Part shown: positions 1 through 64,000 of the stretch, in pieces
Position numbering within the stretch: position 1 is the stretch's first letter
Layout of the letters: each line of letters begins with the position of its first letter
Assembly (NCBI GenBank): GCA_949294555.1
Contig: CASFHP010000010.1
Coordinates: 34,191-98,190, forward strand
Direction of reading: 5' to 3'
Source: an uncultured Eubacteriales bacterium
GTDB taxonomy: Bacteria > Bacillota > Clostridia > TANB77 > CAG-508
DNA: 64,000 bases
The notes under the pieces: model-generated
What the model was told of the DNA's origin: nothing
The model's database searches: none
The model's input: the letters and a program-made list of their open reading frames with translations, nothing else
Translations under genes and position numbers: made by a program

Positions 1-780
1 TCCAATTCTTTTTAACATTTCTCCATTTTTTCCAATAATAATTCCTTTATGAGATTCTCTTAAACAATAAATTGTTGCCTCAATATCATAAATTTCTTCC
101 TGTTGTTTATTTTTTCGTAATTTCATTTTTTCTACTTCTACATAAATTCCATGTGGTACTTCATCTTGTAATAATTTCAATGCTTTTTCCCTAATTGTTT
201 CTTCTGCTAATTGCCTCATTGTTTGGTCTGTATATTCTTCTACATTATAATATGCTGGTCCTTCTTTAAGGTTCTTTTCTATCTCTTCTAATATAATTTC
301 TTTATATTTCACATTTGTAGCAGATATAGGAATAACTGCTTCAAAATCATATTCTTTTCGATAAATATCAATTAACTGCAATAAACTGTCTCTTTTTACC
401 AAATCAATTTTATTAATGATTAATATGGTTTTCTTTTTGGTTTGCTTAATTTTTTCTAAAATTAACATATCTCCCTTTCCAATATCTTCACTTGTTGCTT
501 CTATTAAAAATAAAAGAAGGTCTGCGTCAGGTATACTGGCAAAAGAAGTTTCGTTCATTGTTTCATTTAATTTGTGTTTTGGTTTGTGAATTCCTGGTGT
601 ATCTGTAAATATAATTTGTGAATGTGGTCGATTGACAATTCCTTTTATTGCTGTTCTTGTGGTTTGTACTTTATTGGCAATCGCTGCCACTTTTTCTCCT
701 ACTAATAAATTTAATAGTGTTGATTTTCCTACATTTGTTCTTCCGACTAATGTTACAAATCCTGATTTGAATTCTGCCAT
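1..780 (-). CDS. era: GTPase Era (C-terminus runs off the window start)
   Basis: Absent from the ORF track because it is open at the window edge. Hand translation from ATG at 778-780 gives MAEFKSGFVTLVGRTNVGKSTLLN (G1), DTPGIH (G3), NKID (G4), then the KH motif GIIIGKNGEMLKRI. Confidence 0.9.
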   Translation of the reverse strand, partial: MAEFKSGFVTLVGRTNVGKSTLLNLLVGEKVAAIANKVQTTRTAIKGIVNRPHSQIIFTDTPGIHKPKHKLNETMNETSFASIPDADLLLFLIEATSEDIGKGDMLILEKIKQTKKKTILIINKIDLVKRDSLLQLIDIYRKEYDFEAVIPISATNVKYKEIILEEIEKNLKEGPAYYNVEEYTDQTMRQLAEETIREKALKLLQDEVPHGIYVEVEKMKLRKNKQQEEIYDIEATIYCLRESHKGIIIGKNGEMLKRIG

Positions 781-919
781 TTTTTCTTTTTCCTTTCTTT
801 AAAGTCTGTATCTAAATATAAATTCTGTTTTCTTTATTTTGATTTCTTTTATATTATACACCATTTTTTTGCTAAATTTGTAGAAATTGTGAAAATTCTT
901 TAAAATTTATTTTTTTAGA

Positions 920-974
920 GGAGATGATTTGGGGACGGAGGTAAAATCATCGTCTCCGTCCCCAAATCATCTCC
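920..974. repeat. GGGGAC-core repeat, family A: perfect 21-bp-stem hairpin
   Basis: ggagatgatttggggacggag (920-940) is the exact reverse complement of ctccgtccccaaatcatctcc (954-974), with a 13-nt loop. The same gatgatttggggacggag core recurs at 13606-13734 and 20430-20474. Confidence 0.85.
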
Positions 975-984
975 CAAGTTGTCA

Positions 985-1018
985 AACAAACACCACGTGC
1001 AAAAGCGTGGTGTTTGTT
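985..1018. terminator. 13-bp-stem hairpin between the ABC exporter operon and era (possible intrinsic terminator)
   Basis: aacaaacaccacg (985-997) pairs with cgtggtgtttgtt (1006-1018). The flanks are T-rich, and it lies downstream of the minus-strand exporter operon. Confidence 0.4.
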
Positions 1019-1049
1019 GAATTTTCTATTTTTGTATATCATTTTTCCA

Positions 1050-1085
1050 AAAATGTCTCAAAAGGAAACGTCCCCAATTGGACAC
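1050..1085 (+). repeat. GGGGAC-core repeat, family B copy 1 (36 nt, identical to 10608-10643)
   Basis: aaaatgtctcaaaaggaaacgtccccaattggacac. It lies 9 nt downstream of the stop of CDS 1095-2957 (minus). Confidence 0.9.
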
Positions 1086-1094
1086 AATTGAACA

Positions 1095-2957
1095 TTAGTC
1101 AATCTCAATTGCACCAGTATATAAGCCATAGTAAGTTCCTTTTTGTGCAATTAATTCATTATGATTTCCTCTTTCAATAATTCTTCCATGGTCTAATACC
1201 ATAATTAAATCAGAGTTTTTTATTGTAGAAAGTCTATGTGCAATAACAAACACGGTTCTTCCCTTCATTAATTTATCCATTCCTTCTTGAACAATTTTTT
1301 CTGTTCTTGTATCAATACTTGATGTTGCTTCATCTAAGATTAATACTGGCGGATTATTTAATGCGGCTCTTGCAATTGATAATAATTGTCTTTGTCCTTG
1401 TGATAAACCTTCTCCATTTCCAGTAATCATCGTATCATATCCCTGTGGCAAATGTTTAATAAATTTATCTGCATTTGATAATTTTGCTGCTGCCTCAACT
1501 TCTTCATCTGTTGCATCTAATTTTCCATAACGAATGTTATCCCTGATAGTTCCTGTAAACAAGCTGGTATCTTGAAGCACCATTCCTAATGATCTTCTTA
1601 AATCATCTTTCTTAATTTTTCTGATGTTAATTCTATCATAACGAATCTTTCCATCTTGAATATCATAAAATCTGTTGATTAGGTTTGTGATTGTGGTTTT
1701 TCCTGCTCCTGTTGCTCCAACAAATGATACTTTTTGACCTTCTTTTGCTACTAAGCTAATATCATGTAAAATTCGTTTTTTTGGTTCATATCCAAATTGT
1801 ACATTTTCAAATTCTACTTGACCACGAAGTCTTGTATAGGTAATTCTGCCATCTTTATGAGGATGTTTCCATGCCCACATTCCTGTTCTTTCTTCTGTTT
1901 CTACAATTTTTCCATTTTCCATTTTAGCATTAACCAATGTTACATATCCTTCGTCAACCTCTTCTTCTTGGTCAATTAAATCAAAGATTCTTTCAGCACC
2001 TGCTAATGCCATAATAATAGAGTTCATTTGTTGAGAAACTTGACCTAATGGATTTGTAAAAGCTTTTACATATTGTAAAAAGGCTGCAATACTGCCAATT
2101 GTCAAGATTCCATTAACAGATAAGATACCACCAATAACAGCAACTAATACATATCCTAAATTTCCTATATTCATGATACATGGCATTAAGATGTTTGCAT
2201 ACATATTGGCTTTTGTCATACTGTCACATAATTGTTCATTTAAGTCATCAAATTTTGCTTTTGAATCTTCTTCATAATTAAATACTTTGACAACTTTTTG
2301 TCCTTCCATCATTTCTTCAATATATCCATTAACTTTTCCGATATCTTCTTGTTGTTTAACAAAAAATCTTGAACTGTTTCCACCTAAATATCTTGATACA
2401 AATACCATTAATATGACCATTGCTAATACAACAAGTGTTAAATAAATGTTGGTTGCAAGCATAGCAATTAATACAGCTACCATAGAAACACAAGCTGAAA
2501 ATACTTGAGGAATACTTTGGCTAAGCATTTGTCTTAAGGTATCAACATCATTTGTATAGGTACTCATGATATCTCCATGTGTTCTGCTATCAAAATATCT
2601 GATTGGTAATTTTTGCATATGATTAAACATTTGCTTACGAATTTTGTTTAAAACACCTTGTGATATATTAACCATTAATCGGTTATATGTGAATGTACAA
2701 ACCACACCTACTAAATAGATAACTGCCATTATCATAATCACATTTAATAATCTTGTATAATCTGGAGACTGACTTCCTAAAAGTGGTGTGATGAAATCAT
2801 CGATTAAGTATTTGATAAATTGTGTTCCAATAACACCAACTAAAGCACTGATAATGATACTAACTAATACAACTGCTAATTGTAATTTATATCCTTCTGT
2901 TACATATTTTAATAATCTTTTAATTGTCTTTCTTTTCTTTCCTTTGGTTTTAGGCAT
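1095..2957 (-). CDS. ABC exporter, fused permease/ATPase subunit (ABCB-type multidrug/lipid exporter half)
   Basis: 620 aa with an N-terminal 6-TM region. Motifs: Walker A GATGAGKTT, signature LSQGQRQ, Walker B LILDEATS. Overlaps the upstream partner by 8 nt. Confidence 0.9.
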   Translation of the reverse strand: MPKTKGKKRKTIKRLLKYVTEGYKLQLAVVLVSIIISALVGVIGTQFIKYLIDDFITPLLGSQSPDYTRLLNVIMIMAVIYLVGVVCTFTYNRLMVNISQGVLNKIRKQMFNHMQKLPIRYFDSRTHGDIMSTYTNDVDTLRQMLSQSIPQVFSACVSMVAVLIAMLATNIYLTLVVLAMVILMVFVSRYLGGNSSRFFVKQQEDIGKVNGYIEEMMEGQKVVKVFNYEEDSKAKFDDLNEQLCDSMTKANMYANILMPCIMNIGNLGYVLVAVIGGILSVNGILTIGSIAAFLQYVKAFTNPLGQVSQQMNSIIMALAGAERIFDLIDQEEEVDEGYVTLVNAKMENGKIVETEERTGMWAWKHPHKDGRITYTRLRGQVEFENVQFGYEPKKRILHDISLVAKEGQKVSFVGATGAGKTTITNLINRFYDIQDGKIRYDRINIRKIKKDDLRRSLGMVLQDTSLFTGTIRDNIRYGKLDATDEEVEAAAKLSNADKFIKHLPQGYDTMITGNGEGLSQGQRQLLSIARAALNNPPVLILDEATSSIDTRTEKIVQEGMDKLMKGRTVFVIAHRLSTIKNSDLIMVLDHGRIIERGNHNELIAQKGTYYGLYTGAIEID

Positions 2958-4689
2958 CTTCGTCTCCTCCTTTCATCTGTGATTCATATACTTCTCTATA
3001 AATTGCATTTGTTTTTAACAATTCTTCTGATGTTCCAATTCCATCTATTTTTCCTTCATTTAAAACAATAATTTTATCTGCATCTTCTACTGAAGAAACT
3101 CTTTGTGCAATAATGATTTTCGTTGTATTTGGAATTTCTTCTCTAAAAGCTTTTCTAATTAATGCGTCTGTTTTTGTATCTACCGCACTTGTTGAATCAT
3201 CTAGAATTAATATTTTTGGTTTCTTTAACATTGCTCTTGCAATACAAATTCTTTGTTTTTGTCCACCTGAAACATTTGTACCACCTTGGTCTAGTACAGT
3301 TTCATATTTACTTGGGAATTCTTTAATAAATCCATCTGCTTGTGCTAATTTACATGCTTCTTCCAAATCTTCTTGGTCTGCTTCTTTATCTCCCCATCTT
3401 AAGTTTTCTGCAATGGTCCCAGAGAATAAGACATTTTTTTGTAATACCATGGCTACAGCATCTCTTAAGGCATGTATTTCATAGTCTTTAACATCAACAC
3501 CGCCTACTTTAATACTTCCTTTTGTCACATCATATAGCCTTGGAATTAATTGCACAAGTGTTGACTTTGAACTTCCTGTTCCACCAATAATTCCAATGGT
3601 TTCTCCGGCCTTAATATCCAAATTGATATTTTCCAGAGCAAACTTATCGTCTTTTTGTTCATCACTATATTGGAAACTTACATTTTCAAATTTGATAGAA
3701 CCATCCTTTACTTCTGTTACTGGATTTTCTTTATCCTTTATGGTTGGTTCCTCATCAATGACTTCAATAATTCTTTCTGCTGATGATTGTGCCATGATAA
3801 TCATAACAAATACAAAAGATAACATCATTAAGCTTGCAAGAATTTGCCATGCATATGTAATAATACTTGATAATTGTCCTGTTTGCATTTCTCCACCAAC
3901 AATTAATTGTGTACCAATCCATGAAATTAATAAAATACAGGTATAAATGGTAAATTGCATAACTGGTCCGTTAAATGCAACAATTTTTTCTGCTTTTTTG
4001 AAGTTTTCATATACTTCATCATTGACTTCTTTAAATTTCTTTTCTTCAAAAGATTCTCTGACATAGGCTTTTACAACTCTAATTGCTGATACATTTTCTT
4101 GAACCACTCTATTTAATTTATCATATTTTTTAAATACTCTTTCGAAGTTAGGATGTGCTTTTATCGCTATATAGAATAAAATAGCTCCTAAAACTGGTAT
4201 TGCCACAAAAAAGACGGCTGATAATTTCATACTGATAGACATAACCATTAATAAAGCAAATATCATCATAATTGGTCCTCTCACCAAAATCCTAATAATC
4301 ATTTGGAATGCCATTTGCACATTGGTAACATCTGTTGTCATACGTGTCACTAAACTTGATGTTGAAAATTTATCTATATTTTCAAAAGAATAGTCTTGCA
4401 CTTTATGAAACATGGCTTTTCTTAAATTTTTCGCATACCCTGCTGAGGCTTTTGCTGCAAATCTTCCAGATAACATTCCAAAGGTTAAAGATAATATGGC
4501 TGAAACAATCAATAAAATTCCCATTTCTAGAATATAGTGAATATCTCCATTTTGGATTCCCACATCTATAATTCTAGCCATTAATAGAGGAATAATAACC
4601 TCCATAACCACTTCTAAAACAACAAAAATTGGTGTTAATATGGTATCTTTTTTAAATTCCTTTATATAACTTGCTAATTTTTTTAACAT
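2950..4689 (-). CDS. ABC exporter, fused permease/ATPase subunit (heterodimer partner)
   Basis: 579 aa. Motifs: Walker A GGTGSSKST, signature VSGGQKQR, Walker B ILILDDSTS. Overlaps the MarR gene stop by 7 nt. Confidence 0.9.
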   Translation of the reverse strand: MLKKLASYIKEFKKDTILTPIFVVLEVVMEVIIPLLMARIIDVGIQNGDIHYILEMGILLIVSAILSLTFGMLSGRFAAKASAGYAKNLRKAMFHKVQDYSFENIDKFSTSSLVTRMTTDVTNVQMAFQMIIRILVRGPIMMIFALLMVMSISMKLSAVFFVAIPVLGAILFYIAIKAHPNFERVFKKYDKLNRVVQENVSAIRVVKAYVRESFEEKKFKEVNDEVYENFKKAEKIVAFNGPVMQFTIYTCILLISWIGTQLIVGGEMQTGQLSSIITYAWQILASLMMLSFVFVMIIMAQSSAERIIEVIDEEPTIKDKENPVTEVKDGSIKFENVSFQYSDEQKDDKFALENINLDIKAGETIGIIGGTGSSKSTLVQLIPRLYDVTKGSIKVGGVDVKDYEIHALRDAVAMVLQKNVLFSGTIAENLRWGDKEADQEDLEEACKLAQADGFIKEFPSKYETVLDQGGTNVSGGQKQRICIARAMLKKPKILILDDSTSAVDTKTDALIRKAFREEIPNTTKIIIAQRVSSVEDADKIIVLNEGKIDGIGTSEELLKTNAIYREVYESQMKGGDEDA

Positions 4690-5156
4690 ATTTCTCTCCT
4701 TTCTTTGTGATTGTATTTTTCTTTTTTACAATTTTCTAAATTGTTTGATGCTTTTTTTAATAGCTCTAAAAATTGCTTTTGTTCTTCTTTGGTCATTTCA
4801 CTTACAATATTTTTTTCTTCTATGTTTATTTGTCTTTTTACAACTGCTTTTATTTCTAATGCTTTTGGTGTTAATACAATGCTTTTCAATCGGCAATCAC
4901 CTTTTTTAGCTTTTCTTTCAATTAATCCATTTGTTTCCATTAATTGAATAATTCCAGCGACCGTTGCTTTTCTCATATCAAATTCCTCTTCAATATCTTT
5001 AGCAAATACTTCTCCTTTTTTGGATTTTTTATAAATATATCCTATGACCATAGATTGTACACCTGTGACATTATATTTGCTTAATGTTTCATCCATATTT
5101 CTTTTTAATTGTCTTGAAACAATTTGAATGTATTTTCCAATTTCATGTTTTTCCAT
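4683..5156 (-). CDS. MarR-family transcriptional regulator
   Basis: Winged-helix-like core (VTGVQSMVIGYIY...ATVAGIIQLMETNGLIERK). Start moved to the internal ATG at 5154-5156, which has an aaagaggtg SD. The track start at 5216 falls inside the promoter. Confidence 0.8.
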   Translation of the reverse strand: MEKHEIGKYIQIVSRQLKRNMDETLSKYNVTGVQSMVIGYIYKKSKKGEVFAKDIEEEFDMRKATVAGIIQLMETNGLIERKAKKGDCRLKSIVLTPKALEIKAVVKRQINIEEKNIVSEMTKEEQKQFLELLKKASNNLENCKKEKYNHKERREIC

Positions 5157-5169
5157 ATTTACACCTCTT

Positions 5170-5216
5170 TTAGTTCGTGACCTAACTATTTTAATACCAT
5201 ATATTTTATTTGTCAA
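5170..5216 (-). promoter_or_regulatory. Promoter of the marR-ABC operon with a palindromic candidate operator
   Basis: On the minus strand: TTGACA (5211-5216), 17-nt spacer, TAAAAT (5188-5193). Immediately downstream is an inverted repeat TAGTT-N9-AACTA (5170-5188). Confidence 0.5.
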
Positions 5217-5228
5217 GTGGTTTATTTC

Positions 5229-5256
5229 AAAAAAATTAGGGATTAAAATATCCCTT
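5229..5256 (-). terminator. Intrinsic terminator after the integrase gene
   Basis: Minus-sense AGGGAU-AUUUUA-AUCCCU hairpin followed by AAUUUUUUU. Confidence 0.5.
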
Positions 5257-5271
5257 CTTTTACTTACTTTT

Positions 5272-6204
5272 TTAAAGCTTCTCTAAAAATTTCTTTTTCA
5301 TCTCATAAGATGAATGAACATAACGATTTAATGTAACATCCACACTGGCATGCCCTAAAATTTCACTGAGTGATTTTATATCCATTCCTACTTTTATACA
5401 ATTGGTTGCAAATGTATGTCTTAACACATGAAAATTATATTCCTTTACTTTACTAGCTTTCAAAATTCTTTTAAACATATTTTGATAACTTCTTGGTTCA
5501 ATATATTGTTCTTTCGACCCTGTTAAAAAAAAAACTTCTTCGCCTTGTTTTTTATACAAATCTTTTAATATATGATAAATCTTATCTGACATGGGTATGG
5601 CTCTTATGGAAGATTCTGTTTTACTACTATCTATAATAACTTCTGTTTTCTTTTCGATTGTATATACTCTCTGTAAGGTTTTCTTTATATTAATTAATTT
5701 CTTTTCAAAGTCTATATTTCCCCACTTTAATGCACAAATTTCTCCTATTCGCAATCCTGTATTTAAACAAATCAGTATGCCTATACTTTTTAAACTATTT
5801 TCTTTTAAACAATATTTTTCTAATCTATTAATCTCCTTCTTTGATAACACACTAATTTCTTTTGCGTGCACTTTTGGCGAAATAATCAAATCCAAATGTA
5901 TATTCATGTCATATTTTTGATTGGCATATTTTAAAATTGATTTCAAAACATTCAGTATTTCTTTTACTGATTTTGGGGATAATTCTTTTGTTAAATCATT
6001 TGTCATTTGATTAAAATCGTATTTTTCTAAGTCTTTTTTTCTTAGTCTTCCTATTCTATCTTTTAAATATTTATCTATGCAATATGCATATTTATAATAT
6101 GTAGATTGTTTGATTGTTGTCTTCTTTAAAGCTAACCATTCTACTGAAAGTTCTTCAAATCGAATGGTATTGCTTCTACTTCTTAATTTATCTAATATCC
6201 ACAT
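5272..6204 (-). CDS. Tyrosine site-specific recombinase (phage-integrase family)
   Basis: 310 aa. C-terminal catalytic region GLRIGEICALKW ... HVLRHTFATNCI ... LGHASVDVTLNRYVH (R, HxxR, H/Y residues). Confidence 0.85.
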   Translation of the reverse strand: MWILDKLRSRSNTIRFEELSVEWLALKKTTIKQSTYYKYAYCIDKYLKDRIGRLRKKDLEKYDFNQMTNDLTKELSPKSVKEILNVLKSILKYANQKYDMNIHLDLIISPKVHAKEISVLSKKEINRLEKYCLKENSLKSIGILICLNTGLRIGEICALKWGNIDFEKKLINIKKTLQRVYTIEKKTEVIIDSSKTESSIRAIPMSDKIYHILKDLYKKQGEEVFFLTGSKEQYIEPRSYQNMFKRILKASKVKEYNFHVLRHTFATNCIKVGMDIKSLSEILGHASVDVTLNRYVHSSYEMKKKFLEKL

Positions 6205-6504
6205 ATCTCCTCCCTTCCTATCCCATAGTAAACTATATCACTTTTTTACCTTTTTTATCAATCTAACAGTTGGTTATACATAAATTTATGGAAATAACCG
6301 TAGTATTTATACATTGGAAAGGATGTTGGGAAATTTATTGTGTGGATTTTTAAAATTTCTCTTCTACATTTCACAAAGTGAAACTATGATATTTTGTATG
6401 TTTTCTTTGGTTTTGGGTTGTATTTTTTTATTTATATTTTTAAAAGATGGGAAAGTATATATTTTCAAATTACGAATTAGCAATAGCAATAGCAGTAGTT
6501 TATT

Positions 6505-6533
6505 TTGATTATTATGTTAATTTGTGGTATAAT
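6505..6533 (+). promoter_or_regulatory. Consensus sigma-A-type promoter for CDS 6580-7188
   Basis: TTGATT (6505-6510), 17-nt spacer ending in TGg, TATAAT (6528-6533). An aaaggagg SD precedes the ATG at 6580. Confidence 0.6.
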
Positions 6534-6579
6534 AAAGATGTAACTAAAATTGGTTTTTTTATAAAAAGGAGGAAAACAG

Positions 6580-7188
6580 ATGCAAAAATTATTCAAAACC
6601 AAAAAGGAACGGCTGTTATTATTGGGATTAATTCTTTTAATAATTGGCAGCACGATGTTGCTCGTGGCAACACTCTTAAACAAGAAAAATATTGAGCAGG
6701 AGCTCAAAAATGGAGATTTGTCTCCTGCGCAGGAAGCTTATGAGTACCTGCTCAAAAATGGAGACCTGTCTCCAGAACAGTCAGTTGGTATTGTTGCCAA
6801 TATTCGGCAACAGTCCAATTTTGACACATCTGTCCATGAGGGAGAGTTCCCCTCAACAGGACTAATGTGTTGGACAATGGCTCGTGAAGAGCAATTGTCC
6901 GAGTTCGCAAAGGAGCGTGGAGAAGAAGTCACAAACTTCTATCTCCAACTGGACTTTATTCTGGAAGAGTTAAAAGACTCTTCAGAATACGCCAATTTTC
7001 AGCTGGCTAACTATCATGGTTACACAGTTGAAGATTGGAATGAAGCCCAATCTTCTGAAGAGGCTGCCTTAGCCTTTGCATATTTATATGTACGGCCAGG
7101 GCACCTCAACGAGACAACTCTTAGGGACTTGGCAGCAGAACTTTCTGCTGAGGTCCCTCAATCCTCAAAAGGCAGTCAAGTTCTTTGA
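6580..7188 (+). CDS. Membrane-anchored/secreted protein with a lysozyme-like (phage-tail-lysozyme-type) domain; GC-richer than its surroundings
   Basis: 202 aa with an N-terminal TM helix (LLLLGLILLIIGSTMLLVATLL). Segment GIVANIRQQSNFD...GLMCWT...LDFILEEL resembles the GIxGNxxxESxF lysozyme-like motif (recalled, not searched). A 69-nt sample counted by hand is about 49% G+C. Contains an internal duplication LKNGDLSP(A/E)Q. Confidence 0.5.
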   Translation: MQKLFKTKKERLLLLGLILLIIGSTMLLVATLLNKKNIEQELKNGDLSPAQEAYEYLLKNGDLSPEQSVGIVANIRQQSNFDTSVHEGEFPSTGLMCWTMAREEQLSEFAKERGEEVTNFYLQLDFILEELKDSSEYANFQLANYHGYTVEDWNEAQSSEEAALAFAYLYVRPGHLNETTLRDLAAELSAEVPQSSKGSQVL

Positions 7189-7203
7189 CTGCCTTTTGTT
7201 TTC
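7167..7203 (+). terminator. Intrinsic terminator overlapping the stop codon of 6580-7188
   Basis: aaaaggcagtcaa / ttgactgcctttt stem followed by gttttc. Confidence 0.75.
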
Positions 7204-7222
7204 TTATGCATTAATAAAAATG

Positions 7223-7405
7223 TTCAGTGTTTAATTTCTGGAAGGTATATATATTATATTTTAAGCGGATTTCGGGGGGACCGACACGCTACATACTCTT
7301 ATTAAATCAGCGATAGTCCCATGGGAGCTGATTTAGTTAGAGTATGTAAAGTGTTGGGATAGCGAAAAATATAATATATATACCTTACAGAAATTAAATA
7401 CTGAA
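7223..7405. repeat. 183-bp imperfect palindrome (MITE-like or structured element) P1
   Basis: Outer arms of about 38 nt, ttcagtgtttaatttctggaaggtatatatattatatttt vs aaaatataatatatataccttacagaaattaaatactgaa, with 2 mismatches. Inner arms are ctacatactcttattaaatcagc / gctgatttagttagagtatgta. The apex is the palindrome tcccatggga. Confidence 0.8.
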
Positions 7406-7445
7406 TCGTAACAAAAAATCTTGTATTGTTCTAGCAATTATACAA

Positions 7446-7490
7446 AATTCGACATTTTTGAGACAATTCTCAACCTGTCCCCAATTGTCT
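7446..7490 (-). repeat. GGGGAC-core repeat, family C copy (overlaps the stop of 7489-8052)
   Basis: aattcgacatttttgagacaattctcaacctgtccccaattgtct. It is homologous to 41646-41691 and to the arms of 27844-27957. Confidence 0.8.
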
Positions 7491-8052
7491 ACATATGAAA
7501 TTTTCTGATAATTGCTTCTTTAACATCTCTTGCGGAAAGTATTATGGTTAAAATAAAATTTACAATCGATATTCCTATTGCCACATAACTTAAAACATAA
7601 TTGTCTATCATCCCTTTTTGCATAAAATAAATAGGAATTAAGCTGTATATGCAAATAACTAATTGATATATGGCATATCGCATATATTTTCTATGGCTAA
7701 CAATAGTTAATACAAGCATGGTGACATTGGCTATTATAATAATGATAGGAATTGAGATTTCCAAAGACCAGCCTCCAAATCCTAAGTTATAATCTATGTA
7801 AACCGTTAATAGTGAAATGGCAATGGCTTGTATCATGACATGTCCTGCAATATTGGTTCTTTTGTCTATAGAATATTTTGCTGTTATCCACGCATATAAT
7901 ATGCCACTATTGGCAAGTGCTGCCCAATGAATTTCTGGTGTGGTTAATTTGTTGATGATGGTTAATATAATGGCAATTCCTACAGATACACCTAACAAAA
8001 TTTTTATTAACAAATTCCTTTTTTTACTATTTAATTTTTTCGGATATAGCAT
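7489..8052 (-). CDS. Polytopic membrane protein of unknown function (DUF6320-like, recalled)
   Basis: 187 aa with about 5 hydrophobic helices. It lies downstream of the HxxxD acyltransferase, as I recall for DUF6320 proteins in Clostridia. Confidence 0.45.
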   Translation of the reverse strand: MLYPKKLNSKKRNLLIKILLGVSVGIAIILTIINKLTTPEIHWAALANSGILYAWITAKYSIDKRTNIAGHVMIQAIAISLLTVYIDYNLGFGGWSLEISIPIIIIIANVTMLVLTIVSHRKYMRYAIYQLVICIYSLIPIYFMQKGMIDNYVLSYVAIGISIVNFILTIILSARDVKEAIIRKFHM

Positions 8053-8200
8053 TTATTTTTCCTTTCCGATTTGTTATCTTTCTCTTTTTTTTTCTTTTTA
8101 TTTTTTTTATTCTTTTTTATTGCTTTTATTGTGTTGACATATATGTATTTTATTTCAAATGAAGTTCGCCACTGCGCAACGCCAAAATTGTAATTATTTT

Positions 8201-9490
8201 TCAACCTTTACTATCCATGTCTAAAATTTCATTACTTTCAATGGTTACCTTTATATTCTTTTCTGTTAAAAATTTATAAAATTCTTTTTCAATACTACAA
8301 TCATCTAAAATAGAAGTAAATGTAAAGACAATATGGTTTTCAAATGAACACGCTGAACATTTTATTTTTTCAACTGGTTCTGGTGCAATTAGCATTAAAA
8401 AGTCTTCTATGTATTTTTGATATTTACCAATAATACCTATTCTTCCTATGTTTGAAAATGTGGTCGTGGTATATTTTCTAATTTCCAAATAACTTAATCG
8501 AACAATTGGCTTTTTTAATACCAATGGAATTACCTTTATAAATGGATTAGTTCCTAACTTTACATTTCCAGACATTGTTTTTTGTATTTCTTCTGGTGTT
8601 AATTTTTTGGCAAAATCTTTTTTTACAAATTCTAATATCTTTTCAAATGTATCTAATGTATCTTTTTTCATGTCTGCTTCTACAGTTATATAAGAAAAGA
8701 AATTAGAAATTGTATTTGAAGGAAAGTATTTTTTTAAATTTACTGGTATACAAACTTTTATTGGTCTTTTTCCTTTATTTTTTAAATAATTTGCTTGATA
8801 AATTGCATAAATTAATACTGCTGTTAAGTATTGGGTAATGGTTGCTTCCTGTTTCTTTGCCTCTTCTTTTAATGCTGGTAAATCTATCATTTCATGTATA
8901 GCAGAAATCGCTCCAAATTTGATTTTTCTTCCCGCCAATTTATATGCTTTTCTATTAGAGTTATTACCTTTTGCTTTTTTGTTATAATTTTTGATATAAC
9001 TATCTTCTGCTGACAAGTCAAATTTTCTCTTAATTCTTAATTCTTCTTGAAATTCCTCTTTATGTGCCAATTCTATATAATTATATACAATCTCTCTAAA
9101 AAACATAACCCCGCTATTTCCATCTGTTAAAGAATGAAATATATCAATATTGATTTTTCTGTCAAAATAGGTAACTTTGAATAAATAATTGTTATTTTCT
9201 TTTGGTTCAATGTATTTACAAGGATAGTCTTTCTCCTCTTCTACAATTGGCTTTTTGGGATTATATTCTAAATAGTTCCAAAAAAATCCATTCTTTAATC
9301 TTACTCTAAAAAATTCATATTGCTCTAATGCTTTTTCTACTGCTACTGTTAAAATCTCAGGTTGAATGGTTTCTGTTAAGAGAGCAGATAATCGAAAAAC
9401 TGTACTATATTTTTTTCCAGCAGATATGGGAAATATTTTGGCAGAATTATCTAATCTTCTCCAATATATCTTTTCTTTTTTATCATTCAT
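8201..9490 (-). CDS. Condensation-domain-like / alcohol-acetyltransferase-like acyltransferase (HxxxD)
   Basis: 429 aa. Catalytic-type motif IFHSLTDGNSG (HxxxDG). Confidence 0.6.
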   Translation of the reverse strand: MNDKKEKIYWRRLDNSAKIFPISAGKKYSTVFRLSALLTETIQPEILTVAVEKALEQYEFFRVRLKNGFFWNYLEYNPKKPIVEEEKDYPCKYIEPKENNNYLFKVTYFDRKINIDIFHSLTDGNSGVMFFREIVYNYIELAHKEEFQEELRIKRKFDLSAEDSYIKNYNKKAKGNNSNRKAYKLAGRKIKFGAISAIHEMIDLPALKEEAKKQEATITQYLTAVLIYAIYQANYLKNKGKRPIKVCIPVNLKKYFPSNTISNFFSYITVEADMKKDTLDTFEKILEFVKKDFAKKLTPEEIQKTMSGNVKLGTNPFIKVIPLVLKKPIVRLSYLEIRKYTTTTFSNIGRIGIIGKYQKYIEDFLMLIAPEPVEKIKCSACSFENHIVFTFTSILDDCSIEKEFYKFLTEKNIKVTIESNEILDMDSKG

Positions 9491-9573
9491 AAAATGACAT
9501 TCCTTGTATAATATATTTAGGTTTTTAAAAGGTTACCCATAAACCTTTATAGTCAATTATATCTTGACCAAAT

Positions 9574-10464
9574 TTAGTTTTTTCTTAATTCTTCTAATAA
9601 ATCTTGATATGCTTCTTCTGTAATCGTATCATCGGAATTTTTATCAATCAACCAAATATGTTTTGCTTGCTCATATTCTTTAATTTCTACATCTCCACCA
9701 ACTTCTTGAGCTTTTTCTTGTAATAATTGGCAATCTGGCTCCAATATATCATATGTACCTATCCATATTTTGATATTTTTTAAAGTTGACAAATCGCCTT
9801 CTATCGGATTTACCAAATAACCATCTATCCCATCTGCTCCTGCATAGGCAATGCCAGCAATTCGCAAAGCTTCCTTATTTAAAACTGTATCATTTTTCTC
9901 AACCGCTTGGATATTTTCATTTTCTAATCTAACATCTAACCATGGCGAAATTAAAATGGTTTTAGCAGGAAGTCCCATATTTCCTTCTGCAATTTTTTCA
10001 TATAGTCCAAGTGCTAAGCCACCGCCTGCGGAATCTCCCATAAAGATGACATTATCATTTCCAACTTTTTCTATAATTTCTTTATATAATGGCTCTACCA
10101 TAGCATACACTTCTTTATATGTATTTTTAGGGGTTAATGGATAATCTGGCATAATCACTGTATATCCTGTATCTTTAACAAGCTGTTCCAAAAAATCCCA
10201 ATGATTTTGGGTTGCTTCTGCCATATATGAGCCTCCATGGAAATATACAATATATTTAGAATTTCCATTTTCTTCTGTGTTTTTTGGTGTAATGGTAAAT
10301 ACTTTTCTTTCCATGTATGTATATGTTTGTATTTCACATTCTTCTATGACCTGCTCTGGTTCGTTGGTTTCGATGTCTGTATTAAAAAAATAGGCTATGG
10401 TTAATGTTAAGATAATCATGCACAATGCTAGTATTACAATAATACTTCTTATAAATTCTTTCAT
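9574..10464 (-). CDS. Alpha/beta hydrolase (HSL/esterase-lipase type) with an N-terminal membrane anchor
   Basis: Oxyanion motif HGGSY and nucleophile elbow GDSAGG. I prefer the start at 10464 because the track ATG at 10476 sits directly on the SD (aaaggaATGag). Confidence 0.8.
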   Translation of the reverse strand: MKEFIRSIIVILALCMIILTLTIAYFFNTDIETNEPEQVIEECEIQTYTYMERKVFTITPKNTEENGNSKYIVYFHGGSYMAEATQNHWDFLEQLVKDTGYTVIMPDYPLTPKNTYKEVYAMVEPLYKEIIEKVGNDNVIFMGDSAGGGLALGLYEKIAEGNMGLPAKTILISPWLDVRLENENIQAVEKNDTVLNKEALRIAGIAYAGADGIDGYLVNPIEGDLSTLKNIKIWIGTYDILEPDCQLLQEKAQEVGGDVEIKEYEQAKHIWLIDKNSDDTITEEAYQDLLEELRKN

Positions 10465-10607
10465 TTTTACTCTCATTCCTTTTGCTTTCTATCATTTTTA
10501 TAAACAGTATTTTACCATATCTCCTTGACGAAATACAAGTTTTATTATACTAAAAAAGTAGCTACATAAATTATACTTTACATATAATCCTGTAACTACT
10601 TTTATGC

Positions 10608-10643
10608 AAAATGTCTCAAAAGGAAACGTCCCCAATTGGACAC
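10608..10643 (+). repeat. GGGGAC-core repeat, family B copy 2 (identical 36-mer)
   Basis: aaaatgtctcaaaaggaaacgtccccaattggacac. Its last base overlaps the xerD stop codon (cta, 10643-10645). Confidence 0.9.
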
Positions 10644-11524
10644 TATGCTCTTGGATGTGCTTTTTTATAAATATCTCTTAAGCCTTCATCTTGGAATTGC
10701 ATATATACTTGTGTTGATGATATGTCTGAATGTCCAAGCATTGTTTGAATTGCTCTTAAGTCTGCACCATTTTGTAATAAATGTGTTGCAAATGAATGTC
10801 TCAAAACATGTGGTGTGATATCTTTTGTGATATGTGCTTGTTCTTTGTAATATTTAATAATTTTCCAAAATCCTTGTCTTGTAAGTCTGCCACCATTTAT
10901 ATTGACAAATAATGCTTTTTCATCTTCGCTTTTGATTAATACACCTCTTGCTTCTTCTATATATGCTTTTAATGCTTTTAGTGACATAGAACCTAATGGA
11001 ATAATTCTTTGTTTATTTCCGTTTTTACAGATGACATAAGCTTCCTCTAAGTTAACATCATCTATGTCTAAAGATATAATTTCTGTTACTCTCATTCCTG
11101 TTGCATAAGCAAATTCTAGCATTGCTTTATCTCTTACACCTTTTAAATCAACCGTGTCTGGTTGTTTTAGTAGCAACTCTACTTCTTTAGAAGTTAATAC
11201 ATTTGGTGTTCTTTTTTCTATTTTTGGAGATTGTATATTGGCTGTTGGGTCTACTTTTATTTTCTTATTTTTTAAGATAAATTGGAAGAATGACCTAATA
11301 GATGCAATACATCTTGATATACTTGAAGGTTTTTTTCCTTTATCTTGTAATTCTTGTATATAGTTTTGTACATCTTCTTCTTTTACTCGATTATAGTGAA
11401 TTCCGTGCTCCTCTAAATATTCTCTAAATTGTTTTAAATCTCTCTTATATGATTCCAATGTGTTTTTTGATAATTTTTTGTCATTTTCTAAAAAGTTAAA
11501 AAAGAATTTTAATTGTCTATCCAT
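10643..11524 (-). CDS. xerD: Tyrosine recombinase XerD/XerC type
   Basis: 293 aa. Motifs ATGMRVTEI, HVLRHSFATHLL, LGHSDISSTQVYM. Housekeeping-like neighbourhood next to spoIIM. Confidence 0.8.
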   Translation of the reverse strand: MDRQLKFFFNFLENDKKLSKNTLESYKRDLKQFREYLEEHGIHYNRVKEEDVQNYIQELQDKGKKPSSISRCIASIRSFFQFILKNKKIKVDPTANIQSPKIEKRTPNVLTSKEVELLLKQPDTVDLKGVRDKAMLEFAYATGMRVTEIISLDIDDVNLEEAYVICKNGNKQRIIPLGSMSLKALKAYIEEARGVLIKSEDEKALFVNINGGRLTRQGFWKIIKYYKEQAHITKDITPHVLRHSFATHLLQNGADLRAIQTMLGHSDISSTQVYMQFQDEGLRDIYKKAHPRA

Positions 11525-11625
11525 GTTTTTTCCCCTACCTCTATATTTTTAAAATTGTATTTACATAAACTATATATGTTATATCAAACTATTAAAAAAA
11601 AGTAAATACATTTTTCGATATTTTT

Positions 11626-12264
11626 TTAAAAATATTTAATAACCATTTTCAATAGATTTGTAGATAAAAAGATTTCTATTACGGCTGAAATACATAAAAT
11701 AATCAACATAATCCCTGAAAATACTGTGTGTCTCAAGATTTCTAACTTTACATTTTCTTTTGTCTTATCTTTTACAATAGATTTATATAGTTTAATGCCA
11801 CTAACAGCAATTGCTAGCATTGCTGGGATAAATAACAAATTTTGTAATACCAATGTTACCAATACAAAGCTAATTCCTTTTCCTAGGCCCATAATGGTAA
11901 TACATAAAGAAATGGTATATCCTAGGCAAAATCCTCTATATATAATGATGGCAAATACGACTGGTATACCAATTACTGTTGTTCCAAAAAACCAAATAAC
12001 AATTGCTAGTAGTGCATTTTGTGTAATGGCATTTCGTAATAGTCCTATATAATCCATACTTTCTAAACTTTTAAATTTTTCTATAAATTGGTTTAAATAA
12101 TTGGTAATTTCTGTTTTGGGTTCTTCTTGTAAATGGTTTATGAAAAACACACCACTAAATATGCCTATCACAAATACAAAAAAGATAATCAGATATTCTT
12201 TTTTGTTGTGAATAACATGTTCTTTGATAATTTTTAATATTTTCAATTGTTTCTTTTCTTTCAT
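11626..12264 (-). CDS. spoIIM: Stage II sporulation protein M
   Basis: 212 aa polytopic membrane protein whose length and topology fit SpoIIM. Assigned by recalled similarity. Confidence 0.65.
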   Translation of the reverse strand: MKEKKQLKILKIIKEHVIHNKKEYLIIFFVFVIGIFSGVFFINHLQEEPKTEITNYLNQFIEKFKSLESMDYIGLLRNAITQNALLAIVIWFFGTTVIGIPVVFAIIIYRGFCLGYTISLCITIMGLGKGISFVLVTLVLQNLLFIPAMLAIAVSGIKLYKSIVKDKTKENVKLEILRHTVFSGIMLIILCISAVIEIFLSTNLLKMVIKYF

Positions 12265-12393
12265 AAAAAACTCCTTATCGCTTATACATAATGTGTATTC
12301 GATAAGAAGATTTATAGAACTATAATTTTTTATTTTAAAACATTCTCTATTTTGCTAAGCGTTATATTATATTTTTATAATATATAAAAATAT

Positions 12394-13581
12394 TTAAACT
12401 ACTTTTCCGTAGTTTCCGCCACCACCTGATTGTACTTTACATTCTCCCATTCTTGCTTTTTCTATGGTGTTTGCAATTTTTTCTCCTACAACTGCCTCTA
12501 TATCATCTTTTGATAATTTGTGAAGAATATTCATTTCTGTATCAAAGGTATCTAATAGTTTGGTAATTGTCTTTCCTCCAACCCCTGGAATAAATCCTAA
12601 TGGAATTTGATATACATATGGTGGTCGATTTTCTGGACTTTTTGATTCTTGTTTATCTCGAATTAATTCTATTCTATCAAAAACACCAAATGTCACATTT
12701 TTTCCACCACAATATGGACAAGTTTCAACTGGCTCTTTGGTCTCTATTGCTTTTTCACAATCATCACAATAGGTTCTATGATATTTTCCAAGTTTTGGGT
12801 CTAATCCATAATTGGCAACAACTTTTCTTCCATCTTCATTTTTTAATGCTTTTACAATTTCTTTAAACGATATATCTTCTACTTGCATTTTGTTGTATTC
12901 TCTTGCAATTTTAGGTAATGAATGGGCGTCTGAATTGGTAACAAATGTCTTGTTCTCTAATTCTGATATCATGTCTGCTAAGTAGGTATCTGAACTCAAG
13001 CCTAATTCTACTGCAAAAATTTTATCATATTTTTCTTTAAATATATATTGCAATCTATCTGTACAATTTCCATAATAGCTTTTATATGGTGTAAAAATAT
13101 GGGCTGGAATTAATATACCATTATATTTTTCTACCATATCAATTAAATCATATCCTGATAAATCAGACCTCTGTGTACTTAATGTTATATTTTTTAAATG
13201 ATGACTTAATTCATTAGAAAATCCTTTAATATCTGTTAAATGTGGAAAGAAACAAATATTATGGGCTGCCCCTTTCTTTCCATTTCTGCCTTCTTCTGAA
13301 GTTTCTACTTCACTTCCTAGCAATATACAAACTTTATCTTTATAGATAATACCGCCATCTTCTAGTTCATAGGCGTCTCCTGTTTGCAAAAAATTCTCGA
13401 TATCTTCTATAACATATGGAGAGGCACAATCAATAATTCCTACAACCTGAATTCCTTTTCTGTCTGCACATTCTTTGGCAATGTTTGCAAAATTCAAAGA
13501 CCTTGCCGCTGTAATTTTTATTGGCTTTCCATTTTCACTTCTTCCTATGTGTACATGTAAATCTGCAAATATTTCGTACAT
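12394..13581 (-). CDS. Endonuclease Q-like PHP-domain protein
   Basis: 395 aa. N-terminal ADLHVHIGRS (PHP metal site) and a C-terminal Cys cluster CDDC...CPYCGG. Confidence 0.7.
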   Translation of the reverse strand: MYEIFADLHVHIGRSENGKPIKITAARSLNFANIAKECADRKGIQVVGIIDCASPYVIEDIENFLQTGDAYELEDGGIIYKDKVCILLGSEVETSEEGRNGKKGAAHNICFFPHLTDIKGFSNELSHHLKNITLSTQRSDLSGYDLIDMVEKYNGILIPAHIFTPYKSYYGNCTDRLQYIFKEKYDKIFAVELGLSSDTYLADMISELENKTFVTNSDAHSLPKIAREYNKMQVEDISFKEIVKALKNEDGRKVVANYGLDPKLGKYHRTYCDDCEKAIETKEPVETCPYCGGKNVTFGVFDRIELIRDKQESKSPENRPPYVYQIPLGFIPGVGGKTITKLLDTFDTEMNILHKLSKDDIEAVVGEKIANTIEKARMGECKVQSGGGGNYGKVV

Positions 13582-13605
13582 TTTAATACCTCTTTTCTTG
13601 TTTCA

Positions 13606-13734
13606 AGTTGCCAAAAGGTGATGATTTGGGGACGGAGATAAAATCATCATTTCCTATGAATTATTTTGTTTGATTTTTTTGAATACGAAATGATGATTTT
13701 ATCTCCGTCCCCAAATCATCACCTTTTGGCAACT
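13606..13734. repeat. GGGGAC-core repeat, family A: 129-bp hairpin with perfect 48-bp arms
   Basis: agttgccaaaaggtgatgatttggggacggagataaaatcatcatttc (13606-13653) is the exact reverse complement of 13687-13734. The loop is 33 nt. Confidence 0.9.
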
Positions 13735-13748
13735 TTTGGCAATTTTAT

Positions 13749-14552
13749 TTAATTTTCATTTTTTAATTTTTCGCCTTGCATACTATTTTCTTCTGCAATA
13801 TGTGCTAATATTTTTTTCGTTGTTTCTTCACTAAATAATGGTCTATTGGCATCTTTAAACATTTCCGCTTTTACGTCTTTTCTGTATTCTTCTACTGCCT
13901 TATCTATTTTTGGTTCATATTCATAGCATACTTTTTTGATAAAATCTTTTACATCTTCTGTTTCATTATGTATTTTTACTAGTCGTCTTAAAGATTTCAT
14001 TGATGTTAAATCTGTTAACTCTATTTGTTCCATCATTTGCACAAATTCTCCAAATGTGTGTAAAAATCGGTTATATTGCCCTTTTAGATTTCTGTGTTCT
14101 AATAATACCATGGCTTCATCTGGTTGGAATCCGATTCTTTCTGGTCTGTCTAATAACATTCCTCCAAATTGGTCTACCAATTCTAGCACGTCACTTTCTC
14201 TTTCTCTTGGATTACTGTTACTATATCGATTAATTTCTTCACACATTTTACAAAATCTTTTGTCAAATCCTAATGTTAATAAATAATCTGCGCCTTCTTT
14301 TGCATATGAATGAACTTTTTCTATATCTTGTGCATTATCTACTTTTTTACAATTACATAATAGACAAGCTGTTAGGATTAAATTGATATCAACATCTACT
14401 TTCATATAGTTTACAAACATTCTTGCAATTTCTGTTTTGAATATAACAGATTTGTCAAAAAATATTTTTGTCTTTTTGGCTAAATAATAGGTTATTTCCA
14501 TTTTTGCCGCCAAGTTTTGTTCGTCTAAAATGTAATTCGCAAATGTATCCAT
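13749..14552 (-). CDS. Hypothetical protein
   Basis: 267-aa intact ORF in a syntenic operon-like position. I recognise no motif. Confidence 0.5.
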   Translation of the reverse strand: MDTFANYILDEQNLAAKMEITYYLAKKTKIFFDKSVIFKTEIARMFVNYMKVDVDINLILTACLLCNCKKVDNAQDIEKVHSYAKEGADYLLTLGFDKRFCKMCEEINRYSNSNPRERESDVLELVDQFGGMLLDRPERIGFQPDEAMVLLEHRNLKGQYNRFLHTFGEFVQMMEQIELTDLTSMKSLRRLVKIHNETEDVKDFIKKVCYEYEPKIDKAVEEYRKDVKAEMFKDANRPLFSEETTKKILAHIAEENSMQGEKLKNEN

Positions 14553-14729
14553 ATGCTTCCTCCTTTGTCAAATTCAAATTTTCATACAATTTTATTATAT
14601 ATGAAGCATGGATATTTTTCAACATTTTTTGCAAATGTCACAGAAATGTAATAAAAGCATGTTATATATTTGCTGTAACATGCTTTATCATTATATTTTT
14701 TCATCTTACGCTTAATTGTTCTTTTCTGT

Positions 14730-16250
14730 TCACTCAATAAATTGTGGTTTATGATTTTCTATTGTCCATTTTTTCCACCCAGAGGTTAATGTGCTGTTAT
14801 TCGTTATATATGTATTCAATTCATTAATTGTCTCATCTGTTAGCTCTTCTAACATTGTGGCATTTACTGTTATATTTTTCCCTGCGCTCTGTTGTACAAT
14901 ATTGCTTTTTAGAAAGTAGCAATTTTCAAATTTATTTGCTGAAACATTGTTCCACATTGCTGCCCCTACAATTCCTCCAATAGTTGATCCTGTTATATTT
15001 CCTGCACTATATACATTTATGCATCCTGCATGGTCATATACATATCCAATGATTCCTCCAACCGTAGCACCATTTATGTTTCCTAAATTATAACAATTAT
15101 ATATAAAAGGTGTAGCAGCTGCCGTTCTAGTTCCTCCTAAAATTCCTCCTGCCCAAATATCTCCCATAATTTTGGTTTCTTCGGAATTATAACAATTAAC
15201 AATTGTTAAACGTCCAGTACCCATGATTCCACAAATTCCTCCTGCCCATGATTTATCTCCTTCACTTATGATATTTGCTTTGTTATAGCAATTACTTATT
15301 GTTATTTCATTATATCCATTAGCAAAAATCCCACCACATTCTTCTGTTCCCATTACATTCCCACTAATGCCTAAATTTTGTATAATTCCATTATCTATTG
15401 TCTGAAATAATCCTGCTCTTCCTGTCTTATTTATATATATATTCTGTATCTCATTTGATTGTCCATCAAATGTACCTGAAAAATTCATGATTGGTGTAAA
15501 ACCACTTCCAGTAGTATTGGTTAGTAAATCTCGTAATTCTTCTATTGAATTACAATTCAAAATCTTTCCATTTGCATAAGATAATCTAGACTCAAAATTT
15601 AAAGTTCTTCCCAATTTTATATAAGCATCTTGATAAGCCTCATAATTTTGAGACCATTCTACCAAATCCTCTATACACCATATTTCATAAGGCTTTCCTC
15701 CCTCTTCTGTTTCTGCTTTTCCGTTTAATTCTTCTCCATCTATTCCAACGGTTATATCTCCTGGATATTTATCCTTTATAATTGGATACTCTCCTTCAAT
15801 ATTTCCATCTTTATCCACTATATAATATCGATCACTATCAATAAATATAACTTCAAAGTCATCTCCTACATCATTTACGTCTGTCTTTCCTTCTCCTGTT
15901 TCTTTATCTAGTTGCTCTTGTAGTTTATCCTCTTCGATATTTCCATATTTATTCTTTCCCATTGCTTGCACAATTGCTTCTTCCAAAACATCTTTCTCAT
16001 TGGCTATTTCTGCTTCTTCTTTAGCGCTTCCAGCATTTCCAATAATTCCATTATCTCCTGTTATAGCATTTATTGTAATTCCTGCTAAGATAAGTAAAAT
16101 AATAATTGTTATTACTAAGACTAATAAGGTAATTCCTGTTTGGTTTTGTATGTTAGTTTTAATTTGTGTTTTACAAAATTTGTTCTTAAAATTTGCTTTC
16201 ATTTTCTCTATTTCTCCTATGACTTTTGTTTTTTCTTCTTCTCTTCTCAT
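14730..16250 (-). CDS. Surface protein with a pilin-like hydrophobic N-terminus and C-terminal GLUG-like repeats (paralogue 1)
   Basis: 506 aa. N-terminal segment TGITLLVLVITIIILLILAGITINAITGDNGII. The C-terminal half is built of GG[IL]xG ... I.NCYN repeats (AGGICGIMG, AGGILGG, VGGIIGYVY, IGGIVGAAM). SD is aagagg. Confidence 0.65.
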   Translation of the reverse strand: MRREEEKTKVIGEIEKMKANFKNKFCKTQIKTNIQNQTGITLLVLVITIIILLILAGITINAITGDNGIIGNAGSAKEEAEIANEKDVLEEAIVQAMGKNKYGNIEEDKLQEQLDKETGEGKTDVNDVGDDFEVIFIDSDRYYIVDKDGNIEGEYPIIKDKYPGDITVGIDGEELNGKAETEEGGKPYEIWCIEDLVEWSQNYEAYQDAYIKLGRTLNFESRLSYANGKILNCNSIEELRDLLTNTTGSGFTPIMNFSGTFDGQSNEIQNIYINKTGRAGLFQTIDNGIIQNLGISGNVMGTEECGGIFANGYNEITISNCYNKANIISEGDKSWAGGICGIMGTGRLTIVNCYNSEETKIMGDIWAGGILGGTRTAAATPFIYNCYNLGNINGATVGGIIGYVYDHAGCINVYSAGNITGSTIGGIVGAAMWNNVSANKFENCYFLKSNIVQQSAGKNITVNATMLEELTDETINELNTYITNNSTLTSGWKKWTIENHKPQFIE

Positions 16251-16310
16251 TTTGATACCTCTTTTCTCGATTTTCTTTTGTTTTCAGGTATTTTTATTGA
16301 ATTTTATATT

Positions 16311-16337
16311 TTCTTTCAGTTCAATACTCTAAGAAAA
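16311..16337. repeat. Inverted repeat, left (IR-L1) of candidate inverton 1
   Basis: ttctttcagttcaatactctaagaaaa. Its reverse complement matches 16500-16525 through the 12-nt core TAGAGTATTGAA plus AAAGAA. Confidence 0.6.
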
Positions 16338-16340
16338 CAT

Positions 16341-16387
16341 AAAAAAACCTGAACCCTCTAATATATTTAGTGGTTCAGATTTTTTTA
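16341..16387. terminator. Bidirectional hairpin terminator inside candidate inverton 1
   Basis: An A7 run, then stem ctgaaccctctaa / ttagtgggttcag (1 mismatch), then a T7 run. In the present orientation it terminates the ABC-F transcript. Confidence 0.65.
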
Positions 16388-16456
16388 TTACTATAAATAC
16401 TTTTTAAAAATAAATTTTTTTCTAAAATCTTTCTTGAAATTTCTTTTATCATTTTA

Positions 16457-16485
16457 TTGACTTTACTATGTTTTATTGTTAAAAT
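16457..16485 (+). promoter_or_regulatory. Near-consensus promoter inside candidate inverton 1, pointing away from the GLUG gene
   Basis: TTGACT (16457-16462), 17-nt spacer ending in TGt, TAAAAT (16480-16485). There is no plus-strand gene downstream. Confidence 0.55.
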
Positions 16486-16499
16486 CAAATTGTAAAATT

Positions 16500-16525
16500 T
16501 TTTTTAGAGTATTGAAATCAAAGAA
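16500..16525. repeat. Inverted repeat, right (IR-R1) of candidate inverton 1
   Basis: ttttttagagtattgaaatcaaagaa. About 22 of 26 positions match the reverse complement of IR-L1 (hand alignment). Confidence 0.6.
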
Positions 16526-16615
16526 TAAAAAACTTTATTTTATAACAAAAAAGTAGAATTTTTTTCAAAATAAAAAATATATCTATATACAATTAAAAAC
16601 TTTAAGGACTAATCC

Positions 16616-18538
16616 CTAAAGTTCATTATTCAAATTTTCCCATTCTTGCATTTTTTCTTCTATTTCTTGATTGATTTTTTGGATTTCTTCTTGTAATTCA
16701 TTTAATTTTATATAGTCTGAGCAAATCTCTTCTTTTGTCATCTCATTTTCAATTTTTTGGATTTTGTTTTCTTTTTCCTCTATCTCTTTTTCAATTTTGT
16801 TCATTTTATTTTGTATTCGATTTCTTTCTTTTTCTATAAAATATGGATTGTTTTCCTTCTTTTTATCTTTTACGTTTTGAATGCTTTTTACACCTTCTAT
16901 GTTAGAATTATTTTGTTCTTCTATTATATTGTTCTGCTCTTTGTATTCCAAAAATTCTTGATAATTTTTATCATAAAAGGCCACATTCCCATTATCAAAT
17001 TCCAATATACAATCTGCTAGTTTATTGACAAAATATCTATCATGAGAAACAAAAATTAAAGTTCCTGTATAATCTTTTAATATATTCTCTAAGCTTTCTT
17101 TTCCTAAGATATCCATGTGATTTGTTGGCTCATCTAGTAACAAGACATTTGGTTCACTTTTTAGAATTTTGCACAATTGCAAACGTCCTCTTTCTCCTCC
17201 TGATAATACATTTATTTTTTTGAATACATCTTCTCCTGTAAAAAGAAAAGTTCCTAATAAGGTTCTTACTTGTGTCGTTGTTAATTCTGGAAACGTTTCT
17301 GCTATTTCTTCAAATACTGTATTTTCTGGATTTGAAAATTGCATCTGTTGATCAAAATATCCTGTTTGCACATGATATCCAAATTCAAATTCTCCATTAA
17401 TTTTAAGAATATCCCCATTTAATGTTTTTAACAAAGTAGATTTTCCTGTTCCATTTTCTCCAATAATGGCTAGTTTTTGCCCCTTATATAATTCAAAACA
17501 TACTTCTGCAATTGGCTTATCATACCCTATCTGTAATTTATCAACTTTTAATACAAGTTTTCCACTTTGTGTTTTGACATCAAAATTTGCATAAAATGTT
17601 TTTAAATCGTATTCTTCTGGCTTTTCGATAATTGTCATTTGCTCTATTTTCTTTAGTTTGGATAATGCCATTTTGGCTTTTGTTGGTTTATATCGAAATC
17701 TATCTGCAATGGCTTGTAATCTCTTGATTTCCGCTTGTTGATATTCATAATCTTTCAACTGTTTTTCATATCTTTCTCTTTTTTGTCTTTCAAAATCTGT
17801 ATAATTTCCCTTGTATTCCACCATGCTAGCATATTCTATTTCATATACTTTATTCACAATCTTATCTAAAAACATTCTATCATGAGATACAATTACAACA
17901 GCTTTAGGATAATTTTTTAAGTAATTTTCTAACCATTCAATGGCTGTAATGTCTAAATGGTTTGTTGGTTCATCTAATAATAAAATATCTGGCTTACTTA
18001 ACAACAATTTTAAGAAGGCAATTTTTGTTCTTTGCCCTCCAGAAAATTCACTTATTTTTTTACTTTTATCCTCTTCTTTAAAGCCAAATTTTTTAATCGC
18101 TGTTTCATATTCTTTTTTATACAGATATCCACCTTGTATTTCATATTGTTCTAAAGCATTGGTATATTCTTTGATTGTTTTTTCGTCTGTTTGGTCTTGT
18201 AACGCTTTTTCCTTTTCTTGTATCTTTTCTTCTAAATTCAATAAAGGAGCATACACTTCTAATATTTCCTCTAACATGGTTTTATTAGAATTTTCAAAAT
18301 TCATTTGCTTCAAATAGCCAATGACTGGATTTCCTTGTTTGTATACGTGAAACTTTTCTTCTCCAATTCCCTCTTCTAAAATGTCATTGTCTATAAGGGC
18401 ATTTAGAAATGTGGTTTTTCCTGCTCCATTTCTTCCAATAATCGCTATTTTGTCTTTTTCTTTTATTTCAAAATTGATTTCTTCTAATATGGTTTCTGCT
18501 CCATAAGATATAGAGCCATTTACAATTCTGTATTTCAT
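16616..18538 (-). CDS. ABC-F family ATPase (translation factor / ribosome-protection type)
   Basis: 640 aa with two NBDs and no TM region. Motifs GRNGAGKTT and GENGTGKST, signatures LSGGQRTK and LSGGERGR. The C-terminus is a Lys/Glu coiled coil. Confidence 0.9.
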   Translation of the reverse strand: MKYRIVNGSISYGAETILEEINFEIKEKDKIAIIGRNGAGKTTFLNALIDNDILEEGIGEEKFHVYKQGNPVIGYLKQMNFENSNKTMLEEILEVYAPLLNLEEKIQEKEKALQDQTDEKTIKEYTNALEQYEIQGGYLYKKEYETAIKKFGFKEEDKSKKISEFSGGQRTKIAFLKLLLSKPDILLLDEPTNHLDITAIEWLENYLKNYPKAVVIVSHDRMFLDKIVNKVYEIEYASMVEYKGNYTDFERQKRERYEKQLKDYEYQQAEIKRLQAIADRFRYKPTKAKMALSKLKKIEQMTIIEKPEEYDLKTFYANFDVKTQSGKLVLKVDKLQIGYDKPIAEVCFELYKGQKLAIIGENGTGKSTLLKTLNGDILKINGEFEFGYHVQTGYFDQQMQFSNPENTVFEEIAETFPELTTTQVRTLLGTFLFTGEDVFKKINVLSGGERGRLQLCKILKSEPNVLLLDEPTNHMDILGKESLENILKDYTGTLIFVSHDRYFVNKLADCILEFDNGNVAFYDKNYQEFLEYKEQNNIIEEQNNSNIEGVKSIQNVKDKKKENNPYFIEKERNRIQNKMNKIEKEIEEKENKIQKIENEMTKEEICSDYIKLNELQEEIQKINQEIEEKMQEWENLNNEL

Positions 18539-18762
18539 TTATATCATCCTTTATAATAATTTTTCTATACATATTACTGATTATTATTTTTTCCATCTAC
18601 ACTATATTATCATAAAATACTGTAAAAGCACAGCATTATTTTCTATTTAAACAATTTATATGTACTATCATTAAAGTGTGAGATTTGTCGATACGAAAAA
18701 TTGGACATTTTTGCTAATCTATAGTATACTATTAATTGAAATTACGAATTAAGAGGTAAATT

Positions 18763-19227
18763 ATGAATCGTTTAACATATATATCCCATAATGAAAAAGA
18801 AACTTTAGATTTTGGAAAAAAGTTAGCTAGTTTTTTAAAAAAGGGCGATACGCTTGTTTTATCAGGAGAATTAGGATCTGGTAAGACAAAATTAACGGAA
18901 GGTATTTTAACTTTTTTTGGATTAGAAAATGAAATTTCTAGTCCTACTTTTACAATTGTAAATGAATATATAAAAGATGATACAAAAATTTTCCATTTTG
19001 ATGTGTATCGTTTAGAAGATTCTTCTGAGTTTTATGCAATTGGTGGAGAAGAATATTTTGAAAATGGAATTTGCATTATTGAATGGGGTGAAATTATTCA
19101 AGACGCCCTTCCAAAAGAGTATATTCATATCCAGTTTGAAAGAAATGATGTTGATGAAAATACTAGAATTTTAAATATTACTTCTTATGGTGAAAAATAT
19201 GATGAATTATTAAATAAACTGATATAA
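18763..19227 (+). CDS. tsaE: tRNA t6A37 biosynthesis ATPase TsaE
   Basis: 154 aa. P-loop GELGSGKT and motif FDVYRL. Confidence 0.85.
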   Translation: MNRLTYISHNEKETLDFGKKLASFLKKGDTLVLSGELGSGKTKLTEGILTFFGLENEISSPTFTIVNEYIKDDTKIFHFDVYRLEDSSEFYAIGGEEYFENGICIIEWGEIIQDALPKEYIHIQFERNDVDENTRILNITSYGEKYDELLNKLI

Positions 19228-19281
19228 GTATATATTTTGTTGACTATTTTTAAAATAAATATATCAAAAAGGAGAACTAGA

Positions 19282-20439
19282 TTGAAAGTATTAAGTATTG
19301 AAACTTCTAGTAAAATATGTAGTGTAGCTATATTAGAAGATAAAAATTTAGTAAAAAAAATGGAATTAAATAATGGATTAACACATTCTGAAAGCTTAAT
19401 GCCACTTATAAAGAGAATATTAGAAGAAACCAATTTAACTTTATCTCAAATGGATTTATTTGTTTGTGATATTGGCCCTGGTTCTTTTACTGGTATTCGT
19501 ATCGGTGTCGCAACTGTTAAAGCATTTTCAGATAGCTTACAAATTCCTGCCGTTGGTATTTCTTCTCTTGAAGGGTTGGCATATGCAATCCCAAAAGATG
19601 GTATCATTTGTAGCTTGATTGATTGTAAAAATGATAATTGCTATTATGCTGTATACCAATTAGAAAATGGTCATTATTCTTTGCTAGAAAGTCCTAAAGC
19701 TGACAGTGTTGAAAATTGTTTAAATTTTCTGATTTATAAATATGGTGATTCTGCTATTACTTTTATAGGAGATGCTTGTTTAAGTTATAAAGATTTAATA
19801 AAGTCTTTTTCTTCTCAATTCTGTTTAGCAAATGAGGATTCCTCTATTTGTCTAAATCATCATATTCCTGAAAGTGATATAAATACTATTGATGTTTATT
19901 TTTTAGGACTTGCTGGATTAAAAAAATATATAAAATCTGGCGAAGATAAAGCTTTACTTCCTCTTTATTTAAAAAAGCCTCAAGCACAAAGGCAATTAGA
20001 AGGAAAAAATCTAATAATTGAAGATATGAAACTTTCTGATTTAGAAAATTTAGACATTTCTAAATTCGATGATTTTTGGAATATTCATATTTTAAAAGAG
20101 GAATTAACAAGTGAAACATCGCATTTTATTTGTGCAAAATTGGAAAATACGATAGTTGGTTTTGCTGGAATTAAGATTATCGTAGATGAAGCTGATATTA
20201 TGAATATTGCCGTAAAAGAAGATTATAGAAGACAAGGAATTGCTACTTTATTACTAAACCATATTCTTAGTCTTTGTAAACAAAAAAGCTTGAAAGCCAT
20301 TAATCTTGAAGTTAATGAAGATAATTTTTCTGCAATTTCTTTATATCAGAAATTTGGTTTTAAAGAATGTGGCAGAAGAAAACAATATTATGATAACAAA
20401 TATGATGCCATTCTTATGTCAATGGGGATGGAGAGATGA
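19282..20439 (+). CDS. tsaB: TsaB (YeaZ) fused in frame to the RimI N-acetyltransferase
   Basis: TTG start at 19282 after an aaggag SD. The N-terminal part is LKVLSIETSS...GPGSFTGIRIG (TsaB). The C-terminal part is a GNAT domain (IAVKEDYRRQGIATLLL). No stop codon separates them. Confidence 0.8.
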   Translation: MKVLSIETSSKICSVAILEDKNLVKKMELNNGLTHSESLMPLIKRILEETNLTLSQMDLFVCDIGPGSFTGIRIGVATVKAFSDSLQIPAVGISSLEGLAYAIPKDGIICSLIDCKNDNCYYAVYQLENGHYSLLESPKADSVENCLNFLIYKYGDSAITFIGDACLSYKDLIKSFSSQFCLANEDSSICLNHHIPESDINTIDVYFLGLAGLKKYIKSGEDKALLPLYLKKPQAQRQLEGKNLIIEDMKLSDLENLDISKFDDFWNIHILKEELTSETSHFICAKLENTIVGFAGIKIIVDEADIMNIAVKEDYRRQGIATLLLNHILSLCKQKSLKAINLEVNEDNFSAISLYQKFGFKECGRRKQYYDNKYDAILMSMGMER

Positions 20440-20474
20440 TTTGGGGACGGAGAAAAAATCATCTCTCCGTCCCT
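20430..20474. repeat. GGGGAC-core repeat, family A copy containing the tsaB-rimI stop codon
   Basis: ggagagatgatttggggacggagaaaaaatcatctctccgtccc. Two pairings are possible: ggagagatgatt/aatcatctctcc, or ggacggaga/tctccgtcc. Confidence 0.8.
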
Positions 20475-20479
20475 AATGT

Positions 20480-21283
20480 TCACACATATTTTTCTACTAA
20501 AACAACTGTCCTTCCACTTCTTGTGGTCCCTGTGAATTCTTTAATTACAAATCGACCTTTCCCTCTAATGGTTATGATATCTCCACATTTTACTGTTTTT
20601 GAGTTTTTTGTTTCATTTTGCCCATTTACAAATACTCTTTCTTGTGCAATGATTTCTGAGGCTTTACTTCTAGAGGTTCTGGCTAAATCTGATACAATAT
20701 TATCTAGTCGTAATGAAGGAACAATGATACTAATTTCTTCTATTTTTATCTCGGGTTTTCTTACCTTTTGTATGGCTTCTATTTCTATTTTCGCATTTTC
20801 AAATCTTGTAAGAGATAGCAATTGTGTTTTTAATACTTCTGCAAAATCACTGACAGTGATAATGTCTGCTCCTTCTTCTCCTACAAGAATATCTCCTACT
20901 TTTTCTCTTTTTAATCCTAATTTTACAATTCCGCCTAAATAGTTTCTATGTGAGTATTTTCCTTTTTCTTCTTCTGGTAATTGAACTCGTACTACTTTTA
21001 AGATTTTGTCATAATTTTTTTCTAACATGGTATCATTAAATTTTTCTGGAAATGTAATCAATACTTTTCTTTCTGCTTCTTCATATCCACCATATAATTT
21101 AAAATTTTGAAATTGATTTTTCCTTAAAAAATTTTCTACCAAAGATACTTGATACATATCTAAAAAGTCTGTATATTCAATTTTTTCTCTTTTTGATGAT
21201 ATTTCCATTTTGTCTAATACTTGTGATAAGCATAATTTATCTTCTTGCTTTTTATAGTCTTTTAATAATTCTTGTTTATTCAT
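20480..21283 (-). CDS. ylmH: YlmH-like S4-domain RNA-binding protein
   Basis: 267 aa. C-terminal S4 motif LRLDNIVSDLARTSRSKASEIIAQERVFVNG. Confidence 0.65.
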   Translation of the reverse strand: MNKQELLKDYKKQEDKLCLSQVLDKMEISSKREKIEYTDFLDMYQVSLVENFLRKNQFQNFKLYGGYEEAERKVLITFPEKFNDTMLEKNYDKILKVVRVQLPEEEKGKYSHRNYLGGIVKLGLKREKVGDILVGEEGADIITVSDFAEVLKTQLLSLTRFENAKIEIEAIQKVRKPEIKIEEISIIVPSLRLDNIVSDLARTSRSKASEIIAQERVFVNGQNETKNSKTVKCGDIITIRGKGRFVIKEFTGTTRSGRTVVLVEKYV

Positions 21284-21288
21284 GTATG

Positions 21289-23133
21289 TTACATCTCTCC
21301 TTCCACGATATCGTCTACATCTAAATGATATATCTTTTCTAATTCTTCCACACTTCCATGTTGAATAAACATATCTGGATAGGCATAGGCTTTTATTTCT
21401 ATATCTTCCATATGATTATCCATTATTAATTCTTTGATGGCTGTTCCTAGTCCATTAATAATCGTTCCATCTTCTATGGTAATTACTTTTTTAGTTTTTT
21501 TTATGGATTTTTTTATCGTTTGCTCATCTAATGGTTTCAAAAATCTGGCATTAATCACTTCTGCGTTTATTCCCTTATCTTGTAGTTTTTTAGCAATTTT
21601 CATGCCTTTTGCAACCATTTTTCCAATTGTTACAATAGATAGGTCATTTCCTTCTTTTAGTATTTCTGCTTTTCCTTTTTCTATTGTTTCATGTTTTTCA
21701 AATGGTTCCTTATCTTCTCCGCCTCTTGGATAACGGATAACCACAGGCTTTTTCAAATCCACTGCAAATGCTAACATATCTTCTAATTCTCGAAAGTCTT
21801 TTGGTGCTAAGATGGTTACATTAGGTACCAATCTAAAAAATGCCATATCTAAAATTCCTTGATGGGTTTCCCCATCTGCTCCAACAATACCTGCTCTGTC
21901 TACACACATGACTACTGGTAAATTTTGAAGAGCAATGTCGTGTATCACTTGGTCATATGCTCTTTGATAAAAAGAAGAATAGATAGGTACAACAGGTATC
22001 ATTCCATCTATCGCCATACCTGCTGCTAATCCTAAAGCATGTTGTTCTGCAATTCCAATGTCAAAAAATCTCTCAGGAAACTTTTTACTAAATTCTGTAA
22101 GTCCTGTTCCATCTTTCATTGAAGCAGTGATTGCAACAATCTTATCATTTTTTTCTGCAAGTTCGATTAATTTGTCTCCAAATACTTTAGAATAATCTTT
22201 TCCTTTTGCTTTTTTGGCATTTCCTGTTTGTATGTCAAATGGACCTGTTGCATGAAATTTGTCTGGATTCTTTTCTGCGATTTCATAACCTTTCCCCTTT
22301 TTGGTTAATACATGGATTAATACAGGATTGTCAATTTGTTTACTTAATGTCAATATACTTTGCAATTCTTCTATATTATGCCCATCTACTGGTCCTAAAT
22401 ATGTAAAGCCAATATCTTCAAAAAACATTTTTGGAATAATTAATTGTTTAATACTTCGTTTAATGGTTTGTACGATTTTAACAATAGGTTTACCAATCAC
22501 AGGTATTTCGTTAATTCTTTTTTTCATAATGACATTGGTTCTAGTATACATTCTTTTTGTTCTCAACTTGCTAAGTAACATATTGAGTCCACCGATATTA
22601 GGCGATATACTCATTTCATTGTCATTAAGAATAATTGTCATTTTTGTTTTACTATATCCCACATCGTTTAAAGCTTCTAATGCCATTCCACCAGTCATGG
22701 CACCATCACCAATAACCGCTAATACAGAATAGTTTTCTTTTTTCAAATCCCTTGCTCTAGCCATTCCCAAAGCTGCTGATATAGATGTGCTACTATGTCC
22801 TGTGTTAAAAAAATCATATTTTGATTCATTTGTTTTTGGGAAGCCTGCTATTCCATTCAATTTTCTTAATGTTTTTAAAGCTTCTCTTCTTCCTGTTAAA
22901 ATTTTATGTACATAGGTTTGATGCCCTACATCCCATACAATTTTATCTTTTTCAAAATCAAATACGGTATGTAGTGCTAATGTTAATTCTACTACTCCTA
23001 AATTTGAAGCTAGATGTCCTCCATTTTCTGATACAATTTCTAATATATATTTTCGGATTTCTTCTGCTAATTTTTGCTTTTCCAAAATACTTAATTTCTT
23101 CAAATCTTTTGGAGAGTTTATATTTTCTAACAT
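21289..23133 (-). CDS. dxs: 1-deoxy-D-xylulose-5-phosphate synthase
   Basis: Motifs GGHLASNLG and GDGAMTGGMALEALN, with a transketolase-like C-terminus. I prefer the start at MLENINSPKDLKKL (23133), because the track ATG at 23145 lies within the SD context gaaaggaATGag. Confidence 0.95.
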   Translation of the reverse strand: MLENINSPKDLKKLSILEKQKLAEEIRKYILEIVSENGGHLASNLGVVELTLALHTVFDFEKDKIVWDVGHQTYVHKILTGRREALKTLRKLNGIAGFPKTNESKYDFFNTGHSSTSISAALGMARARDLKKENYSVLAVIGDGAMTGGMALEALNDVGYSKTKMTIILNDNEMSISPNIGGLNMLLSKLRTKRMYTRTNVIMKKRINEIPVIGKPIVKIVQTIKRSIKQLIIPKMFFEDIGFTYLGPVDGHNIEELQSILTLSKQIDNPVLIHVLTKKGKGYEIAEKNPDKFHATGPFDIQTGNAKKAKGKDYSKVFGDKLIELAEKNDKIVAITASMKDGTGLTEFSKKFPERFFDIGIAEQHALGLAAGMAIDGMIPVVPIYSSFYQRAYDQVIHDIALQNLPVVMCVDRAGIVGADGETHQGILDMAFFRLVPNVTILAPKDFRELEDMLAFAVDLKKPVVIRYPRGGEDKEPFEKHETIEKGKAEILKEGNDLSIVTIGKMVAKGMKIAKKLQDKGINAEVINARFLKPLDEQTIKKSIKKTKKVITIEDGTIINGLGTAIKELIMDNHMEDIEIKAYAYPDMFIQHGSVEELEKIYHLDVDDIVEGEM

Positions 23134-23329
23134 ATTAAAACTCATTCCTTTCTTGCCTTGTTCACAGGTGTCTCTAACTATTCATAACAATTTAATTTAT
23201 ATGATTACCTTATTATGTAATTCGCATTTTTTATTGTATCACATTTTTGTATTTTTTTCTACAAATTTGTTGTAATTTTTATTTATTGTGTTAAAATAAT
23301 AGTAAATAAAATTATGGGAGGAATTACTT

Positions 23330-24682
23330 ATGAAAAAACGTGTTTTTATAACATTATTTTTAATTTTAATTTTAGTAGCAAATTTGTCTTTTGCTTCTTA
23401 TGAAACTGTTACTATGACGGTTGTCGAAGAACCTGTATGTACAATCGAGATTGGAGAAAATTCTAGTTTTGAGAAAAGATTAATTGAAAAAAATCTAAAT
23501 GATAAAGAAGTTACTCTTCAATTACAGGTAACCAATGAAGAGACCTCAATTCAACCAACTGGAGAAATTATGTTAGTTATTGACAACTCTTTGAGTATGG
23601 AAGAAACAGTTGATGATGGAACAACTACTCGAGAAGAATTGGTTATTGAATCTGCTAATACATTGGTCAATACCATTTTAGAGGGAAATGATAATTTACA
23701 AGTTGGTGTTGTTAGTTTCTCAACAAATGAAGATGTTTCTTTAGAAGGAACCATTAATGACGCTAGTTTAGTTTCTGATTTATCTTCTGACCCTCAAGCT
23801 TTAGTATCTGCAATTTCTAATATTCAATACACTGGACCTAGAACAGACTTAGAAGCAGGACTAAATTTAGCTAGCCAATATTTTACAGAAGAAGATAACA
23901 ACAAATATATCATTGTTTTAACAGATGGTATACCAAATGTTGCCTTAAATTATGATGGTATGTATTATTCTGATGATGTAATTAATAAGACAAAAGCACA
24001 ATTACAAGCTCTAGATACTGCTGGATATGATGTTATCACAATGCTTACAGGCATTACAGAAACAGACAGTGTTCCTGCAACTAGACAAGATGATAAAACT
24101 TATGGAGATATCATCGAAGAAATCTTTGGTACTGAAGAAAATCCAACAGTTGGAAAATTCTATAATATACAAGATAATGAAATTGAACAAACCATTACCA
24201 ATGATATTTATAATGACCTATTACCAATTGAACAAGTCTTAACAGATATTACTGTTACAGATTATTTCCCTCAAGAAATCATTGACAATTTTGAATTTGC
24301 TTATGTGTCTGAGCCAAATATCGGAACAGTATCTGCTGAAGTCAACACAGAAAACAATTCTATTACATGGACCATTTCTGAACTACAACCAGGAGAAACA
24401 GCAACTGTACAATATACTTTAAGTTTAAAAGAAGATTTTGATGAAAGTATTGTTGGTCCTATCTTAGATACAAACGAAAGAGTGGATATTACGTATACAA
24501 GTCTTAATGGAGAAACTGTTGAAGATACCTCTGATGTTACACCTAAATTAAAACTTACAGAACCACCTGTTGTATTACCAGCAGCTGGTAGACCAATTAT
24601 GATAGCTTTATTTGTAGTTGGTATTGGAATTCTTGTTTATTCATTCTCAAGATTCACCTTTCTTAACAAAAATATGAAATAG
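23330..24682 (+). CDS. Secreted von Willebrand factor A domain protein with a C-terminal LPxxG-like anchor
   Basis: 450 aa with a signal peptide. MIDAS motifs DNSLSM and LTDGIPN. The C-terminus reads LPAAG, then a hydrophobic helix, then a basic tail. Confidence 0.75.
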   Translation: MKKRVFITLFLILILVANLSFASYETVTMTVVEEPVCTIEIGENSSFEKRLIEKNLNDKEVTLQLQVTNEETSIQPTGEIMLVIDNSLSMEETVDDGTTTREELVIESANTLVNTILEGNDNLQVGVVSFSTNEDVSLEGTINDASLVSDLSSDPQALVSAISNIQYTGPRTDLEAGLNLASQYFTEEDNNKYIIVLTDGIPNVALNYDGMYYSDDVINKTKAQLQALDTAGYDVITMLTGITETDSVPATRQDDKTYGDIIEEIFGTEENPTVGKFYNIQDNEIEQTITNDIYNDLLPIEQVLTDITVTDYFPQEIIDNFEFAYVSEPNIGTVSAEVNTENNSITWTISELQPGETATVQYTLSLKEDFDESIVGPILDTNERVDITYTSLNGETVEDTSDVTPKLKLTEPPVVLPAAGRPIMIALFVVGIGILVYSFSRFTFLNKNMK

Positions 24683-25180
24683 GACAATTTGGGACAGGTT
24701 GGGTTTTGTGGGACATTTTTGGTTTAAAAAAAAATAAAAAAAGTATGCATTTTTTGTGAAAAGTTTGTACAAAAACAAACTGGACCAACATGTAATCATA
24801 CTGGTTTGTTGTTCTTCTCTTGTTTTTTCATTTGTTTGATATGTTTTCTTTTTAACAAGGAAATCTGGATTATATTTTTCTCTTAATTTATTTTGATAAG
24901 TTTCCTCATTTTTTCTTAAATTGCTTTGTATTTCTTGTTTTTGTTTTTCATTACACAAATATTTTACAGATATCATAGCAATAATTGCTTTTGTTTTATC
25001 TTTTAAATTCATTTCGTTAAGAGGTTTATCATGGTCTAAATTTGGTTTATAGGACGTGGATTGATTTTCCCTCCAAAACGCTATTAATTTCTGCGGAATT
25101 TTATTTTTTAATTTCTCATCTGTATGGTCTAAAATATCTAGTATTTCTACCATTGCTTCCCTATATTCCACACTTAGCAT
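24647..25180 (-). CDS. Hypothetical protein (third gene of the amidoligase cassette)
   Basis: 177-aa ORF, 10 nt downstream of the amidoligase gene. Its last ~50 codons read through the 27-bp repeat and into the 3' end of the convergent VWA gene, so the true C-terminus is uncertain. Confidence 0.5.
   Translation of the reverse strand: MLSVEYREAMVEILDILDHTDEKLKNKIPQKLIAFWRENQSTSYKPNLDHDKPLNEMNLKDKTKAIIAMISVKYLCNEKQKQEIQSNLRKNEETYQNKLREKYNPDFLVKKKTYQTNEKTREEQQTSMITCWSSLFLYKLFTKNAYFFYFFLNQKCPTKPNLSQIVLFHIFVKKGES
24683..24709 (+). repeat. 27-bp direct repeat, copy 1 (family C), starting one base after the VWA stop
   Basis: gacaatttgggacaggttgggttttgt, identical to 27844-27870. Confidence 0.95.
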
Positions 25181-25190
25181 TTGTATCCTC

Positions 25191-27284
25191 CTATCCTCGA
25201 ATTCCTTCTTGTTGCTCTCGTATTCCGTTTATTCCTCTTATTGTTTCTTGTTCAATATTACCAACAGTTTCGTAACGTTCTTGATTTGCTACGTCGACAA
25301 ATTCTTCTAGTTTATGAGATTTTTTTAGACCTAATTTTCCTACAAAATTTATTTCTCTTAATGGATTATCTTCTTCACGCATATTTTCTAATATTTTTAC
25401 ATTTTCTATATATCTTGTTCTATAAACTTCTTTTTCATCTTCAAAAAATAGTAAATCTAGTAATAATTCCATTTTTTCTTTTTCTGGTAAATCTTCTTTC
25501 AATTTTTCTTTTAATTCTAAGTTTGTCTTTTCCTCTTCTGTTATTTGTTCTTTCTTTTCGATTTCTACTAATTCCTGCGATACTTGTACAATTCTTCCAA
25601 ATAGTCGTATATTTTCAATCCATGTGTCTGGATTTTTTGTTCCATTTGCTACTCTAAATTCGATTGTATTTTTACCATTATTAACATTTAGTAGATTCAT
25701 TCCAAAGAATTTTTCTCCATCTTGTACAGATTGTATTCCTGATATCAATTCTTCTAGGTCTTCTTCTCCATCAATTTGAATACTACCTTTTTTAATTGCC
25801 TCCTCGATTATTGATGTAAATGATGCTGCATTCTGATCAACTTCACTTCTAGGTATATTCCCAGGCTCATTACTCATTAAATACATAATTCTTTCTGTAT
25901 TTCCCCAGATTTCAAATAAATTTAAATAAGATTCTTTACTAGTTAAATAATCTGCACCTATGTGAACATGTCCACCACAGTTATCTGTTGCTTCTTGCCC
26001 TATTTGTTCTAACATTTGGCAAACCATGTAAATTTCTTCTACATTATCTGGTGTATCTCGTAAAATAGGAGAAATTGTTTCTGCACCTTTATTCGGTTCT
26101 AAACTGCCATCATATTCTATTTTCCAATGTCTTTTTATTTCAAAGAAGTCATCTCTTCTTTCGATAATTTTTTCTAATTGGCATAACTTTCTTCCTTTTG
26201 GTCCTTCTGTTTCAATTTCTATACCAATTGTCATTTCTGGTCCTAAATCGATTTCTTGATATTTTCTATTTTGCTTTAGGAAAAGTTCTTTTAATGTTTC
26301 TCTATCTTTTAAAGACATTTGAATAAGCACCTGATTTGCTTTTTCTTTCATCGTTTTAGCTAATGATAATTTTTGTTCATCATTTTGAAGTGTAGCAAAA
26401 ACCATTGATTGATTAGTTTCATCTTTTAGTTTTGTTTGTGCATACTGTAACTTAAAATCCTCATCCTCTATACTCATTAATATTTGTGTAATATCTTCTT
26501 CGGTTTTAGCATAAGATAATGATTGCTTTTTTAATTTATCTTCTTTCAATGAATTAATAATTTCATCTTTATATTTTTCTTCTATAACAGGTATATATTG
26601 TAATCTATCTTCTTCTGGTAATGTTATAATAATCTTTAATTTATTTATATCTGATTTTAAATTTGTAATTGCCTTTTCTTTATTTTTTATATCATTTATT
26701 TGTTCTATTAATGACATTTTTTCATAATCTGTGTGTAATACTGTTACTGCTTGCAATAATTGTTCATCATTTTCAAATGAAATGCTTTCTATTACCTTTT
26801 TTCTTTCATAATCGTCATCAATAATATAGTACAAACCATCAATTTTGTTTTCTGTATTTATAAATGTAGTAATAATTTCTCTACGATTACTCATATTTGT
26901 TATGTAGTAAAACATAGCCTCCATTTTATTTTTATCTAATTGCATTGTCTTAATAATTTCAGTTCTTGCATATTCATCTTGAAACATTGCTAAACTTTCT
27001 GATTTTTCATGATCTGATGTTATACTTTTAGCAACATTTACCGCTCTTATACTATCTTGTGGTAAATTTCTTATATAGTCCAACTTTAAATCATCTGACT
27101 GTAAACTGCAAATCAATTCATCTACATCATTTTCATACAATAAATGCATCATTTTTAATTTATTTTCATCTTTTAGTAAATGCATAACTAAAAATTTGAT
27201 ATAAGCATAATTGGTTTCTTCTTTTAGCCTCTCTAGCTTTTGCTCTTCTGTTAAATTAATTAATCTTTCTTCTCTTTTATCCAT
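25191..27284 (-). CDS. Repeat-domain protein with a C-terminal amidoligase (glutamine-synthetase-like COOH-NH2 ligase, Amidoligase_2-type) domain
   Basis: 697 aa. C-terminal motifs IGIEIETEG, KIEYDGS, AETISPIL, CGGHVHIG, NTIEFRVANG. The N-terminal ~340 aa consist of about 12 helical repeats. Confidence 0.65.
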   Translation of the reverse strand: MDKREERLINLTEEQKLERLKEETNYAYIKFLVMHLLKDENKLKMMHLLYENDVDELICSLQSDDLKLDYIRNLPQDSIRAVNVAKSITSDHEKSESLAMFQDEYARTEIIKTMQLDKNKMEAMFYYITNMSNRREIITTFINTENKIDGLYYIIDDDYERKKVIESISFENDEQLLQAVTVLHTDYEKMSLIEQINDIKNKEKAITNLKSDINKLKIIITLPEEDRLQYIPVIEEKYKDEIINSLKEDKLKKQSLSYAKTEEDITQILMSIEDEDFKLQYAQTKLKDETNQSMVFATLQNDEQKLSLAKTMKEKANQVLIQMSLKDRETLKELFLKQNRKYQEIDLGPEMTIGIEIETEGPKGRKLCQLEKIIERRDDFFEIKRHWKIEYDGSLEPNKGAETISPILRDTPDNVEEIYMVCQMLEQIGQEATDNCGGHVHIGADYLTSKESYLNLFEIWGNTERIMYLMSNEPGNIPRSEVDQNAASFTSIIEEAIKKGSIQIDGEEDLEELISGIQSVQDGEKFFGMNLLNVNNGKNTIEFRVANGTKNPDTWIENIRLFGRIVQVSQELVEIEKKEQITEEEKTNLELKEKLKEDLPEKEKMELLLDLLFFEDEKEVYRTRYIENVKILENMREEDNPLREINFVGKLGLKKSHKLEEFVDVANQERYETVGNIEQETIRGINGIREQQEGIRG

Positions 27285-27301
27285 TGTATCCTCAATTCCT
27301 T

Positions 27302-27703
27302 TTATTTATCTTCTAAATATTTTTGCATAATTTGATTTGCGAATGAATTAACAATAATATAATTGTCTTTTATATCATTTTGGTTAATATATTTTCCAAA
27401 TATATTTGCTTCTTTTGCTTCTAATAAATAAAATTTCTGAAGTTGTAGCATAGAAAGTATATATGTAAATTCATCATATAAAATCATGGCATTTGATATA
27501 TCTTTTATTACATTTCTATCTTTCCATTTTATAATAGGAATATTATCCAGTGTTGTATTTGCCACCGCCTTTTTCTCTAATTCTTCTTCTCTTTGCTCAG
27601 TTGTCACCTCATAATAATTTGGATGTATAAAGTTTTTCACTAAACTTTCTATGTCATTATATTTGTATGTATTCTTTCCTTCAATAACAATCAGTTTTTC
27701 CAT
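27302..27703 (-). CDS. Hypothetical protein (first gene of the amidoligase cassette)
   Basis: 133-aa ORF, 17 nt upstream of the amidoligase gene. SD is caggagaa. No motif recognised. Confidence 0.5.
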   Translation of the reverse strand: MEKLIVIEGKNTYKYNDIESLVKNFIHPNYYEVTTEQREEELEKKAVANTTLDNIPIIKWKDRNVIKDISNAMILYDEFTYILSMLQLQKFYLLEAKEANIFGKYINQNDIKDNYIIVNSFANQIMQKYLEDK

Positions 27704-27780
27704 TACTATTTTCTCCTGTTCATTATTTTTATTACTTTTGTATAAAAACTATGTTTTTAAATTATATATTCTTACTATGA

Positions 27781-27809
27781 ATTCTATACTAATCGTAAGA
27801 AAAAATCAA
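27781..27809 (-). promoter_or_regulatory. Promoter of the amidoligase cassette
   Basis: On the minus strand: TTGATT (27804-27809), 17-nt spacer, TAGAAT (27781-27786). It lies inside the repeat-bounded segment. Confidence 0.5.
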
Positions 27810-27843
27810 TAGAAGAAACAATTCTAGCTCGGTTAAATTTTGA

Positions 27844-27957
27844 GACAATTTGGGACAGGTTGGGTTTTGTAGCACTTTTGTCGAATATTGTCGTTTAAAA
27901 TTATTTTATCTTTAAACGACAATATTCGACAAAAATCCCAACCTGTCCCAAATTGTC
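27844..27957. repeat. 114-bp long hairpin (family C) whose left arm is 27-bp direct repeat copy 2; the right arm abuts the eno stop
   Basis: Outer arms 27844-27870 / 27930-27957. The inner stem is a perfect 24 bp, ttttgtcgaatattgtcgtttaaa / tttaaacgacaatattcgacaaaa. Confidence 0.9.
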
Positions 27958-29217
27958 CTATTCACTTTCAATTTTTAATAATCGGTTATATTTTGCAACT
28001 CTATCTGTTCTACAAGGTGCACCTGTTTTGATTTGCATACTATTAACACCTACTGCAATATCTGCAATTGTTGTATCTTCTGTTTCTCCAGATCTATGAG
28101 AAATAATTGTTTTATAGCCATTTTCTTTTGCCATTTGAATTGTATCCAAGGTTTCTGTTAATGTTCCTATTTGATTTGGTTTTATTAGAATAGCATTTGC
28201 TACTTTTTTGTCTATTCCTCTTCTTAATCTAGACATATTGGTTACAAACAAATCATCTCCTACCAATTGAATTTTCTTTCCTAATTTTTCTGTTAGAATT
28301 TGCCAATTGTCCCAATCCTCTTCTGCTAACCCATCTTCTATTGATACAATTGGATATTTGTTACATAAATTTACTAAATAGTCTATCATTTCTTCATTTG
28401 TTTTTAAGACATCTGTTTTCCAGAAATAGTAACCATCTTTTCCAATCTTTTTGGCTTCTTCTTTCATTTCTGTACTTGCAACATCTAAGGCTAATACAAT
28501 GTCTTTTCCTGGTTCATATCCTGCTTTTTTGATTGCTTCTATGATAACATCTAAAGCCATTTCTTCATTTTCTAGATTTGGTGCAAAACCGCCTTCGTCT
28601 CCTACACCAACTGCAAATCCTTTTTCTTTTAATACATTTTTTAAGGTATGATAAATTTCTGCACCTCTACGTAATCTTTCTGCAAATGTAATATCTCCTA
28701 TTGGCATTATCATAAATTCTTGAATACTAATATTATTTTCTGAATGTTTACCTCCGTTTAATATGTTCATCATTGGAACAGGCAGTTTTTTTGCGTTAAT
28801 TCCACCTATATATCTGTATAGTTCAATTCCTAATGTATTACTTGCTGCTTTTGCTACTGCTAATGAAACACCTAAAATCGCATTTGCTCCCAAATTAGAT
28901 TTGTTTAATGTGTCGTCTAGTCGTATCATTTCTTCATCTATTTTTCTTTGCTCAAATACATTCATGCCAATGATTTTTTTACTAATTTTTTTATTAACAT
29001 TTTCGACTGCTTTTAAGACCCCTTTTCCATTATATCGATTTTTCTCCCCATCACGTAATTCTACTGCTTCAAAACTTCCTGTTGAAGCACCTGATGGCAC
29101 TGCTGCCACACCACATATTCCCTCTTCTGTTACTACCTCTACTTGTAAAGTAGGATTTCCTCTTGAGTCCAATATTTCTATTGCCTCTACATTTTTAATT
29201 AATGAACTCTTTTTCAT
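27958..29217 (-). CDS. eno: Enolase
   Basis: Motifs [32 protein letters not shown]. Start at 29217 ([10 protein letters not shown]) after an aaaggagg SD. Confidence 0.97.
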
Positions 29218-29306
29218 AAAACCTCCTTTTTGAGCAACACTGCTCTTCAAAAAATATTCTATTTACATATATATACAGTTTTTACAATTTCATGAAATCT
29301 ATACAT

Positions 29307-30941
29307 TTAACTTGCTTTTTTATTTCTTAGTTCATATGCATATTGTAGAGTTACTTCATTAATTTCTCCTGATGAAATTCTGGCAATTTCTTCTATGACT
29401 TCATTTTCTTTTAATAATCTAATTTGTGTTTTGGTTCTTTCTTCTTTCACGTTTTTACTAATAAAATAGTTGTAATCTGCCATAGCTGCAATATTTGGCA
29501 AATGTGATATGCACATTACTTGATGTTTTTTAGCAATTGCTTTTAATTTTACAGCTACTGCATTTGCTGCCTTTCCACTAATTCCTGTATCGATTTCGTC
29601 AAATACCAATACAGGTATACTGTCTGTGTCTGCTAATACCTTTTTGATAGCCAACATCGTCCTTGACATTTCTCCACCAGATGCAATTTTTGATAATTCT
29701 TTTTCATCTTCTCCTAAGTTTGTTGTAATATAAAATTTAACAATGTCTTTTCCTGTTTTGAAAAATTCATTTTCTATATAATCTACCTTGACATTTATTT
29801 TTGCATTTTTCATTTCTAAATCAACTAATTCTTGATTAATATTTTCACTTAATTTTTTTGCATATTCTGTTCTTATCATATTCATTTTCTTAGCAATTGT
29901 ATTCATATTTTTCTTTATTTTTTCTAACTCTTTTTTTAATTGATTATTATGTTCTTCTAAATTTTCTATATGATAAATCTCTTCTTTTACCTGTTCATTA
30001 TATGCTAAAATTTCTTGTATGCTATTACCATATTTTCTTTTTAAAGAATAAATGATATCTAGTCTTTCTTCTATAGCATTTCTTTCATCAGCGTCAAAGT
30101 AAACATCTTCTTTGTAACTACTAATATCTCTGGCTAATTCTTGTAATTCATAATAAGAGCTTTTTAAACTAGTTGTTACAGTTTCATATTTTTTATCGAT
30201 GTTTTCAATTTTTTCTAATGCACGAATTGCCATGCTTAAACTATCTATTGTGCTTTCAGACAATAGACTATCTGCTTCATTTAAATTATCTGCTATTTTT
30301 TCTGAGTTTAAAAATATATTTCTTTTTTCTTCTAATGTTTCTTCTTCATTTTCTTTTAATTTTGCCTGTTCGATTTCTTCTGTTTGATATCTTAACAAGT
30401 CTAACTTTCTTTGTCTTTCTTTATCATCTCCATAATTTTGTTTTAATTCTTCTTTAATTTCTAAATAACGTCTATATAATTCTTTATATTTTGCTTTATC
30501 TTCTCCTAATATTGATTTTCCAATAAATCCATCTAAATATTTTAAATGTAATTTATTGTCTAATAAATTTTGGTTGTCATTTTGTCCATGAATTTCTATA
30601 AATTGCTTCATAAAATCTCTCAATTCATTAACTGTTGCCATTCTTCCATTAATTTTGCACATATTTTTACCATTTGCATTAATTTCTCTTGAAACGATGA
30701 TGTTTCCTTCTATTGCATGTTCATTTTCTGGACAATATAAGCAAAGTTCAACAAAGGCATTTGTTTCTCCCTTTCTTAGCATATCTTTGGAAAATCTGCC
30801 TCCTGATATAATTTGAAGTGAATCTATAATTAGTGTTTTTCCTGCTCCAGTTTCTCCTGTTAATACATTTAGTCCCTTATTAAAATCAATATTTAGATCT
30901 TCTATAATTCCTATGTTTTTAATATGTAAAGATGATATCAT
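29307..30941 (-). CDS. recN: DNA repair protein RecN
   Basis: N-terminal LHIKNIGIIEDL...LTGETGAGKT, a long coiled coil, and C-terminal ASGGEMSRTMLA...VFDEIDTGISG. Start taken at MISSLHIKN. Confidence 0.93.
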   Translation of the reverse strand: MISSLHIKNIGIIEDLNIDFNKGLNVLTGETGAGKTLIIDSLQIISGGRFSKDMLRKGETNAFVELCLYCPENEHAIEGNIIVSREINANGKNMCKINGRMATVNELRDFMKQFIEIHGQNDNQNLLDNKLHLKYLDGFIGKSILGEDKAKYKELYRRYLEIKEELKQNYGDDKERQRKLDLLRYQTEEIEQAKLKENEEETLEEKRNIFLNSEKIADNLNEADSLLSESTIDSLSMAIRALEKIENIDKKYETVTTSLKSSYYELQELARDISSYKEDVYFDADERNAIEERLDIIYSLKRKYGNSIQEILAYNEQVKEEIYHIENLEEHNNQLKKELEKIKKNMNTIAKKMNMIRTEYAKKLSENINQELVDLEMKNAKINVKVDYIENEFFKTGKDIVKFYITTNLGEDEKELSKIASGGEMSRTMLAIKKVLADTDSIPVLVFDEIDTGISGKAANAVAVKLKAIAKKHQVMCISHLPNIAAMADYNYFISKNVKEERTKTQIRLLKENEVIEEIARISSGEINEVTLQYAYELRNKKAS

Positions 30942-31195
30942 AACACATTCCTCGACTTTCATTTATTTTACAAAATAGTCTGTGCTATTTTGCTAGTATT
31001 AGCATTTTTTGTACAATATTATATTTATATATTAAAACAAATCTATATTCACTAGACCTTTTCTATAATTTTTAACATTTACTATATTAATGTAAGATCT
31101 AGCAAGAAGCATATAAGATTTGTTGTGCAAAAAATTGTTTTACAATTGTCTGTACAATTTTTTTAGATTATAGGAAATTGTATTTGCTATAACCT

Positions 31196-31264
31196 AAAAA
31201 AAATGTTCGCCTTTATTGTATCCACAATTTTAAAAATTGTCAATACTTTTTGCGAACATTTTTT
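31196..31264 (-). terminator. Long-loop hairpin downstream of GLUG gene 2 (candidate terminator)
   Basis: aaaatgttcgc / gcgaacatttt stem flanked by A8 and T6 runs. The 41-nt loop contains a promoter-like element. Confidence 0.4.
31215..31243 (-). promoter_or_regulatory. Candidate promoter upstream of recN, embedded in the hairpin loop
   Basis: On the minus strand: TTGACA (31238-31243), 17-nt spacer, TACAAT (31215-31220). It is about 270 nt upstream of the recN start. Confidence 0.35.
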
Positions 31265-31316
31265 CTTTTTATATAAGTCTTACTGCTAAGCACTATGTAC
31301 ACAAGTGCAGATTATT

Positions 31317-31377
31317 AATAAATTATTTTATTACGAATGTGATTGGAAATATTTTAGAATTTGTTGGATAATTTATT
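31317..31377 (+). repeat. Half-copy of palindromic element P2 (matches 58222-58282)
   Basis: ataaattattttattacgaatgtgattggaaatattttagaatttgttggataatttatt vs ataaattatttaattacgaatgtgattggagatgttttagaatttattacataatttatt, about 6 mismatches in 59 by hand. It abuts or overlaps the stop of CDS 31373-33400. Confidence 0.8.
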
Positions 31378-33400
31378 CAAATGCAGGATATCCTTCTTCT
31401 CCCAATTTCCATTTGTTCCAATCTGTTGGATATGTTTGTTCTCCTTCTTTTCTATAAGAATTTAATAAATCTACAAATTCTTGTGTCTTAATATCATTTT
31501 CTGTTTTTTGTATTGCATTGTCAACAATATTTTCATCATCTACTTTGCTCATATTTCCAATTGATTTTCCACTAGTATAATATGAATAATTAATTTCCAC
31601 TTTCATTTCTATATTGATAATATCATTATTAATTGTTCCTATCATACTTCCATAATCAGTATTTTTTCCCACAGTCCAACAATTTTCAATATAAATATAA
31701 TTCTTTGCACATATCTTTCCTTGATTTCCAACAATTCCTCCTACAATACTATTTTCATGTATTACCTCTCCAGTATTAAAAGAATTATAAATACTTAATA
31801 TTAATTCACTATCATTAGCACTTCCTTTACTTGCTCCCACAATTCCTCCTGAACCCGCTAAAGTTCCGTTTCCTAATATACTTCCTTGATTGTATGTATT
31901 CTTTATTTCAACTTTTTGTGTATTATAACCTAGAATACCTCCTACTGCACTCTGATTACTTGTTCCATTTAAAGTAACATTTCCATAATTTCCACAATTA
32001 TCAATTTTGCAGTCACTTGAATTGTTATATCCTATAATACCTCCTACTGTTACATTTCCAGATATATCTCCTTTATTTATACAATTTTTTACATTATCAC
32101 CATTTCCAATGATACCTCCTGCTCCGCCATATCCCCATCTTCTTCCTGTTATTACTATGTCTCCTGTATTTGTACAATTTGTTATCTGTGCACTATATCC
32201 AATAATGCCTCCCACCATATTATATCCTGTTACATTAGCATGATTAGTACAATTTTCTATTAAATTGGCATACTGCCCTATTATTCCACCTGTATGTCCA
32301 GCACCTTTAATTTCTCCAGAAATTTCTAGATTTTTTATTATCGTATATTGTATATGTCCTGTTCCGAATAATCCAATACTTCTTCCAAATCCATAATTAT
32401 TTAATTGTGTGTCATTCTCATAATTAATATATAGATTACTTATTTTATAAATTTCCTCTGTTTCTTTATCTTTTCCATCAAAATTTCCATAAAAAATATT
32501 ATTAAGTCCAATTGGTTTAAAACCTGTTCCTGTCGTCATCTCATTCATTAATGTGTTTCCATCATCTGCATTTCCATTTATATCTCCAAAGTCTGTTCTT
32601 TCACTATTTTGATAAGATAATTTTGATTTAAAATTCAAATTGGTTTTTAATGCTATATATTTTCCACTAAAACTATTTCTATTAGCCGTTGTTACTTGTA
32701 CTGGCTCTCCATTTTCTAATTTTATACCGCTTCCATTTACTATATTAGAAAAAGCTACTAAATCTTCTATGCACCAAATTTCATATGGTTCTGCCTCTGT
32801 TCCTGCTAATGTTTTTCCATCTGTTCCAACTGTAATATCTCCTGGATATTTATCTTCTATGATATCTTGTGCTTCTCCTACATTTCCATCTTTATCAATA
32901 GTATAATATCTTCTACTTTCTTTGAATACTACTTCAAATTCTTCTCCTATATCTGTTGCTTCTGTTTTTCCTTCTCCTGTTTCTTTATCTAGTTGTTCTT
33001 GCAATTCTGCTTCTTCGATATTTCCATATTTATTGTTTCCCATTGCTTGTACTGTTGCTTTTTCTAGTATCTCTTTTTCATTGGCAATTTCTGCTTCTTC
33101 TTTGGCTCTTCCTGCATTTCTAATTAGTCCATTATCTCCTGTTATAGCATTTATCGTAATTCCTGCTAAGATTAGTAAAACAATAATTGTTATGACTAAT
33201 GCCAGCAAAGTAATTCCCTTCTGGCACTTTACTTTGTTTTCTATTTGTTGCTTTACTACTTTTTGAATCTGTTTTTCTACATGATTTTTTTGATTTTTTT
33301 CTTCACACTTTATATTTATATATTTTTGATTTATTATTCTTTTTGTTTGTTCATTTTTATGACTTTCTTTTTGTTGTTTTCTCTCTTTCATTTTTTCCAT
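31373..33400 (-). CDS. Surface protein with a pilin-like hydrophobic N-terminus and C-terminal GLUG-like repeats (paralogue 2)
   Basis: 675 aa. N-terminal KGITLLALVITIIVLLILAGITINAITGDNGLI. The next ~150 aa are nearly identical to paralogue 1. The C-terminal repeats include TGGIIGQY, VGGIIGYSA, AGGIIGNG, VGGIIGYNN, VGGILGYN, SGGIVGAS, VGGIVGNQ. Confidence 0.65.
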   Translation of the reverse strand: MEKMKERKQQKESHKNEQTKRIINQKYINIKCEEKNQKNHVEKQIQKVVKQQIENKVKCQKGITLLALVITIIVLLILAGITINAITGDNGLIRNAGRAKEEAEIANEKEILEKATVQAMGNNKYGNIEEAELQEQLDKETGEGKTEATDIGEEFEVVFKESRRYYTIDKDGNVGEAQDIIEDKYPGDITVGTDGKTLAGTEAEPYEIWCIEDLVAFSNIVNGSGIKLENGEPVQVTTANRNSFSGKYIALKTNLNFKSKLSYQNSERTDFGDINGNADDGNTLMNEMTTGTGFKPIGLNNIFYGNFDGKDKETEEIYKISNLYINYENDTQLNNYGFGRSIGLFGTGHIQYTIIKNLEISGEIKGAGHTGGIIGQYANLIENCTNHANVTGYNMVGGIIGYSAQITNCTNTGDIVITGRRWGYGGAGGIIGNGDNVKNCINKGDISGNVTVGGIIGYNNSSDCKIDNCGNYGNVTLNGTSNQSAVGGILGYNTQKVEIKNTYNQGSILGNGTLAGSGGIVGASKGSANDSELILSIYNSFNTGEVIHENSIVGGIVGNQGKICAKNYIYIENCWTVGKNTDYGSMIGTINNDIINIEMKVEINYSYYTSGKSIGNMSKVDDENIVDNAIQKTENDIKTQEFVDLLNSYRKEGEQTYPTDWNKWKLGEEGYPAFE

Positions 33401-33469
33401 TTTCTACCTCTTTTCTTTTATTTTCCTTTGTAATTACTTAATTTGTAGCTTCTTGTCACTTACAATTTT

Positions 33470-33496
33470 TTCTTTCAGTCAAATACTCTAGGAAAA
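33470..33496. repeat. Inverted repeat, left (IR-L2) of candidate inverton 2
   Basis: ttctttcagtcaaatactctaggaaaa, nearly identical to IR-L1. Confidence 0.55.
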
Positions 33497-33500
33497 AATA

Positions 33501-33550
33501 AAAAGCAGAAATCACTTGTTATTCTTTATTTACAAGCGATTTCTGCTTTT
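33501..33550. terminator. Bidirectional hairpin terminator inside candidate inverton 2
   Basis: aaagcagaaatcacttgt / acaagcgatttctgcttt stem with A-rich and T-rich flanks. Confidence 0.65.
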
Positions 33551-33603
33551 CATTTTTTATTATTTTCATCATTTAAAATTTATATTTTTATCTTCTCTTT
33601 CTA

Positions 33604-33632
33604 TTGACTTTCCTACATTTTATTGCTATTAT
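33604..33632 (+). promoter_or_regulatory. Near-consensus promoter inside candidate inverton 2, pointing away from GLUG gene 2
   Basis: TTGACT (33604-33609), 17-nt spacer, TATTAT (33627-33632). It matches the inverton 1 promoter region at 24 of 31 positions by hand. Confidence 0.5.
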
Positions 33633-33648
33633 ATCTTTAGTTTTAGTA

Positions 33649-33674
33649 TCCTTAAGTATTTGATTCTAGGAAAA
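33649..33674. repeat. Inverted repeat, right (IR-R2) of candidate inverton 2 (more degenerate)
   Basis: tccttaagtatttgattctaggaaaa. The core AGTATTTGA plus flanks match the reverse complement of IR-L2 at about 19 of 26 positions by hand. Confidence 0.4.
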
Positions 33675-33692
33675 TTATATACATTTTTTAGT

Positions 33693-34136
33693 TTATTTAT
33701 GTTGCTTTAACATCCATATAATTTTACTATATTCTAAGATATATTCATCAATTAAACTAGATGTTGCATAAATATGATTTTCATCAGCTAATTTTTTTAT
33801 TGTCATTGCCTTTTGCAATAAGTTTTCAAAATCTTTTAGTATTTTATCTAATACAATTTCTCCTTCAATTTTTGCATTTTTTGCTTCTTCAATACATGTT
33901 TTCTCTAGATAATCTTTCATTGTACCTAGAGGTTGTTTATCCAAAGTCAATATATGTTCTGCAATTTCATCAATTTCTTCATTGATTTTGTCATAATATT
34001 CTTCTAATTTTTCATGCAAAACAAAAAAGTTTTTTCCTTTCACATTCCAATGATAATTTTGTAATTTTCTATAAAATACATTCAAATCCGCAAGAAATTC
34101 ATTTAATGTATTTACCATTTCTTCCATTTTCTTCAC
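33693..34136 (-). CDS. dps: Dps-family DNA-protection/ferritin-like protein
   Basis: 147 aa. Motif YRKLQNYHWNVKGKNFFVLHEKLEEYY. Confidence 0.85.
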   Translation of the reverse strand: MKKMEEMVNTLNEFLADLNVFYRKLQNYHWNVKGKNFFVLHEKLEEYYDKINEEIDEIAEHILTLDKQPLGTMKDYLEKTCIEEAKNAKIEGEIVLDKILKDFENLLQKAMTIKKLADENHIYATSSLIDEYILEYSKIIWMLKQHK

Positions 34137-34326
34137 TCCAATCTTTTATTTTATATATAAATTTTTTCCCTTTTTTTATTTTTTTATTCACTTAAAATTT
34201 ATATTTATATTTTTCATTTATTTGTACATAATAATATAAGAAAAACATTAAAAAATAAAAATTCTCTATCCTTTATAAAATTAATTGTTTTTCATAATAA
34301 AATTTATCATATCAAGGAGGTTAAAA

Positions 34327-34755
34327 ATGAATCGACCAGAATATATTTTAAATGAAATAAATAAAGGAATTAAGATGGGAATGGATTCTATTTCTTCTAT
34401 TGCTGAGAAAGTAACTGATGACCAATTAAAAGATGATTTACAATCTGAATATAATCAATATAATGAAATTTTAAATGATGTAAATGCCGAACTTGGTAAA
34501 TATGAAGAATTTCCAAAAGAATTAAATCCTGCACAAAAAATGATGGGATGGTTTGATATTCAAATGAGTACATTAACAGACAATTCCGATTCTAAAATTG
34601 CTGAAATGCTAATTAAAGGTACCAATATGGGAATTATTGAGGGTGTGAAATTATTGAATAATAATCCTGAAACAACTAAAGAGATAAAAAATATTTTAAC
34701 AAATTTTATCCAATTTCAAGAAAATAATGTGGAGAGATTAAAAAAATATTTATAA
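34327..34755 (+). CDS. Hypothetical helical-bundle protein
   Basis: Start at the ATG at 34327 after an aaggagg SD (the track start at 34285 is less likely). 142 aa, no firm motif. Confidence 0.5.
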   Translation: MNRPEYILNEINKGIKMGMDSISSIAEKVTDDQLKDDLQSEYNQYNEILNDVNAELGKYEEFPKELNPAQKMMGWFDIQMSTLTDNSDSKIAEMLIKGTNMGIIEGVKLLNNNPETTKEIKNILTNFIQFQENNVERLKKYL

Positions 34756-34796
34756 TGTCCAATTGGGGACGTTTCTTTTTGAGACATCCCCAATTG
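34756..34796 (-). repeat. GGGGAC-core repeat, family B copy 3 (inverted) forming a hairpin between convergent genes
   Basis: tgtccaattggggacgtttctttttgagacat is the reverse complement of the family B unit with 1-2 changes. caattgggga (34760-34769) pairs with tccccaattg (34787-34796). It starts one base after the stop at 34753-34755. Confidence 0.85.
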
Positions 34797-34804
34797 AACA
34801 GAAT

Positions 34805-36325
34805 TTATTTCAAAATTTCTTTTATAACTTTCCAAATTCTATCAATAGAGCAAATAGATACTCTTTCTTTTGGAGAGTGAACATCGTAACTATTCGGTCC
34901 TATACATACATATTCGCAATCTGGCATTTTATCAGCAAAAAATCCGCCCTCTACAACACCTTGTGAGACAATTTCTTCCATCTTTTTATTAAATACCTGT
35001 AAATATGCTTTTTGACATTTTTCTAATAGTTTGTTATTTTCCTTTTTTTCTACACCTTTTAGTTCTTGATGCCATGTTATGTTTATGCCATATTTTGTTA
35101 TCAATTGTTGTAATTCTTGCAAATATTCTTTTTCTAATTCTTTTTTATTGCTTCTTTCTGAAAATTCGATTTGCATTCCATTTTTACATTCTGTTAAAAC
35201 TGCTAAGTTTGCAGATAATATGACATTTTGATTTTCTTCTCTTTTTAATGCTCCATTTTTATATTCATTTACAAAATCGATGATTTCTCTACTCTTGTTT
35301 TTAGAATATGCTTTTATTATTTCTTGATTTTGTTTATTTTCTTCTAATTTTTCTAGTACTATCGTTTCATTTTGAAATTTTTCTTTTTGCTTTTGGATTT
35401 TTGCTTGTATTTTTTGAATTACTTCTTCTGAATTTGCCTCAATATTTTTAATTTTATTTTCTCCTTCTAGTTCACCGTTACTAATTACTTTATTTGTCTT
35501 ATCCTCTTTATCTAAAACACAAAATTCTATCATAAATTCTCTTGGTATTACATTTACTCTGCTACCACCTTTTAATTTTATAATTTGAACATTGCTAGTA
35601 TTTTCTAATGCTTCCATTGCTAATTTTATTGGATTGCCTCTTTTTTCATCTCCAATATTTCCACCAGAATGTCCTCCTAAAAAGTTTTCATAGCTTAATC
35701 TATAGATTTCATTTTTTTCATTAACCATTTCTTTTTCAGCTTCCATTATCCCTACCCATTCATTGCAATTGGCCGAACTAATTAAAATCTTTCCTTCTTT
35801 TCCATTATCTAATGAAATAATTTTTCTTGCTCGAATATTTTTGGCATCTATTTTTATTGCACCAATCATGGTTGTTTCTTCTTGTACTGTAAAAATACAT
35901 TCTAGGTTTGGAATGGAGATATCACTATCTAATATAGCCAGCATGTAGGCAACACCAATACCATTGTCTGCTCCTAAGGTTGTTCCTTTTGCTGTTATAT
36001 AGTCTCCTTCTTTGTATAAATTAATAGGGTCTTTTGAAAAGTCATGTTGAATTCCGATATCTTTTTCACATATCATATCTGTATGTGCTTGAAAAGCTAA
36101 GCTTTCTTCTGTTTCTCTTCCTTTGCTTGCTTTTTTATAAATAATGATATTTTCATATTCATCTTTTACATATTCTAAATTTCTATTCTTAGCAAATTTT
36201 TCAAGATATTCTCTAATTTGTTTTTCTTCTCCAGACCTTCTTGGAATTTTACTAATTTCCGCAAAATAGTCAATGACTTTTTTGGCTTCTAAATTTTGAT
36301 AGTCTTCTAATTTTAATAATTCCAT
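34805..36325 (-). CDS. pepD: Aminoacyl-histidine (Xaa-His) dipeptidase, M20C family
   Basis: 506 aa. N-terminal FAEISKIPRRSGEE and metal-ligand segments AHTDMICEKD and GADNGIGVAY. Confidence 0.8.
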   Translation of the reverse strand: MELLKLEDYQNLEAKKVIDYFAEISKIPRRSGEEKQIREYLEKFAKNRNLEYVKDEYENIIIYKKASKGRETEESLAFQAHTDMICEKDIGIQHDFSKDPINLYKEGDYITAKGTTLGADNGIGVAYMLAILDSDISIPNLECIFTVQEETTMIGAIKIDAKNIRARKIISLDNGKEGKILISSANCNEWVGIMEAEKEMVNEKNEIYRLSYENFLGGHSGGNIGDEKRGNPIKLAMEALENTSNVQIIKLKGGSRVNVIPREFMIEFCVLDKEDKTNKVISNGELEGENKIKNIEANSEEVIQKIQAKIQKQKEKFQNETIVLEKLEENKQNQEIIKAYSKNKSREIIDFVNEYKNGALKREENQNVILSANLAVLTECKNGMQIEFSERSNKKELEKEYLQELQQLITKYGINITWHQELKGVEKKENNKLLEKCQKAYLQVFNKKMEEIVSQGVVEGGFFADKMPDCEYVCIGPNSYDVHSPKERVSICSIDRIWKVIKEILK

Positions 36326-36400
36326 ACGCTTTTTTCTCCTTACATCATATTCAACTTTTTAAAAATTTTTTGCCTACAACCTTTTAATACTATTGTTTAT

Positions 36401-37171
36401 TTATGTCCTTTCTAAGTATCTACTTAAAAATTGTTTTGTTCTTTCTTCTTTTGGCTCTTCGATGACTTCTTTAGGGGTTCCCATTTCCACAATAGAACCA
36501 TTATCCATAAAGATAATTCTATCAGCCACTTGTTTTGCAAATTGAATTTCGTGTGTAACAATTACCATTGTCTTTTTTTCTTCTGCTAGTTTTTTGATAA
36601 CCTTTAACACCTCTCCTATCAATTCAGGGTCTAGGGCACTTGTTGGTTCATCCATAAATAGGATTTCTGGTTCAATTGCCAAAGCCCTAGCAATCGATAC
36701 TCTTTGCTGTTGACCACCTGATAAATTACATGGATATACATCTTTTTTATCTTTGATTCCCATTTTGTCTAATAATCGTAAAGCCTTTTCTTCTGCCTCT
36801 TTTTTATCCATCTTTAACACGACTATCATTGCTTCTGTCACATTTTCTAATATTGATTTATGTGGGAATAAATTAAAATTTTGAAATACCATTCCACATT
36901 TTAAATTCATCTTTTTTAGGATTTCTTTAGAATTATAGACTGGCTTTCCATTTTTATATTCTTTTACCATTTTGTCTTCATCAATTTTTATATTTCCGCC
37001 ATCAATCTTCTCTAATTGATTCATACAACGTAAAACAGTTGATTTTCCTGAACCAGATGAACCGATAATGGCTAAAACTTCTCCCTCATTTACTGTAAAC
37101 GAAACCCCTTTTACAGCTACATTATCTTTATACTTTTTTACCAAATTTTCTACTTTTACAATTTCTTTCAT
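36401..37171 (-). CDS. Polar amino acid ABC transporter, ATP-binding protein
   Basis: Motifs GSSGSGKST, LSGGQQQRVSIARAL, LFMDEPTSALD. Confidence 0.92.
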   Translation of the reverse strand: MKEIVKVENLVKKYKDNVAVKGVSFTVNEGEVLAIIGSSGSGKSTVLRCMNQLEKIDGGNIKIDEDKMVKEYKNGKPVYNSKEILKKMNLKCGMVFQNFNLFPHKSILENVTEAMIVVLKMDKKEAEEKALRLLDKMGIKDKKDVYPCNLSGGQQQRVSIARALAIEPEILFMDEPTSALDPELIGEVLKVIKKLAEEKKTMVIVTHEIQFAKQVADRIIFMDNGSIVEMGTPKEVIEEPKEERTKQFLSRYLERT

Positions 37172-37189
37172 CTTTATCTCATTCCTTTC

Positions 37190-37846
37190 TTATGTGATTG
37201 TATAATAATCCAACTTCTTCTCTGCCCTGTTAAATACAAAAGATATGATTGCACACAAGCATAGATAAATAACACCTGCTACACAAAGTGGAACAATTGA
37301 AAATTGATAACTTGCTTGTTTTTGTGCCAACGCAAAAATCTCTGTAATCCCTATAATTTGTGCCAATGATGTTGTCTTAATTAGTGATATTACCTCATTT
37401 GATAGTGCTGGTAAAATTCGTTTGATAATTTGTGGTAATGATATTTTAAAAAATGTTTGCGTTTTTGTCATTCCCAATGTAAATGCTGCTTCCTTTTGTC
37501 CTTTTGGCACACTTAACATTCCACTTCTAAAGATTTCTGCAAAATATGCTGCATAGTTGATAACAAAAGCAATAATCACTGCTACAAATCTATCATATGA
37601 AATATTAAACAAATAATATGGTGCAAAATATACAAAGATAATTTGTAACATCATTGGTGTCCCTCTAATGATAAGAATATATATTTTCATTATCCATGCA
37701 ATGATTTTACATTTTGCATTTTTGGCAATTGCCACTAGAATTCCCGCTGGAATTCCAATGACCAATGTTAATATAAAAATTGATAATGTTGTTCCTAATC
37801 CTTCTAATAAAATTTTTGTTAAATTCATTATATTTGACATATCCAT
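37190..37846 (-). CDS. Polar amino acid ABC transporter, permease (HisM/GlnP type)
   Basis: 218 aa with 5 TM helices. EAA-like loop GQKEAAFTLGMTKTQTFFKISLPQ. Confidence 0.9.
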   Translation of the reverse strand: MDMSNIMNLTKILLEGLGTTLSIFILTLVIGIPAGILVAIAKNAKCKIIAWIMKIYILIIRGTPMMLQIIFVYFAPYYLFNISYDRFVAVIIAFVINYAAYFAEIFRSGMLSVPKGQKEAAFTLGMTKTQTFFKISLPQIIKRILPALSNEVISLIKTTSLAQIIGITEIFALAQKQASYQFSIVPLCVAGVIYLCLCAIISFVFNRAEKKLDYYTIT

Positions 37847-37919
37847 GTTTCATTTCTCCTATTTCTGTATTTTCTTAAATTCCTATTCAGTCGAAAATCT
37901 GCTTTTATCTTGCCCTATT

Positions 37920-38720
37920 TTATAAAAGAACTTCTTTTCCAGCTTCTCCAAACCATTTTTCTGCTATTTCGTCTACCTTTCCTTCTGCTTTTAATTCTGC
38001 AATAGCATTTTCTACTTTATCTTTTAATTCTGTATTTCCCTTTTTAAAAGCAATTACCATTCCTTTTGATTCTTCTCCTATTCCTTCTGCATCAAATGTT
38101 CTAAAATCTTTATTTTGTGAATTCATAACATAGTTTCCTGTAATTCTACTCATATATACAGCATCTACATTTCCTGTTTCTAAATCCATTAAAGCTGTTA
38201 AATAATCGGTATACCCTATTATTTCATCTATTTCTTGCCCAAATTCATCATCATTTAATCTTCTCTCTTGTACTGAACCACTTTGTACACCAATTTTTTT
38301 ACCTTTTAAATCTTCTTGTGAAGTATATTCAGAATCACTTCTTACAAAAAAGATAGATGCATCTTTTATATATGGTTCACTTAATGTCATTGCTTCATTT
38401 CTTTCCTCTGTATAACCAAATCCATTCCATATACAATCAATATTTCCAGAATCTAATTCTTGCTCTTTTGCTGCCCATGAAATGGTTTGTACCTTTAATT
38501 CCATTCCTAATTTGTTACATACTTCTCTAGCTAAGTCGACATCAAAGCCAACTAATTCGTTATTTTCATTTCTAAAACCCATTGGTGGGAAACTATCATC
38601 CATTCCTAAAACAAATGTATTTTCATTATTTTCTTCTCCTTGTACACTAAAAATAATTACCCCTATTACTGCAATTATCACAATTGCTGCTATCAGTCCT
38701 ATTAAAATTTTACTTTTCAT
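37920..38720 (-). CDS. Polar amino acid ABC transporter, substrate-binding protein (family 3), membrane-anchored
   Basis: 266 aa with an N-terminal TM helix. Motifs GFDVDLAREV and the G(V)QSGS segment. Confidence 0.88.
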   Translation of the reverse strand: MKSKILIGLIAAIVIIAVIGVIIFSVQGEENNENTFVLGMDDSFPPMGFRNENNELVGFDVDLAREVCNKLGMELKVQTISWAAKEQELDSGNIDCIWNGFGYTEERNEAMTLSEPYIKDASIFFVRSDSEYTSQEDLKGKKIGVQSGSVQERRLNDDEFGQEIDEIIGYTDYLTALMDLETGNVDAVYMSRITGNYVMNSQNKDFRTFDAEGIGEESKGMVIAFKKGNTELKDKVENAIAELKAEGKVDEIAEKWFGEAGKEVLL

Positions 38721-38820
38721 TTTTAAATTCCTCCTTAAATTTTCTTTTATTTTTGTTTTTAAGAGATTTGCTTGTTATATATCCTAAAATTTGGCGCCTT
38801 TTTTTGGATATACATATTCA

Positions 38821-38862
38821 ACAAAAAGACCTTAAAAGTACTTTTTTGTACCTTTAAGGTCT
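38821..38862 (-). terminator. Leader terminator (attenuator) upstream of the amino-acid importer operon
   Basis: Minus-sense GACCUUAAAGGUAC-AAAAAA-GUACUUUUAAGGUC followed by UUUUUGUU. Confidence 0.7.
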
Positions 38863-38878
38863 CTGTAAGAAAACTAAA

Positions 38879-38924
38879 GGCACAAGCATCTAAAGCTTGT
38901 GCCAATCAATTTCAGACACAAGCT
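38879..38924 (-). promoter_or_regulatory. Mutually exclusive hairpin segments of the leader
   Basis: In RNA sense, AGCUUGUG (38924-38917, overlapping the leader stop codon), CACAAGC (38901-38895) and GCUUGUG (38887-38881). The middle segment can pair with either neighbour. GCCUUUAG just 3' of the third segment can pair with the 5' arm of the terminator. Confidence 0.55.
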
Positions 38925-38973
38925 ATTTTTTATGATGATGGTTGTTACCTTTTATTGTATTTATATTTCTCAT
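38923..38973 (-). CDS. 16-codon leader peptide MRNINTIKGNNHHHKK with three consecutive His codons
   Basis: aagggagag SD 6 nt upstream of the ATG. Sequence atg aga aat ata aat aca ata aaa ggt aac aac cat cat cat aaa aaa tag. Too short for the ORF track. Confidence 0.55.
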   Translation of the reverse strand: MRNINTIKGNNHHHKK

Positions 38974-39004
38974 AAAATTCTCTCCCTTAAACTTATTGAT
39001 TAAA

Positions 39005-39034
39005 ATTCTATCATGCTTATTTAAGATTTGTCAA
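39005..39034 (-). promoter_or_regulatory. Promoter of the leader and amino-acid importer operon
   Basis: On the minus strand: TTGACA (39029-39034), 18-nt spacer ending in TGa, TAGAAT (39005-39010). Confidence 0.6.
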
Positions 39035-39142
39035 TACTTTTTCTAAAATTTTTTATTTTTATGTTAAGTGTTGGTTACTGCCACCCCTCTGTACATAAAG
39101 TGGAAAGCATTATTACTATTCTATGTGTTTTATCTAAAAAAG

Positions 39143-39682
39143 TTACTCTTCATGGACATCTAGCAAAGAAAATACATCTGTTGCGTCATTCAATTCTTTT
39201 ATATTCATAATGACCCCTTGTCCTAGAACAATTCCGCCAGCTTCTTCTATTGCACTTTTTATCGCCTTCATCGTATTTCCTGTTGCATAGATATCATCTA
39301 AAATATAAATTCTTTTTCCCGCATAGCTTTCATTAACTAACTTTGGTAATTCTAGCTCATCTTTTCCATATTCTTTTTCATATTCAAATTGTTTCTCCAC
39401 TGTAATTGGTGGCAATTTTCCTGCTTTTCTAACAGGAATAAAGCCTATATTTAGTTTACTAGCAACTGCCGCTCCTACAATCAGTCCCCTTGCTTCTGGT
39501 CCAACAATATAGTCTATTTCCTTTTTTGCTAATTCTTCTACAAACTTGTCCACAATTTCTTTAAATGTTTCCTTTTGGATGATTAAAGGCATAATATCAA
39601 TAAATTCAATGCCTTCTTTTGGAAAATCTTTTTGTGTTCTGATATGTAATTCATTTTTTAATTCATTTCTTATTATTTTCAT
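39143..39682 (-). CDS. apt: Adenine phosphoribosyltransferase
   Basis: 179 aa. PRPP-binding motif RIYILDDIYATGNT and segment GPEARGL. Confidence 0.88.
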   Translation of the reverse strand: MKIIRNELKNELHIRTQKDFPKEGIEFIDIMPLIIQKETFKEIVDKFVEELAKKEIDYIVGPEARGLIVGAAVASKLNIGFIPVRKAGKLPPITVEKQFEYEKEYGKDELELPKLVNESYAGKRIYILDDIYATGNTMKAIKSAIEEAGGIVLGQGVIMNIKELNDATDVFSLLDVHEE

Positions 39683-39734
39683 ATTTTATATCATTCCTTT
39701 CTCAAGGTCTAAATCTGATTGAAAAAAATATCAC

Positions 39735-40802
39735 TTATTTTACAAATCCACTTTGTACAATCTGACGATTTGGTTGTTGCTCACCCTTTTCCAACACATT
39801 TTTAATTCTATCAATTGATTCTTCAAATTGACTTAGTGCATTTACTTGCACCTGTTGATATATTGGTTTTTGATAATATTCTCTATCCATAATCTCTGTC
39901 TTTATTCTCTCTGTATCTTTTCGATAATATTCTATTTGCTTTCTTTTAAATAACTTCTTTTCTCCCTTGACTGCTGGAAGATTGCCAGTTGGTTTCATTT
40001 GTGCTTGCTCAGCTAAGATTTGTTCATCTGGCAAATTGTTAAAATTTCGTCTAAGAGCAAATATCATTTCCTTCATTTCTGGGGAAAATTCTCCATTCAA
40101 ATCTTGTGCACAACAATCATATAAATTTGCCATCATAACCTCAATTGTATTTTCAGGATTTCTCACGTCTGCTTGTTTTCTTTCCCATTGCATTTTTATC
40201 TCGATGTTCCTTATTTTTTCCCCTTTTAATGACGTTCCGTATAAAAACTTTTGGAACTTAGAATCTTTTTCTTGTAAGGCTTGTTCTTTCTCTTTTTGTA
40301 ACTGTTGTAATTTTGTACCTGTAATCATGTTTTGCACTTTTTGGTTAACATTTGCTGTTATTTCTTGAAACGATTGGGCGTCATGCTCTCTTATATATTT
40401 TGGTATTTCCTTCATGATTTGCTGTATGCCAATCAATTGTTGCTTTTCTTGTAATAATTGTTGGTATTGCTTTTCTAACTCTTCTTTACTTGGTTCATTT
40501 TCGTCTTTTTCTTCTGTTTCATTTGCTTTTTGCTTTTTTATAGCGTCTTCCTCTAATTTTCTTTTGATTTTTTGTATATTTTCTAAATTTTTAAAATGTG
40601 GATACTTTGAATAATATACCCCTAAATCATCTGCCATCGCTTGGTATCTTGTCGCATTTGCTTCTATTTGTCTCATGTATTGTTCCAATGTTTCTGTGAT
40701 ATCTGTTTTAGCATATTCCATTTCATTTTCTAAACTTCTAATTTCTGTTTCTAATTGTTTTCTTTCCTCTTCTGTTAATTCTAAATTATATGATTTTCTC
40801 AT
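39735..40802 (-). CDS. Hypothetical coiled-coil protein
   Basis: 355 aa, Glu/Lys/Gln-rich. Its start codon directly abuts the murI stop (TAA at 40803-40805, ATG at 40800-40802). Confidence 0.5.
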   Translation of the reverse strand: MRKSYNLELTEEERKQLETEIRSLENEMEYAKTDITETLEQYMRQIEANATRYQAMADDLGVYYSKYPHFKNLENIQKIKRKLEEDAIKKQKANETEEKDENEPSKEELEKQYQQLLQEKQQLIGIQQIMKEIPKYIREHDAQSFQEITANVNQKVQNMITGTKLQQLQKEKEQALQEKDSKFQKFLYGTSLKGEKIRNIEIKMQWERKQADVRNPENTIEVMMANLYDCCAQDLNGEFSPEMKEMIFALRRNFNNLPDEQILAEQAQMKPTGNLPAVKGEKKLFKRKQIEYYRKDTERIKTEIMDREYYQKPIYQQVQVNALSQFEESIDRIKNVLEKGEQQPNRQIVQSGFVK

Positions 40803-41561
40803 TTACTTCTCCTTGATTAATTCAAAAAATCTATTTTTCTTTTGTTCACTGTTTGATGAGTCTATAAATTGTATGGTCGTATCTTGTTTTTCGTTGTTTA
40901 TCAAATCTTTTTCTTGTAAAACTTCTTTCAAATGATTAGCTAAATATGGTGCTCCATTAAAAAATTGAACATCGCCTAAAACTTCTTTAATTTCTTCTAT
41001 AATGAGAGGATAATGCGTACAACCTAAAACCACATTTTTTACTTTCCCTGTATACAGTTCTAAATGATGTTTTACATATTGCTTTATCTTTTCTTTGTTT
41101 CCCTCTTCTATGACATCTGCTAGTCCAACACATGGAAGCAATATGGTTTTATGGTTATCATAGGTGTGGTATAAAAGATTAAATTTTTCACTTTCAATCG
41201 TTCCTTTAGTCGCCAGTACCAAAGTTGATTCATTATATGCATAATCATATACCATTTTATATGCTGGTTCTATGGCGATAAATGGTATATGATAATATCG
41301 CTTTCTTAAATATTGCACAGCTTTTGCACTTGCTGTATTACAAGCAATTACAATGGCTTTGCAATTTTCTTTTATAAAAAATTCCACTATATTTTCACAT
41401 AATGCAACAATTTCTTGGTCTGTTTTATCTCCATATGGATTATTTTTAGAATCACTATAATATATGTATGTTTCATTTGGCAATATTTTTATGATTTCTT
41501 TTAAGACTGTAGCGCCTCCAATTCCAGAATCAAATATGCCAATTGGTCCGTTTTTGTTCAT
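40803..41561 (-). CDS. murI: Glutamate racemase
   Basis: Motifs IGIFDSGIGG, IACNTASA, LGCTHYP. Confidence 0.95.
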   Translation of the reverse strand: MNKNGPIGIFDSGIGGATVLKEIIKILPNETYIYYSDSKNNPYGDKTDQEIVALCENIVEFFIKENCKAIVIACNTASAKAVQYLRKRYYHIPFIAIEPAYKMVYDYAYNESTLVLATKGTIESEKFNLLYHTYDNHKTILLPCVGLADVIEEGNKEKIKQYVKHHLELYTGKVKNVVLGCTHYPLIIEEIKEVLGDVQFFNGAPYLANHLKEVLQEKDLINNEKQDTTIQFIDSSNSEQKKNRFFELIKEK

Positions 41562-41645
41562 TTTTTGTTCCTCTTGCTTTCATGATTTGTTATTATCCTT
41601 ATTTTTTTCTAACCTCATAACTTTCCTTTTTATTTTTTTCGTCAT

Positions 41646-41691
41646 AATTCGACATTTTTGAATCAAAATGCAACCTGGCCCGAATTGTCTC
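41646..41691 (-). repeat. GGGGAC-core repeat, family C degenerate copy overlapping the stop of 41690-42310
   Basis: aattcgacatttttgaatcaaaatgcaacctggcccgaattgtctc. It aligns with 7446-7490. Confidence 0.7.
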
Positions 41692-42310
41692 ATCTTATAT
41701 AATTTGTTTTGATTGGTTGTTCTTTTTCTGGTATGCTAATTCCTGCTTTTTTTCCTTGCTCGATACATTTTAGTAGCCATGCCATGTTGTTTCCTAATGT
41801 TCTCATAGTTTGCAAACCTTCTTCATCTTGCATAACTTCTTCTGGTGTATTTCCATGTACCATATTCCAATATTGTGATGATACAATTGGCATGTTATTG
41901 ATTGTGAAATATTTATTTAATTGATCAAATGTTGATGTTGCTCCACCTCTTCTACAACTAACTACACAAGCTCCTAATTTATTTTGAAATACTGCTTTTC
42001 CTGCATAAAAAACTCTATCCATAAATGAGGTAATTGCTCCTGTTGCTGAAGCAAAATGTACTGGTGTTCCAAATACAAATCCATCTGCTTCTTTTGCTTT
42101 TTCGATAAATTCGTTCACTTTATCATCTATAAAACATTTTCCTGTCGACTTACAACTACCACATGCAATACAACCTGATATTGGTTTTACACCTAACCAA
42201 ATGATTTCTGTTTCGATGTCATTTTTATTTAATTGTTTTTCTACTTCTTTTAATGCCGTATATGTACAACCTTCTTTATGTGGCCCTCCATTGACTAATA
42301 ATACTTTCAT
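41690..42310 (-). CDS. Flavodoxin-fold NAD(P)H-dependent FMN reductase / iron-sulfur flavoprotein-like
   Basis: MKVLLVNGGPHKEGCT start with an aaaggaaag SD, and a Cys cluster CIACGSCKSTGKC. Confidence 0.7.
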   Translation of the reverse strand: MKVLLVNGGPHKEGCTYTALKEVEKQLNKNDIETEIIWLGVKPISGCIACGSCKSTGKCFIDDKVNEFIEKAKEADGFVFGTPVHFASATGAITSFMDRVFYAGKAVFQNKLGACVVSCRRGGATSTFDQLNKYFTINNMPIVSSQYWNMVHGNTPEEVMQDEEGLQTMRTLGNNMAWLLKCIEQGKKAGISIPEKEQPIKTNYIR

Positions 42311-42430
42311 CGTAATCACTTTCCTTTCTGTTTCAAACAAAATTTATAATTAATGTCTCGTCTTTGTTTCATTATATCAAAAGTTCTTTACATGTTTCCA
42401 CTATTATAGTATTTTTTTATAATTTTTTTG

Positions 42431-43525
42431 TTACTTTTGGTATGTTTTTACCATTCCTTTTCCATTTTGTGATGTAATCTCTAGTATTGCTCCATTTACC
42501 ATTGCAAATTGAGGAGCAACATGACCGATATCTGCATCACAAATAATTGGAATGTTTAAATCTCTTAAAACGTCTTTTACTGTTTGATTAAAGTCTGTAT
42601 CATAATCATTTCTAATAAATAATGGTCTACCAAAAATAATGCCACGACAATTCTCAAAATAGCCTGCTTCCTTCATTTGCCATAAAGTTAAATACAATGT
42701 AGGTGTACTCATTTCAAACACTTCTAAAAACCATATGATACCATCTTGTTTATATTTTTCAATATAATTTTTTACATTATCATATTTTGTTCCAATAAAG
42801 GTTTTTATACAATCTAAACATCCGCCAATGGCTCTTCCTGTAAACTCTATTTTCTCTTCATTGTTTAAATTTATCCATTTTGTTTCTTCTGTTAATTCAT
42901 AGCCTTTTTCTAATTCTTGTTGTTCTAGTTCTTTACTTTCCTTACTAAATTCTTCTATACTCTCTTGGTTTTCAAGTGTTTCCTCTGGTTCTTCTATTCT
43001 AAAATCGATAATTGCTTCATGCTTTTCAAAAGAGGTTTGCACAATTTCTTCCCCACTTGCAATTTTTAATGCATCTGTTAAATTTCTAAATAATGGTCTC
43101 ATTGCATAGTCTTTTATTGTTTGACAATAAATGGTTGGAATTTCTAACATGGTATTCCACAAATAATTAATGCCTGTTATGTCTGAAAATCCTTGCATCC
43201 ATTTTGGTTTTAATGTTTTGATTTTTTCAAAGTCTAAATATGGTAACATTTCTACCAAAAAATCGCCACCTGTTGCAAATATAATTAGTTTTACATCATC
43301 ATTTTCAAGTAATTCCATTAATTCTTTTGCTCTTTGTTCTCCTGAGGCACTTCTACCTTTCTCTTCTTTTCTAACACTTTCTGTTTCTAGTATTTTATAT
43401 CCCATTTCTTGCAATTGTTTTTCTGCTAATTCTAGTTTTTTGATACTTAATTCTTTGGTTATACCTCCTGATGGTGCACATATTCCTATAGTGTCTCCTT
43501 TTTTTAAGTTTTCTGGATAATTCAT
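42431..43525 (-). CDS. LD-carboxypeptidase (peptidase S66) with an acidic insertion
   Basis: Motifs GDTIGICAPSGG, GFSDIT (nucleophile) and C-terminal DIGHV. Start at 43525 after an aaaggagcg SD. Confidence 0.8.
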   Translation of the reverse strand: MNYPENLKKGDTIGICAPSGGITKELSIKKLELAEKQLQEMGYKILETESVRKEEKGRSASGEQRAKELMELLENDDVKLIIFATGGDFLVEMLPYLDFEKIKTLKPKWMQGFSDITGINYLWNTMLEIPTIYCQTIKDYAMRPLFRNLTDALKIASGEEIVQTSFEKHEAIIDFRIEEPEETLENQESIEEFSKESKELEQQELEKGYELTEETKWINLNNEEKIEFTGRAIGGCLDCIKTFIGTKYDNVKNYIEKYKQDGIIWFLEVFEMSTPTLYLTLWQMKEAGYFENCRGIIFGRPLFIRNDYDTDFNQTVKDVLRDLNIPIICDADIGHVAPQFAMVNGAILEITSQNGKGMVKTYQK

Positions 43526-43727
43526 AAAACACGCTCCTTTAACTTTTTTCATTATAACTATATACCATTTTTTAGGATTTTACAATAAAATGTATTAAGG
43601 ATGTTTAAAATTATTGGCTAATCATTCAATCAATGTAATTGTTAGCATAAGGTAATCTTTTTTAACAAGAAAAAAGTCCTCAATCGAGAACTTTTTCCTT
43701 GTTTATATTTACATAATTTTTGCAATT

Positions 43728-45197
43728 CTAGATATTTTTAATATTTCTCTTCTTAAACACAATAAATGTTGGTATCATCATGATTAAGAAATATGCCACG
43801 CAAATCAAGATAGACAATAACATACTCATACCTTCCATATATGGTAAACCACCATATAGATACATGCTTAAATCCCAATTCATGGTAACAAAATATTTTA
43901 AGAACTGTAAATCATATCCAATTGCTAATTGATTAATAATACTTGATGACATATATCCTAATAAAGAAATGGTTATAGCAAGTGTACTATTTGAGAATAT
44001 GGTACTAATAGCAAATGCAAGTGTTGCTAATAAGATAATCATTGGTAATTGTGTTAATGTTTGTAATCCTAAATTTGCAAATATATTCATTTCTTGAATT
44101 GTATTTGTATTAAAGTTATAGGCGACAGCTGGTTCTGATAAACTATCAAATCCAAATATAACACCACCTATTAGAATTTCCATTAGTAATGTCACAATAA
44201 TAACAAAGATAATCATAATTAATGTTGTAATCGCTTTTGCCATTAAGATTTTGCTTCTTGTGTATGGTTTTACCAATAGCAATTTTATTGTGCCTTTATT
44301 AAATTCTTCACTTACAATGGTTCCTGCTATCATAACAACCACTACAATTAGGAAAATTCCAAATTGTGAATAGAAACTTTGTAAAATTCCTTTTAGACTA
44401 TCAGAATTGTTAATATCATTTCCCGTATCTAATATATATCGGCTTTCTGCTTGGACTTCTAAGTAACTATTATACTCTAATTTTTCTTGATATGTTAATT
44501 CGTCTGTATTTTCAAAACTTGCTAAATTAGAATTTGCCATTTGTAAATTTGAAATCGCTCTATTTAGATAATCGTTCCCATATGGAATTTCTTTGTTTAA
44601 TCTGTATTCTGCAATTTCTTTTTCCGTTTTGGCTGTTTGTATTTGGCTATCTATATTTTTTATGACGGCTGTATCTTCTGTTTGTTCTTTTTGACGATTT
44701 AATTCTTCTATTTGTTGTTCAGCTTGTGCTAAATCTTCTTTTGCAAAATATTTCCAATCATTTTCATCCAATTTTGCAAGCAATTCATCAATTTCTTGAT
44801 TGATGATTTCTACTTGTTCCTCATTCTTTTCTGCTCCATATTGATACGTATTTCTTTCTGATATATATGGTGCAATTCTTTCATTAATAATTGCTAATTT
44901 CCATTCTGCGTCTTTGTGTTGCTCCATAATTTCACTTAATTGTATATCTGATAAGATGTTGATATATGTGGTTACATCACTTGGTTTATCTGGATTTAAT
45001 GTTTCTAATTCACTTTTTAAAGATTGAATATAGTTTTCACTATATAAATAATAGTTTATTGTATTCCCATTATTTGCATACTTAAACATACAGTTCATAA
45101 AGATTAATAATAGAAAAATAACCCCCATTGTAATATAAATGGTTTTCTTTTTAAATATTTTGATTAACTCATTTTTTACTAAACTACTCAATGACAT
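43728..45197 (-). CDS. ABC-2-type exporter permease with a large extracytoplasmic coiled-coil loop
   Basis: One N-terminal TM helix, a ~250-aa helical loop, then 5 C-terminal TM helices. Start at 45197 after a caggggggaa SD. Overlaps the ATPase gene. Confidence 0.75.
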   Translation of the reverse strand: MSLSSLVKNELIKIFKKKTIYITMGVIFLLLIFMNCMFKYANNGNTINYYLYSENYIQSLKSELETLNPDKPSDVTTYINILSDIQLSEIMEQHKDAEWKLAIINERIAPYISERNTYQYGAEKNEEQVEIINQEIDELLAKLDENDWKYFAKEDLAQAEQQIEELNRQKEQTEDTAVIKNIDSQIQTAKTEKEIAEYRLNKEIPYGNDYLNRAISNLQMANSNLASFENTDELTYQEKLEYNSYLEVQAESRYILDTGNDINNSDSLKGILQSFYSQFGIFLIVVVVMIAGTIVSEEFNKGTIKLLLVKPYTRSKILMAKAITTLIMIIFVIIVTLLMEILIGGVIFGFDSLSEPAVAYNFNTNTIQEMNIFANLGLQTLTQLPMIILLATLAFAISTIFSNSTLAITISLLGYMSSSIINQLAIGYDLQFLKYFVTMNWDLSMYLYGGLPYMEGMSMLLSILICVAYFLIMMIPTFIVFKKRNIKNI

Positions 45198-46095
45198 TCC
45201 CCCCTGTCTTTTCAAAAAATGCATCTTCTAATGTTTTTTCTTCTTGTTTTACTTCATAAATTTTTACATTGTTTTGTACTAATTCTGTAATTAAATTTGG
45301 TACCTCTTCTTTTGGTAAATTGATTTTAAATCTATTTTTATCTATTATAACTATTTCTTTTACTATATTTTTTACACGATTTGCGTCATCTACTTCAAAT
45401 AGTTTTAAGTCTTGACTGGCTTCTTTCTTAATTGCAGAAATTTCGCTTGTTTCAATTACTTCTCCATTTTTGATAATACATACTTTTGTACAGAAATTGT
45501 CTAACTCTGCTAAATTGTGGCTAGAAATTAAAATTGCCATTTTCTCTTTTGTTGCCAATTCTACCAACAATTCTCTCATTTCTTTTATGCCTTCTGGGTC
45601 TAATCCATTTGTTGGCTCATCTAATATTAATAGATTTGGATTGTGTAAAATTGCTTGTGCAATTCCTAGTCTTTGTCTCATTCCCAATGAATATTTTGAT
45701 ACTTTATCATGAATTCTGTTTTCTAATTTTACCAATTTTACAACTTTATCAATTCTTTCTGTTGTAATCCCTTTATATAAATTGGCAACTAGTTTTAAAT
45801 TTTGATATCCTGATAAATACATATACATATCTGGATTTTCAACAATGGCTCCTACTCTTTTAATTGCATGTGTAAATTCTTTTTCAATGTCATAACCATT
45901 AATGGTAACTTTTCCACTGGTTATGTTTTGTAAGCCTAGAATTAGTTTTATGGTTGTTGTTTTTCCTGCACCATTTGGTCCAATAAATCCTAAAATGTCG
46001 CCTTCTTTTATTTCTAAGGAAACATTTTTTAGGATATTTCTTTTTCCAAAGGTTTTGCATAAATTTTCACACTTTAATATGGTTTCCATATTCAT
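45184..46095 (-). CDS. ABC-2-type exporter ATP-binding protein
   Basis: Motifs GPNGAGKTT, YSLGMRQRLGIA, LILDEPTNGLD. Confidence 0.92.
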   Translation of the reverse strand: MNMETILKCENLCKTFGKRNILKNVSLEIKEGDILGFIGPNGAGKTTTIKLILGLQNITSGKVTINGYDIEKEFTHAIKRVGAIVENPDMYMYLSGYQNLKLVANLYKGITTERIDKVVKLVKLENRIHDKVSKYSLGMRQRLGIAQAILHNPNLLILDEPTNGLDPEGIKEMRELLVELATKEKMAILISSHNLAELDNFCTKVCIIKNGEVIETSEISAIKKEASQDLKLFEVDDANRVKNIVKEIVIIDKNRFKINLPKEEVPNLITELVQNNVKIYEVKQEEKTLEDAFFEKTGGNVIE

Positions 46096-46254
46096 CCTCC
46101 TTTTGTTTTTTCTTCATTCTAGCATATATGTATTGCAATTACTATTGATTTTTTCTTAATACTTTATGAATATTTTTTAATTTTTCTTAAGAATTTCTTA
46201 TCCATACATGCTAAAAGGGACATGTCTAATGTCCCTTTTGTAATTTATTCTAAT

Positions 46255-46722
46255 TTATTGTTTTTGTTTCAATTCTTTATATACAATATCTTCTATATAT
46301 TGTTTATTTTCATTTACATTTTTTCTGATTTTCGTTCCACTAATGGCATATTTTTCTCGATGCCTATCAACTTGTACCTCTTCTATCTGTAAATCTCTTG
46401 CAACAAATTTTCCATATGGCTCACTGTTATAAAAATGCGTAACAGGAATATCTTTTATAATCTTTTTTAGATAATCCATCTGAATTTTTATGCTCTCTTC
46501 ATCTAATCCATATTGTGATGGCGGATTTTTTGCCAATAAAATATGTACATTTGGATAAAGTTCTCTAATCCAGTTTGCTCTTTGCTCTACAGGTATATCC
46601 ATGACGCTTGTCTCATATACAATCACATAAAATTCGTCCATTTCTTTTAAGCCTTTTTCAATTAAATACTGATGTCCTTTATGTAATGGAGCAAATTTTC
46701 CAATGGTAAATCCAATTTCCAT
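46255..46722 (-). CDS. Cytidylyltransferase-fold nucleotidyltransferase (NMN/NaMN adenylyltransferase-like)
   Basis: 155 aa. N-terminal GKFAPLHKGHQYLI (HxGH motif). Confidence 0.6.
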   Translation of the reverse strand: MEIGFTIGKFAPLHKGHQYLIEKGLKEMDEFYVIVYETSVMDIPVEQRANWIRELYPNVHILLAKNPPSQYGLDEESIKIQMDYLKKIIKDIPVTHFYNSEPYGKFVARDLQIEEVQVDRHREKYAISGTKIRKNVNENKQYIEDIVYKELKQKQ

Positions 46723-46909
46723 TTTTTATCTCATTCCTTTCACAAGGCACAAATCTGGTTGAAAAAGATTTAACTTTTGACACTATTTTTCAACCTTTAC
46801 TTCCTTTTTTGCTTCTATTATACCATACTTTTAAATATGTAATTTCATCTTTTCGTTTTTCATAACATTTTTATTCATGTTCTCATATAATTCTATATGA
46901 GGTGTTATT

Positions 46910-47059
46910 ATGAATTCATGTGCTTTTGTTAATTTTATTTCTCTACTTGCTTGCGAAATTGCCAAAGATAAGTCTCAAGATGAACTTGCTATTTTGTCTG
47001 CTTTTTTTACACAGCTCGGAGATACCCTAGCAACACTTGCTGCCTTAAACCTGGATTAA
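46910..47059 (+). CDS. Small 49-aa protein MNSCAFVNFISLLACEIAKDKSQDELAILSAFFTQLGDTLATLAALNLD
   Basis: aggtg SD 7 nt upstream. It resembles a small clostridial protein family with the LGDTLATI motif (DUF6774 as I recall). Too short for the ORF track. Confidence 0.5.
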   Translation: MNSCAFVNFISLLACEIAKDKSQDELAILSAFFTQLGDTLATLAALNLD

Positions 47060-47142
47060 ATCGCCTTTGTTTAACTATTTTACATTAAGTCCTGATTTAA
47101 TGGCTTGCTTACGTCAATCGATTCTTTATATTCTTTTTATTT

Positions 47143-48181
47143 TTATGTTTCTTTTGTTAATAATTTTTTAAAAGCTGTCGGTAATGGATATTCTTTTTCC
47201 ATCTGTTTCTTTGTTACCCATATCCATTCTTCTGATTTATTTTTTACTTCTATTTCATAAACCACCATATCCCATTCTATATGGGTAAATATATGTTTTG
47301 CATGTTTTTTTACAAGTATATTCTTAAATTGTATATTCCATTGTTCTAATATTTTTGGAATTTCTTCTTCTGTCACTTCTCCGAATTACATTTGGAAATT
47401 CATATAACTTTGCTAATATTCCCGTTTTTTCACGTTTTCTAATCGCCATTTGATTTTGATACTCTAAAATAAATACCGTTCTTTTTTCTATTTTTCGTTT
47501 TTGCTTTTTTATTCTAACAGGAATTTCTTTTGTTAGATTTTCTTTGTGAGCTCTGCAAAATTCTTGGATTGGACATTTGTCACACATAGGAACCGTATTG
47601 GGTAGACAAATTTTTTCTCCTAATTCCATTAATCCCTCATTAAAATCTCCTGGCTCATTAGGCATGATTTCAAATAATGCTTTTGTAATTTTTCTCTTCG
47701 TTTCTGGTAGCAACACATCTTCTTTACTTGCCAGCACGCGAGATACTACCCTTAATACATTGCCATCTACTGCTGGTACTTTTTCTTTATAACTAATAGA
47801 CGCAATTGCACCAGCTGTATATTCTCCAATTCCTGCTAATTTTAATAAATCTGCATAATTTGTAGGCATTTTTCCTTCATATTCTTTTTCAATTTGTATG
47901 GCTGCCTTTTTTAAGTTTCTTGCTCTACTATAATAGCCTAGTCCTTCCCAAAGTTTTAACAATTTCTCCTCTGGTACTACTGCTAAATCCTGTATAGTTG
48001 GCAATTCTTCCATAAATCTTGTATAATATTTTTTAACTGCTTCTATCCTTGTTTGCTGTAGCATAATTTCTGATACCCATATATGATATGGCTCTTTATC
48101 TTGTTTCCATGGCAGTGTTTTTTCCTGATTTTGATACCATTCTATGATTGGTTCTATTATTTTTCTTAAATCTTGCTTCAT
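47143..48181 (-). pseudogene. mutY: A/G-specific adenine DNA glycosylase MutY, split by a 1-nt frameshift
   Basis: ORF 47324-48181 carries the HhH-GPD domain and the 4Fe-4S Cys cluster (CLPNTVPMCDKCPIQEFC). ORF 47143-47376 carries the NUDIX-like C-terminal domain in another frame. The frames must join within 47377-47388. Confidence 0.8.
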
Positions 48182-48206
48182 TTATTTCTCCAAAATTAAA
48201 ATTCCA

Positions 48207-49508
48207 TTATTGTTCTCTTCCCATATATTGATCTAATTCTTCTTCATCTTTTCTTCTTAATTGTGCTGAAATACCTTTTATTGTTTTTTCTGATGCATTT
48301 GTATTTTCTGGATTTTCTTCTAATTCATCTCTTTTTAACTGCATTTTTTGCTTTTCTTGTTTCTGTCTTACTTTCCTAGCTTTTTCCTTTTCTTCATGAA
48401 TAAAGTCTTCTTTCTGCTCTTCTTTCAAATCACTTCTGTCTAATCTAAATTTTATTAAATCATATATAAATTGATCATCTGTTCCTGTTTGTTCTATATA
48501 TTTATCTAATTCTAACAATTCCTCTTCTGTACTAACACCTTTTTTACTATAAAAAAATTTTTGATTCAATATTATTTCGTATAATTCATCTATATCTTTT
48601 TTCGGATTATTCTGTATAAGTTTTTCTCTTTCTTGTAGCATTTGCAGAACAGCTTTTTTCTTTCCTTCTTCATTATATCTTACTTTTAAAATAGGATATC
48701 GTTTTAAAATTTCTGGATGGGCATTGATATATATTTCAGACCAAGTATCTAATGATTTTATCGCTTTTCCTTTTTTTCCTTTAATCTTAAATTCTGCTTT
48801 ATAAAATTCTTTATCATATTTTCGTATTAATTTTTTCATATTTTTATTATTATATATTGCATGTAATTTTGGATTTGCTTCTTTTATTGCTTCTAAAGCC
48901 ATTCGCAATCCAAACTTGTTTGCATTGTTTTCTTCCAATAAATATCCATAATTTTCCTTATAAAATTTTGAACTCATTTTTCTCATAATTATTTCAAGTG
49001 CAATTAAATAAAACTCTTTTTTATATACTTTTTCGCTATCTTGTGCTATTATAACATTTTGTAAAACATGTCCTATTTCATGAAAAATTGTCTTTAAGCC
49101 AAAAAGAAATTTATTTTGATTGTCACTTGTTAATGCTTCTGCTATTTTGGAAAGATTATATGCAACTGTATATGTACCATCATCATGTGAAATGCAAATT
49201 CCTTTTGCATTATTCTTGTCACGTTTACAATACGCTTCTTCTTCTAATACTTCAATACTAACTTTTTTGTCTAAATATAAATCCTTTACAGTCTTTTTTG
49301 CAAAAAAATGCGTATATATACTAGCTTCTTCTTTATTTAGTTGTCCAATTCTTTTCTTCATAGAGAATTTTATTAAAGCATTATATAGTCGACTTTCATA
49401 AGGATCTTCTAAATCCATTTGCTCTTTATTTTTATTACACCAATCTAATAATTCTTCATATGATCCTTTTCCACTTTTTATTTTTTCATATATTTCTTTT
49501 GGTTCCAT
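48207..49508 (-). CDS. Hypothetical protein with an HExxH zinc-metallopeptidase motif
   Basis: 433 aa. Motif TIFHEIGHVLQ near residue 150, and a Lys/Glu-rich C-terminal tail. Confidence 0.5.
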   Translation of the reverse strand: MEPKEIYEKIKSGKGSYEELLDWCNKNKEQMDLEDPYESRLYNALIKFSMKKRIGQLNKEEASIYTHFFAKKTVKDLYLDKKVSIEVLEEEAYCKRDKNNAKGICISHDDGTYTVAYNLSKIAEALTSDNQNKFLFGLKTIFHEIGHVLQNVIIAQDSEKVYKKEFYLIALEIIMRKMSSKFYKENYGYLLEENNANKFGLRMALEAIKEANPKLHAIYNNKNMKKLIRKYDKEFYKAEFKIKGKKGKAIKSLDTWSEIYINAHPEILKRYPILKVRYNEEGKKKAVLQMLQEREKLIQNNPKKDIDELYEIILNQKFFYSKKGVSTEEELLELDKYIEQTGTDDQFIYDLIKFRLDRSDLKEEQKEDFIHEEKEKARKVRQKQEKQKMQLKRDELEENPENTNASEKTIKGISAQLRRKDEEELDQYMGREQ

Positions 49509-49634
49509 TTTTTCTTCCTATTTAATATTTAATTTATTTATAGTTTTATTATTTCATAGTTTTTATTTTCTTTCAATAGTTTAATAGTTAAAATCAGGGA
49601 AATTTTGCAACATCAGTTGCAAAATTTTAATAAT

Positions 49635-49922
49635 TTATGCTACTTTTATTCCTGTATCTACAACTTCTCTTACAAAAAGATTTGAAATCTTTTTATAATC
49701 TTCTATTGTTATTGGGTGTGGTTCAATTCTCGTATCTATTTTCCAAGTCAATCCGATTAGTTTTGCAACATCTTCAATAATGTCACTAAAATTGCTTGAA
49801 ATAATTGCTATATCTATGTCACTATCTTCATTTTCCGTTCCTTTTGCATAAGAACCAAATAATATTATTTGTAATTTTTCAACTTGCTCATCTGTTAAAT
49901 CTAAATTACATTTTTCAGCCAA
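49635..49922 (-). CDS. Minimal nucleotidyltransferase (MNT-type, toxin-antitoxin-like), apparently orphan
   Basis: 95 aa with a TTG start. Motif LFGSYAKGTENEDSDIDIAI (GS...DxD). No HEPN partner ORF on either side. Confidence 0.65.
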   Translation of the reverse strand: MAEKCNLDLTDEQVEKLQIILFGSYAKGTENEDSDIDIAIISSNFSDIIEDVAKLIGLTWKIDTRIEPHPITIEDYKKISNLFVREVVDTGIKVA

Positions 49923-50171
49923 TGCTAATTATCACCCTTTCGAAAAAGCTATTATTATTATAACATTGTTTTTTGATTTTACTACAAATTATGAATATTA
50001 TTTTCCATCATCCAATTTTTCTTTACAAGTTTTACCCTTTTCATCTGGAAATTCACAATAAATTTCATCTTGTCTTGATGTTGGTATAAAGTTGTAGAAA
50101 CTATGTTAGACATTTTGTTAGACAGACAAAAAAATAACAACTCTCAATTTCTTGAAAGTTGCTTGTTTTAT

Positions 50172-50246
50172 TGGCTGGGCTGGCTAGATTCGAACTAGCG
50201 CATGCCAGAGTCAAAGTCTGGTGCCTTACCGCTTGGCTACAGCCCA
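50172..50246 (-). tRNA. tRNA-Gln: tRNA-Gln (UUG), CCA encoded
   Basis: Reverse complement TGGGCTGTAGCCAAGCGGTAAGGCACCAGACTTTGACTCTGGCATGCGCTAGTTCGAATCTAGCCAGCCCAGCCA. Folded by hand into a cloverleaf with anticodon loop CU-UUG-AC. Confidence 0.93.
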
Positions 50247-50253
50247 ATATATA

Positions 50254-50331
50254 TGGGGTGGAAGATGGGACTCGAACCCACGGTCTCCAGTGCCACAAAC
50301 TGGCGCGTTAACCAACTACGCTACATCCACC
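50254..50331 (-). tRNA. tRNA-His: tRNA-His (GUG) with G-1:C73, CCA encoded
   Basis: Reverse complement GGTGGATGTAGCGTAGTTGGTTAACGCGCCAGTTTGTGGCACTGGAGACCGTGGGTTCGAGTCCCATCTTCCACCCCA. Anticodon loop UU-GUG-GC, with one U-U mismatch in the acceptor stem. Confidence 0.9.
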
Positions 50332-50539
50332 ATAGTTTACGTGCACCTTTTGATTAGCACATTTTCTATTTTAACCTATTTCACCCCATTTTGTCAACTG
50401 TTTTATAAATTTTATTTTATTTTTTTCTCAAATTTTGTCACAATTCACAGTTTCAATTAACTCACTCAATCTGCCAATCAGTAATATATGAATTAGCTTT
50501 GAATTGAATTACTATCATTATTTACAAAAAAATCAATTA

Positions 50540-51343
50540 TTATTCAACTGTTGTAAAAGCACTTGGGTCTATTCCATATTGTTGATATAACCATGTTGTA
50601 TAATCAAATGGTGTTAAGGTTTCTGGTAATCCATAGTCAATTCCATTTGTTTCTACTCTAATTGATGTAATCACTGGTGGATTTACTGGCGTACTTACTT
50701 CTGTATTTCCTGTCGTGTCTGCATCATCAGCTGCTTTTACTTCTACTTCTTCTATTTGATGTACAATATCCATTCCTTCTATTACTTTTCCAAATGATGT
50801 GTATTGTCCGTTTAAGCTTGTATTTTTTGCGGTCATAATAAAGAATTGTGAACTTCCTGAATTATAAGATTCTTCTGTTAACGATGATGAATAGCTAGTG
50901 TAATCTGATCTTGCCATTGCTACAACACCTTCTTCAAATTGTAGCTTATTATCTACACCGTTTGCTATAAATTCTCCTTTTATTGTATATTCTGTATCAT
51001 CTCCATCATCTCTTAAATCACTTGTTGTGGCTATACCTGTTCCGTCTCCATTTTTATCTCCACCTTGTATCATAAAGTCTTTTACAATTCTGTGGAATGT
51101 TAATCCATCATAAAATCCTCTATTTGCTAAGGCTATAAAGTTTGCTACTGTTTCTGGTGCATATTCTGGATATAATTCAAATTTAATTGTTCCAAAATTT
51201 TCTACTTCCATAGTTGCTACAGGTCTTGTAACTTCCATCGTTGCATTTCTATAATATCCATAACTAATAACCCCAATCAATACAATTAATATGATTAAAG
51301 CAATTATCCATATAATATTTTTAAATTTTCCCATTTTCTTCAC
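50540..51343 (-). CDS. Cyclophilin-type peptidyl-prolyl isomerase, membrane-anchored
   Basis: N-terminal TM helix. Motifs FHRIVKDFMIQGGD and SSQFFI. Confidence 0.9.
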   Translation of the reverse strand: MKKMGKFKNIIWIIALIILIVLIGVISYGYYRNATMEVTRPVATMEVENFGTIKFELYPEYAPETVANFIALANRGFYDGLTFHRIVKDFMIQGGDKNGDGTGIATTSDLRDDGDDTEYTIKGEFIANGVDNKLQFEEGVVAMARSDYTSYSSSLTEESYNSGSSQFFIMTAKNTSLNGQYTSFGKVIEGMDIVHQIEEVEVKAADDADTTGNTEVSTPVNPPVITSIRVETNGIDYGLPETLTPFDYTTWLYQQYGIDPSAFTTVE

Positions 51344-51496
51344 TTTTCCTTTCTATTTTATTTTTTAGAACATTCCCATATTCAATCATTCAGAATATTT
51401 TTTTACATTATAGTGAATGCAATCTCCTATAATATAAAAAAGTCTGTTCCTTTCGTTTCATTTTAAAATGTTTTGAAACGTCCCTAGCCTTCAAAT

Positions 51497-52570
51497 TCAG
51501 AGGATGTTATCAAAAACAAATTGTTCTTGCATTCTTTTTAGCGATTGTTTAATGGTTCTGGCTCTTACTTCTCCAATGCCATCTACTTCGTCTAAGCTTT
51601 CTATATCTGCTGCCAATATATGTTGAAACGATTTAAAACTATCTACTAAGTTTTCTACAATATTTGTTGGCATTCTTGGAACTTTACTTAATATTCGATA
51701 TCCTTTAGGATATACTGCCACTTCATCATAATTGTCAAAATTTTCATATCCTAATAATTTTGCAATTGATGATTCTTTTAAGATTTCTTCATATTCTAAA
51801 TCTTTTAATTCTTCTAAGATATCCTCTGGCTCTGTTTTCTTTCTTACCATGTAATCTTTGATGATAAGACTTTCTTCTTTTTCTAATCCACCAATTAATT
51901 CGTCTAATTGCATTTTTACTAGTCTACCATCATCGCCTAATTCATAAATCTGCCTTTGGATTTCTTCTACAATTCGCATAACCATTTCTGCTCTTTGTAT
52001 AGCAAGTACAACATTTTGCAATGTTACTATATCATTAAATTCATATTCATTCAAGATGTTTAATTTATTATCAAATACTTTTTTATATTTTTCTAGTGTT
52101 TGAATTGCTTGATTTGCTTTATTTAACACAACATCTGTGTCTTCTAAAACATATCTATCATTTCCTTTGAAAACTGTGATAATATTTCTTCTTTGTGAAA
52201 TACTGATGACCAATTCTCCTGTTTGTTTTGCTGTTCTTTCTGCTGTCCTATGTCTTGTTCCTGTTTCTGATGTTTGAATTTCATGTTCTGGGATTAGTTG
52301 TGCATTGGCATACAATATTTTTTTCATATCGCCACTTAATACAATTGCCCCATCCATTTTGGCTAATTCATACAGTTTTGATGATGTATAGTCTTCATTA
52401 ATAATAAATCCACCATCAACAATTTCTTTGATGACTTCGTTATTGTCTGTTATTAACAATAATGCCCCTGTTTTTGCTCTTAATATATTTTCTAATCCAT
52501 CTCTAATTGGTGTTCCTGGAGCTATTAATTTTAAAACTGATGTGATATTATCTTCTTTTAGTTTTTTCAA
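51497..52570 (-). CDS. disA: DNA integrity scanning protein DisA (diadenylate cyclase)
   Basis: DAC-domain motifs DGAIVLS and GTRHRTAER, with a C-terminal HhH (IDGIGEVRARTI). Downstream of radA, as is usual in Firmicutes. Confidence 0.93.
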   Translation of the reverse strand: MKKLKEDNITSVLKLIAPGTPIRDGLENILRAKTGALLLITDNNEVIKEIVDGGFIINEDYTSSKLYELAKMDGAIVLSGDMKKILYANAQLIPEHEIQTSETGTRHRTAERTAKQTGELVISISQRRNIITVFKGNDRYVLEDTDVVLNKANQAIQTLEKYKKVFDNKLNILNEYEFNDIVTLQNVVLAIQRAEMVMRIVEEIQRQIYELGDDGRLVKMQLDELIGGLEKEESLIIKDYMVRKKTEPEDILEELKDLEYEEILKESSIAKLLGYENFDNYDEVAVYPKGYRILSKVPRMPTNIVENLVDSFKSFQHILAADIESLDEVDGIGEVRARTIKQSLKRMQEQFVFDNIL

Positions 52571-52610
52571 AATTAATCTCCTTTCTTTTCGTTATTTGGC
52601 TAAATATAAA

Positions 52611-53975
52611 TTATTTTAACCCAATTTTCTTCATTGCTTCATTAATATTGCTGACACCTATTATATCTAATTTATATTTTTCTTTCAAGTCTTTTTTGTT
52701 AGATTCTGGAATTATGCAACTCTTAAATCCCAATTTTTCGGCTTCTTTCAACCTTTTATCAATTAAATTAATTCTTCTTACTTCTCCAGTTAATCCTACT
52801 TCTCCTATAATGACCATGTCTTTCGGAATTGGTACATTTTTAAAGCTAGACGCAACTGCCATTATCATTCCCAAGTCAATAGATGGTTCATTTACTTTAA
52901 TACCACCTACTAAGTTCAAGTAAATGTCTTGACTTCCTAACATCATTCCTGCTCTTTTCTCTAAAACAGCAATCAATAGTGCAAGCCTGTTGTAATCTGT
53001 TCCATTTGCTGTTCTTCTGGGAAATCCAAAAATACTTTGTGTCGTTAATGCCTGTAATTCAATTAAAATTGCCCTTGTTCCTTCAATACTAGACACAATA
53101 CATGAACCTGCTGGATTATCTTCTCTTTCTGAAATCAATATATCAGAAGGATTGGTAATTTCACACATACCTTCTTCATTCATTTCAAACATACCAATTT
53201 CATTTGTTGAGCCAAATCTATTTTTTACACCTCTTAATACTCGATAAGAAAAATATCTTTCTCCTTCCAAATATAATACAGTATCTACCATATGTTCCAA
53301 AACTCTTGGTCCTGCAATGTTTCCTTCTTTTGTTACATGACCAATAATAATGGTTGTAATGGCTCTAGATTTACAAACTCTCATCACTTGTGAAGTAATC
53401 TCTCTTACCTGGCTAACACTTCCAGCAGCAGCAGAAATTTCTTCTGAATACATGGTTTGGATAGAATCAATAATCACAAGTTTTGGATTAATTTCTAAAA
53501 TTGCTTGATTAACAACATCAATATCTGTTTCTCCTAAAAATAGGATGTCGTCGTTATTGATGCCTAATCTATCTGCTCTCATTTTAATTTGTTCTGCTGA
53601 CTCTTCTCCAGAAACATATAAAACCTTGCCCTCGCCTTTCACTTTATCACAAATTTGCAAAATCAGCGTAGACTTTCCAATTCCAGGTTCTCCTCCTAAC
53701 AACACAAGTGAACCTTTTACAAGTCCACCGCCTAAAACTCTATCTAATTCTCCAAAGCCTGTGGAAGTTCTTAACGTTTCTTTTGCTTCATATGAATTTA
53801 ATTTTTGTGGTTTATTTTCACTTTTCGCTAAATCTTTATGACCGCCAGCTTTCGTTTCCACTACCTTTTGCTCATAAAAGGTATTCCAACTATTGCAGGC
53901 AGGGCATTTTCCTAACCATTTACTAGATTCATTTCCACATTCACTACACACAAAAATTGTTTTACTCTTTGCCAT
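52611..53975 (-). CDS. radA: DNA repair protein RadA/Sms
   Basis: Zinc finger CSECGNESSKWLGKCPAC, Walker A GGEPGIGKST, motif KNRFG, and a Lon-like C-terminus. Confidence 0.95.
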   Translation of the reverse strand: MAKSKTIFVCSECGNESSKWLGKCPACNSWNTFYEQKVVETKAGGHKDLAKSENKPQKLNSYEAKETLRTSTGFGELDRVLGGGLVKGSLVLLGGEPGIGKSTLILQICDKVKGEGKVLYVSGEESAEQIKMRADRLGINNDDILFLGETDIDVVNQAILEINPKLVIIDSIQTMYSEEISAAAGSVSQVREITSQVMRVCKSRAITTIIIGHVTKEGNIAGPRVLEHMVDTVLYLEGERYFSYRVLRGVKNRFGSTNEIGMFEMNEEGMCEITNPSDILISEREDNPAGSCIVSSIEGTRAILIELQALTTQSIFGFPRRTANGTDYNRLALLIAVLEKRAGMMLGSQDIYLNLVGGIKVNEPSIDLGMIMAVASSFKNVPIPKDMVIIGEVGLTGEVRRINLIDKRLKEAEKLGFKSCIIPESNKKDLKEKYKLDIIGVSNINEAMKKIGLK

Positions 53976-54073
53976 AACTTCTCCTTTTGTTCTGCACCAA
54001 TTTTACTTAGAGTAAAATTGTGTGCATCAGCTTTTATCTATTAGAAAATCAGTATGACTTTCCTAATAGATAA

Positions 54074-54113
54074 CAAAAAAAGTATAGCACATTTTCTTTT
54101 GCTTTGCTATACT
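54074..54113 (-). terminator. Intrinsic terminator after CDS 54132-54476
   Basis: agtatagca / tgctatact 9-bp stem followed (minus sense) by a U7 run. Confidence 0.65.
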
Positions 54114-54131
54114 TTTAAAAAATAAATTTCA

Positions 54132-54476
54132 TTATACATTTGCTTTCTTTTTTCCAAAACTAACTTCTTGGAACAAGAAATCATGCACTTTCTCCCAAGT
54201 AATATCTTGATGTAAAAATTCATTTATTTCATTTTCCACTTTTTGTTGATATGGAGTTAATTCTACTTTTATTTCTTTATTCCAATCAATTTCTTGGAAC
54301 CAGAATGCTTTGAATTTTGACCAGAATCCTTGTTTTACAAGTGATGTTTTTTTGTTTCCAGCTAATTGTTGTCCATTATTGACATTATTGTTTTCGCCTT
54401 CAAAATTAGTATTGCCATTTCCATTTTCAAATTGTACTCCACCAAATACATTATTTTCTTCTCTGATATCTGCCAT
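54132..54476 (-). CDS. Hypothetical Asn/Gly-rich small protein
   Basis: 114-aa ORF. The N-terminal half is low complexity (NGNGNTNFEGENNNVNNGQ) and the C-terminal half is Trp/Phe-rich. Confidence 0.4.
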   Translation of the reverse strand: MADIREENNVFGGVQFENGNGNTNFEGENNNVNNGQQLAGNKKTSLVKQGFWSKFKAFWFQEIDWNKEIKVELTPYQQKVENEINEFLHQDITWEKVHDFLFQEVSFGKKKANV

Positions 54477-54660
54477 TTATTTTTCCTCCTTTGTAGGTTT
54501 ATACACTTTACTATATTATTTATACTATATATTTGCTTATTTAGCAAGACTTTTTTTATTGTTTTTTATTAAATATTCGTTACAAACATATTACATTTTT
54601 GTTACATTTTACCAATAACTCTATTCTTCATCTCTTTAATTTTTAGAAAAATACTATTTT

Positions 54661-55957
54661 TTATGAAGTAAAAACAGTTATATATTCTTCTTCTGCTTCT
54701 ATACATTTTAATGTTACTATCTTATTTTCCATATTTTCATCTGTTTTGTAATGTGCTAATATGTAGTTTTTGGTATGTCCTTGCCACACACCATTTTTTT
54801 CTTCTTCAAATAGGACTTCTACTTCTTTTCCAATATATGTTTCATTATATGTTTTTTCATTTTGATTAGATAATTCAATTAATCTTCTGCTTCTTTCTTC
54901 TTTTTTGTTTCCATCTATTTGATTTGGCATAACAGCTGCCTTTGTTCCCTTTCTTGGCGAATATTTGAATACATGCATTTTATAAAATTTGATATCTTTT
55001 AAAAATGTATATGTTTTTTCAAATTCTTCTTCGCTTTCTCCTGGAAATCCTACTATAATATCTGTTGTTAAAATAGCATCTTCAAATGTTTTTCTTAATA
55101 ATTTTGTTATCTCTTTAAATTGTTCTGTTGTATATCTTCTATTCATTCTTTTTAAGGTCTCATCACATCCACTTTGTAATGATAAATGAAATTGATGACA
55201 TACTTTAGATAATTTTTCTAATCTTTTCACAAATTCTTCTGTTATTAACAATGGTTCTATAGAACCTAATCGAATTCTTTCAATTCCTTCTATGCTATTG
55301 ATTTCTTCTAATAAATCAATTAGTCGATATTCTTGTTTAAAATCTTTGCCATAAGAAGCAATATGAATTCCTGTAATAACAACTTCTTTTATCCCTTCTT
55401 TAGCAATTTTGGCAATTTCAGATAAAACATTTTTTGGCTGTCTACTTCTTACCCTTCCTCTTGCATAAGGAATGATACAGTATGAACAAAAACGGTCACA
55501 GCCATCTTGAATTTTGATAACAGCTCTTGTTTTTTCTGTAAATGTGATATCTCCAAATTCTACAAATTCTTTTTGTCCGCATAACATCTTCTGCTTGTGT
55601 TTCAGGAATTTTACTATCTATATATTTTTCTACATGTTCTACTATCGTTTTTTTCTCATTATTTCCTAATACTATATCAATTTCTTCTATTTTTTCTAAT
55701 TCTTCTTTGGCTACTTGTGCATAACAACCACAGGCCACAACTATGGCATTTGCATTTAATTCTTTTACTCTTCTTAACATTTGCCTAGATTTTCTGTCTG
55801 ACATATTGGTTACTGTACAAGTATTTACAATATAAATGTCTGCTTTTTCTGTATGTTCAACTATTTTGTAACCTTTTTCTATAAATTGCTGTGTCATTGC
55901 ATTTGTTTCATATTGATTTACTTTACAGCCCAATGTTATAAATGCTACTGTTTTCAT
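54661..55957 (-). pseudogene. mtaB: tRNA methylthiotransferase (MtaB-like radical SAM), split by a 1-nt frameshift in an A5 run
   Basis: ORF 55496-55957 carries the N-terminal MTTase domain (MKTVAFITLGCKVNQYE). ORF 54661-55587 carries the radical-SAM motif CDRFCSYC and a TRAM domain. Removing one A from caaaaag (T5 on the plus strand, 55570-55574) restores ...[18 protein letters not shown]... Confidence 0.8.
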
Positions 55958-55960
55958 TAT

Positions 55961-56977
55961 TTAATTCCTTGCTTTCCCTTCTAACACATCTAAATTATCT
56001 AAAGCTTTTCCTGTTCCTAAAGCCACACATGATACCGTATCTTGTGCAATCATGACATTAATGCCTGTTTTTTCTTGCAATAGTTTGTCCAATCCATCTA
56101 CTAGGCAACCTCCACCTGTCATATAAATTCCTCTATCACTAATATCTGCTGAAAGTTCAGGTGGTGTTCTTTCTAATACAGAATGAACAGCGTCTACAAT
56201 CATCATGGCTGGCTCTATTAAAGCCTCTAGCATTTCACTTGAATGAACAGTTAATGTTTTAGGAAGTCCTGTAACTAAGTCTCTTCCACGTATATCCATT
56301 TCTGTATCTTGGATTTTTGGATATACACAACCAATATTGACTTTCAAATCTTCTGCGGTTCTTTCTCCTATCATAATATTGTGTTTTTTCTTAATATATT
56401 TCACAATATATTCGTCAAATTTATCTCCTGCAACTTTTAAAGAAGTATTAACAACAGAGCCACCTAGTGAAATAACGGCAATATCAGTTGTTCCTCCTCC
56501 GATATCAACTACCATATTTCCACATGGTTTTGATATATCTATTCCAGCTCCAATAGCAGCTGCTATTGGTTCTTCTATTAAATATACTTTTCTTGCTCCT
56601 GCTTGTGTAGCCGCGTCAATAACTGCTTTTTTCTCTACCTCTGTAACTTGTGAAGGTATACAAATCATAATTCGTGGTGCAAAAATAAATTTTCCACAAA
56701 CTTTATTTATGAAATGTTTTAACATTTTCTCTGTAACGGTGTAATCTGAAATAACACCATCTCTTAATGGTCTTGTTGCGACAATATTGCCTGGTGTTCT
56801 TCCTAGCATTCTTCTAGCTTCTTGTCCTACTGCTAAAACTTCCCCTGTTATATTGTCAACAGCTACCACAGAAGGTTCTCTTAATACAATTCCCTTTCCT
56901 TTTACATATACGATAACTGTTGCTGTTCCTAAATCTATTCCTACATCTTGTCCAAAACCAAATTTAAACATTTGCAT
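55961..56977 (-). CDS. mreB: Rod-shape-determining actin homologue MreB
   Basis: Motifs GIDLGTATV, DIGGGTTD, YMTGGG. Confidence 0.93.
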   Translation of the reverse strand: MQMFKFGFGQDVGIDLGTATVIVYVKGKGIVLREPSVVAVDNITGEVLAVGQEARRMLGRTPGNIVATRPLRDGVISDYTVTEKMLKHFINKVCGKFIFAPRIMICIPSQVTEVEKKAVIDAATQAGARKVYLIEEPIAAAIGAGIDISKPCGNMVVDIGGGTTDIAVISLGGSVVNTSLKVAGDKFDEYIVKYIKKKHNIMIGERTAEDLKVNIGCVYPKIQDTEMDIRGRDLVTGLPKTLTVHSSEMLEALIEPAMMIVDAVHSVLERTPPELSADISDRGIYMTGGGCLVDGLDKLLQEKTGINVMIAQDTVSCVALGTGKALDNLDVLEGKARN

Positions 56978-57033
56978 ATCTTCCCTTCTTTTATTTTTTG
57001 TTACAATTTCGTTACAATTATATTACAATATGA

Positions 57034-57525
57034 TTATTTTTTCAACCATTTTTTAAAAAAAGATTTATGTCCCAAAAAGAAACGTCCCCAAATGGACACC
57101 AAAACAAACAATACAATAATCAGTACTATTCCGATTTTCCATGCATTAAGATTTGAGATTTTATGTACCACTTTTCCTATAACCATATCAATTGTGATTG
57201 GCTCATCTTGTGTGTTATTGGCATCTCCTTGTGTTATTAACTGTCCCTCCTCTTTTGAAATCAGTCTATGTGTAATTAATTGCCCATTTTTTTCATATAC
57301 AATAATATCATTTTCGGCAACATCATCTGTTAATTTAACAATAACACCATCGCCGATTTCTATTGTTCCAGACATACTTCCTGTTACAACTTCAAGAAGT
57401 GTATATCCCAATATATTTGTATATGGTTCTCCAGATACTCTGCTTTGAACCGCAGAATATATCACTATCATTATCACAATTACAATGACAATTGTTAAAA
57501 ATATATTTAAAAATTTTTTTATCAT
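57034..57525 (-). CDS. Signal peptidase I, SipW (ER/archaeal) type
   Basis: N-terminal TM helix, motifs VVTGSMSGTIEIGD and ITHRL, and a C-terminal TM helix. The last ~20 codons are encoded by a family B repeat copy. Confidence 0.7.
   Translation of the reverse strand: MIKKFLNIFLTIVIVIVIMIVIYSAVQSRVSGEPYTNILGYTLLEVVTGSMSGTIEIGDGVIVKLTDDVAENDIIVYEKNGQLITHRLISKEEGQLITQGDANNTQDEPITIDMVIGKVVHKISNLNAWKIGIVLIIVLFVLVSIWGRFFLGHKSFFKKWLKK
57067..57099 (+). repeat. GGGGAC-core repeat, family B copy 4, inside the 3' end of the signal peptidase ORF
   Basis: atgtcccaaaaagaaacgtccccaaatggacac, 3-4 differences from the 36-mer. Confidence 0.8.
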
Positions 57526-57538
57526 CTATTCTCCTTTT

Positions 57539-58108
57539 TTATCCATATAGTTCATTGTAAACACGATAATCTCTTAAGATTTTTCTTACATAATTATTGG
57601 TTTCTTTATATGGTATATTTTCGATATCTGAGCCGTCTGCTTGTATAACTTGCTTCTCAATCCAGTTATTGACTGTTCCAATCCCTGCATTATATGCCGC
57701 AAGAGCAATTTCCATATTGCCATATTGTGTTAATAGTATTGATAGATATTTTGTTCCTATATTAATATTATTATCTATATCTAACAATTCTTCTGTAATA
57801 TTTTCTGTATCAACATCTATCTTATTTTGATTTGCAACATCAATTGCAGTTTCTTCTACAATTTGCATTAATCCTATAGCTTCCCTGTTAGAAACTGCAT
57901 TGCTGTCAAAATTGCTTTCCGCTTTTATGACTGCATATATTAAATTTTCTTCTACATTATATTCTTCTGCATATGTGGATACTATTTCACTATATGTTTT
58001 GGGGTACATTATTTTCAATAATTTATCTTTAAACAGAATAATGAGTATGGTTACTACAAGTATCATAATAACCATGCCTATTATGATTTTATATTTGCTT
58101 TTTAACAA
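57539..58108 (-). CDS. Lytic transglycosylase (SLT domain), membrane-anchored
   Basis: Motifs AVIKAESNFDSNAVSNREAIGLMQI and AAYNAG. Confidence 0.85.
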   Translation of the reverse strand: MLKSKYKIIIGMVIMILVVTILIILFKDKLLKIMYPKTYSEIVSTYAEEYNVEENLIYAVIKAESNFDSNAVSNREAIGLMQIVEETAIDVANQNKIDVDTENITEELLDIDNNINIGTKYLSILLTQYGNMEIALAAYNAGIGTVNNWIEKQVIQADGSDIENIPYKETNNYVRKILRDYRVYNELYG

Positions 58109-58183
58109 AATTTTCTCTCCTTTTTGATTTTATGTTTCGCTTCACAGTCAAAAATTCTTTAACTAAACTTAAAATATTTTATA

Positions 58184-58432
58184 TGTTAATGTTCATCTGT
58201 ACGTATACGAGTGGGAAGTATTTATAAATTATTTAATTACGAATGTGATTGGAGATGTTTTAGAATTTATTACATAATTTATTGAGGAATGTTCACGGTA
58301 CTCACGTAGTGAGGGTCTGAGTGAAAGAGGCTCAAATAAATTATGTTACAAATTCTTAAATATCGTATTGAGCTGAGTAATAAATAATTTATAAATACTT
58401 CCCACTCGTATACGTACAGATGAACATTAACA
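58184..58432. repeat. 249-bp imperfect palindrome (MITE-like or structured element) P2
   Basis: Perfect outer arms of about 52 nt, tgttaatgttcatctgtacgtatacgagtgggaagtatttataaattattta / its reverse complement. Inner arms are agaatttattacataatttatt / aaataaattatgttacaaattct. The central mini-hairpin is ctcacgtagtgag. Confidence 0.9.
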
Positions 58433-58464
58433 ATATTATAATACTTAAAATTCCCCACTTATTC

Positions 58465-61170
58465 TTATTTACAATCATACCAATTATTTGCTTCTGAAAT
58501 TTCTGCTACTAGTGGTATTTTTAACTGTATAGCTGATTCCATTTCCTTTTTCATAATGTCTTTTACTTCTTCTTTTTCATTTTCAGGTGCCTCTATCATC
58601 ATTTCGTCATGCACTTGTAAAACGATTTCTGCTTTTAATCCCCTTTTCTTTATTTCTTTATTAACATTTATCATAGCTATTTTCATAATATCTGCTGCCG
58701 TTCCTTGAATTGGTGTATTCATAGCCACTCTATTTCCAAATTGTCTTACCATATAGTTTTTTGAATTTAATTCTGGTACATATCTTCTTCTGTGGAACAA
58801 TGTTTCCACATATCCTTTTTCTTTTGTCTTTTCAATAATATTCTCCATAAATGCTTTTATTCCTGCATATTCTGTTAAATATTCATCAATGTATTGTTTC
58901 GCTTTTTTTCTTGAAATACCTAGTTGTTCTGCTAGTCCAAAGTCACTAATTCCATAGACAATTCCAAAGTTAACAGCTTTTGCATTGCTTCTTTGTTCTT
59001 TGGTAACTTCGTTAATTGGTGTTTTAAATACTTTTGAAGCTGCTTGTTTGTGGATATCCTCATTATGTTGAAAAGCTTCTATCATATGCTTGTCTTCTGA
59101 AATATGTGCCAATACTCTTAATTCGATTTGAGAATAATCGGCGTCAATATAGACTTTTCCTTCTGCTGGCTTAAATACTTTTCTTACACGTTTTCCTAGT
59201 TCAAATCTTGTTGGAATGTTTTGCAAATTTGGTTCTGTTGAGCTAATTCTTCCTGTTGCTGTTATTGTTTGATGAAAGAATGAATGAATTCTTTTTGTCT
59301 TTGGATTAATATATGGTTTTAAACCTTCTACATATGTAGAGTTTAATTTCATTAATTGTCTATATTCCAATATTTTTCCGATAATTGGGTCTTCTCTTTT
59401 TAATTTTTCTAAAACATCTACATCTGTAGAATATCCATTTTTAGTCTTTTTAATAACTGGTAATTGCATTTTTTCAAAAAGGATTTCTCCCAATTGTTTT
59501 GTAGAATTAATGTTAAATTCTTCTCCTGCCATTTCATGTATTTCTTTTGTTAATACTTCGATTTGGGCTGTTAATTCTTCCCCAAAGGCTGTTAGTTCTT
59601 TTTCATCTACATACATACCATTCCATTGCATGCTAGACAATACCTCTACTGTTGGCATATCAATATTGGTATATAGTTCAAAACTGTTTGTTTCTTTTAA
59701 TTTTTCTATCACAATATTATTGATTTTTTCAATGATATAGGCATACAATGTATATTTTTCAGATGTTTTTTGTATATCTTCTGCTTTTGTTTCTTCAAAT
59801 AACGTCATTTGTTTTTGATTATCCTCTTCTGTACCTGTATATTCATCCAAATCCAATTCTAAATATTGCATAGCCAAACTTTTTAAGTCTAATTTATTAT
59901 TGGTAGGATTTAAAATATAGGCACCTATGGATATATCATTTTCAATTCCGTCTAGTGTAATTCCTACTTGTTTTAGTAAAATATACTCCTTTGTTAAGTT
60001 GATACTTGTCTTTTTGATTTCTGGATTTTCAAATACATCTTTGAATGTTTTTATTTCGTCTTCTTGTAGCTTTAAATAATATGCTTCTTGCCTATCTTTT
60101 TGATATACACTAATCCCTGTTATATTTTCTTTTATGATATTTTCTGGATTTTCATTTTTTTCTGTTTGTAAATAAAATATCATGTATTTGTCAGTATTAA
60201 TTTGTTCAATAACTTCTTTGATGGATTTTTGGACAGTTGTATAGTCTATTGTATATTTTGCTTCTTCTTCACTATTTTTTTCGCCAGTTAAATGGAAACG
60301 TTCTATATATCTATTAAAATTTAATTCTTTAAACAATTGTAAAACCTTTTGTTTGTCCCATTCTTCTACTTTAAATTGTTCTAAGGTGTTTTCGATTGGT
60401 ACTTCTAAATTAATGGTTCCCAATGTTTTTGACAATTCTGCTAATTCCTTATTATCTTTTATTTTTTCTCTTTGTTTTCCTTTTAAATCATCTTCATTTT
60501 TTTCGATTTTGTCATATAAATTTTCAATAGAACCATATTTTTGAATTAATGATAATGCTGTTTTTTCGCCAATTCCTGGAACCCCTGGAATATTATCAGA
60601 ACTATCGCCTTGTAATCCTTTAACTTCAATTAATTGCTTTGGCTCTATTCCATAAGTTTCTATAATTTTATTTCTATCAAATAAATCGGTTTCTGTTTTT
60701 CCACCTTTTGTTCTAGGAATTCTGATTGTCACATTATCTGTTGCTAATTGAAAGGTATCTCTATCTCCAGATAATATTGTCACATGAAGTCCTTGTTTTT
60801 CGCCATATCTAGAAAGTGTACCTAATACATCATCTGCTTCATACCCTTCTTTTTCCACTATATCAATGTTCATTGCTTTTAATATTTCTTTAATTACGGG
60901 CATTTGTTCTGCAAGTTCGTCTGGCATTCCCTTTCTGTTGGCTTTATAGCCTTCATATAATTTATGTCTTGCAGTTGGTGCCTTTAGGTCAAAAGCTACT
61001 GCCATATATTTTGGATTTGTATCTTCGATTAGTTTAAATAAAATGGCTAAAAAACCATATACGGCATTTGTGTATTTTCCGTCTTTAGTTGTTAGCATTT
61101 TACTTCCCATAATTCCATAAAATGCTCGATTCATGATACTGTTTCCATCTACTAAAACAAAATTATCCAT
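58465..61170 (-). CDS. polA: DNA polymerase I
   Basis: 901 aa. A 5'-nuclease domain (GIPGVPGIGEKTA), a 3'-5' exo-like middle region, and polymerase motifs DYSQIELRVLAH, RSNAKAVNFGIVYG, QVHDE. Confidence 0.97.
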   Translation of the reverse strand: MDNFVLVDGNSIMNRAFYGIMGSKMLTTKDGKYTNAVYGFLAILFKLIEDTNPKYMAVAFDLKAPTARHKLYEGYKANRKGMPDELAEQMPVIKEILKAMNIDIVEKEGYEADDVLGTLSRYGEKQGLHVTILSGDRDTFQLATDNVTIRIPRTKGGKTETDLFDRNKIIETYGIEPKQLIEVKGLQGDSSDNIPGVPGIGEKTALSLIQKYGSIENLYDKIEKNEDDLKGKQREKIKDNKELAELSKTLGTINLEVPIENTLEQFKVEEWDKQKVLQLFKELNFNRYIERFHLTGEKNSEEEAKYTIDYTTVQKSIKEVIEQINTDKYMIFYLQTEKNENPENIIKENITGISVYQKDRQEAYYLKLQEDEIKTFKDVFENPEIKKTSINLTKEYILLKQVGITLDGIENDISIGAYILNPTNNKLDLKSLAMQYLELDLDEYTGTEEDNQKQMTLFEETKAEDIQKTSEKYTLYAYIIEKINNIVIEKLKETNSFELYTNIDMPTVEVLSSMQWNGMYVDEKELTAFGEELTAQIEVLTKEIHEMAGEEFNINSTKQLGEILFEKMQLPVIKKTKNGYSTDVDVLEKLKREDPIIGKILEYRQLMKLNSTYVEGLKPYINPKTKRIHSFFHQTITATGRISSTEPNLQNIPTRFELGKRVRKVFKPAEGKVYIDADYSQIELRVLAHISEDKHMIEAFQHNEDIHKQAASKVFKTPINEVTKEQRSNAKAVNFGIVYGISDFGLAEQLGISRKKAKQYIDEYLTEYAGIKAFMENIIEKTKEKGYVETLFHRRRYVPELNSKNYMVRQFGNRVAMNTPIQGTAADIMKIAMINVNKEIKKRGLKAEIVLQVHDEMMIEAPENEKEEVKDIMKKEMESAIQLKIPLVAEISEANNWYDCK

Positions 61171-61243
61171 CTTTTTTTCTCCTTTAAGTTTTTATTTTTT
61201 GGATTTTAAAAGTTGTTTAACTTTTAAACAAATATATACCAAT

Positions 61244-62558
61244 CTACTTATTAACTTCTTTATTATTAATTATTTTTTGAGCTACTTCATATCCCATTTT
61301 TATCGCATAATTTATGCCTCTATCTTCTGGATATATTTGAGCCATATTGGCCATGTATATTCCCTTCTCCTCTAATTGTACATCCAATACTTTATTTGAG
61401 TAATTTGTAGTAATTATCGGTTGTGCATATTCTTCTTCAAAACACTGTACTTGCAATATATCTTCTTTTTCTAAATGATTATTCATTTTTTTCAAATCTT
61501 TATAGTAAACATCAAAAAGTTGCTCAGCATCCAATTGATACAATTTATCACTTTTGTCCATATAATTAGATATATATATTATATGTGTTCCATTATATTT
61601 TTCACTATTTATCATATTTGTGTGTTCAATAATCCCTCCAAAAGGAATTTGTGTATCCCCTATATTTATCCAATAAAAAGGGGTTAATTGCTTTTTGGAA
61701 TACATCAATAAAGTTTTTGCAGAAGTATATTTTAAGGCTTTCATTTTTCTACTTTCTTCATCTGTTAGTACTTCTTTCAAAATTTTTCTAGAAATATCAT
61801 ATGAAACTGTACTAATCACAAAATCATATTTCTCTTCATTACTATCTGTTTTTACAATATATTTTTCTCCTTCTTTAAGAACTTGTGTCACATTTGTATG
61901 CATTTTAAATTTACAATTATTTTCTACTAAAAACGTTTCTATTTTTTTGGTTAATACTTCAAAGCTTCCATCTAAATATCCCAATTTTTCTCCATTTGCT
62001 GTTGATGATGAACTTCTTAAATTTATTTTTCCCCATAACCATGCCATTGAAACTTCATTTTTTTGATTTCCAAATTTCGTTATTAGCAATGGCTCCCAAA
62101 TTTTTTCATATACTGCTTCTCCACAATTTTTCTTAATCCATTCTTCTGCCGTAATTTTTTCTAGTTTTTTATAATTTTTTATTAATTTTATTTTTATAAT
62201 ACTTATCCCAAATCTAATTTTTTCAATAAATGTTAATGGCTTATATTTTAATAATGATATTGGTGTTCCAAATTCATATAGTCCTTTATTTTTTGAGTAG
62301 TATGCCATTTTGGTTTCATTCCATTGCATTTTATCTGCTAAGTTAAATTCCTCTAGTAATTCCATTACATACTTGTCACTTTTAAATATGTGTCTATAAT
62401 GTTTTTCTATTTTTGTATTGTTATATTTTATGCATTTTGCCATCCCACCGAACTTCATTGGATTTTTCATATATCGTAACATCAAATCCATTTTCAATTA
62501 ATTTTTTTGCACTACTTAATCCTGTATATCCTCCACCTATAATTGCAACTTTTTTCAT
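61244..62558 (-). pseudogene. FAD/NAD(P)-binding oxidoreductase (amine-oxidase / phytoene-desaturase-like), N-terminus displaced by a 1-nt frameshift
   Basis: ATG at 62556-62558 gives MKKVAIIGGGYTGLSSAKKLIENGFDVTIYEKSNEV and then runs out of frame to a stop at 62421-62423. The main ORF 61244-62497 continues with GGMAKCIKYNN. The frames join if one base near 62449-62452 is removed. Confidence 0.7.
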
Positions 62559-62586
62559 TATATTTTTCCCTTTCTATACAATAAAT

Positions 62587-64000
62587 TTATTTTTTCACAT
62601 AGATTATTTTGCCTTTAGTCGTATAATTTTGATTCAATATTGCTTTTATTTCTCGTTCAAAATTTGTAAGATCTTGTCGTCCTTCTTCGTTTAGCTTAGA
62701 TATAGTATTAACTATAACATTTGGTAAATCATTTCTTATTTCTTCTATTACTTCTTTAGCAATATCTTCATTTTCATTGGCAATAGGGGTTTGATATAAA
62801 TATTTACCTTTATATTCTCTATCTGCTATTAAATATATAGTTGCATTATTACCCAATACCAATACATTGTCATCTTTTTTTGTCAATGCTTGCACCTCTT
62901 TTGAAATATTTTCATATAAATAATTAAAATGACGATTATTTTGCATGTTATATATTGATATTAATAAATACACTATTAAAAATATTTCTACTAATGTTAT
63001 TTTTATTTCCTTATTAATTTTTATATATTTCATACATATTATTAATGGCATTATAAATGTTGGTAACATAGGTAATAAATAGTGTATATATGCCCTTTGT
63101 GGCATGATGGTTAAACTAAATGAAAATATGAAGTATATAAAACTCACAAGGATCAATTCATTTTCTATTTTACTTAGCTTTTTTCTTGCACTTATTAATC
63201 CTATATAACATGCTGCTATAGAAGGAATTATATATTTACTTGTTCTAAAAAAGAGCACTATAATAGTAAAGAGATTTTTATCTTTATGATTTGCATATTT
63301 TAAGTTAAATAATAAATATGTATTCATAAAATCTGTAAATGCCCCATTTTTAATTAAATAGAATATTGTTGGTAATAATACAATTATTACGCCTAAAATA
63401 CTAAATCCTATTATCTGGTATAAATGTTTTTTATCTTTTTCTTTTAATAATTTAATAAATATGTAGATATAATATACTACCCAAAGTGCTGCTATATTGG
63501 GTCTTAATAGTAAAACTATGCCAAAACATATTCCTGTGCATAAACTTTCTTTTTTATTAAACTTTTTTGCATCAAGCATAAATTTAACAAATTGATATAA
63601 TGCTATTAAAATACATGGCAAAGATATACTTTCTGTACATGGATTTTCTGTACATAACCCAGACATAAAACACATACATATGATAGTTATAATTAATGAT
63701 TTTTCTTTATTTTTTAATATTAAATTTGAAATCTTATATATCATTAATACATTTACGATATTACATAAAAAATCTATAAACCATATTCCTAAAATTTTCC
63801 CTAATGTGTATCCAATATAATAAATAAAATATAGTATTGGTCCTTTATGGTCAAAGAAATCTCTATACATTATTTCTCCTTGGGCCATTTTCTTTGCTAC
63901 ACTGATCCACACCGATACATCTGTTGCAATATACCCGGTTGTATTTGTTGGTGAAACATAATTTTCTAGCGAAATTAAAAATGCAAGCATAATTAATACT
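62587..64000 (-). CDS. Polytopic membrane glycosyltransferase (GT39/ArnT/PMT_2-like); N-terminus may lie beyond the window
   Basis: At least 467 aa with more than 10 TM helices. Motif YRDFFDHKGPILY near the N-terminus. There is no in-frame stop between the track ATG (63990) and the window end. Confidence 0.55.
   Translation of the reverse strand, partial: VLIMLAFLISLENYVSPTNTTGYIATDVSVWISVAKKMAQGEIMYRDFFDHKGPILYFIYYIGYTLGKILGIWFIDFLCNIVNVLMIYKISNLILKNKEKSLIITIICMCFMSGLCTENPCTESISLPCILIALYQFVKFMLDAKKFNKKESLCTGICFGIVLLLRPNIAALWVVYYIYIFIKLLKEKDKKHLYQIIGFSILGVIIVLLPTIFYLIKNGAFTDFMNTYLLFNLKYANHKDKNLFTIIVLFFRTSKYIIPSIAACYIGLISARKKLSKIENELILVSFIYFIFSFSLTIMPQRAYIHYLLPMLPTFIMPLIICMKYIKINKEIKITLVEIFLIVYLLISIYNMQNNRHFNYLYENISKEVQALTKKDDNVLVLGNNATIYLIADREYKGKYLYQTPIANENEDIAKEVIEEIRNDLPNVIVNTISKLNEEGRQDLTNFEREIKAILNQNYTTKGKIIYVKK

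Follow-up and report, generated by a model that had tools for sequence, protein, structure and literature searches.

Can a short DNA segment that lies between two inverted repeats, and whose promoter points away from the neighboring gene, act as an invertible switch for a surface protein? Promoter invertons are a main route of surface variation in gut bacteria, and Bacteroides, Enterobacteria and C. difficile have supplied well-studied examples. Here the question is raised by an intergenic region of 365 nt (16251-16615) that separates two minus-strand genes on a metagenomic scaffold (ENA ERZ16268050 scaffold_937). We refer to the whole stretch of DNA that was analysed, 64,000 nt with a GC content of ~28 %, as the window; its relevant features are collected in Table 1. 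The initial annotation had proposed that the region holds an invertible promoter for the gene 14730-16250, assembled in the OFF orientation. This proposal has held: the segment is found flipped in another assembly (L004), and the same architecture recurs about 50 times in related genomes. We consider it very probable that the locus is a promoter inverton, a phase-variation switch for 14730-16250, on which the tyrosine recombinase 5272-6204 is the enzyme most likely to act in trans.

Table 1. Features of the two switches, their target genes and the recombinase genes in the window (positions in nt)
Feature	Position	Strand	Remarks
Candidate trans-acting invertase, orphan tyrosine recombinase	5272-6204	-	Pfam Phage_integrase
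XerD	10643-11524		365.8 bits against the XerD equivalog cutoff of 329.6; linked to SpoIIM
Regulated gene, 506-aa membrane-anchored protein	14730-16250	-	GLUG-type beta-helix
Fixed leader of 14730-16250	16251-16308	-	RBS AGAGG 7 nt before ATG at 16250
Gene-proximal site	16309-16337	+	TTTTCTTTCAG-TTCAATA-CTCTAAGAAAA; spacer 16320-16326
Invertible segment	16338-16498		161 nt; OFF orientation in this assembly
Bidirectional intrinsic terminator hairpin (predicted)	16341-16387		adjoins the proximal site in the OFF state
Promoter TTGACT-17-TAAAAT with TG extension (predicted)	16457-16485	+	10/12 matches
Distal site	16499-16527		TTTTTTTAGAG-TATTGAA-ATCAAAGAATA; spacer 16510-16516
ABC-F gene terminator	16597-16624	-	-12.5 kcal/mol, z -4.3
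ABC-F ATPase gene	16616-18538	-	upstream neighbor of 16251-16615
675-aa GLUG protein gene	31373-33400	-	downstream of the second inverton; Pfam Glug match
Second inverton, OFF	33468-33674		sites 33468-33496 / 33646-33674; spacers TCAAATA / TATTTGA
Second-inverton hairpin	33505-33546		equivalent to hairpin 16341-16387
Second-inverton promoter TTGACT-17-TATTAT	33604-33632	+	

A repeat finder places the inverted repeats where the initial annotation had put them (16311-16337 and 16500-16525), with arms of 34 nt at 16304-16337 and 16499-16532 that are 82 % complementary and have 161 nt between them. Their perfect core measures 13 nt, TTAGAGTATTGAA, and lies at 16320-16332 on the minus strand and at 16504-16516 on the plus strand; it is found at no third position within the 64-kb window. 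At 28 % GC, 2.9 perfect 13-nt inverted repeats spaced 50-500 nt apart are expected per window, and the 28/34 arm match within a 365-nt intergenic region was equalled in one of 300 simulations. Because a 13-nt repeat is not significant at the scale of the window, the sequence observation on its own is suggestive, and it was made solid by the comparative data. The elements lying within and beside the segment agree with what had been noted at the outset. The near-consensus promoter is the best promoter-like site of the region; it faces away from 14730-16250 as assembled and towards it once inverted. The hairpin described as a bidirectional terminator folds strongly on each strand, at z ~-6.5 (-22.1 kcal/mol and z -6.9 on the minus strand, -18.0 kcal/mol and z -6.4 on the plus strand), and is bordered by runs of A and of T on opposite sides, all consistent with a terminator role. 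The leader had been described as devoid of a convincing minus-strand promoter, and indeed no site with at least 9/12 matches occurs on the minus strand of 16251-16310.

Contigs for comparison were found by looking up exactly identical encoded proteins in other assemblies; a DNA pattern for the exact locus had no match in JGI metagenomes. One contig (L002, Logan ERR10610434) does not differ from the window in sequence or in orientation. A second (L005, ERZ16268119), whose target protein is 92 % identical, is also oriented as in the window and has C where the window has T at 16503, which produces an 18-nt perfect repeat, TTTTCTTAGAGTATTGAA. The third, L004 (ERZ16268192 scaffold_4039), is from an independent assembly and shares 98.9 % identity with the window over 5608 nt; the 60 mismatches in 5.6 kb, a difference of ~1 %, mark the two as distinct strains. 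The L004 contig begins 168 nt upstream of the target ATG. Its bases 1-85 equal exactly the plus strand of the window at 16418-16502, and from base 82 onward it follows the minus strand from 16337 downward. L004 joins both strands of the window inside the repeat, and thus the segment is inverted in that strain. TTGACT-17-TAAAAT there faces into the target gene, with the -10 element ending ~100 nt before the ATG. The junction lies at the inner edge of the proximal site and carries the C of the proximal repeat, and it would be compatible with an exchange anywhere in the 18-nt TTTTCTTAGAGTATTGAA if the strain has an L005-type repeat. L004 displays the gene-proximal junction alone because its contig ends inside the segment. 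Both orientations of this locus occur in nature, one in L004 and the other in the window, L002 and L005.

The anatomy of the repeats was derived by comparison with syntenic orthologous loci, where the encoded proteins are ~70 % identical and the gene order is target, 267-aa gene, 395-aa gene, SpoIIM and XerD. Each repeat is a 29-nt palindromic site composed of an 11-nt arm TTTTCTTAGAG, a 7-nt asymmetric spacer and an 11-nt arm CTCTAAGAAAA; the layout may also be read as 12-5-12 when the arms are taken to include the invariant T and A. The proximal site has 2/22 arm mismatches to the family consensus, and the distal spacer TATTGAA is the reverse complement of the proximal spacer TTCAATA. In the orthologous loci the arms are retained but the spacers are TTAAGTA and TTGGATA, and in either case the partner site contains the reverse complement. 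Tyrosine recombinases act on core-type sites built in this way: loxP (13-8-13), FRT and dif (11-6-11) all consist of two inverted arms around a short asymmetric overlap region, which gives a site its orientation and has to be the same in both partners, so that sites with differing spacers are incompatible. The repeats described at first as imperfect were correctly located, but each of them is a full 29-nt site of the tyrosine-recombinase type. The piece of DNA that carries the promoter measures 190 bp.

The switch belongs to a family. A protein-family scan of species-representative genomes gave 79 loci, with several paralogs per genome, and all but one of these loci carry the label uncultured gut Clostridia, Clostridium, Clostridiales, Eubacteriales or Bacillota. 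When up to 5/22 arm mismatches are tolerated, 78 arm-7-arm sites are found in 1.3 Mb of related loci, compared to 1-4 in shuffled sequence. There are 52 site pairs immediately upstream of family genes, spaced 166-191 nt from start to start, and each pair encloses a promoter of the form TTGAC[A/T]-17-TAnnAT close to one end; no other part of the segment is as well conserved across species as this promoter block. For the analysis of covariation, partners were picked by arm similarity alone and the spacers were ignored (n=32). The spacers are perfectly complementary in 31 of these arm-selected pairs, and one mismatch is present in the remaining pair. Altogether 25 different spacers occur, all of the form T-NNNNN-A, and spacers that are not partners differ at 1-6 positions. 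About 46 pairs are in the OFF state and 3-4 are ON (L041, L071 and L004, with L076 probably ON); in the ON copies the promoter lies at the gene-proximal end. The window itself contains a second inverton, whose downstream gene encodes another GLUG protein; a look-up of that protein with two alternative starts found no record. A search of the full-text literature with the arm sequences returned unrelated primer matches alone, and in the literature searched nothing specific was found on invertons controlling such proteins in Clostridia, nor any earlier account of this site, lineage or regulon. The switch family is large and apparently undescribed.

A complete inversion was found at a paralogous switch, in front of the gene for a 531-aa family member, P0104. 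We sampled nine assemblies that all encode the identical protein and compared 412 nt, made up of the 400 nt upstream and the first 12 nt of the gene. Eight of the nine (L110-L117) are OFF and identical over the 412 nt, and at least 10 further places are similar. In the ninth, L118, a 55-kb contig that is also present in an NCBI MAG and has at least four further similar places, a 179-nt unit is inverted relative to the other eight, the flanks are 100 % identical, and both junctions are contained in one contig. L118 is the predicted product of a conservative inversion, with the inner arms swapped. The crossover is confined to a 16-nt stretch of identity, AG-TCAGATA-CTTAAGG, which includes the spacer and where sequence identity limits the resolution. 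The exchange is conservative and falls within the spacer-containing interval, and opposite orientations are on record at two loci of the family.

Which enzyme carries out the inversion is the part of the proposal for which an alternative survives best. Recombinase 5272-6204 gave no NCBIfam model above cutoff, has Tn1549 Int and XerA as its closest solved structures, and is syntenic in the nearest species representative (L011). Its link to the switch comes from relatives. Among 15 metagenome contigs retrieved by the site pattern alone, five carry the gene of a full-length homolog (38-50 % identity) that ends, at its 3′ side, no more than ~100 nt from the site. Homologs adjoin the same site motif in L093, L094, L096, L098, L102 and L105; in L093 and L094 an inverted site pair is present on both sides of the recombinase gene, and on the MAG contig L105 two invertons with two family genes come directly after a homolog of 56 % identity, with the arms there shifted to TTCTTTAAG and CTTAAAGAA. 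The suggestion that 5272-6204 might be the invertase thus gains from the motif lying next to its homologs, but within the window no site adjoins the gene itself. By this association 5272-6204 is most likely the invertase and the best candidate for it. XerD (10643-11524) was considered as a dedicated invertase and rejected as first choice, since by score it is a true XerD equivalog and its syntenic context looks like that of a housekeeping gene. No further recombinase was found among the 40 window ORFs compared with Pfam or NCBIfam, a scan that leaves ~15 coding-strand ORFs of at least 100 aa outside.

The alternative takes the switch as real and assigns it to another enzyme, either a recombinase whose gene lies beyond the window or housekeeping XerC/XerD with dif-like sites as substrates; we hold this to be possible though unlikely. 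Besides the missing neighboring site, it draws on the state of the recombinase gene in relatives. Within the window's copy of the gene lies a T10 tract (plus strand: A10 at 5525-5534), the sole homopolymer of at least 10 nt in 64 kb. In the sister species L011 the recombinase frame is broken at the T-run, yet the invertons are intact, and among the close-homolog clusters 11 end at 227-244 aa and 11 others are full length; wherever the truncation was checked (L011, P0133 and P0138) it lies at or just after the T tract. As a run of T10-T11 can be bypassed by slippage, truncation is no proof of lost function. The 11-7-11 layout resembles Xer sites, the arm TTCCTAGAG is presumably similar to the XerC arm of dif in Bacillus, and XerD is encoded 4.5 kb downstream in all orthologous loci. 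The linkage to SpoIIM, however, is conserved in all of these loci too and makes XerD probably a housekeeping enzyme, and it is homologs of 5272-6204, not XerD, that adjoin the motif in the five contigs and beside the L105 invertons.

An improbable explanation is that the two orientations became fixed long ago in different strains, through a single rearrangement at a short inverted repeat, and do not reflect an active reversible switch. The divergence of ~1 % between L004 and the window would allow this. Against it stand ~50 recurrences with conserved arms, matched private spacers and a conserved promoter, an architecture that requires continuing selection for recombination competence, and the P0104 locus, where both orientations occur with 100 % identical flanks and an identical protein. 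The contigs L004, L009 and L010 moreover break off within or at the element; such breaks close to family genes are no more than suggestive of switching, because the conserved 5′ coding region of the paralogs can also disrupt assemblies.

Even less probable is that the promoter functions in its outward direction, producing a small RNA or an antisense transcript to the 3′ end of the ABC-F gene, with the repeats having a structural role. Such a function would fit the ~46 of 50 copies that face away from the family gene, and the palindromic distal site could form an RNA hairpin. However, the loci have different upstream neighbors but always a family gene downstream, and ON copies exist. A search for Rfam families gave no match in the region and two tRNAs alone in the whole window, and the region that would be transcribed in the OFF state through the distal site folds no better than shuffled sequence (z +1.1). 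A miniature transposable element that has spread upstream of genes, with its terminal inverted repeats and no inversion, would likewise be short, bounded by inverted repeats and present in many copies per genome, but it has a negligible chance of being correct, given that the unit inverts in place between identical flanks, that the private spacer of each copy matches its own partner, that all copies precede members of a single gene family at a constant distance, that no direct-repeat target duplication is found at 16299-16308 / 16528-16537 and that the generic site pattern has no match in viral contigs.

The promoter inverton would operate as follows. In the OFF state the promoter would fire away from 14730-16250, and the terminator directly before the gene would block read-through from the ABC-F gene; the position of this terminator, directly before the proximal site, suggests that the OFF state is tight. 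In the ON state the inverted promoter, a predicted strong sigma-A-type promoter ~100 nt upstream of the ATG, would drive expression of the GLUG beta-helix protein. A tyrosine recombinase would bind the conserved arms and swap strands within the spacer, an exchange for which the partner spacers would need to match. Promoter and terminator are predicted from sequence to be active, and the switch is probably reversible within one population. With several switches per genome, two of them in the window, and a spacer of its own for each switch, the family genes would be expected to switch independently and without recombination between loci.

A more far-reaching version of this scheme can be offered tentatively, as a doubtful extension of the promoter inverton. 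It would be a hierarchical network coded by spacers, in which 5272-6204 serves at least 10 invertons per genome through the arm sequence common to them, private 5-nt cores insulate these from one another and slippage between T10 and T11 switches the enzyme itself. The T10 tract, as the only homopolymer of at least 10 nt, could make the recombinase variable in this way. If the network exists, the whole GLUG surface repertoire could be frozen or set moving.

Systems of this kind are already known; what sets the present one apart is that every locus has a spacer of its own and that a promoter and a bidirectional terminator share one cassette. In the mpl (P35) lipoprotein family of M. penetrans each gene has an individual invertible promoter (Horino et al. 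2003, as described in PMC2268961), and the inversions are attributed tentatively to Xer-like tyrosine recombinases whose genes lie elsewhere (PMC2268961). There, as is expected here, each gene of a dispersed multigene family of surface proteins is switched independently by its own short promoter inversion. The two differ in phylum, in site sequence and in the proteins, GLUG beta-helix proteins here as opposed to lipoproteins; the present sites are arm-7-arm palindromes with private spacers, as which the mpl repeats are not described, and the cassette also carries a bidirectional terminator. In C. difficile, the tyrosine recombinase RecV acts in trans on several short switches (cwpV, flagellar, cmr and others), and for the most part the inverted repeats of one switch are unrelated to those of another (PMC5903667). 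The present family is like the RecV switches in its Clostridia host and its short invertible regulatory segments, and one RecV target is a cell-wall protein. Unlike them, it has one arm consensus common to all switches, with the spacer alone differing. The cwpV switch works via a terminator in the leader, without moving the promoter.

In B. fragilis promoter inversions are under the master invertase Mpi (cited in PMC5903667 and PMC2268961). Mpi and the present family have in common dispersed promoter invertons for surface structures in a gut commensal, with one global recombinase being a feature of Mpi. Mpi is a serine recombinase with mainly capsular polysaccharide loci as targets, and its repeats share one core, whereas the spacers are locus-specific here. 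Engineered heterospecific lox sites also differ in their spacers, but the spacer diversity of the present family is natural, exists within one genome and would serve independent gene switches. The fim switch of E. coli (FimB/FimE) is a single locus with 9-bp repeats and adjacent recombinase genes, and needs IHF and Lrp. It resembles the present switches in being a short invertible promoter segment for a surface structure and in its OFF bias, and it uses tyrosine recombinases.

These results define by sequence an inverton family in a low-GC lineage of uncultured gut Clostridia, represented by MAGs from chicken, human, rabbit and other guts. They supply a site consensus, a candidate enzyme family and a regulon of paralogous GLUG beta-helix surface proteins, and the consensus allows switches to be detected in assemblies without recourse to reads. 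The strong bias towards OFF indicates that a given protein is probably displayed by only a minority of cells, which would fit evasion of immunity or phages. Locus-specific spacers offer an answer to how numerous targets of a single recombinase can coexist in one genome and leave it unscrambled, and the natural spacers may provide an orthogonal set of sites for genetic tools.

The protein under control of the switch had been called a pilin-like GLUG surface protein. The first half of this description did not hold, as no Pfam or NCBIfam prepilin profile matches and the N-terminal motif G39-ITLLV (family consensus KGITLLVLVITIIILLILAG) has Val instead of Glu at +5. A second 506-aa ORF at 34805-36325 was considered as a paralog and rejected as an unrelated M20 peptidase. 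The GLUG assignment is supported by the modelled structure and by relatives. The product of 14730-16250 has no Pfam or NCBIfam match itself, Glug staying below the Pfam threshold, and no peptidase domain is present; among its more than 1150 relatives some have Pfam Glug, as does 31373-33400. A confident AlphaFold2 model (pLDDT 86.9, pTM 0.81) predicts a TM helix at 39-55, a long helix, a small sheet domain and a beta-helix at 257-447. In Foldseek this beta-helix matches 3n6z (E 4e-8), a Bacteroides ovatus protein with the annotation putative IgA1 protease, and 7jgj, 7uvk and 6xjb at ~3e-4 to 7e-4; the matches include the beta-helix, itself non-catalytic, of IgA1 proteases from streptococci and Gemella.

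Besides the invertible promoter segment (inverton) that lies upstream of the GLUG beta-helix surface protein gene at 14730-16250 (-), the window carries another switch of this kind, whose components are listed in the table together with a homopolymer tract in the gene of the candidate invertase, an orphan tyrosine recombinase.

Features of the second inverton and homopolymer tract of the recombinase gene (window coordinates)
Feature	Position	Strand	Description
Second inverton	33468-33674		Same class, OFF orientation; upstream of GLUG gene 31373-33400
GLUG protein gene	31373-33400	-	675 aa
Site spacers, second inverton			TCAAATA / TATTTGA
Promoter, second inverton	33604-33632		TTGACT-17-TATTAT
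Hairpin, second inverton	33505-33546		
A10 tract	5525-5534		T10 on the coding strand; inside recombinase gene 5272-6204

Across all inverton pairs the inner arms, which travel with the segment, are near-perfect. At the gene-proximal site, the outer arm consistently reads CT[G/A]AAAGAAAA and not CTCTAAGAAAA. The OFF orientation is found in about 46 of 50 assemblies. This asymmetry may bias the direction of switching. For the paralogous switch associated with an identical 531-aa family protein, the ON contig L118 and the OFF contigs L110-L117 have wholly different DNA on the upstream side of the distal site (positions 1-72 of L118), reflecting either a strain-variable upstream neighbourhood or a chimeric contig start.

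The A10 tract is the only homopolymer of at least 10 nt in the 64-kb window. Translation products stopping at the T10 tract or immediately after it are seen for the recombinase ortholog in the nearest species representative (L011) and for two homologs, P0133 and P0138; all told, 11 clusters of close recombinase homologs stop at 227-244 aa. The tract could represent a slipped-strand switch, a site of transcriptional slippage or a mark of pseudogenisation.

In two contigs from other Firmicutes retrieved by site pattern alone (L093, 3118-4527; L094, 653-1995), the recombinase gene is itself bracketed by an inverted pair of inverton-type sites, forming a cassette of about 1.35 kb that adjoins a small HTH/Xre-type gene and that may be self-inverting. 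In a MAG contig from a more distant genus (L105, 6560-8740), the arm consensus is TTCTTTAAG / CTTAAAGAA in place of TTCTTAGAG / CTCTAAGAA, and this altered consensus is accompanied by a recombinase homolog 56 % identical to the enzyme; recombinase and site may have co-evolved.

Other inverted repeats are present in the window. In the gap that separates an SLT-domain gene (57539-58108) from polA (58465-61170), perfect 52-nt copies at 58184-58235 and 58381-58432 enclose about 145 nt of higher GC; this element has no relation to the inverton sites in sequence. Downstream of the target, the intergenic stretch separating the 395-aa gene from the 267-aa gene holds a perfect palindrome (47 nt with a 37-nt loop; 13605-13735). 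Parts of it, about 30 nt, recur at intergenic positions 919-951 and 20435-20463, and also in the related contigs L004 and L005; the palindrome resembles a repeated element of the REP type. Intergenic DNA also contains two more inverted repeats, with arms of about 21 nt, at 7242-7262 / 7366-7386 and at 27844-27864 / 27937-27957, the latter adjoining the enolase gene (27958-29250, -).

Follow-up and report, generated by a model that had tools for sequence, protein, structure and literature searches.

The three-gene operon situated between the enolase gene (eno) and a gene for a VWA-domain surface protein is a genuine module that has not previously been described. Together with the working and role proposed below, the explanation that this study favours, with a modest lean, is that the operon is a long-standing chromosomal resident of the VWA-eno spacer and not a recent mobile cassette. 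The window, i.e. the whole stretch of 64,000 nt that was analysed, belongs to contig CASFHP010000010.1 (GCA_949294555.1) of an uncultured gut Clostridia bacterium, and all coordinates are window positions.

Results

Genetic organisation of the locus

ORF calling confirmed three minus-strand reading frames of 133, 697 and 177 aa, separated by gaps of 17 and 10 nt as the earlier note had described, and here termed ORF1, the amidoligase and ORF3. The features of the locus are as follows.

23330-24682, plus strand: VWA-domain protein gene, 450 aa (ORF; Pfam VWA_2, E = 4e-16; GBS104-like Ig, E = 7e-4)
24647-25180, minus strand: ORF3, 177 aa (48 homologues; alignment)
24683-24709, plus strand: left 27-mer copy, in the window a solo arm of a GGGAC-type palindromic element (repeat search)
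24710-24795: window-specific 86-nt segment holding A9 and A7 runs (alignment to contig L001)
25194-25538, minus strand: predicted C-terminal helical region of the amidoligase, aa 583-697 (AF2; last long helix of low confidence)
25557-26228, minus strand: predicted glutamine-synthetase-fold catalytic domain, aa 353-576 (Pfam, invariant columns, Foldseek)
26280-27284, minus strand: predicted N-terminal alpha-solenoid, aa 1-335, approximately 13 two-helix repeats of approximately 26 aa (AF2, Foldseek)
27302-27703, minus strand: ORF1, putative alpha/beta partner protein (242 homologues at approximately 60% identity)
27781-27809, minus strand: promoter-like motif TTGATT-17-TAGAAT, 5' of ORF1 (9/12 matches)
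27844-27957: complete palindromic element (outer arms 27844-27870 and 27931-27957)
27958-29250, minus strand: eno (ORF; Enolase_N and Enolase_C on the same gene in L001)

The VWA gene is convergent with the operon and is retained in 37 related species at 55-98% identity. It had been regarded as a housekeeping gene, a label that does not hold, as the sequence of its product, with a signal-like segment at the N-terminus and an LPAAG motif ahead of a C-terminal tail that is hydrophobic and basic, places it among secreted surface-type proteins with VWA and pilin-like Ig domains. The window neighbours are ordinary genes which do not constitute a defence island. The promoter claimed previously is present as a motif, and cassette contigs L003, L010 and L013 retain the sequence of its region at their heads; however, promoter-like motifs are not enriched there (26 against 21.9 +/- 4.4 in shuffles), and since their density is not above that of the shuffles the motif alone is no evidence.

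Characteristics of the three proteins

The 697-aa protein matches Pfam PF12224 (52.8 bits against a cut-off of 22, E = 6e-14, residues 351-564) and PHROG 2443 (E = 1e-21), while Foldseek analysis of residues 353-576 returned YbdK (1r8g and 1tt4, probability 1.0) along with glutamine synthetases and gamma-glutamylmethylamide synthetase (GmaS) at 0.92-1.0; a sequence-level match in the PDB was not obtained. Residues E356, E358, H439, H441, R479, E542 and R544 are invariant in 42 homologues, and this E-x-E / H-x-H / E-x-R pattern corresponds to the residues with which glutamine synthetase binds metal and ATP. The earlier amidoligase call is upheld by the profile and structural matches, from which the protein is assigned as a real Amidoligase_2/glutamine-synthetase-fold enzyme behind a predicted alpha-solenoid. 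The solenoid is modelled by AF2 as 26 short helices with pLDDT mostly >90, its Foldseek matches being HEAT, TPR and designed helical repeat proteins. It is the fastest-evolving part of the protein, with the highest dN, and its length differs in 26-aa units between strains with an identical ORF1 (sister lineage). One amidoligase homologue (P0081) carries DUF4116 repeats, and in the L014 group the C-terminal tail is in another reading frame.

Among 1.8 billion representatives ORF1 accounts for just 129 clusters, almost all standalone, and it is predicted to be a small protein with a new fold: the AF2 model is confident (pLDDT 92, pTM 0.87) and a Foldseek search of PDB and BFVD gave no match (E > 0.4 throughout). 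Its relatives were not found in IMG/VR viral contigs, and its alignment contains no conserved C-terminal Glu/Gln or Gly-Gly.

The ORF3 family has a conserved helical N-domain (approximately 110 aa) and a variable linker, to which relatives add a strongly amphipathic C-terminal helix. Canonical members measure 143-155 aa, as opposed to the 177 aa and aberrant tail of the window copy, and the hydrophobic moment of the canonical C-terminal helix is 0.75 (top 1% of shuffles) compared with 0.19 for the window tail. ORF3 had no match in Pfam, PADLOC, NCBIfam or PDB. All three proteins returned 0 matches in PADLOC, and neither a signal peptide nor a transmembrane segment was found in any of them.

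The module in other genomes

An amidoligase adjoins ORF1 in 40 of the 40 ORF1-bearing loci, which represent approximately seven genomic contexts, and the triad also occurs in other chromosomal contexts of other Clostridia. Its genes are separated by 1-17 nt or overlap, in the orders ORF1-A-ORF3, A-ORF1-ORF3, A-ORF3-ORF1, A-ORF1 and ORF1-A (A being the amidoligase). The co-occurrence check proposed in the earlier note has a positive outcome, as homologues of both small ORFs accompany amidoligases in several unrelated contexts, and its statement that no system of this composition had been described agrees with our search for a description of the triad, which found none. In other lineages AbiE and a PtuA-like ATPase are found as neighbours that vary between strains, and an LD-carboxypeptidase (Peptidase_S66) is located immediately upstream in the L072-L074 context, while no envelope gene recurs as a consistent neighbour across the approximately seven contexts.

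Inheritance of the operon

The gene order recN-eno-(ORF1-amidoligase-ORF3)-VWA-dxs is unchanged in relatives whose amidoligase is 84%, 80% and 47.5% identical and whose flanks are 98% and 88-94% identical. Of the 37 species loci, 6 contain the operon; these belong to a single clade, and every outgroup is empty. The VWA-eno site is empty in approximately 26 of the 37 related species, some with a single hairpin, and the arrangement anticipated for an empty site (VWA stop, one hairpin, eno stop) is seen, for example, in L028 and L035. In L036 the cassette has decayed, with ORF1 gone and the amidoligase split; L029 exhibits 95.3% nucleotide identity on the eno side against 83.6% on the VWA side, the boundary being at the eno stop; and L048 has an unrelated insert of two genes at the same position. 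Because of the decay in L036 and the position of the L029 boundary at the spacer, the patchiness of the cassette is explained by loss combined with flank recombination.

The dS of the cassette is close to that of its flanks in L008 (0.16-0.28 against 0.14-0.22) and L014 (approximately 1.0 against 0.6-0.86), which argues for vertical co-divergence with the chromosome, while in L011 it is 2-3 times that of the flanks and therefore some import of alleles occurs. The dN/dS of the cassette, at 0.3-0.4 against 0.04-0.1 for the flanks, fits relaxed constraint as well as diversifying selection. No integrase, transposase or recombinase was found in or beside the cassette.

Palindromic repeats and the left junction

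The 27-mer GACAATTTGGGACAGGTTGGGTTTTGT was re-checked and is exact at 24683-24709 and 27844-27870 on the plus strand (0 expected in 100 shuffles), the first copy directly following the VWA TAG (ORF end 24682), as had been claimed, with a third copy on the minus strand at 27931-27957 bearing 2 mismatches. Similarity between the left and right copies reaches 36 nt at 92%, running to 24718 on the left side. The second copy is indeed the left arm of a long hairpin, 114 nt in length, with a perfect inner stem of 24 bp (27876-27899 / 27911-27934), a DNA fold of -47.4 kcal/mol (z = -14) and a right arm that ends one base before the eno stop (27958). Rfam yielded generic long-hairpin (miRNA-precursor) matches below gathering score and no family was matched. 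GGGAC hairpins also occupy intergenic positions 920-974 and 13605-13735 of the window and are present in relatives, a dispersal at unrelated intergenic sites which bears out the REP-type designation.

At the left-copy site L001, L008 and L020 possess a complete 112-nt hairpin abutting both the ORF3 and VWA stops, while in cassette-bearing L011 two non-identical hairpins flank the operon and in cassette-bearing L021, L024, L025 and L027 a plain terminator is located on the VWA side. As cassette-bearing relatives have other hairpins or a plain terminator, only one species group has the 27-bp direct repeat. Each 27-mer is an arm of a separate copy of a GGGAC-rich palindromic (REP/MITE-like) element, the family of which is dispersed and may turn over rapidly and settle immediately 3' of stop codons, with one copy per operon end in the species group of the window.

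ORF3 of the window does not lie between the repeats, as had been proposed, but continues across the left copy and overlaps the VWA gene by 36 nt. The 86-nt segment stands in place of the hairpin interior, right arm and canonical ORF3 3' end of sister contigs, has no match in any other fetched locus, and represents strain variation or else a mis-assembly at the palindrome. In a frame test, removal of one A from the A9 (24726-24734) or A7 (24736-24742) run resulted in a 151-aa ORF3, and the exact 177-aa product is not on record. The solo arm and unique 86 nt of this junction were counted against the resident view.

Discussion

Alternative explanations

It is very improbable that a mobile three-gene cassette entered, or was captured by, a pre-existing eno/VWA hairpin with duplication of one arm, the 27-bp repeats being its footprint. 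This reading, which was that of the earlier note, draws on the exact direct repeats that bracket the genes in the window, on related species whose empty site holds one hairpin of the same family, e.g. L028 and L035, and on the presence of the triad in other chromosomal contexts of other Clostridia, from which it follows that the triad moved at some time; a single ancient gain by some mobile mechanism is possible. Against an insertion at this site, the sister contigs carry two complete hairpins, none of which is split, the direct repeat is absent from cassette-bearing L011, L021, L024, L025 and L027, members of the hairpin family are scattered over unrelated sites, the left repeat is traversed by ORF3, integrase and transposase genes are absent in or beside the cassette, and its dS is close to that of the flanks. 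Two findings had been named as telling against mobility, a lack of empty sites and 27-mers that are copies of a dispersed repeat: empty sites do exist, while the 27-mers are such copies. Whether the window itself faithfully represents the left junction is nearly evenly balanced, with a slight tilt towards its being faithful, the alternative being that the solo arm and 177-aa ORF3 are an assembly or sequencing artefact at a palindrome and homopolymers and that the true sequence equals L001, in which both hairpins are complete and ORF3 has 149 aa. Over the compared 15.7 kb, L001 and the window differ in the left-junction segment only, the short-read contigs L006 and L007 end within the hairpin arm and L003 is bounded by the arm at both ends; the uniqueness of the 86-nt segment, the unrecorded 177-aa product and the fact that altering 1 nt of the A9 or A7 run restores a family-length ORF3 point in the same direction. 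However, contig L002, which comes from a different sample, also departs from L001 beyond the arm and continues there much as the window does (GGGGGATTTTTGGTTTTAA in L002, GGGACATTTTTGGTTTAAAA in the window), and the tail of the frame-restored ORF3 somewhat resembles the family C-terminus, yet is not amphipathic.

With regard to function, the main alternative to a conflict role is accessory modification of the envelope or surface proteins, whereby the amidoligase would modify peptidoglycan peptides, teichoic acids or a surface protein with an amino acid or amine, with ORF3 recruiting it to the membrane. We consider this rather unlikely, although the amphipathic C-terminal helix of ORF3, the LD-carboxypeptidase directly upstream in the L072-L074 context and the convergence of the module with a sortase-type VWA surface protein gene in the window are consistent with it, and Amidoligase_2 enzymes are predicted modifiers of cell-wall receptors (Iyer et al. 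2009, as cited in PMC11318856). Most species bearing the VWA gene are without the cassette, no envelope gene is a consistent neighbour over the approximately seven contexts, the three proteins are devoid of signal peptides and transmembrane segments, and the alpha-solenoid suggests a cytoplasmic protein or peptide ligand.

Proposed working and role

Under the favoured explanation, that of a resident operon, residence would be confined to one genus-level clade of uncultured gut Clostridia, with vertical inheritance, protein-level evolution several-fold faster than that of the neighbours, decay or deletion in many lineages, and exchange by homologous recombination in tracts ending in the VWA-eno spacer. 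The three tightly coupled products may form a complex in which the variable-length alpha-solenoid would bind a protein, peptide or polymer target, the glutamine-synthetase-fold domain would use ATP and a carboxylate to form an acyl-phosphate and, with an amine, an amide or isopeptide bond, ORF1 would serve as obligate cofactor or substrate, and ORF3, if present, would tether the complex to the membrane by its amphipathic C-terminal helix. We infer that the function of the module is targeted ATP-dependent amide ligation, possibly conflict-related.

The most plausible role, proposed tentatively, would be in inter-genomic conflict, e.g. defence against phage or other mobile elements. Hints of conflict are the patchy distribution, raised dN/dS, repeat-number variation, AbiE/PtuA-like neighbours and the phage profile PHROG 2443; counted against it are that none of the three proteins matched PADLOC, that IMG/VR viral contigs yielded no ORF1 relative, that the module has ordinary genes around it in the window, that a toxin-type effector domain is not visible, and that ORF1 is well kept (approximately 60% identity) across lineages, which is unusual in an arms-race component.

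Comparison with known systems

In common with integron cassettes and their attC sites, the locus has an imperfect hairpin that is promoter-proximal or gene-flanking, beside a small gene set; in contrast, the triad is without integrase or attI and has its own promoter-like region, and the hairpins are neither at each cassette 3' end nor conserved with the cassette. The hairpins resemble REP/BIME, Correia and RUP-type elements in being long palindromes, imperfectly conserved and dispersed over intergenic sites, that have terminal inverted repeats, are situated just 3' of stop codons and differ between close strains, but they belong to a GACAATTTGGGACAGG... / GGGGACG sequence family for which no Rfam family was matched, and have no consistent target-site duplication (some copies could have a TA duplication, whereas the eno-side copy has none).

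Iyer, Abhiman, Burroughs and Aravind reportedly predicted, in Mol Biosyst in 2009, glutamine-synthetase-like systems of the Amidoligase_2 type (PF12224), which are said to be typically phage- or prophage-borne and adjacent to a GAT-like thiol peptidase (Proteobacteria) or Aig2/gamma-glutamyl cyclotransferase (Firmicutes). The triad shares with these the catalytic domain, the predicted glutamine-synthetase/YbdK fold with its conserved metal- and ATP-binding residues, and a small self-contained operon. It differs in that it lacks the peptidase or cyclotransferase and has the unannotated ORF1 and ORF3 families as partners, in the 13-repeat alpha-solenoid of variable copy number predicted for its enzyme, and in being chromosomal and not found in IMG/VR viral contigs. 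Residues 353-576 find their closest structural counterparts in YbdK/GCS2 carboxylate-amine ligases and glutamine synthetase, with which they would share the presumed ATP-dependent formation of an acyl-phosphate and then an amide, yet identity is 11-12%, the 697-aa protein has the additional solenoid and C-terminal helices, and no oligomeric ring is implied for it. Unlike PafA/Pup, the triad has no proteasome or depupylase context, and ORF1 is a predicted folded alpha/beta domain of 133 aa without a conserved C-terminal Glu/Gln or Gly-Gly; by analogy, however, both combine a ligase of the glutamine-synthetase superfamily with an adjacent small-protein gene, a pairing that would make protein modification a plausible logic for the module.

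Organisation of the locus

The three genes are read on the minus strand between the convergent eno and VWA genes, with intergenic gaps of 17 and 10 nt:

27302-27703, minus strand: ORF1, 133 aa
25191-27284, minus strand: amidoligase with an N-terminal solenoid, 697 aa
24647-25180, minus strand: ORF3, 177 aa

In the earlier note all three ORFs were confined between two copies of a 27-bp repeat, and while the minus-strand gene set and its gaps are as described there, ORF3 in fact runs through the left repeat and, as it stands, ends 36 nt inside the VWA gene. The proposed promoter motif (TTGATT-17-TAGAAT) is present, but such motifs occur at chance density in the AT-rich DNA of this stretch. The VWA gene had been regarded as a housekeeping gene; its product (23330-24682, 450 aa) is instead a secreted surface-type protein combining VWA and pilin-like Ig domains, including a GBS104-like pilin Ig domain detected by domain scan, and its C-terminus can be read as an LPAAG motif, then a hydrophobic stretch and finally a basic tail. 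These sequence features suggest a sortase-anchored adhesin or a pilus-tip protein, and the protein is kept at 55-98% identity in all 37 related species.

The solenoid-amidoligase

The amidoligase assignment of the 697-aa protein was upheld by a match to Pfam Amidoligase_2 (PF12224) that scored 52.8 bits where the curated threshold is 22 and in which residues 351-564 cover profile positions 3-243 of 245, and by a match to PHROG 2443 ('amidoligase enzyme'; E = 1e-21). Residues G354, E356, E358, H439, H441, R479, E542, F543 and R544 are invariant among 42 homologues, and by analogy with glutamine-synthetase-type active sites the E-x-E, H-x-H and E-x-R residues among them would bind metal and ATP. 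A PDB sequence search returned no real match. The AF2 model (pLDDT 89) comprises approximately 13 two-helix repeats (residues 1-335), a catalytic domain (353-576) and a helical tail. Foldseek matched the catalytic half to YbdK (1r8g and 1tt4; probability 1.0) and to glutamine synthetases and gamma-glutamylmethylamide synthetase (GmaS; probability 0.92-1.0), and the N-terminal half to HEAT, TPR and designed repeat proteins.

The solenoid varies in length: among strains of a sister lineage that share an identical ORF1, the amidoligases are 784, 758 and 680 aa long, the two shorter forms having lost, in frame, one and four repeat units of 26 aa. The module is built around this glutamine-synthetase-fold enzyme with a variable solenoid, which is apparently active. 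In one species group (L014, L021, L024, L025 and L027) the amidoligase is 639 aa long, and the remnant of its C-terminal tail lies in another frame within the 185-nt gap before ORF3 (e.g. L014 9904-10100); the low-confidence C-terminal helix seems to have been removed here by a frameshift that is old and tolerated.

ORF1 and ORF3

Neither ORF1 nor ORF3 has an assignment in Pfam, NCBIfam or PHROG, and the profile of neither gave a real match among PDB sequences. ORF1 has 242 homologues at approximately 60% identity, and its domain occurs in just 129 clusters among 1.8 billion representatives, nearly all of them standalone proteins of approximately 135 aa. The few longer proteins found in a search for fusions among these representatives carry no informative domain, the one weak PTA_PTB match being probably spurious. 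The AF2 model of ORF1 is of high quality (pLDDT 92, pTM 0.87), and Foldseek found no match for it in PDB or BFVD (best E 1.6 and 0.44). Two candidate roles were discarded, namely a Pup-like or LysW-like carrier acting through its C-terminus, which is not conserved, and a gamma-glutamyl cyclotransferase, for which the PDB yielded no such fold match. For ORF3, 48 homologues were identified. The conserved N-domain is helical and is joined by a variable linker to a C-terminal helix, whose hydrophobic moment in the family (0.75) lies in the top 1% of shuffles.

The triad in other genomic contexts

The earlier note proposed to test whether homologues of the two small ORFs co-occur with amidoligase genes. 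This is the case for ORF1, which adjoins an amidoligase gene in all 40 ORF1-bearing loci, spread over approximately seven distinct contexts, with the genes of the triad separated by 1-17 nt or overlapping.

Table. Gene orders and surroundings of the triad
Gene order; context
ORF1-amidoligase-ORF3; between eno and VWA, also beside a P-type ATPase gene
ORF1-amidoligase; beside valS
amidoligase-ORF1-ORF3; after NUDIX and GNAT genes
amidoligase-ORF3-ORF1; after an LD-carboxypeptidase gene
amidoligase-ORF1; near a serine recombinase gene

No other neighbour recurred across the approximately seven contexts. The triad is a conserved, self-contained three-gene module and constitutes a functional unit. 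Searches of all three proteins, including both versions of ORF3, against PADLOC-DB v2 gave no matches at E <= 1, no phage genes were seen in the flanks, and ORF1 relatives were not found among IMG/VR viral contigs; the amidoligase domain is the only part of the triad with a PHROG family. Defence genes (AbiEi/AbiEii and a PtuA-like ATPase) are strain-variable neighbours in other lineages only.

Two of these neighbourhoods have features of their own. In the distant context of L072-L074 (e.g. L072 4963-5976 and 9752-10922) a Peptidase_S66 LD-carboxypeptidase gene lies 25 nt upstream of the amidoligase gene, and a split amidoligase paralogue is found approximately 2 kb downstream of the triad. In L057-L061 (1-7928) a strain-variable island upstream of the ORF1-amidoligase pair encodes GNAT acetyltransferases, KilA-N proteins and CutA1, in L060 also the PtuA-like ATPase; after the island comes a block of four conserved genes, which encode an RsgA-like GTPase, an RNase III-like protein, a 168-aa protein and DUF6591.

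The spacer between VWA and eno in related species

Scanning species-representative genomes with the VWA protein yielded 37 loci, all from MAGs of uncultured Clostridia, several of which are named for chicken or rabbit samples. The cassette is present in only six of them (L020, L021, L024, L025, L027 and L036), with a decayed copy in L036 from which ORF1 is gone and in which the amidoligase gene is split. Approximately 26 of the 37 loci are empty, the VWA stop and the eno stop being separated by 49-329 nt. An empty site with a single hairpin between the two stop codons had been predicted, and precisely this arrangement, one long GGGAC-type palindrome, was found in L028, L031, L032, L033 and L035; other empty spacers (L023, L030 and L052-L054) hold a plain bidirectional terminator. 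On a tree of VWA and eno the cassette is restricted to one clade, where its distribution is patchy, and the outgroups are all empty.

In the more distant species L048 an unrelated two-gene insert (11516-14144) encodes 601-aa and 284-aa proteins, which by eye look like secreted surface-type proteins, and its presence in the same spacer indicates that this is a general hotspot for accessory genes. In L029, whose spacer is empty, the segment from the eno stop through recN (10206-13218) is 95.3% identical in nucleotide sequence to the window (27960-30974), against 83.6% for the VWA-dxs block and about 89% for DNA beyond recN. L029 is a recombination mosaic of approximately 3 kb, one boundary of which coincides exactly with the eno stop, and the step from 95.3% to 83.6% places the end of the recombination tract in the spacer.

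Palindromic elements at the cassette and elsewhere

The 27-mer GACAATTTGGGACAGGTTGGGTTTTGT is indeed identical at 24683-24709, directly after the TAG of the VWA gene, and at 27844-27870; no copies would be expected by chance. An inverted third copy with two mismatches (27931-27957) forms with the right-hand copy a 114-nt hairpin that contains a perfect 24-bp stem (DNA fold -47.4 kcal/mol, z = -14) and reaches to within one base of the eno stop (27958). The flanking hairpins are long and are formed by terminal inverted repeats (stems of 21-53 bp, -47 to -119 kcal/mol). The 27-bp direct repeats are restricted to the species group of the window (L001, L008 and L020) and were not found at the cassette in L011, L021, L024, L025, L027 or L036. 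The cassette of L011 is flanked by two different hairpins. In the L014 group the VWA side carries a plain terminator, and the hairpin next to eno is of GGGGAC type but different.

The flanking repeats appear to be members of a dispersed palindrome family. Two more long intergenic hairpins with GGGGACGGAG motifs, located downstream of genes at 920-974 and 13605-13735 in the window, belong to the same broad GGGAC-rich family, and similar elements occur in relatives at both syntenic and non-syntenic sites (for example L024 3151-3275, L026 6865-7198 and L037 6950-7069); within the 64 kb, the exact subfamily of the cassette-flanking hairpin is found at the cassette only. A possible TA duplication (TA/G...C/TA) borders the VWA-side copy in L001 and L020, and the eno-side copy is bordered by TTGA and CTA. 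The 13 matches from a metagenome scan with the repeat core are at chance level, every one of them being in an unrelated contig with a GC content of 47-61%, and Rfam gave only generic miRNA-precursor-like matches to the flanking hairpin, below the gathering score. A different long palindrome of approximately 250 nt with 52-nt perfect arms (tgttaatgttcatctgtacgtatacgagtgggaag...) lies at 58184-58432; with its look-alikes in L033 (7328-7557) and L024 (17226-17474) it possibly represents a second MITE-like family.

The left junction and the 3' end of ORF3

The sister contig L001 (an ENA contig) encodes a 697-aa protein identical to that of the window, and over 200 nt at either end the contig agrees with the window without a difference. 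Over 1.1 kb aligned around the ORF3 junction the two are identical except for approximately 160 nt at the 3' end of ORF3. In L001, ORF3 is 149 aa long and a second complete hairpin spans exactly the interval from the ORF3 stop to the VWA stop, TAG/GACAATTTGGG...CCCAAATTGTC/CTA, a two-hairpin layout that L001 shares with L008 and L020, relatives with 98% flanks. At the left end in the window only a single arm is present, and the adjoining 86 nt (24710-24795) had no match in any other locus compared, and an exact look-up of the 177-aa product found it not to be on record. This part of ORF3 contains A9 and A7 homopolymer runs (24726-24742), and removal of one A from either converts the 177-aa read-through into a 151-aa ORF3 of family length; the difference may be due to a sequencing error or to variation by slippage in the runs. 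The tail of the frame-restored protein is not amphipathic, unlike that of the family. The low hydrophobic moment of the ORF3 tail in the window weakens the idea that this tail represents the amphipathic helix in a divergent allelic form. The short-read contigs L006 and L007 end within the hairpin arm, the cassette-only contig L003 has an arm at both ends, and in L002, from another sample, the continuation past the arm resembles that in the window. The left junction may be a strain variant or a mis-assembly.

A probable resident operon rather than a captured cassette

The repeats had been interpreted as the footprint of a mobile cassette captured by a hairpin. The flanking proteins of L008, L011 and L014 are 98%, 98% and 88-94% identical to those in the window, against 84%, 80% and 47.5% for the amidoligase. 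Nei-Gojobori estimates of dS for the cassette are nevertheless similar to those for the flanks (0.16-0.28 versus 0.14-0.22 in L008; about 1.0 versus 0.6-0.86 in L014), so that the lower identity of the amidoligase is an effect of dN. dN/dS is 0.3-0.4 for ORF1 and the amidoligase, highest in the solenoid, versus 0.04-0.1 for the flanks. On these estimates the operon and the chromosome have diverged together, with the operon under constraint that is weaker or in part diversifying. The two- to threefold higher dS of ORF1 and the amidoligase in L011 indicates some allele exchange and not de novo insertion. In composition the cassette (GC 0.22-0.32) does not stand out from the flanks (GC 0.24-0.35). 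The flanking genes are recN/eno and VWA/dxs, and the interval between eno and VWA holds only the three ORFs, in none of which a recombinase, transposase or integrase domain was found.

As the flanking elements are not kept with the cassette, the hairpins appear to be dispersed and a recombinase is lacking, the 27-bp repeat represents two palindrome copies in one species group and not an insertion footprint. With the repeats confined to that group and dS close to that of the flanks, the captured-cassette interpretation is unsupported. An integron cassette was rejected, as there is no integrase and the hairpins are not linked to cassettes. So was the idea that the cassette-only contigs derive from a 3-kb circle, since these contigs end in hairpin arms, as would fit assembly breaks at the palindromes. 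We conclude that the triad is inherited chromosomally at the site between VWA and eno and has been lost repeatedly. The GGGAC-rich palindromes, positioned exactly on stop codons, mark a recombination-prone spacer and bear on the gain and loss of accessory genes, and are also relevant to short-read assembly breaks at this spacer.

Proposed function and relation to known systems

In the most likely working model ORF1, the amidoligase and ORF3 would act as a complex in which the solenoid would select a protein or peptide target, the enzyme would form an amide bond through an acyl-phosphate in an ATP-dependent reaction, ORF1 would serve as cofactor or substrate and ORF3 would anchor the complex to the membrane. 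As to the purpose of such a reaction, we tentatively favour a role in conflict or defence, a possibility that fits the patchy distribution, the fast protein evolution and the variation in repeat number. Modification of the envelope or cell surface, an alternative consistent with the ORF3 helix and with two of the neighbourhoods, seems somewhat less likely, and the triad may also have another accessory function. The full proposal, that the triad of gut Clostridia is an undescribed self-contained system in which a length-variable alpha-solenoid directs a glutamine-synthetase-fold ligase, with a new-fold partner, to protein or peptide amide modification in defence or other inter-genomic conflict, is a speculative one that we consider unlikely to hold in all its parts.

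If the triad does make a protein or peptide amide modification, a new chemistry would be added to the post-translational modifications of Firmicutes, and with it possibly a conflict system of a new type. Were its role in defence or conflict also true, the Amidoligase_2 family would receive its first functional assignment and such systems an effector chemistry that is new for them. In any case the locus, with three co-inherited genes, a confidently modelled enzyme with intact active-site residues and a partner without known fold, offers a compact and well-delimited experimental entry to an uncharacterised enzyme family, for which repeat-number alleles, decayed copies and species with and without the triad provide usable natural variation.

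Computational work (Iyer et al. 2009, as cited in PMC11318856) had already made the glutamine-synthetase-like amidoligase family known. The literature searched mentions Amidoligase_2 enzymes solely as predictions or in genome annotation, and reports neither a substrate nor an assay for them; a Klebsiella 'amidoligase' paper was set aside as precedent, as it concerns an ATP-grasp enzyme. The same searches gave no description of ORF1, ORF3 or the solenoid-amidoligase triad, in agreement with the earlier note, which knew of no system of this three-gene composition. The described partner in Amidoligase_2 operons is a GAT-like peptidase or an Aig2/gamma-glutamyl cyclotransferase, whereas the triad has neither, and no gene for either was seen in any context examined.

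Follow-up and report, generated by a model that had tools for sequence, protein, structure and literature searches.

The closest described relatives of the locus analysed here are short promoter segments inverted by site-specific recombinases. E. coli fimS, with its tyrosine recombinases FimB and FimE, is a short invertible segment with a sigma-70 promoter that serves a surface-structure gene and is biased towards OFF, all of which it has in common with the family described below. However, fimS occurs as one 314-bp locus, its repeats are 9 bp and it needs IHF and Lrp, whereas, compared by description, the family has dyad sites of 25-29 nt, an inner segment of ~150 bp, a built-in two-way terminator and tens of loci of one design per genome. 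The heterospecific lox sites lox511 and lox2272 have common arms and differing spacers, and recombination between two of them requires identical spacers; unlike the family, these are laboratory constructs for Cre.

Three papers (PMC5903667, PMC7446863, PMC9286219) describe one tyrosine recombinase, RecV, as serving several invertible elements. These C. difficile switches (cwpV, flgB, cmrRST, pdcB) resemble the family in their Clostridia host, in the presence of several invertible elements and in the surface or signalling genes that they serve. They differ in number (about seven per genome), in having dissimilar repeats and in often acting after initiation (Rho or terminator formation), whereas the family has the promoter inside the segment, uniform arms and variable cores; the candidate enzyme at 5272-6204 and RecV are set side by side by description. 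Promoter invertons of Bacteroides and Akkermansia and several groups of Clostridia invertons are, like the family, present in many copies per genome with common repeat and promoter motifs; they lie upstream of surface-associated genes and are tied to a nearby invertase, and for the Clostridia groups, described from gut communities, this is a tyrosine recombinase (PMC11892184). The family described here has another repeat motif, another host clade and another gene family (GLUG) behind its switches; the term 'GLUG' is absent from that paper, and a literature search found no paper tying GLUG proteins to invertible elements. The Xer/dif system shares the order arm, short centre, arm, and Xer models are the best matches of the candidate enzyme. 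The arms contain TTCCTAGAA, and the same 9 nt occur in the left arm of the dif site of B. subtilis (ACTTCCTAGAATATATATTATGTAAACT; PMC3025954). However, dif occurs once per chromosome, its left arm differs from its right arm, its centre is 6 bp and it serves to resolve chromosome dimers; the family has same-type arms, a locus-specific centre of 5-7 nt and inverted pairs, and the outcome is inversion.

The locus of interest (locus 2) lies within a 64-kb stretch of DNA, referred to here as the window. It is of the known fimS/RecV type of promoter inverton and is a member of a large family of flip-flop promoter switches that had not been described before and that occurs in uncultured gut Clostridia. 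The interval 33470-33672 is probably a promoter inverton in which a ~150-bp segment between inverted 25-nt recombinase sites is parked in the OFF orientation. A preliminary description of the window had proposed such a second inverton, with the architecture of locus 1 and also OFF; every testable part of that proposal held, and all parts are at the places given there with small numerical corrections.

Organization of locus 2 and its flanking genes

Coordinates of locus 2, locus 1, their neighbouring genes and the recombinase genes in the window
Feature	Coordinates	Strand	Description
Candidate invertase	5272-6204	-	310-aa Xer-like tyrosine recombinase; Pfam Phage_integrase 1.6e-33
XerD	10643-11524	-	Housekeeping tyrosine recombinase; adjoins spoIIM; TIGR02225 365.8 bits (cut-off 329.6)
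GLUG paralogue 1	14730-16250	-	Locus 1 inverton upstream
Locus 1 inverton	16311-16525	.	Sites 16311-16335 and 16501-16525; OFF in the window
Locus 1 hairpin	16339-16388	.	Counterpart of the locus 2 hairpin
Locus 1 predicted promoter	16457-16485	+	10/12 consensus with TG
GLUG paralogue 2 (GLUG2)	31373-33400	-	675 aa; presumed regulated gene
Locus 2 proximal site (IR-L2)	33470-33494	.	TTCTTTCAGT-CAAAT-ACTCTAGGAA
Locus 2 hairpin	33493-33558	.	A-tracts and T-tracts on both sides; inside invertible segment
Locus 2 inner segment	33495-33647	.	Carries predicted terminator and promoter
Locus 2 predicted promoter	33604-33632	+	TTGACT-17-TATTAT; TG extended -10; sigma-70-type
Locus 2 distal site (IR-R2)	33648-33672	.	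ATCCTTAAGT-ATTTG-ATTCTAGGAA
dps/ferritin-like gene	33693-34127	-	Upstream of switch; Pfam Ferritin 5.9e-22

The two sites of locus 2 are 25 nt each, lie in inverted orientation and are separated by 153 nt, which is the modal spacing of the family. The proximal site contains two 10-nt arms in dyad symmetry around a 5-nt core, has no mismatches to the family consensus (TTCYTWNAGT-N5-ACTNWARGAA, also a dyad and derived from 67 site pairs), and has the GLUG2 start codon 69 nt downstream. The distal site has two consensus mismatches, and its 5-nt core reads as that of the proximal site, reverse-complemented without a change; when the invariant flanking T and A are counted in, the 7-nt cores are complementary at 7/7 positions. 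The sites thus have the features of tyrosine-recombinase core-type sites, with inverted arms around a short central region that is identical in the partners. A repeat search pairs 33468-33493 with 33649-33674 (26 nt, 155 nt apart, 77% complementary); the degenerate distal repeat noted previously is therefore present, with a count of 20/26 rather than 19/26. When the window is scored with the family weight matrix, the site pairs of locus 1 and locus 2 occupy the best four positions (29.5, 28.5, 24.6 and 18.1 bits), the highest being the locus 2 proximal site, and the locus 2 distal site (24.6 bits) ranks 22nd among 67 distal sites. The next-best position, at 60962, scores 11.6 bits, lies within the coding sequence of polA and is attributed to chance. 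A 27-nt pattern derived from the proximal sites of both loci has three matches in the window against 0.00 expected (100 shuffles).

The hairpin in the inner segment, first delimited as 33501-33550, has 27-nt arms that are 93% complementary, and its predicted folding energies are -26.3 kcal/mol on the plus strand and -33.0 kcal/mol on the minus strand (z = -7.6 and -11.2 respectively; 0/200 shuffles as stable). By predicted folding it has the form of an intrinsic terminator whichever strand is transcribed, although a simple terminator scan makes no call there because the loop is 12 nt. It is the sole terminator-like structure between dps and GLUG2, and a dps transcript must, if the folding prediction is right, end at this hairpin within the invertible segment. 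The promoter is predicted by its consensus match (10/12, the best of the region) and, as the preliminary description had it, is directed away from GLUG2 and into the 3′ end of dps; there is no minus-strand promoter match between the proximal site and the GLUG2 ATG. Inverted repeats bound a segment with a predicted promoter that can face the gene in just one of the two orientations. Locus 1 and locus 2 agree at 23/31 positions of their promoter cores, one fewer than the 24 counted previously; the motif TTGACTTTNCTANNTTTTATTG is kept across family loci, and the -10 element is 13-16 nt from its end to the next site in 123/125 family segments. By analogy with a locus found in both orientations (L010 and L016, below), the part predicted to invert is the inner segment together with both inner half-sites. 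The ON junction would then consist of the 5′ UTR, the proximal outer arm, CAAAT and the reverse complement of 33632-33647 (...TATATCTTTAGTTTTAGTATCCTTAAGTATTTGACTGAAAGAAAA...).

GLUG2 matches Pfam PF07581 (Glug) with 33.3 bits (cut-off 20.5) and has 46% identity to GLUG paralogue 1 over 488 residues; the latter has no Pfam match of its own. It contains a Lys/Glu-rich N-terminal tail, a single hydrophobic helix (GITLLALVITIIVLLILAGITI) and a GLUG-repeat ectodomain, a layout from which it is presumed to be a surface protein. The gene is intact with ~88-100% identity across strains, and its 812 homologues at E<=1e-50 are nearly all from ENA gut metagenomes. The class III signal of type IV prepilins is a short basic leader ending in Gly, followed by a hydrophobic helix with Glu at +5. 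The GLUG2 N-terminus has a Gly directly before the helix (G/ITLLALVITIIVLLILAG) and homologues (e.g. in L020) start MKKETG/ITLLALV, but Ala rather than Glu occupies position +5, and the matches to pilin models are all sub-threshold (best GspG, E = 0.036, 14 bits; cut-off 88.9).

The dps product read from its ATG start (144 aa) is found in the same arrangement in five other contigs. Exact-protein look-ups gave no match for GLUG2 (675 aa), the 147-aa GTG-start form of dps or RecN; look-ups with ATG-start dps and GLUG2 cluster members recovered locus 2 contigs, every one of them OFF. At gathering thresholds, Rfam reports only two tRNAs in the window and no known RNA element in the leader. A scan of JGI metagenomes with the 22-nt locus 2 promoter core gave 0 matches, indicating that the organism is absent from the JGI collection.

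The site family and its cores

Approximately 160 site pairs are located upstream of GLUG-family genes in ~15-20 related gut MAGs, which belong to an uncultured AT-rich Clostridia clade from the human gut (Brazilian, Hadza and Nepali) and from chickens. Among 97 copies selected by their sites, 76 lie at a constant position ahead of genes of a single family, and the remaining 21 are mostly relic loci in which no more than the opening few dozen codons of such a gene survive (e.g. L131 2515-2729, with a gene reduced to a 41-codon stub). The genes upstream of the switches are unrelated to one another and include dps, ABC-F, other GLUG genes and PDDEXK_2. One MAG contains at least 13 switches. Invertons selected by gene (n=60) have 54 segments facing away from the gene and four facing toward it, and those selected by site (n=76) include 63 OFF and seven ON. 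Approximately 90% of family loci are thus OFF in consensus assemblies, which fits a system in which few are ON at a time.

The cores differ between loci and match within them. In 59/62 unique pairs the 5-nt cores are identical within the pair, and 33 different cores are represented; shuffling the partners (10,000 trials) gives a mean of 3.4 identical-core pairs and a maximum of 11. The first pair census had a filter of at least 6/7 core matches, and when repeated without this filter 66/70 pairs match 7/7. Two of the four others are spurious pairings, and the remaining two (L102 and L104) combine CAGAT at the distal site with CAAAT or TAAAT at the proximal one (6/7 and 5/7). These are either chimeric assemblies joined via the identical inner segment or real hybrids, perhaps locked. 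Within the lineage of locus 2, both sites carry CAAAT in the window, L068, L077, L101 and L105-107, TAAAT in L073-76 and L108, and CAGAT in L001, L002, L004, L100 and L103. The same core can recur in a genome, as in CALXKD, where 13 invertons have 10 distinct cores. This pattern of 33 cores on common arms, matched within pairs, looks like the spacer principle of the lox sites, with spacer dependence suggested here by the covariation.

Orientation of family loci and the candidate invertase

Inversion is directly shown at locus 1, which has a 34-nt inverted repeat with 82% complementarity. Two ENA assemblies (L071 and L072) encode an identical 506-aa GLUG1 protein with the promoter in opposite orientations, OFF in L071 and ON in L072. 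The arms of locus 1 share only ~13 identical nt, fewer than assembler k-mers, and the ON junction of L072 therefore derives from real molecules. This junction has a C where the distal arm in the window predicts a T; the C was considered as evidence for the crossover point, and is read instead as a strain SNP restoring the consensus arm TTCTTAGAGT. Inversion is also shown at an orthologous locus of two species, OFF in L010 and ON in L016: both flanks align collinearly, with 129/154 and 163/208 identity, and the inner segment matches at 133/160 positions as the reverse complement but at 70/169 on the same strand. The inner half-sites are swapped between L010 and L016, which places the crossover inside the core. 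These two cases, together with a layout repeated at ~160 loci with covarying cores, support the earlier suggestion that the orientation is switchable.

Locus 2 has not been seen ON. It and a near-identical sister locus are OFF in 17/17 assemblies, although consensus assemblies cannot reveal minority orientations; 12 of these are dps-linked (the window, L068, L073-77, L101 and L105-108) and five belong to the near-identical locus linked to PDDEXK_2/Rpn (L001, L100 and L102-104). The comparison of homologous loci advocated in the preliminary description thus finds both orientations at locus 1 and at the L010/L016 locus, but only one at locus 2. With a family ON rate of ~7-10%, 0/17 is expected ~20-30% of the time and is weak evidence against locus 2 flipping. 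That locus 2 is invertible is suggested by its place in the family, by the ordinary quality of its distal site and by the concerted core changes between strains. Whether the two loci switch separately had also been raised; in sample ERZ16268192 the assembled orientation is ON for locus 1 (L072) and OFF for locus 2 (L108), and the two appear to switch independently.

The window encodes two recombinases only, the Xer-like protein at 5272-6204 and XerD. The former contains all of the catalytic residues, as read by alignment with the window XerD: Arg (LRIGE), HxxR (HVLRH), His (LGHAS) and Tyr (NRYVH). Its best NCBIfam matches are XerA (110 bits) and XerC (84 bits), both far below the cut-offs, and it is below every NCBIfam cut-off. 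Orthologues with 73-97% identity are present in the MAG clade that bears the sites, including 14 of the 15 MAGs in which a search of 185,579 species genomes finds a site with perfect arms, and in at least four species (L082-L085) the orthologous gene is directly downstream of a GLUG-family gene. From this co-occurrence in one clade and the synteny, the 5272-6204 product is the likely invertase, and XerD is less likely. No convincing inverted repeats were found near recombinase orthologues with 60% identity (L092-L094). A serine invertase of the Hin/Gin type encoded in the window is rejected: the scanned window ORFs of at least 120 aa have no match to the Resolvase family, and the covariation extends over 5 nt, not 2.

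Alternative explanations and the mode of switching

Correia-type elements are ~200-bp units with terminal repeats, many copies and an internal promoter and terminator. The locus 2 segment could be read as a miniature non-autonomous transposon of this sort (a MITE), with a chance promoter and terminator and no switch, since it has the size, the 25-29-nt terminal inverted repeats, the many copies per genome and the internal signals. Such elements would not be expected to occupy a fixed position before one gene family (76/97 copies, most of the others being relics) or to have a proximal arm that belongs to a conserved 5′ leader, and cores that vary between copies but match within each are unlike transposon terminal repeats. 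Both orientations are moreover documented for one locus, whose flanks stay the same while its inner half-sites change places; with fixed gene context, copy-specific cores and in-place inversion, this exceedingly improbable reading is rejected. It is also very improbable that the dyads are operators of a dimeric transcription factor that regulates by binding, with the outward promoter producing antisense RNA against dps or another upstream gene. Each site is a palindrome-like dyad, and the outward direction at ~90% of loci is readable as the normal one, but operators have no need of locus-specific cores matching in inverted orientation, there is no minus-strand promoter match between the site and GLUG2, and the unrelated nature of the upstream neighbours (dps, ABC-F, GLUG and PDDEXK_2) makes a conserved antisense target unlikely. 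As a sole explanation it is contradicted by the documented inversion and the matched cores.

The two remaining alternatives accept an inverton but differ about its present state or its enzyme. Locus 2 could be a former inverton locked OFF through drift of its distal site (ATCC../ATT.. in place of TTCY../ACT..), with GLUG2 silent or otherwise expressed. The 17/17 OFF assemblies, the two consensus mismatches of the distal site (R2), the 77% pairing of the arms and the existence of relic loci such as L131 2515-2729 all fit this, and the preliminary description had likewise allowed that R2 may be too degenerate to recombine. However, R2 (24.6 bits, rank 22/67) outscores the distal sites of loci that demonstrably flipped (R1 of locus 1, 18.1 bits; L016, 21.7 bits; L020, 20.2 bits), GLUG2 is intact across strains, and 0/17 is compatible with the family ON rate. 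The cores have also changed in concert in three lineages (CAAAT, TAAAT and CAGAT), which is unexpected without selection for recombination, and a locked locus 2 is quite improbable. The segment might alternatively invert by the action of XerD, with or without an unseen XerC and using the dif-like arms, or of a recombinase encoded outside the window. The shared TTCCTAGAA of the arms, the true XerD in the window and the visibility of only 64 kb of the genome favour this, but the 5272-6204 orthologues track the site-bearing clade and lie next to GLUG-family genes in at least four species, whereas housekeeping Xer is nearly universal and the sites are confined to one clade. Another enzyme is accordingly rather unlikely.

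The promoter inverton reading suggests the following mode of action. Each pair of 10-nt arms probably binds a recombinase dimer, and the tyrosine recombinase, most likely the 5272-6204 product, would pair the two sites and swap strands within the identical cores, probably in the 5-nt core (7 nt with the invariant T and A), such that the segment flips. In the OFF orientation the predicted promoter would fire toward the 3′ end of dps with the terminator directly before the proximal site, and GLUG2 would receive neither its own transcription nor read-through from dps. In the ON orientation the terminator would follow dps, and the promoter, positioned 16 nt from the proximal site, would transcribe across the site and the ~70-nt leader into GLUG2.

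These elements have consequences for how genomes of this clade are read. The family loci break metagenome assemblies, and with ~90% of copies OFF in the consensus sequence the presence of a gene does not equal its expression; the genes presumably regulated belong to a protein family of no known function. The site consensus and the matched-core rule make the switches findable from sequence alone, without reads, and, with so many natural cores on common arms, the family is a ready data set for the spacer specificity of a tyrosine recombinase.

It is possible, with confidence slightly short of even, that one Xer-derived tyrosine recombinase runs tens of promoter switches per genome through shared dif-like arms and a 5-nt crossover core for each switch. 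If so, this would be a natural equivalent of the engineered heterospecific lox sites, with recombination between loci and the scrambling of the chromosome largely suppressed. Coinciding cores would permit occasional exchange between loci and would explain why GLUG2-recN is joined to dps or to PDDEXK_2/Rpn depending on the strain. For gut bacteria, promoter inversion is one of the main means of varying the cell surface and thereby of escaping phages and host immunity. With many GLUG-family genes per genome under the same switch and most of them OFF, each GLUG surface-protein gene would switch independently, and the population may thereby acquire stochastic, combinatorial variation of its surface.

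Organization of locus 2

The proposed inverton upstream of GLUG2 (locus 2, 33470-33674) lies in AT-rich DNA (G+C of the window, 28.7%) that is related most closely to MAGs of uncultured Clostridia from the gut rather than to Fusobacterium. All of the parts placed there by the preliminary description, namely the inverted repeat (26 nt, 77% complementary), the hairpin and the plus-strand promoter, are borne out, as is their identical order at locus 1 (16311-16525), upstream of GLUG1. The high likeness of the two promoter cores also holds, although 23 of 31 positions match rather than the 24 previously counted; the GLUG1 and GLUG2 proteins are 46% identical. Of the promoter matches in the region, that of locus 2 scores highest; it is directed away from GLUG2. 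The hairpin (-26.3 kcal/mol on the plus strand and -33.0 on the minus strand; z = -7.6 and -11.2) is flanked on both sides by A- and T-tracts and is a predicted terminator on either strand. A VWA-domain protein (23330-24682, plus strand) and a 697-aa amidoligase-domain protein (25191-27284, minus strand) are encoded between the two loci, and Rfam finds nothing in the window beyond two adjacent tRNA genes (50175-50330, minus strand).

Features of locus 2, ordered as read on the minus strand
Feature	Coordinates	Strand or reading	Placement
dps	33693-34127	minus-strand reading	first
Distal 25-nt site	33672-33648	minus-strand reading	after dps
Promoter TTGACT-17-TATTAT with TG	33604-33632	plus strand	3' of the distal site, as complement
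Strong hairpin	33558-33493	minus-strand reading	between promoter complement and proximal site
Proximal 25-nt site	33494-33470	minus-strand reading	after the hairpin
Leader (69 nt, good ribosome-binding site)			between proximal site and GLUG2
GLUG2 (675 aa)	33400-31373	minus strand	last

The proximal site is the dyad TTCTTTCAGT-CAAAT-ACTCTAGGAA and the distal site the dyad ATCCTTAAGT-ATTTG-ATTCTAGGAA. The arms are palindromic, and the direction of a site is therefore set by the 5-nt core only; one core is the exact reverse complement of the other. At locus 1 the arms are the same and the core differs (TCAAT/ATTGA). Scored by a weight matrix derived from the family, the four sites of the two loci are the top four of the 64-kb window (29.5, 28.5, 24.6 and 18.1 bits; next, 11.6). 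The arm TTCCTAGAA (33470-33494 and 33648-33672; also the family consensus) is identical to a 9-nt stretch of the left dif arm in Bacillus subtilis (ACTTCCTAGAATATATATTATGTAAACT; PMC3025954), a lead, rather than a test, that would fit a Xer-derived enzyme.

Orientation of locus 2 and its sister loci

Locus 1 is present in two ENA assemblies encoding an identical 506-aa GLUG1: contig L071 is oriented as the window and contig L072 is ON, its promoter TTGACTTTACTATGTTTTATTGTTAAAAT reading across the proximal site into the gene. The arms of locus 1 have only ~13 identical bases in common, too few for a false join by a de Bruijn assembler, and the ON junction thus derives from real molecules. Contigs L010 (1065-6442) and L016 (802-6115) each carry three GLUG-family genes in tandem, every gene having an inverton and a core of its own; the arrays are syntenic between two species and differ in orientation at the middle switch only. 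The sequences on either side of this switch align collinearly (129/154 and 163/208), the inner segment aligns as its reverse complement only (133/160, against 70/169 on the same strand), and the inner half-sites have exchanged positions, as expected of a crossover inside the core. The comparison of homologous loci for both orientations, as first proposed, finds them at locus 1 and at the L010/L016 switch. Contig L020 is a clear ON example, in the order site, hairpin, promoter, site, ribosome-binding site, ATG; family-wide, 4/58 gene-selected and 7/70 site-selected invertons are ON. The element almost certainly belongs to a truly invertible family.

The dps-linked locus 2 is OFF in 12 assemblies (the window, L068, L073-77, L101, L105-108), and so is a near-identical locus with a PDDEXK_2/Rpn gene upstream in five (L001, L100, L102-104). 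The OFF state first described stands in 17/17 assemblies of the two, and the ON orientation was found in none of them, which is unremarkable given the low ON rate of the family. That the distal site is too degenerate to recombine is countered by its rank, 22 of 67, above the distal sites of locus 1 (18.1 bits), L016 (21.7) and L020 (20.2), all flipped loci. The two cores have also changed together from one lineage of this locus to another, being CAAAT/ATTTG in the window, L068, L077, L101 and L105-107, TAAAT/ATTTA in L073-76 and L108, and CAGAT/ATCTG in L001, L002, L004, L100 and L103. The normal-quality distal site, concerted core changes and low family ON rate argue that locus 2 itself probably still switches. 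Assembly ERZ16268192, with locus 1 ON (L072) and locus 2 OFF (L108), agrees with independent switching of the two loci, as had been raised, and suggests that it occurs.

Upstream of the GLUG2-recN block lies dps in window-type contigs (window 31373-34127) but the PDDEXK_2/Rpn-family gene in other strains, and the breakpoint falls exactly at the inverton (L001, L100 and L102-L104 against the window). L102 and L104 combine a distal CAGAT core with a proximal CAAAT or TAAAT core (6/7 and 5/7 match). Real hybrids formed by exchange between loci are possible, but because the inner segment is virtually identical in dps-linked and Rpn-linked loci, chimeric assembly through it is the simplest reading. 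Many MAG and metagenome contigs have one of their ends, the first base or the last, no more than a few hundred bases before a GLUG-family gene (L008, L009, L014, L018, L020, L023, L025, L026, L031, L033, L034, L038, L043, L044, L046, L062, L067, L072, L077), and L077 stops precisely where the locus 2 proximal site has its outer edge; branching of the assembly graph, either at switches of mixed orientation or at conserved 5' regions, would fit this pattern.

The site family and a candidate invertase

A GLUG2 search with one genome per species yielded 70 loci in ~20 MAGs. In an unfiltered census of site pairs spaced 130-170 nt, 66/70 unique pairs have fully complementary 7-nt cores, the exceptions being two spurious pairings and contigs L102 and L104. 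Under a stricter site definition the 5-nt cores, of which there are 33, are identical in 59/62 pairs, against 3.4 on average, and never more than 11, after partner shuffling (10,000 trials). Matches to the perfect-arm pattern across 185,579 species genomes are almost confined to this Clostridia MAG clade and added 97 unique pairs with identical cores, 76 of which adjoin a GLUG-family N-terminus. The -10 element stops 13–16 nt short of the next site in 123/125 segments, and folding is predicted for the stretch behind the promoter (median -11.2 kcal/mol) but not for the promoter stretch itself (-2.1). Cores within a genome are varied, not strictly unique (10 among 13 switches in one MAG), and common arms with private cores may act as natural heterospecific sites. 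Relic loci (L131 2515-2729; also L126, L130, L155, L160, L174, L178, L183, L192) contain an inverton, often with its promoter facing the gene, then a 40–60-aa ORF retaining only the leader and start of the hydrophobic helix (..GITLIALVITI..), then unrelated genes; several MAGs share the truncation types.

The need for identity over 5 nt, the swapping of inner arms on inversion and the lack of any serine recombinase among the scanned window ORFs of 120 aa or more together point to a tyrosine recombinase. The window encodes two: a bona fide XerD adjoining spoIIM (365.8 bits; cut-off, 329.6) and a 310-aa Xer-like enzyme (5272-6204) under every curated cut-off with all catalytic residues present. 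Orthologues of the latter (73–97% identity) are found in the MAG clade that has the sites, 14/15 such MAGs being in the site scan; MAGs with only 60% orthologues are absent from it. In L082-L085 the orthologue is directly downstream of a GLUG-family gene. We lean slightly towards this enzyme as the invertase, on circumstantial evidence confounded by phylogeny. Just upstream of it are genes for a phage-tail-lysozyme-domain protein (6580-7188, plus strand) and a DUF6320 protein (7489-8052, minus strand).

Predicted control of GLUG2

In the OFF orientation of the window the promoter would fire toward dps, with the terminator directly before the proximal site; this arrangement would shield GLUG2 from dps read-through as well as from its own promoter, and no minus-strand promoter match lies between the proximal site and the GLUG2 ATG. 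In the ON orientation the promoter would transcribe across the proximal site toward GLUG2 and the dps transcript would stop at the same hairpin, read from the opposite side. The hairpin would have to work both ways because the sole predicted dps terminator sits inside the DNA that would invert.

Such an element would work in the same mode as fimS and the RecV-dependent switches of C. difficile, and the multi-locus organization of the family resembles that of Bacteroides invertons. Clostridia inverton groups tied to tyrosine recombinases are already described (PMC11892184); a literature search found no paper tying GLUG proteins to invertible elements. GLUG2 has a Pfam Glug motif, a long Lys/Glu-rich N-terminal tail and a single hydrophobic helix that is prepilin-like (G|ITLLALV...) without Glu at +5; no pilin model reaches threshold. 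The cytoplasmic tail is highly variable in length among homologues (31373-33400, P0002-P0007 and L020), from ~55 Lys/Glu-rich residues in GLUG2 to 5–6 in L020 (MKKETG|ITLL...), and the ribosome-binding site is kept among GLUG genes. Nearly every one of its 812 homologues at E<=1e-50 comes from an ENA gut metagenome. A reasonable reading is that GLUG2 is a variable cell-surface protein.
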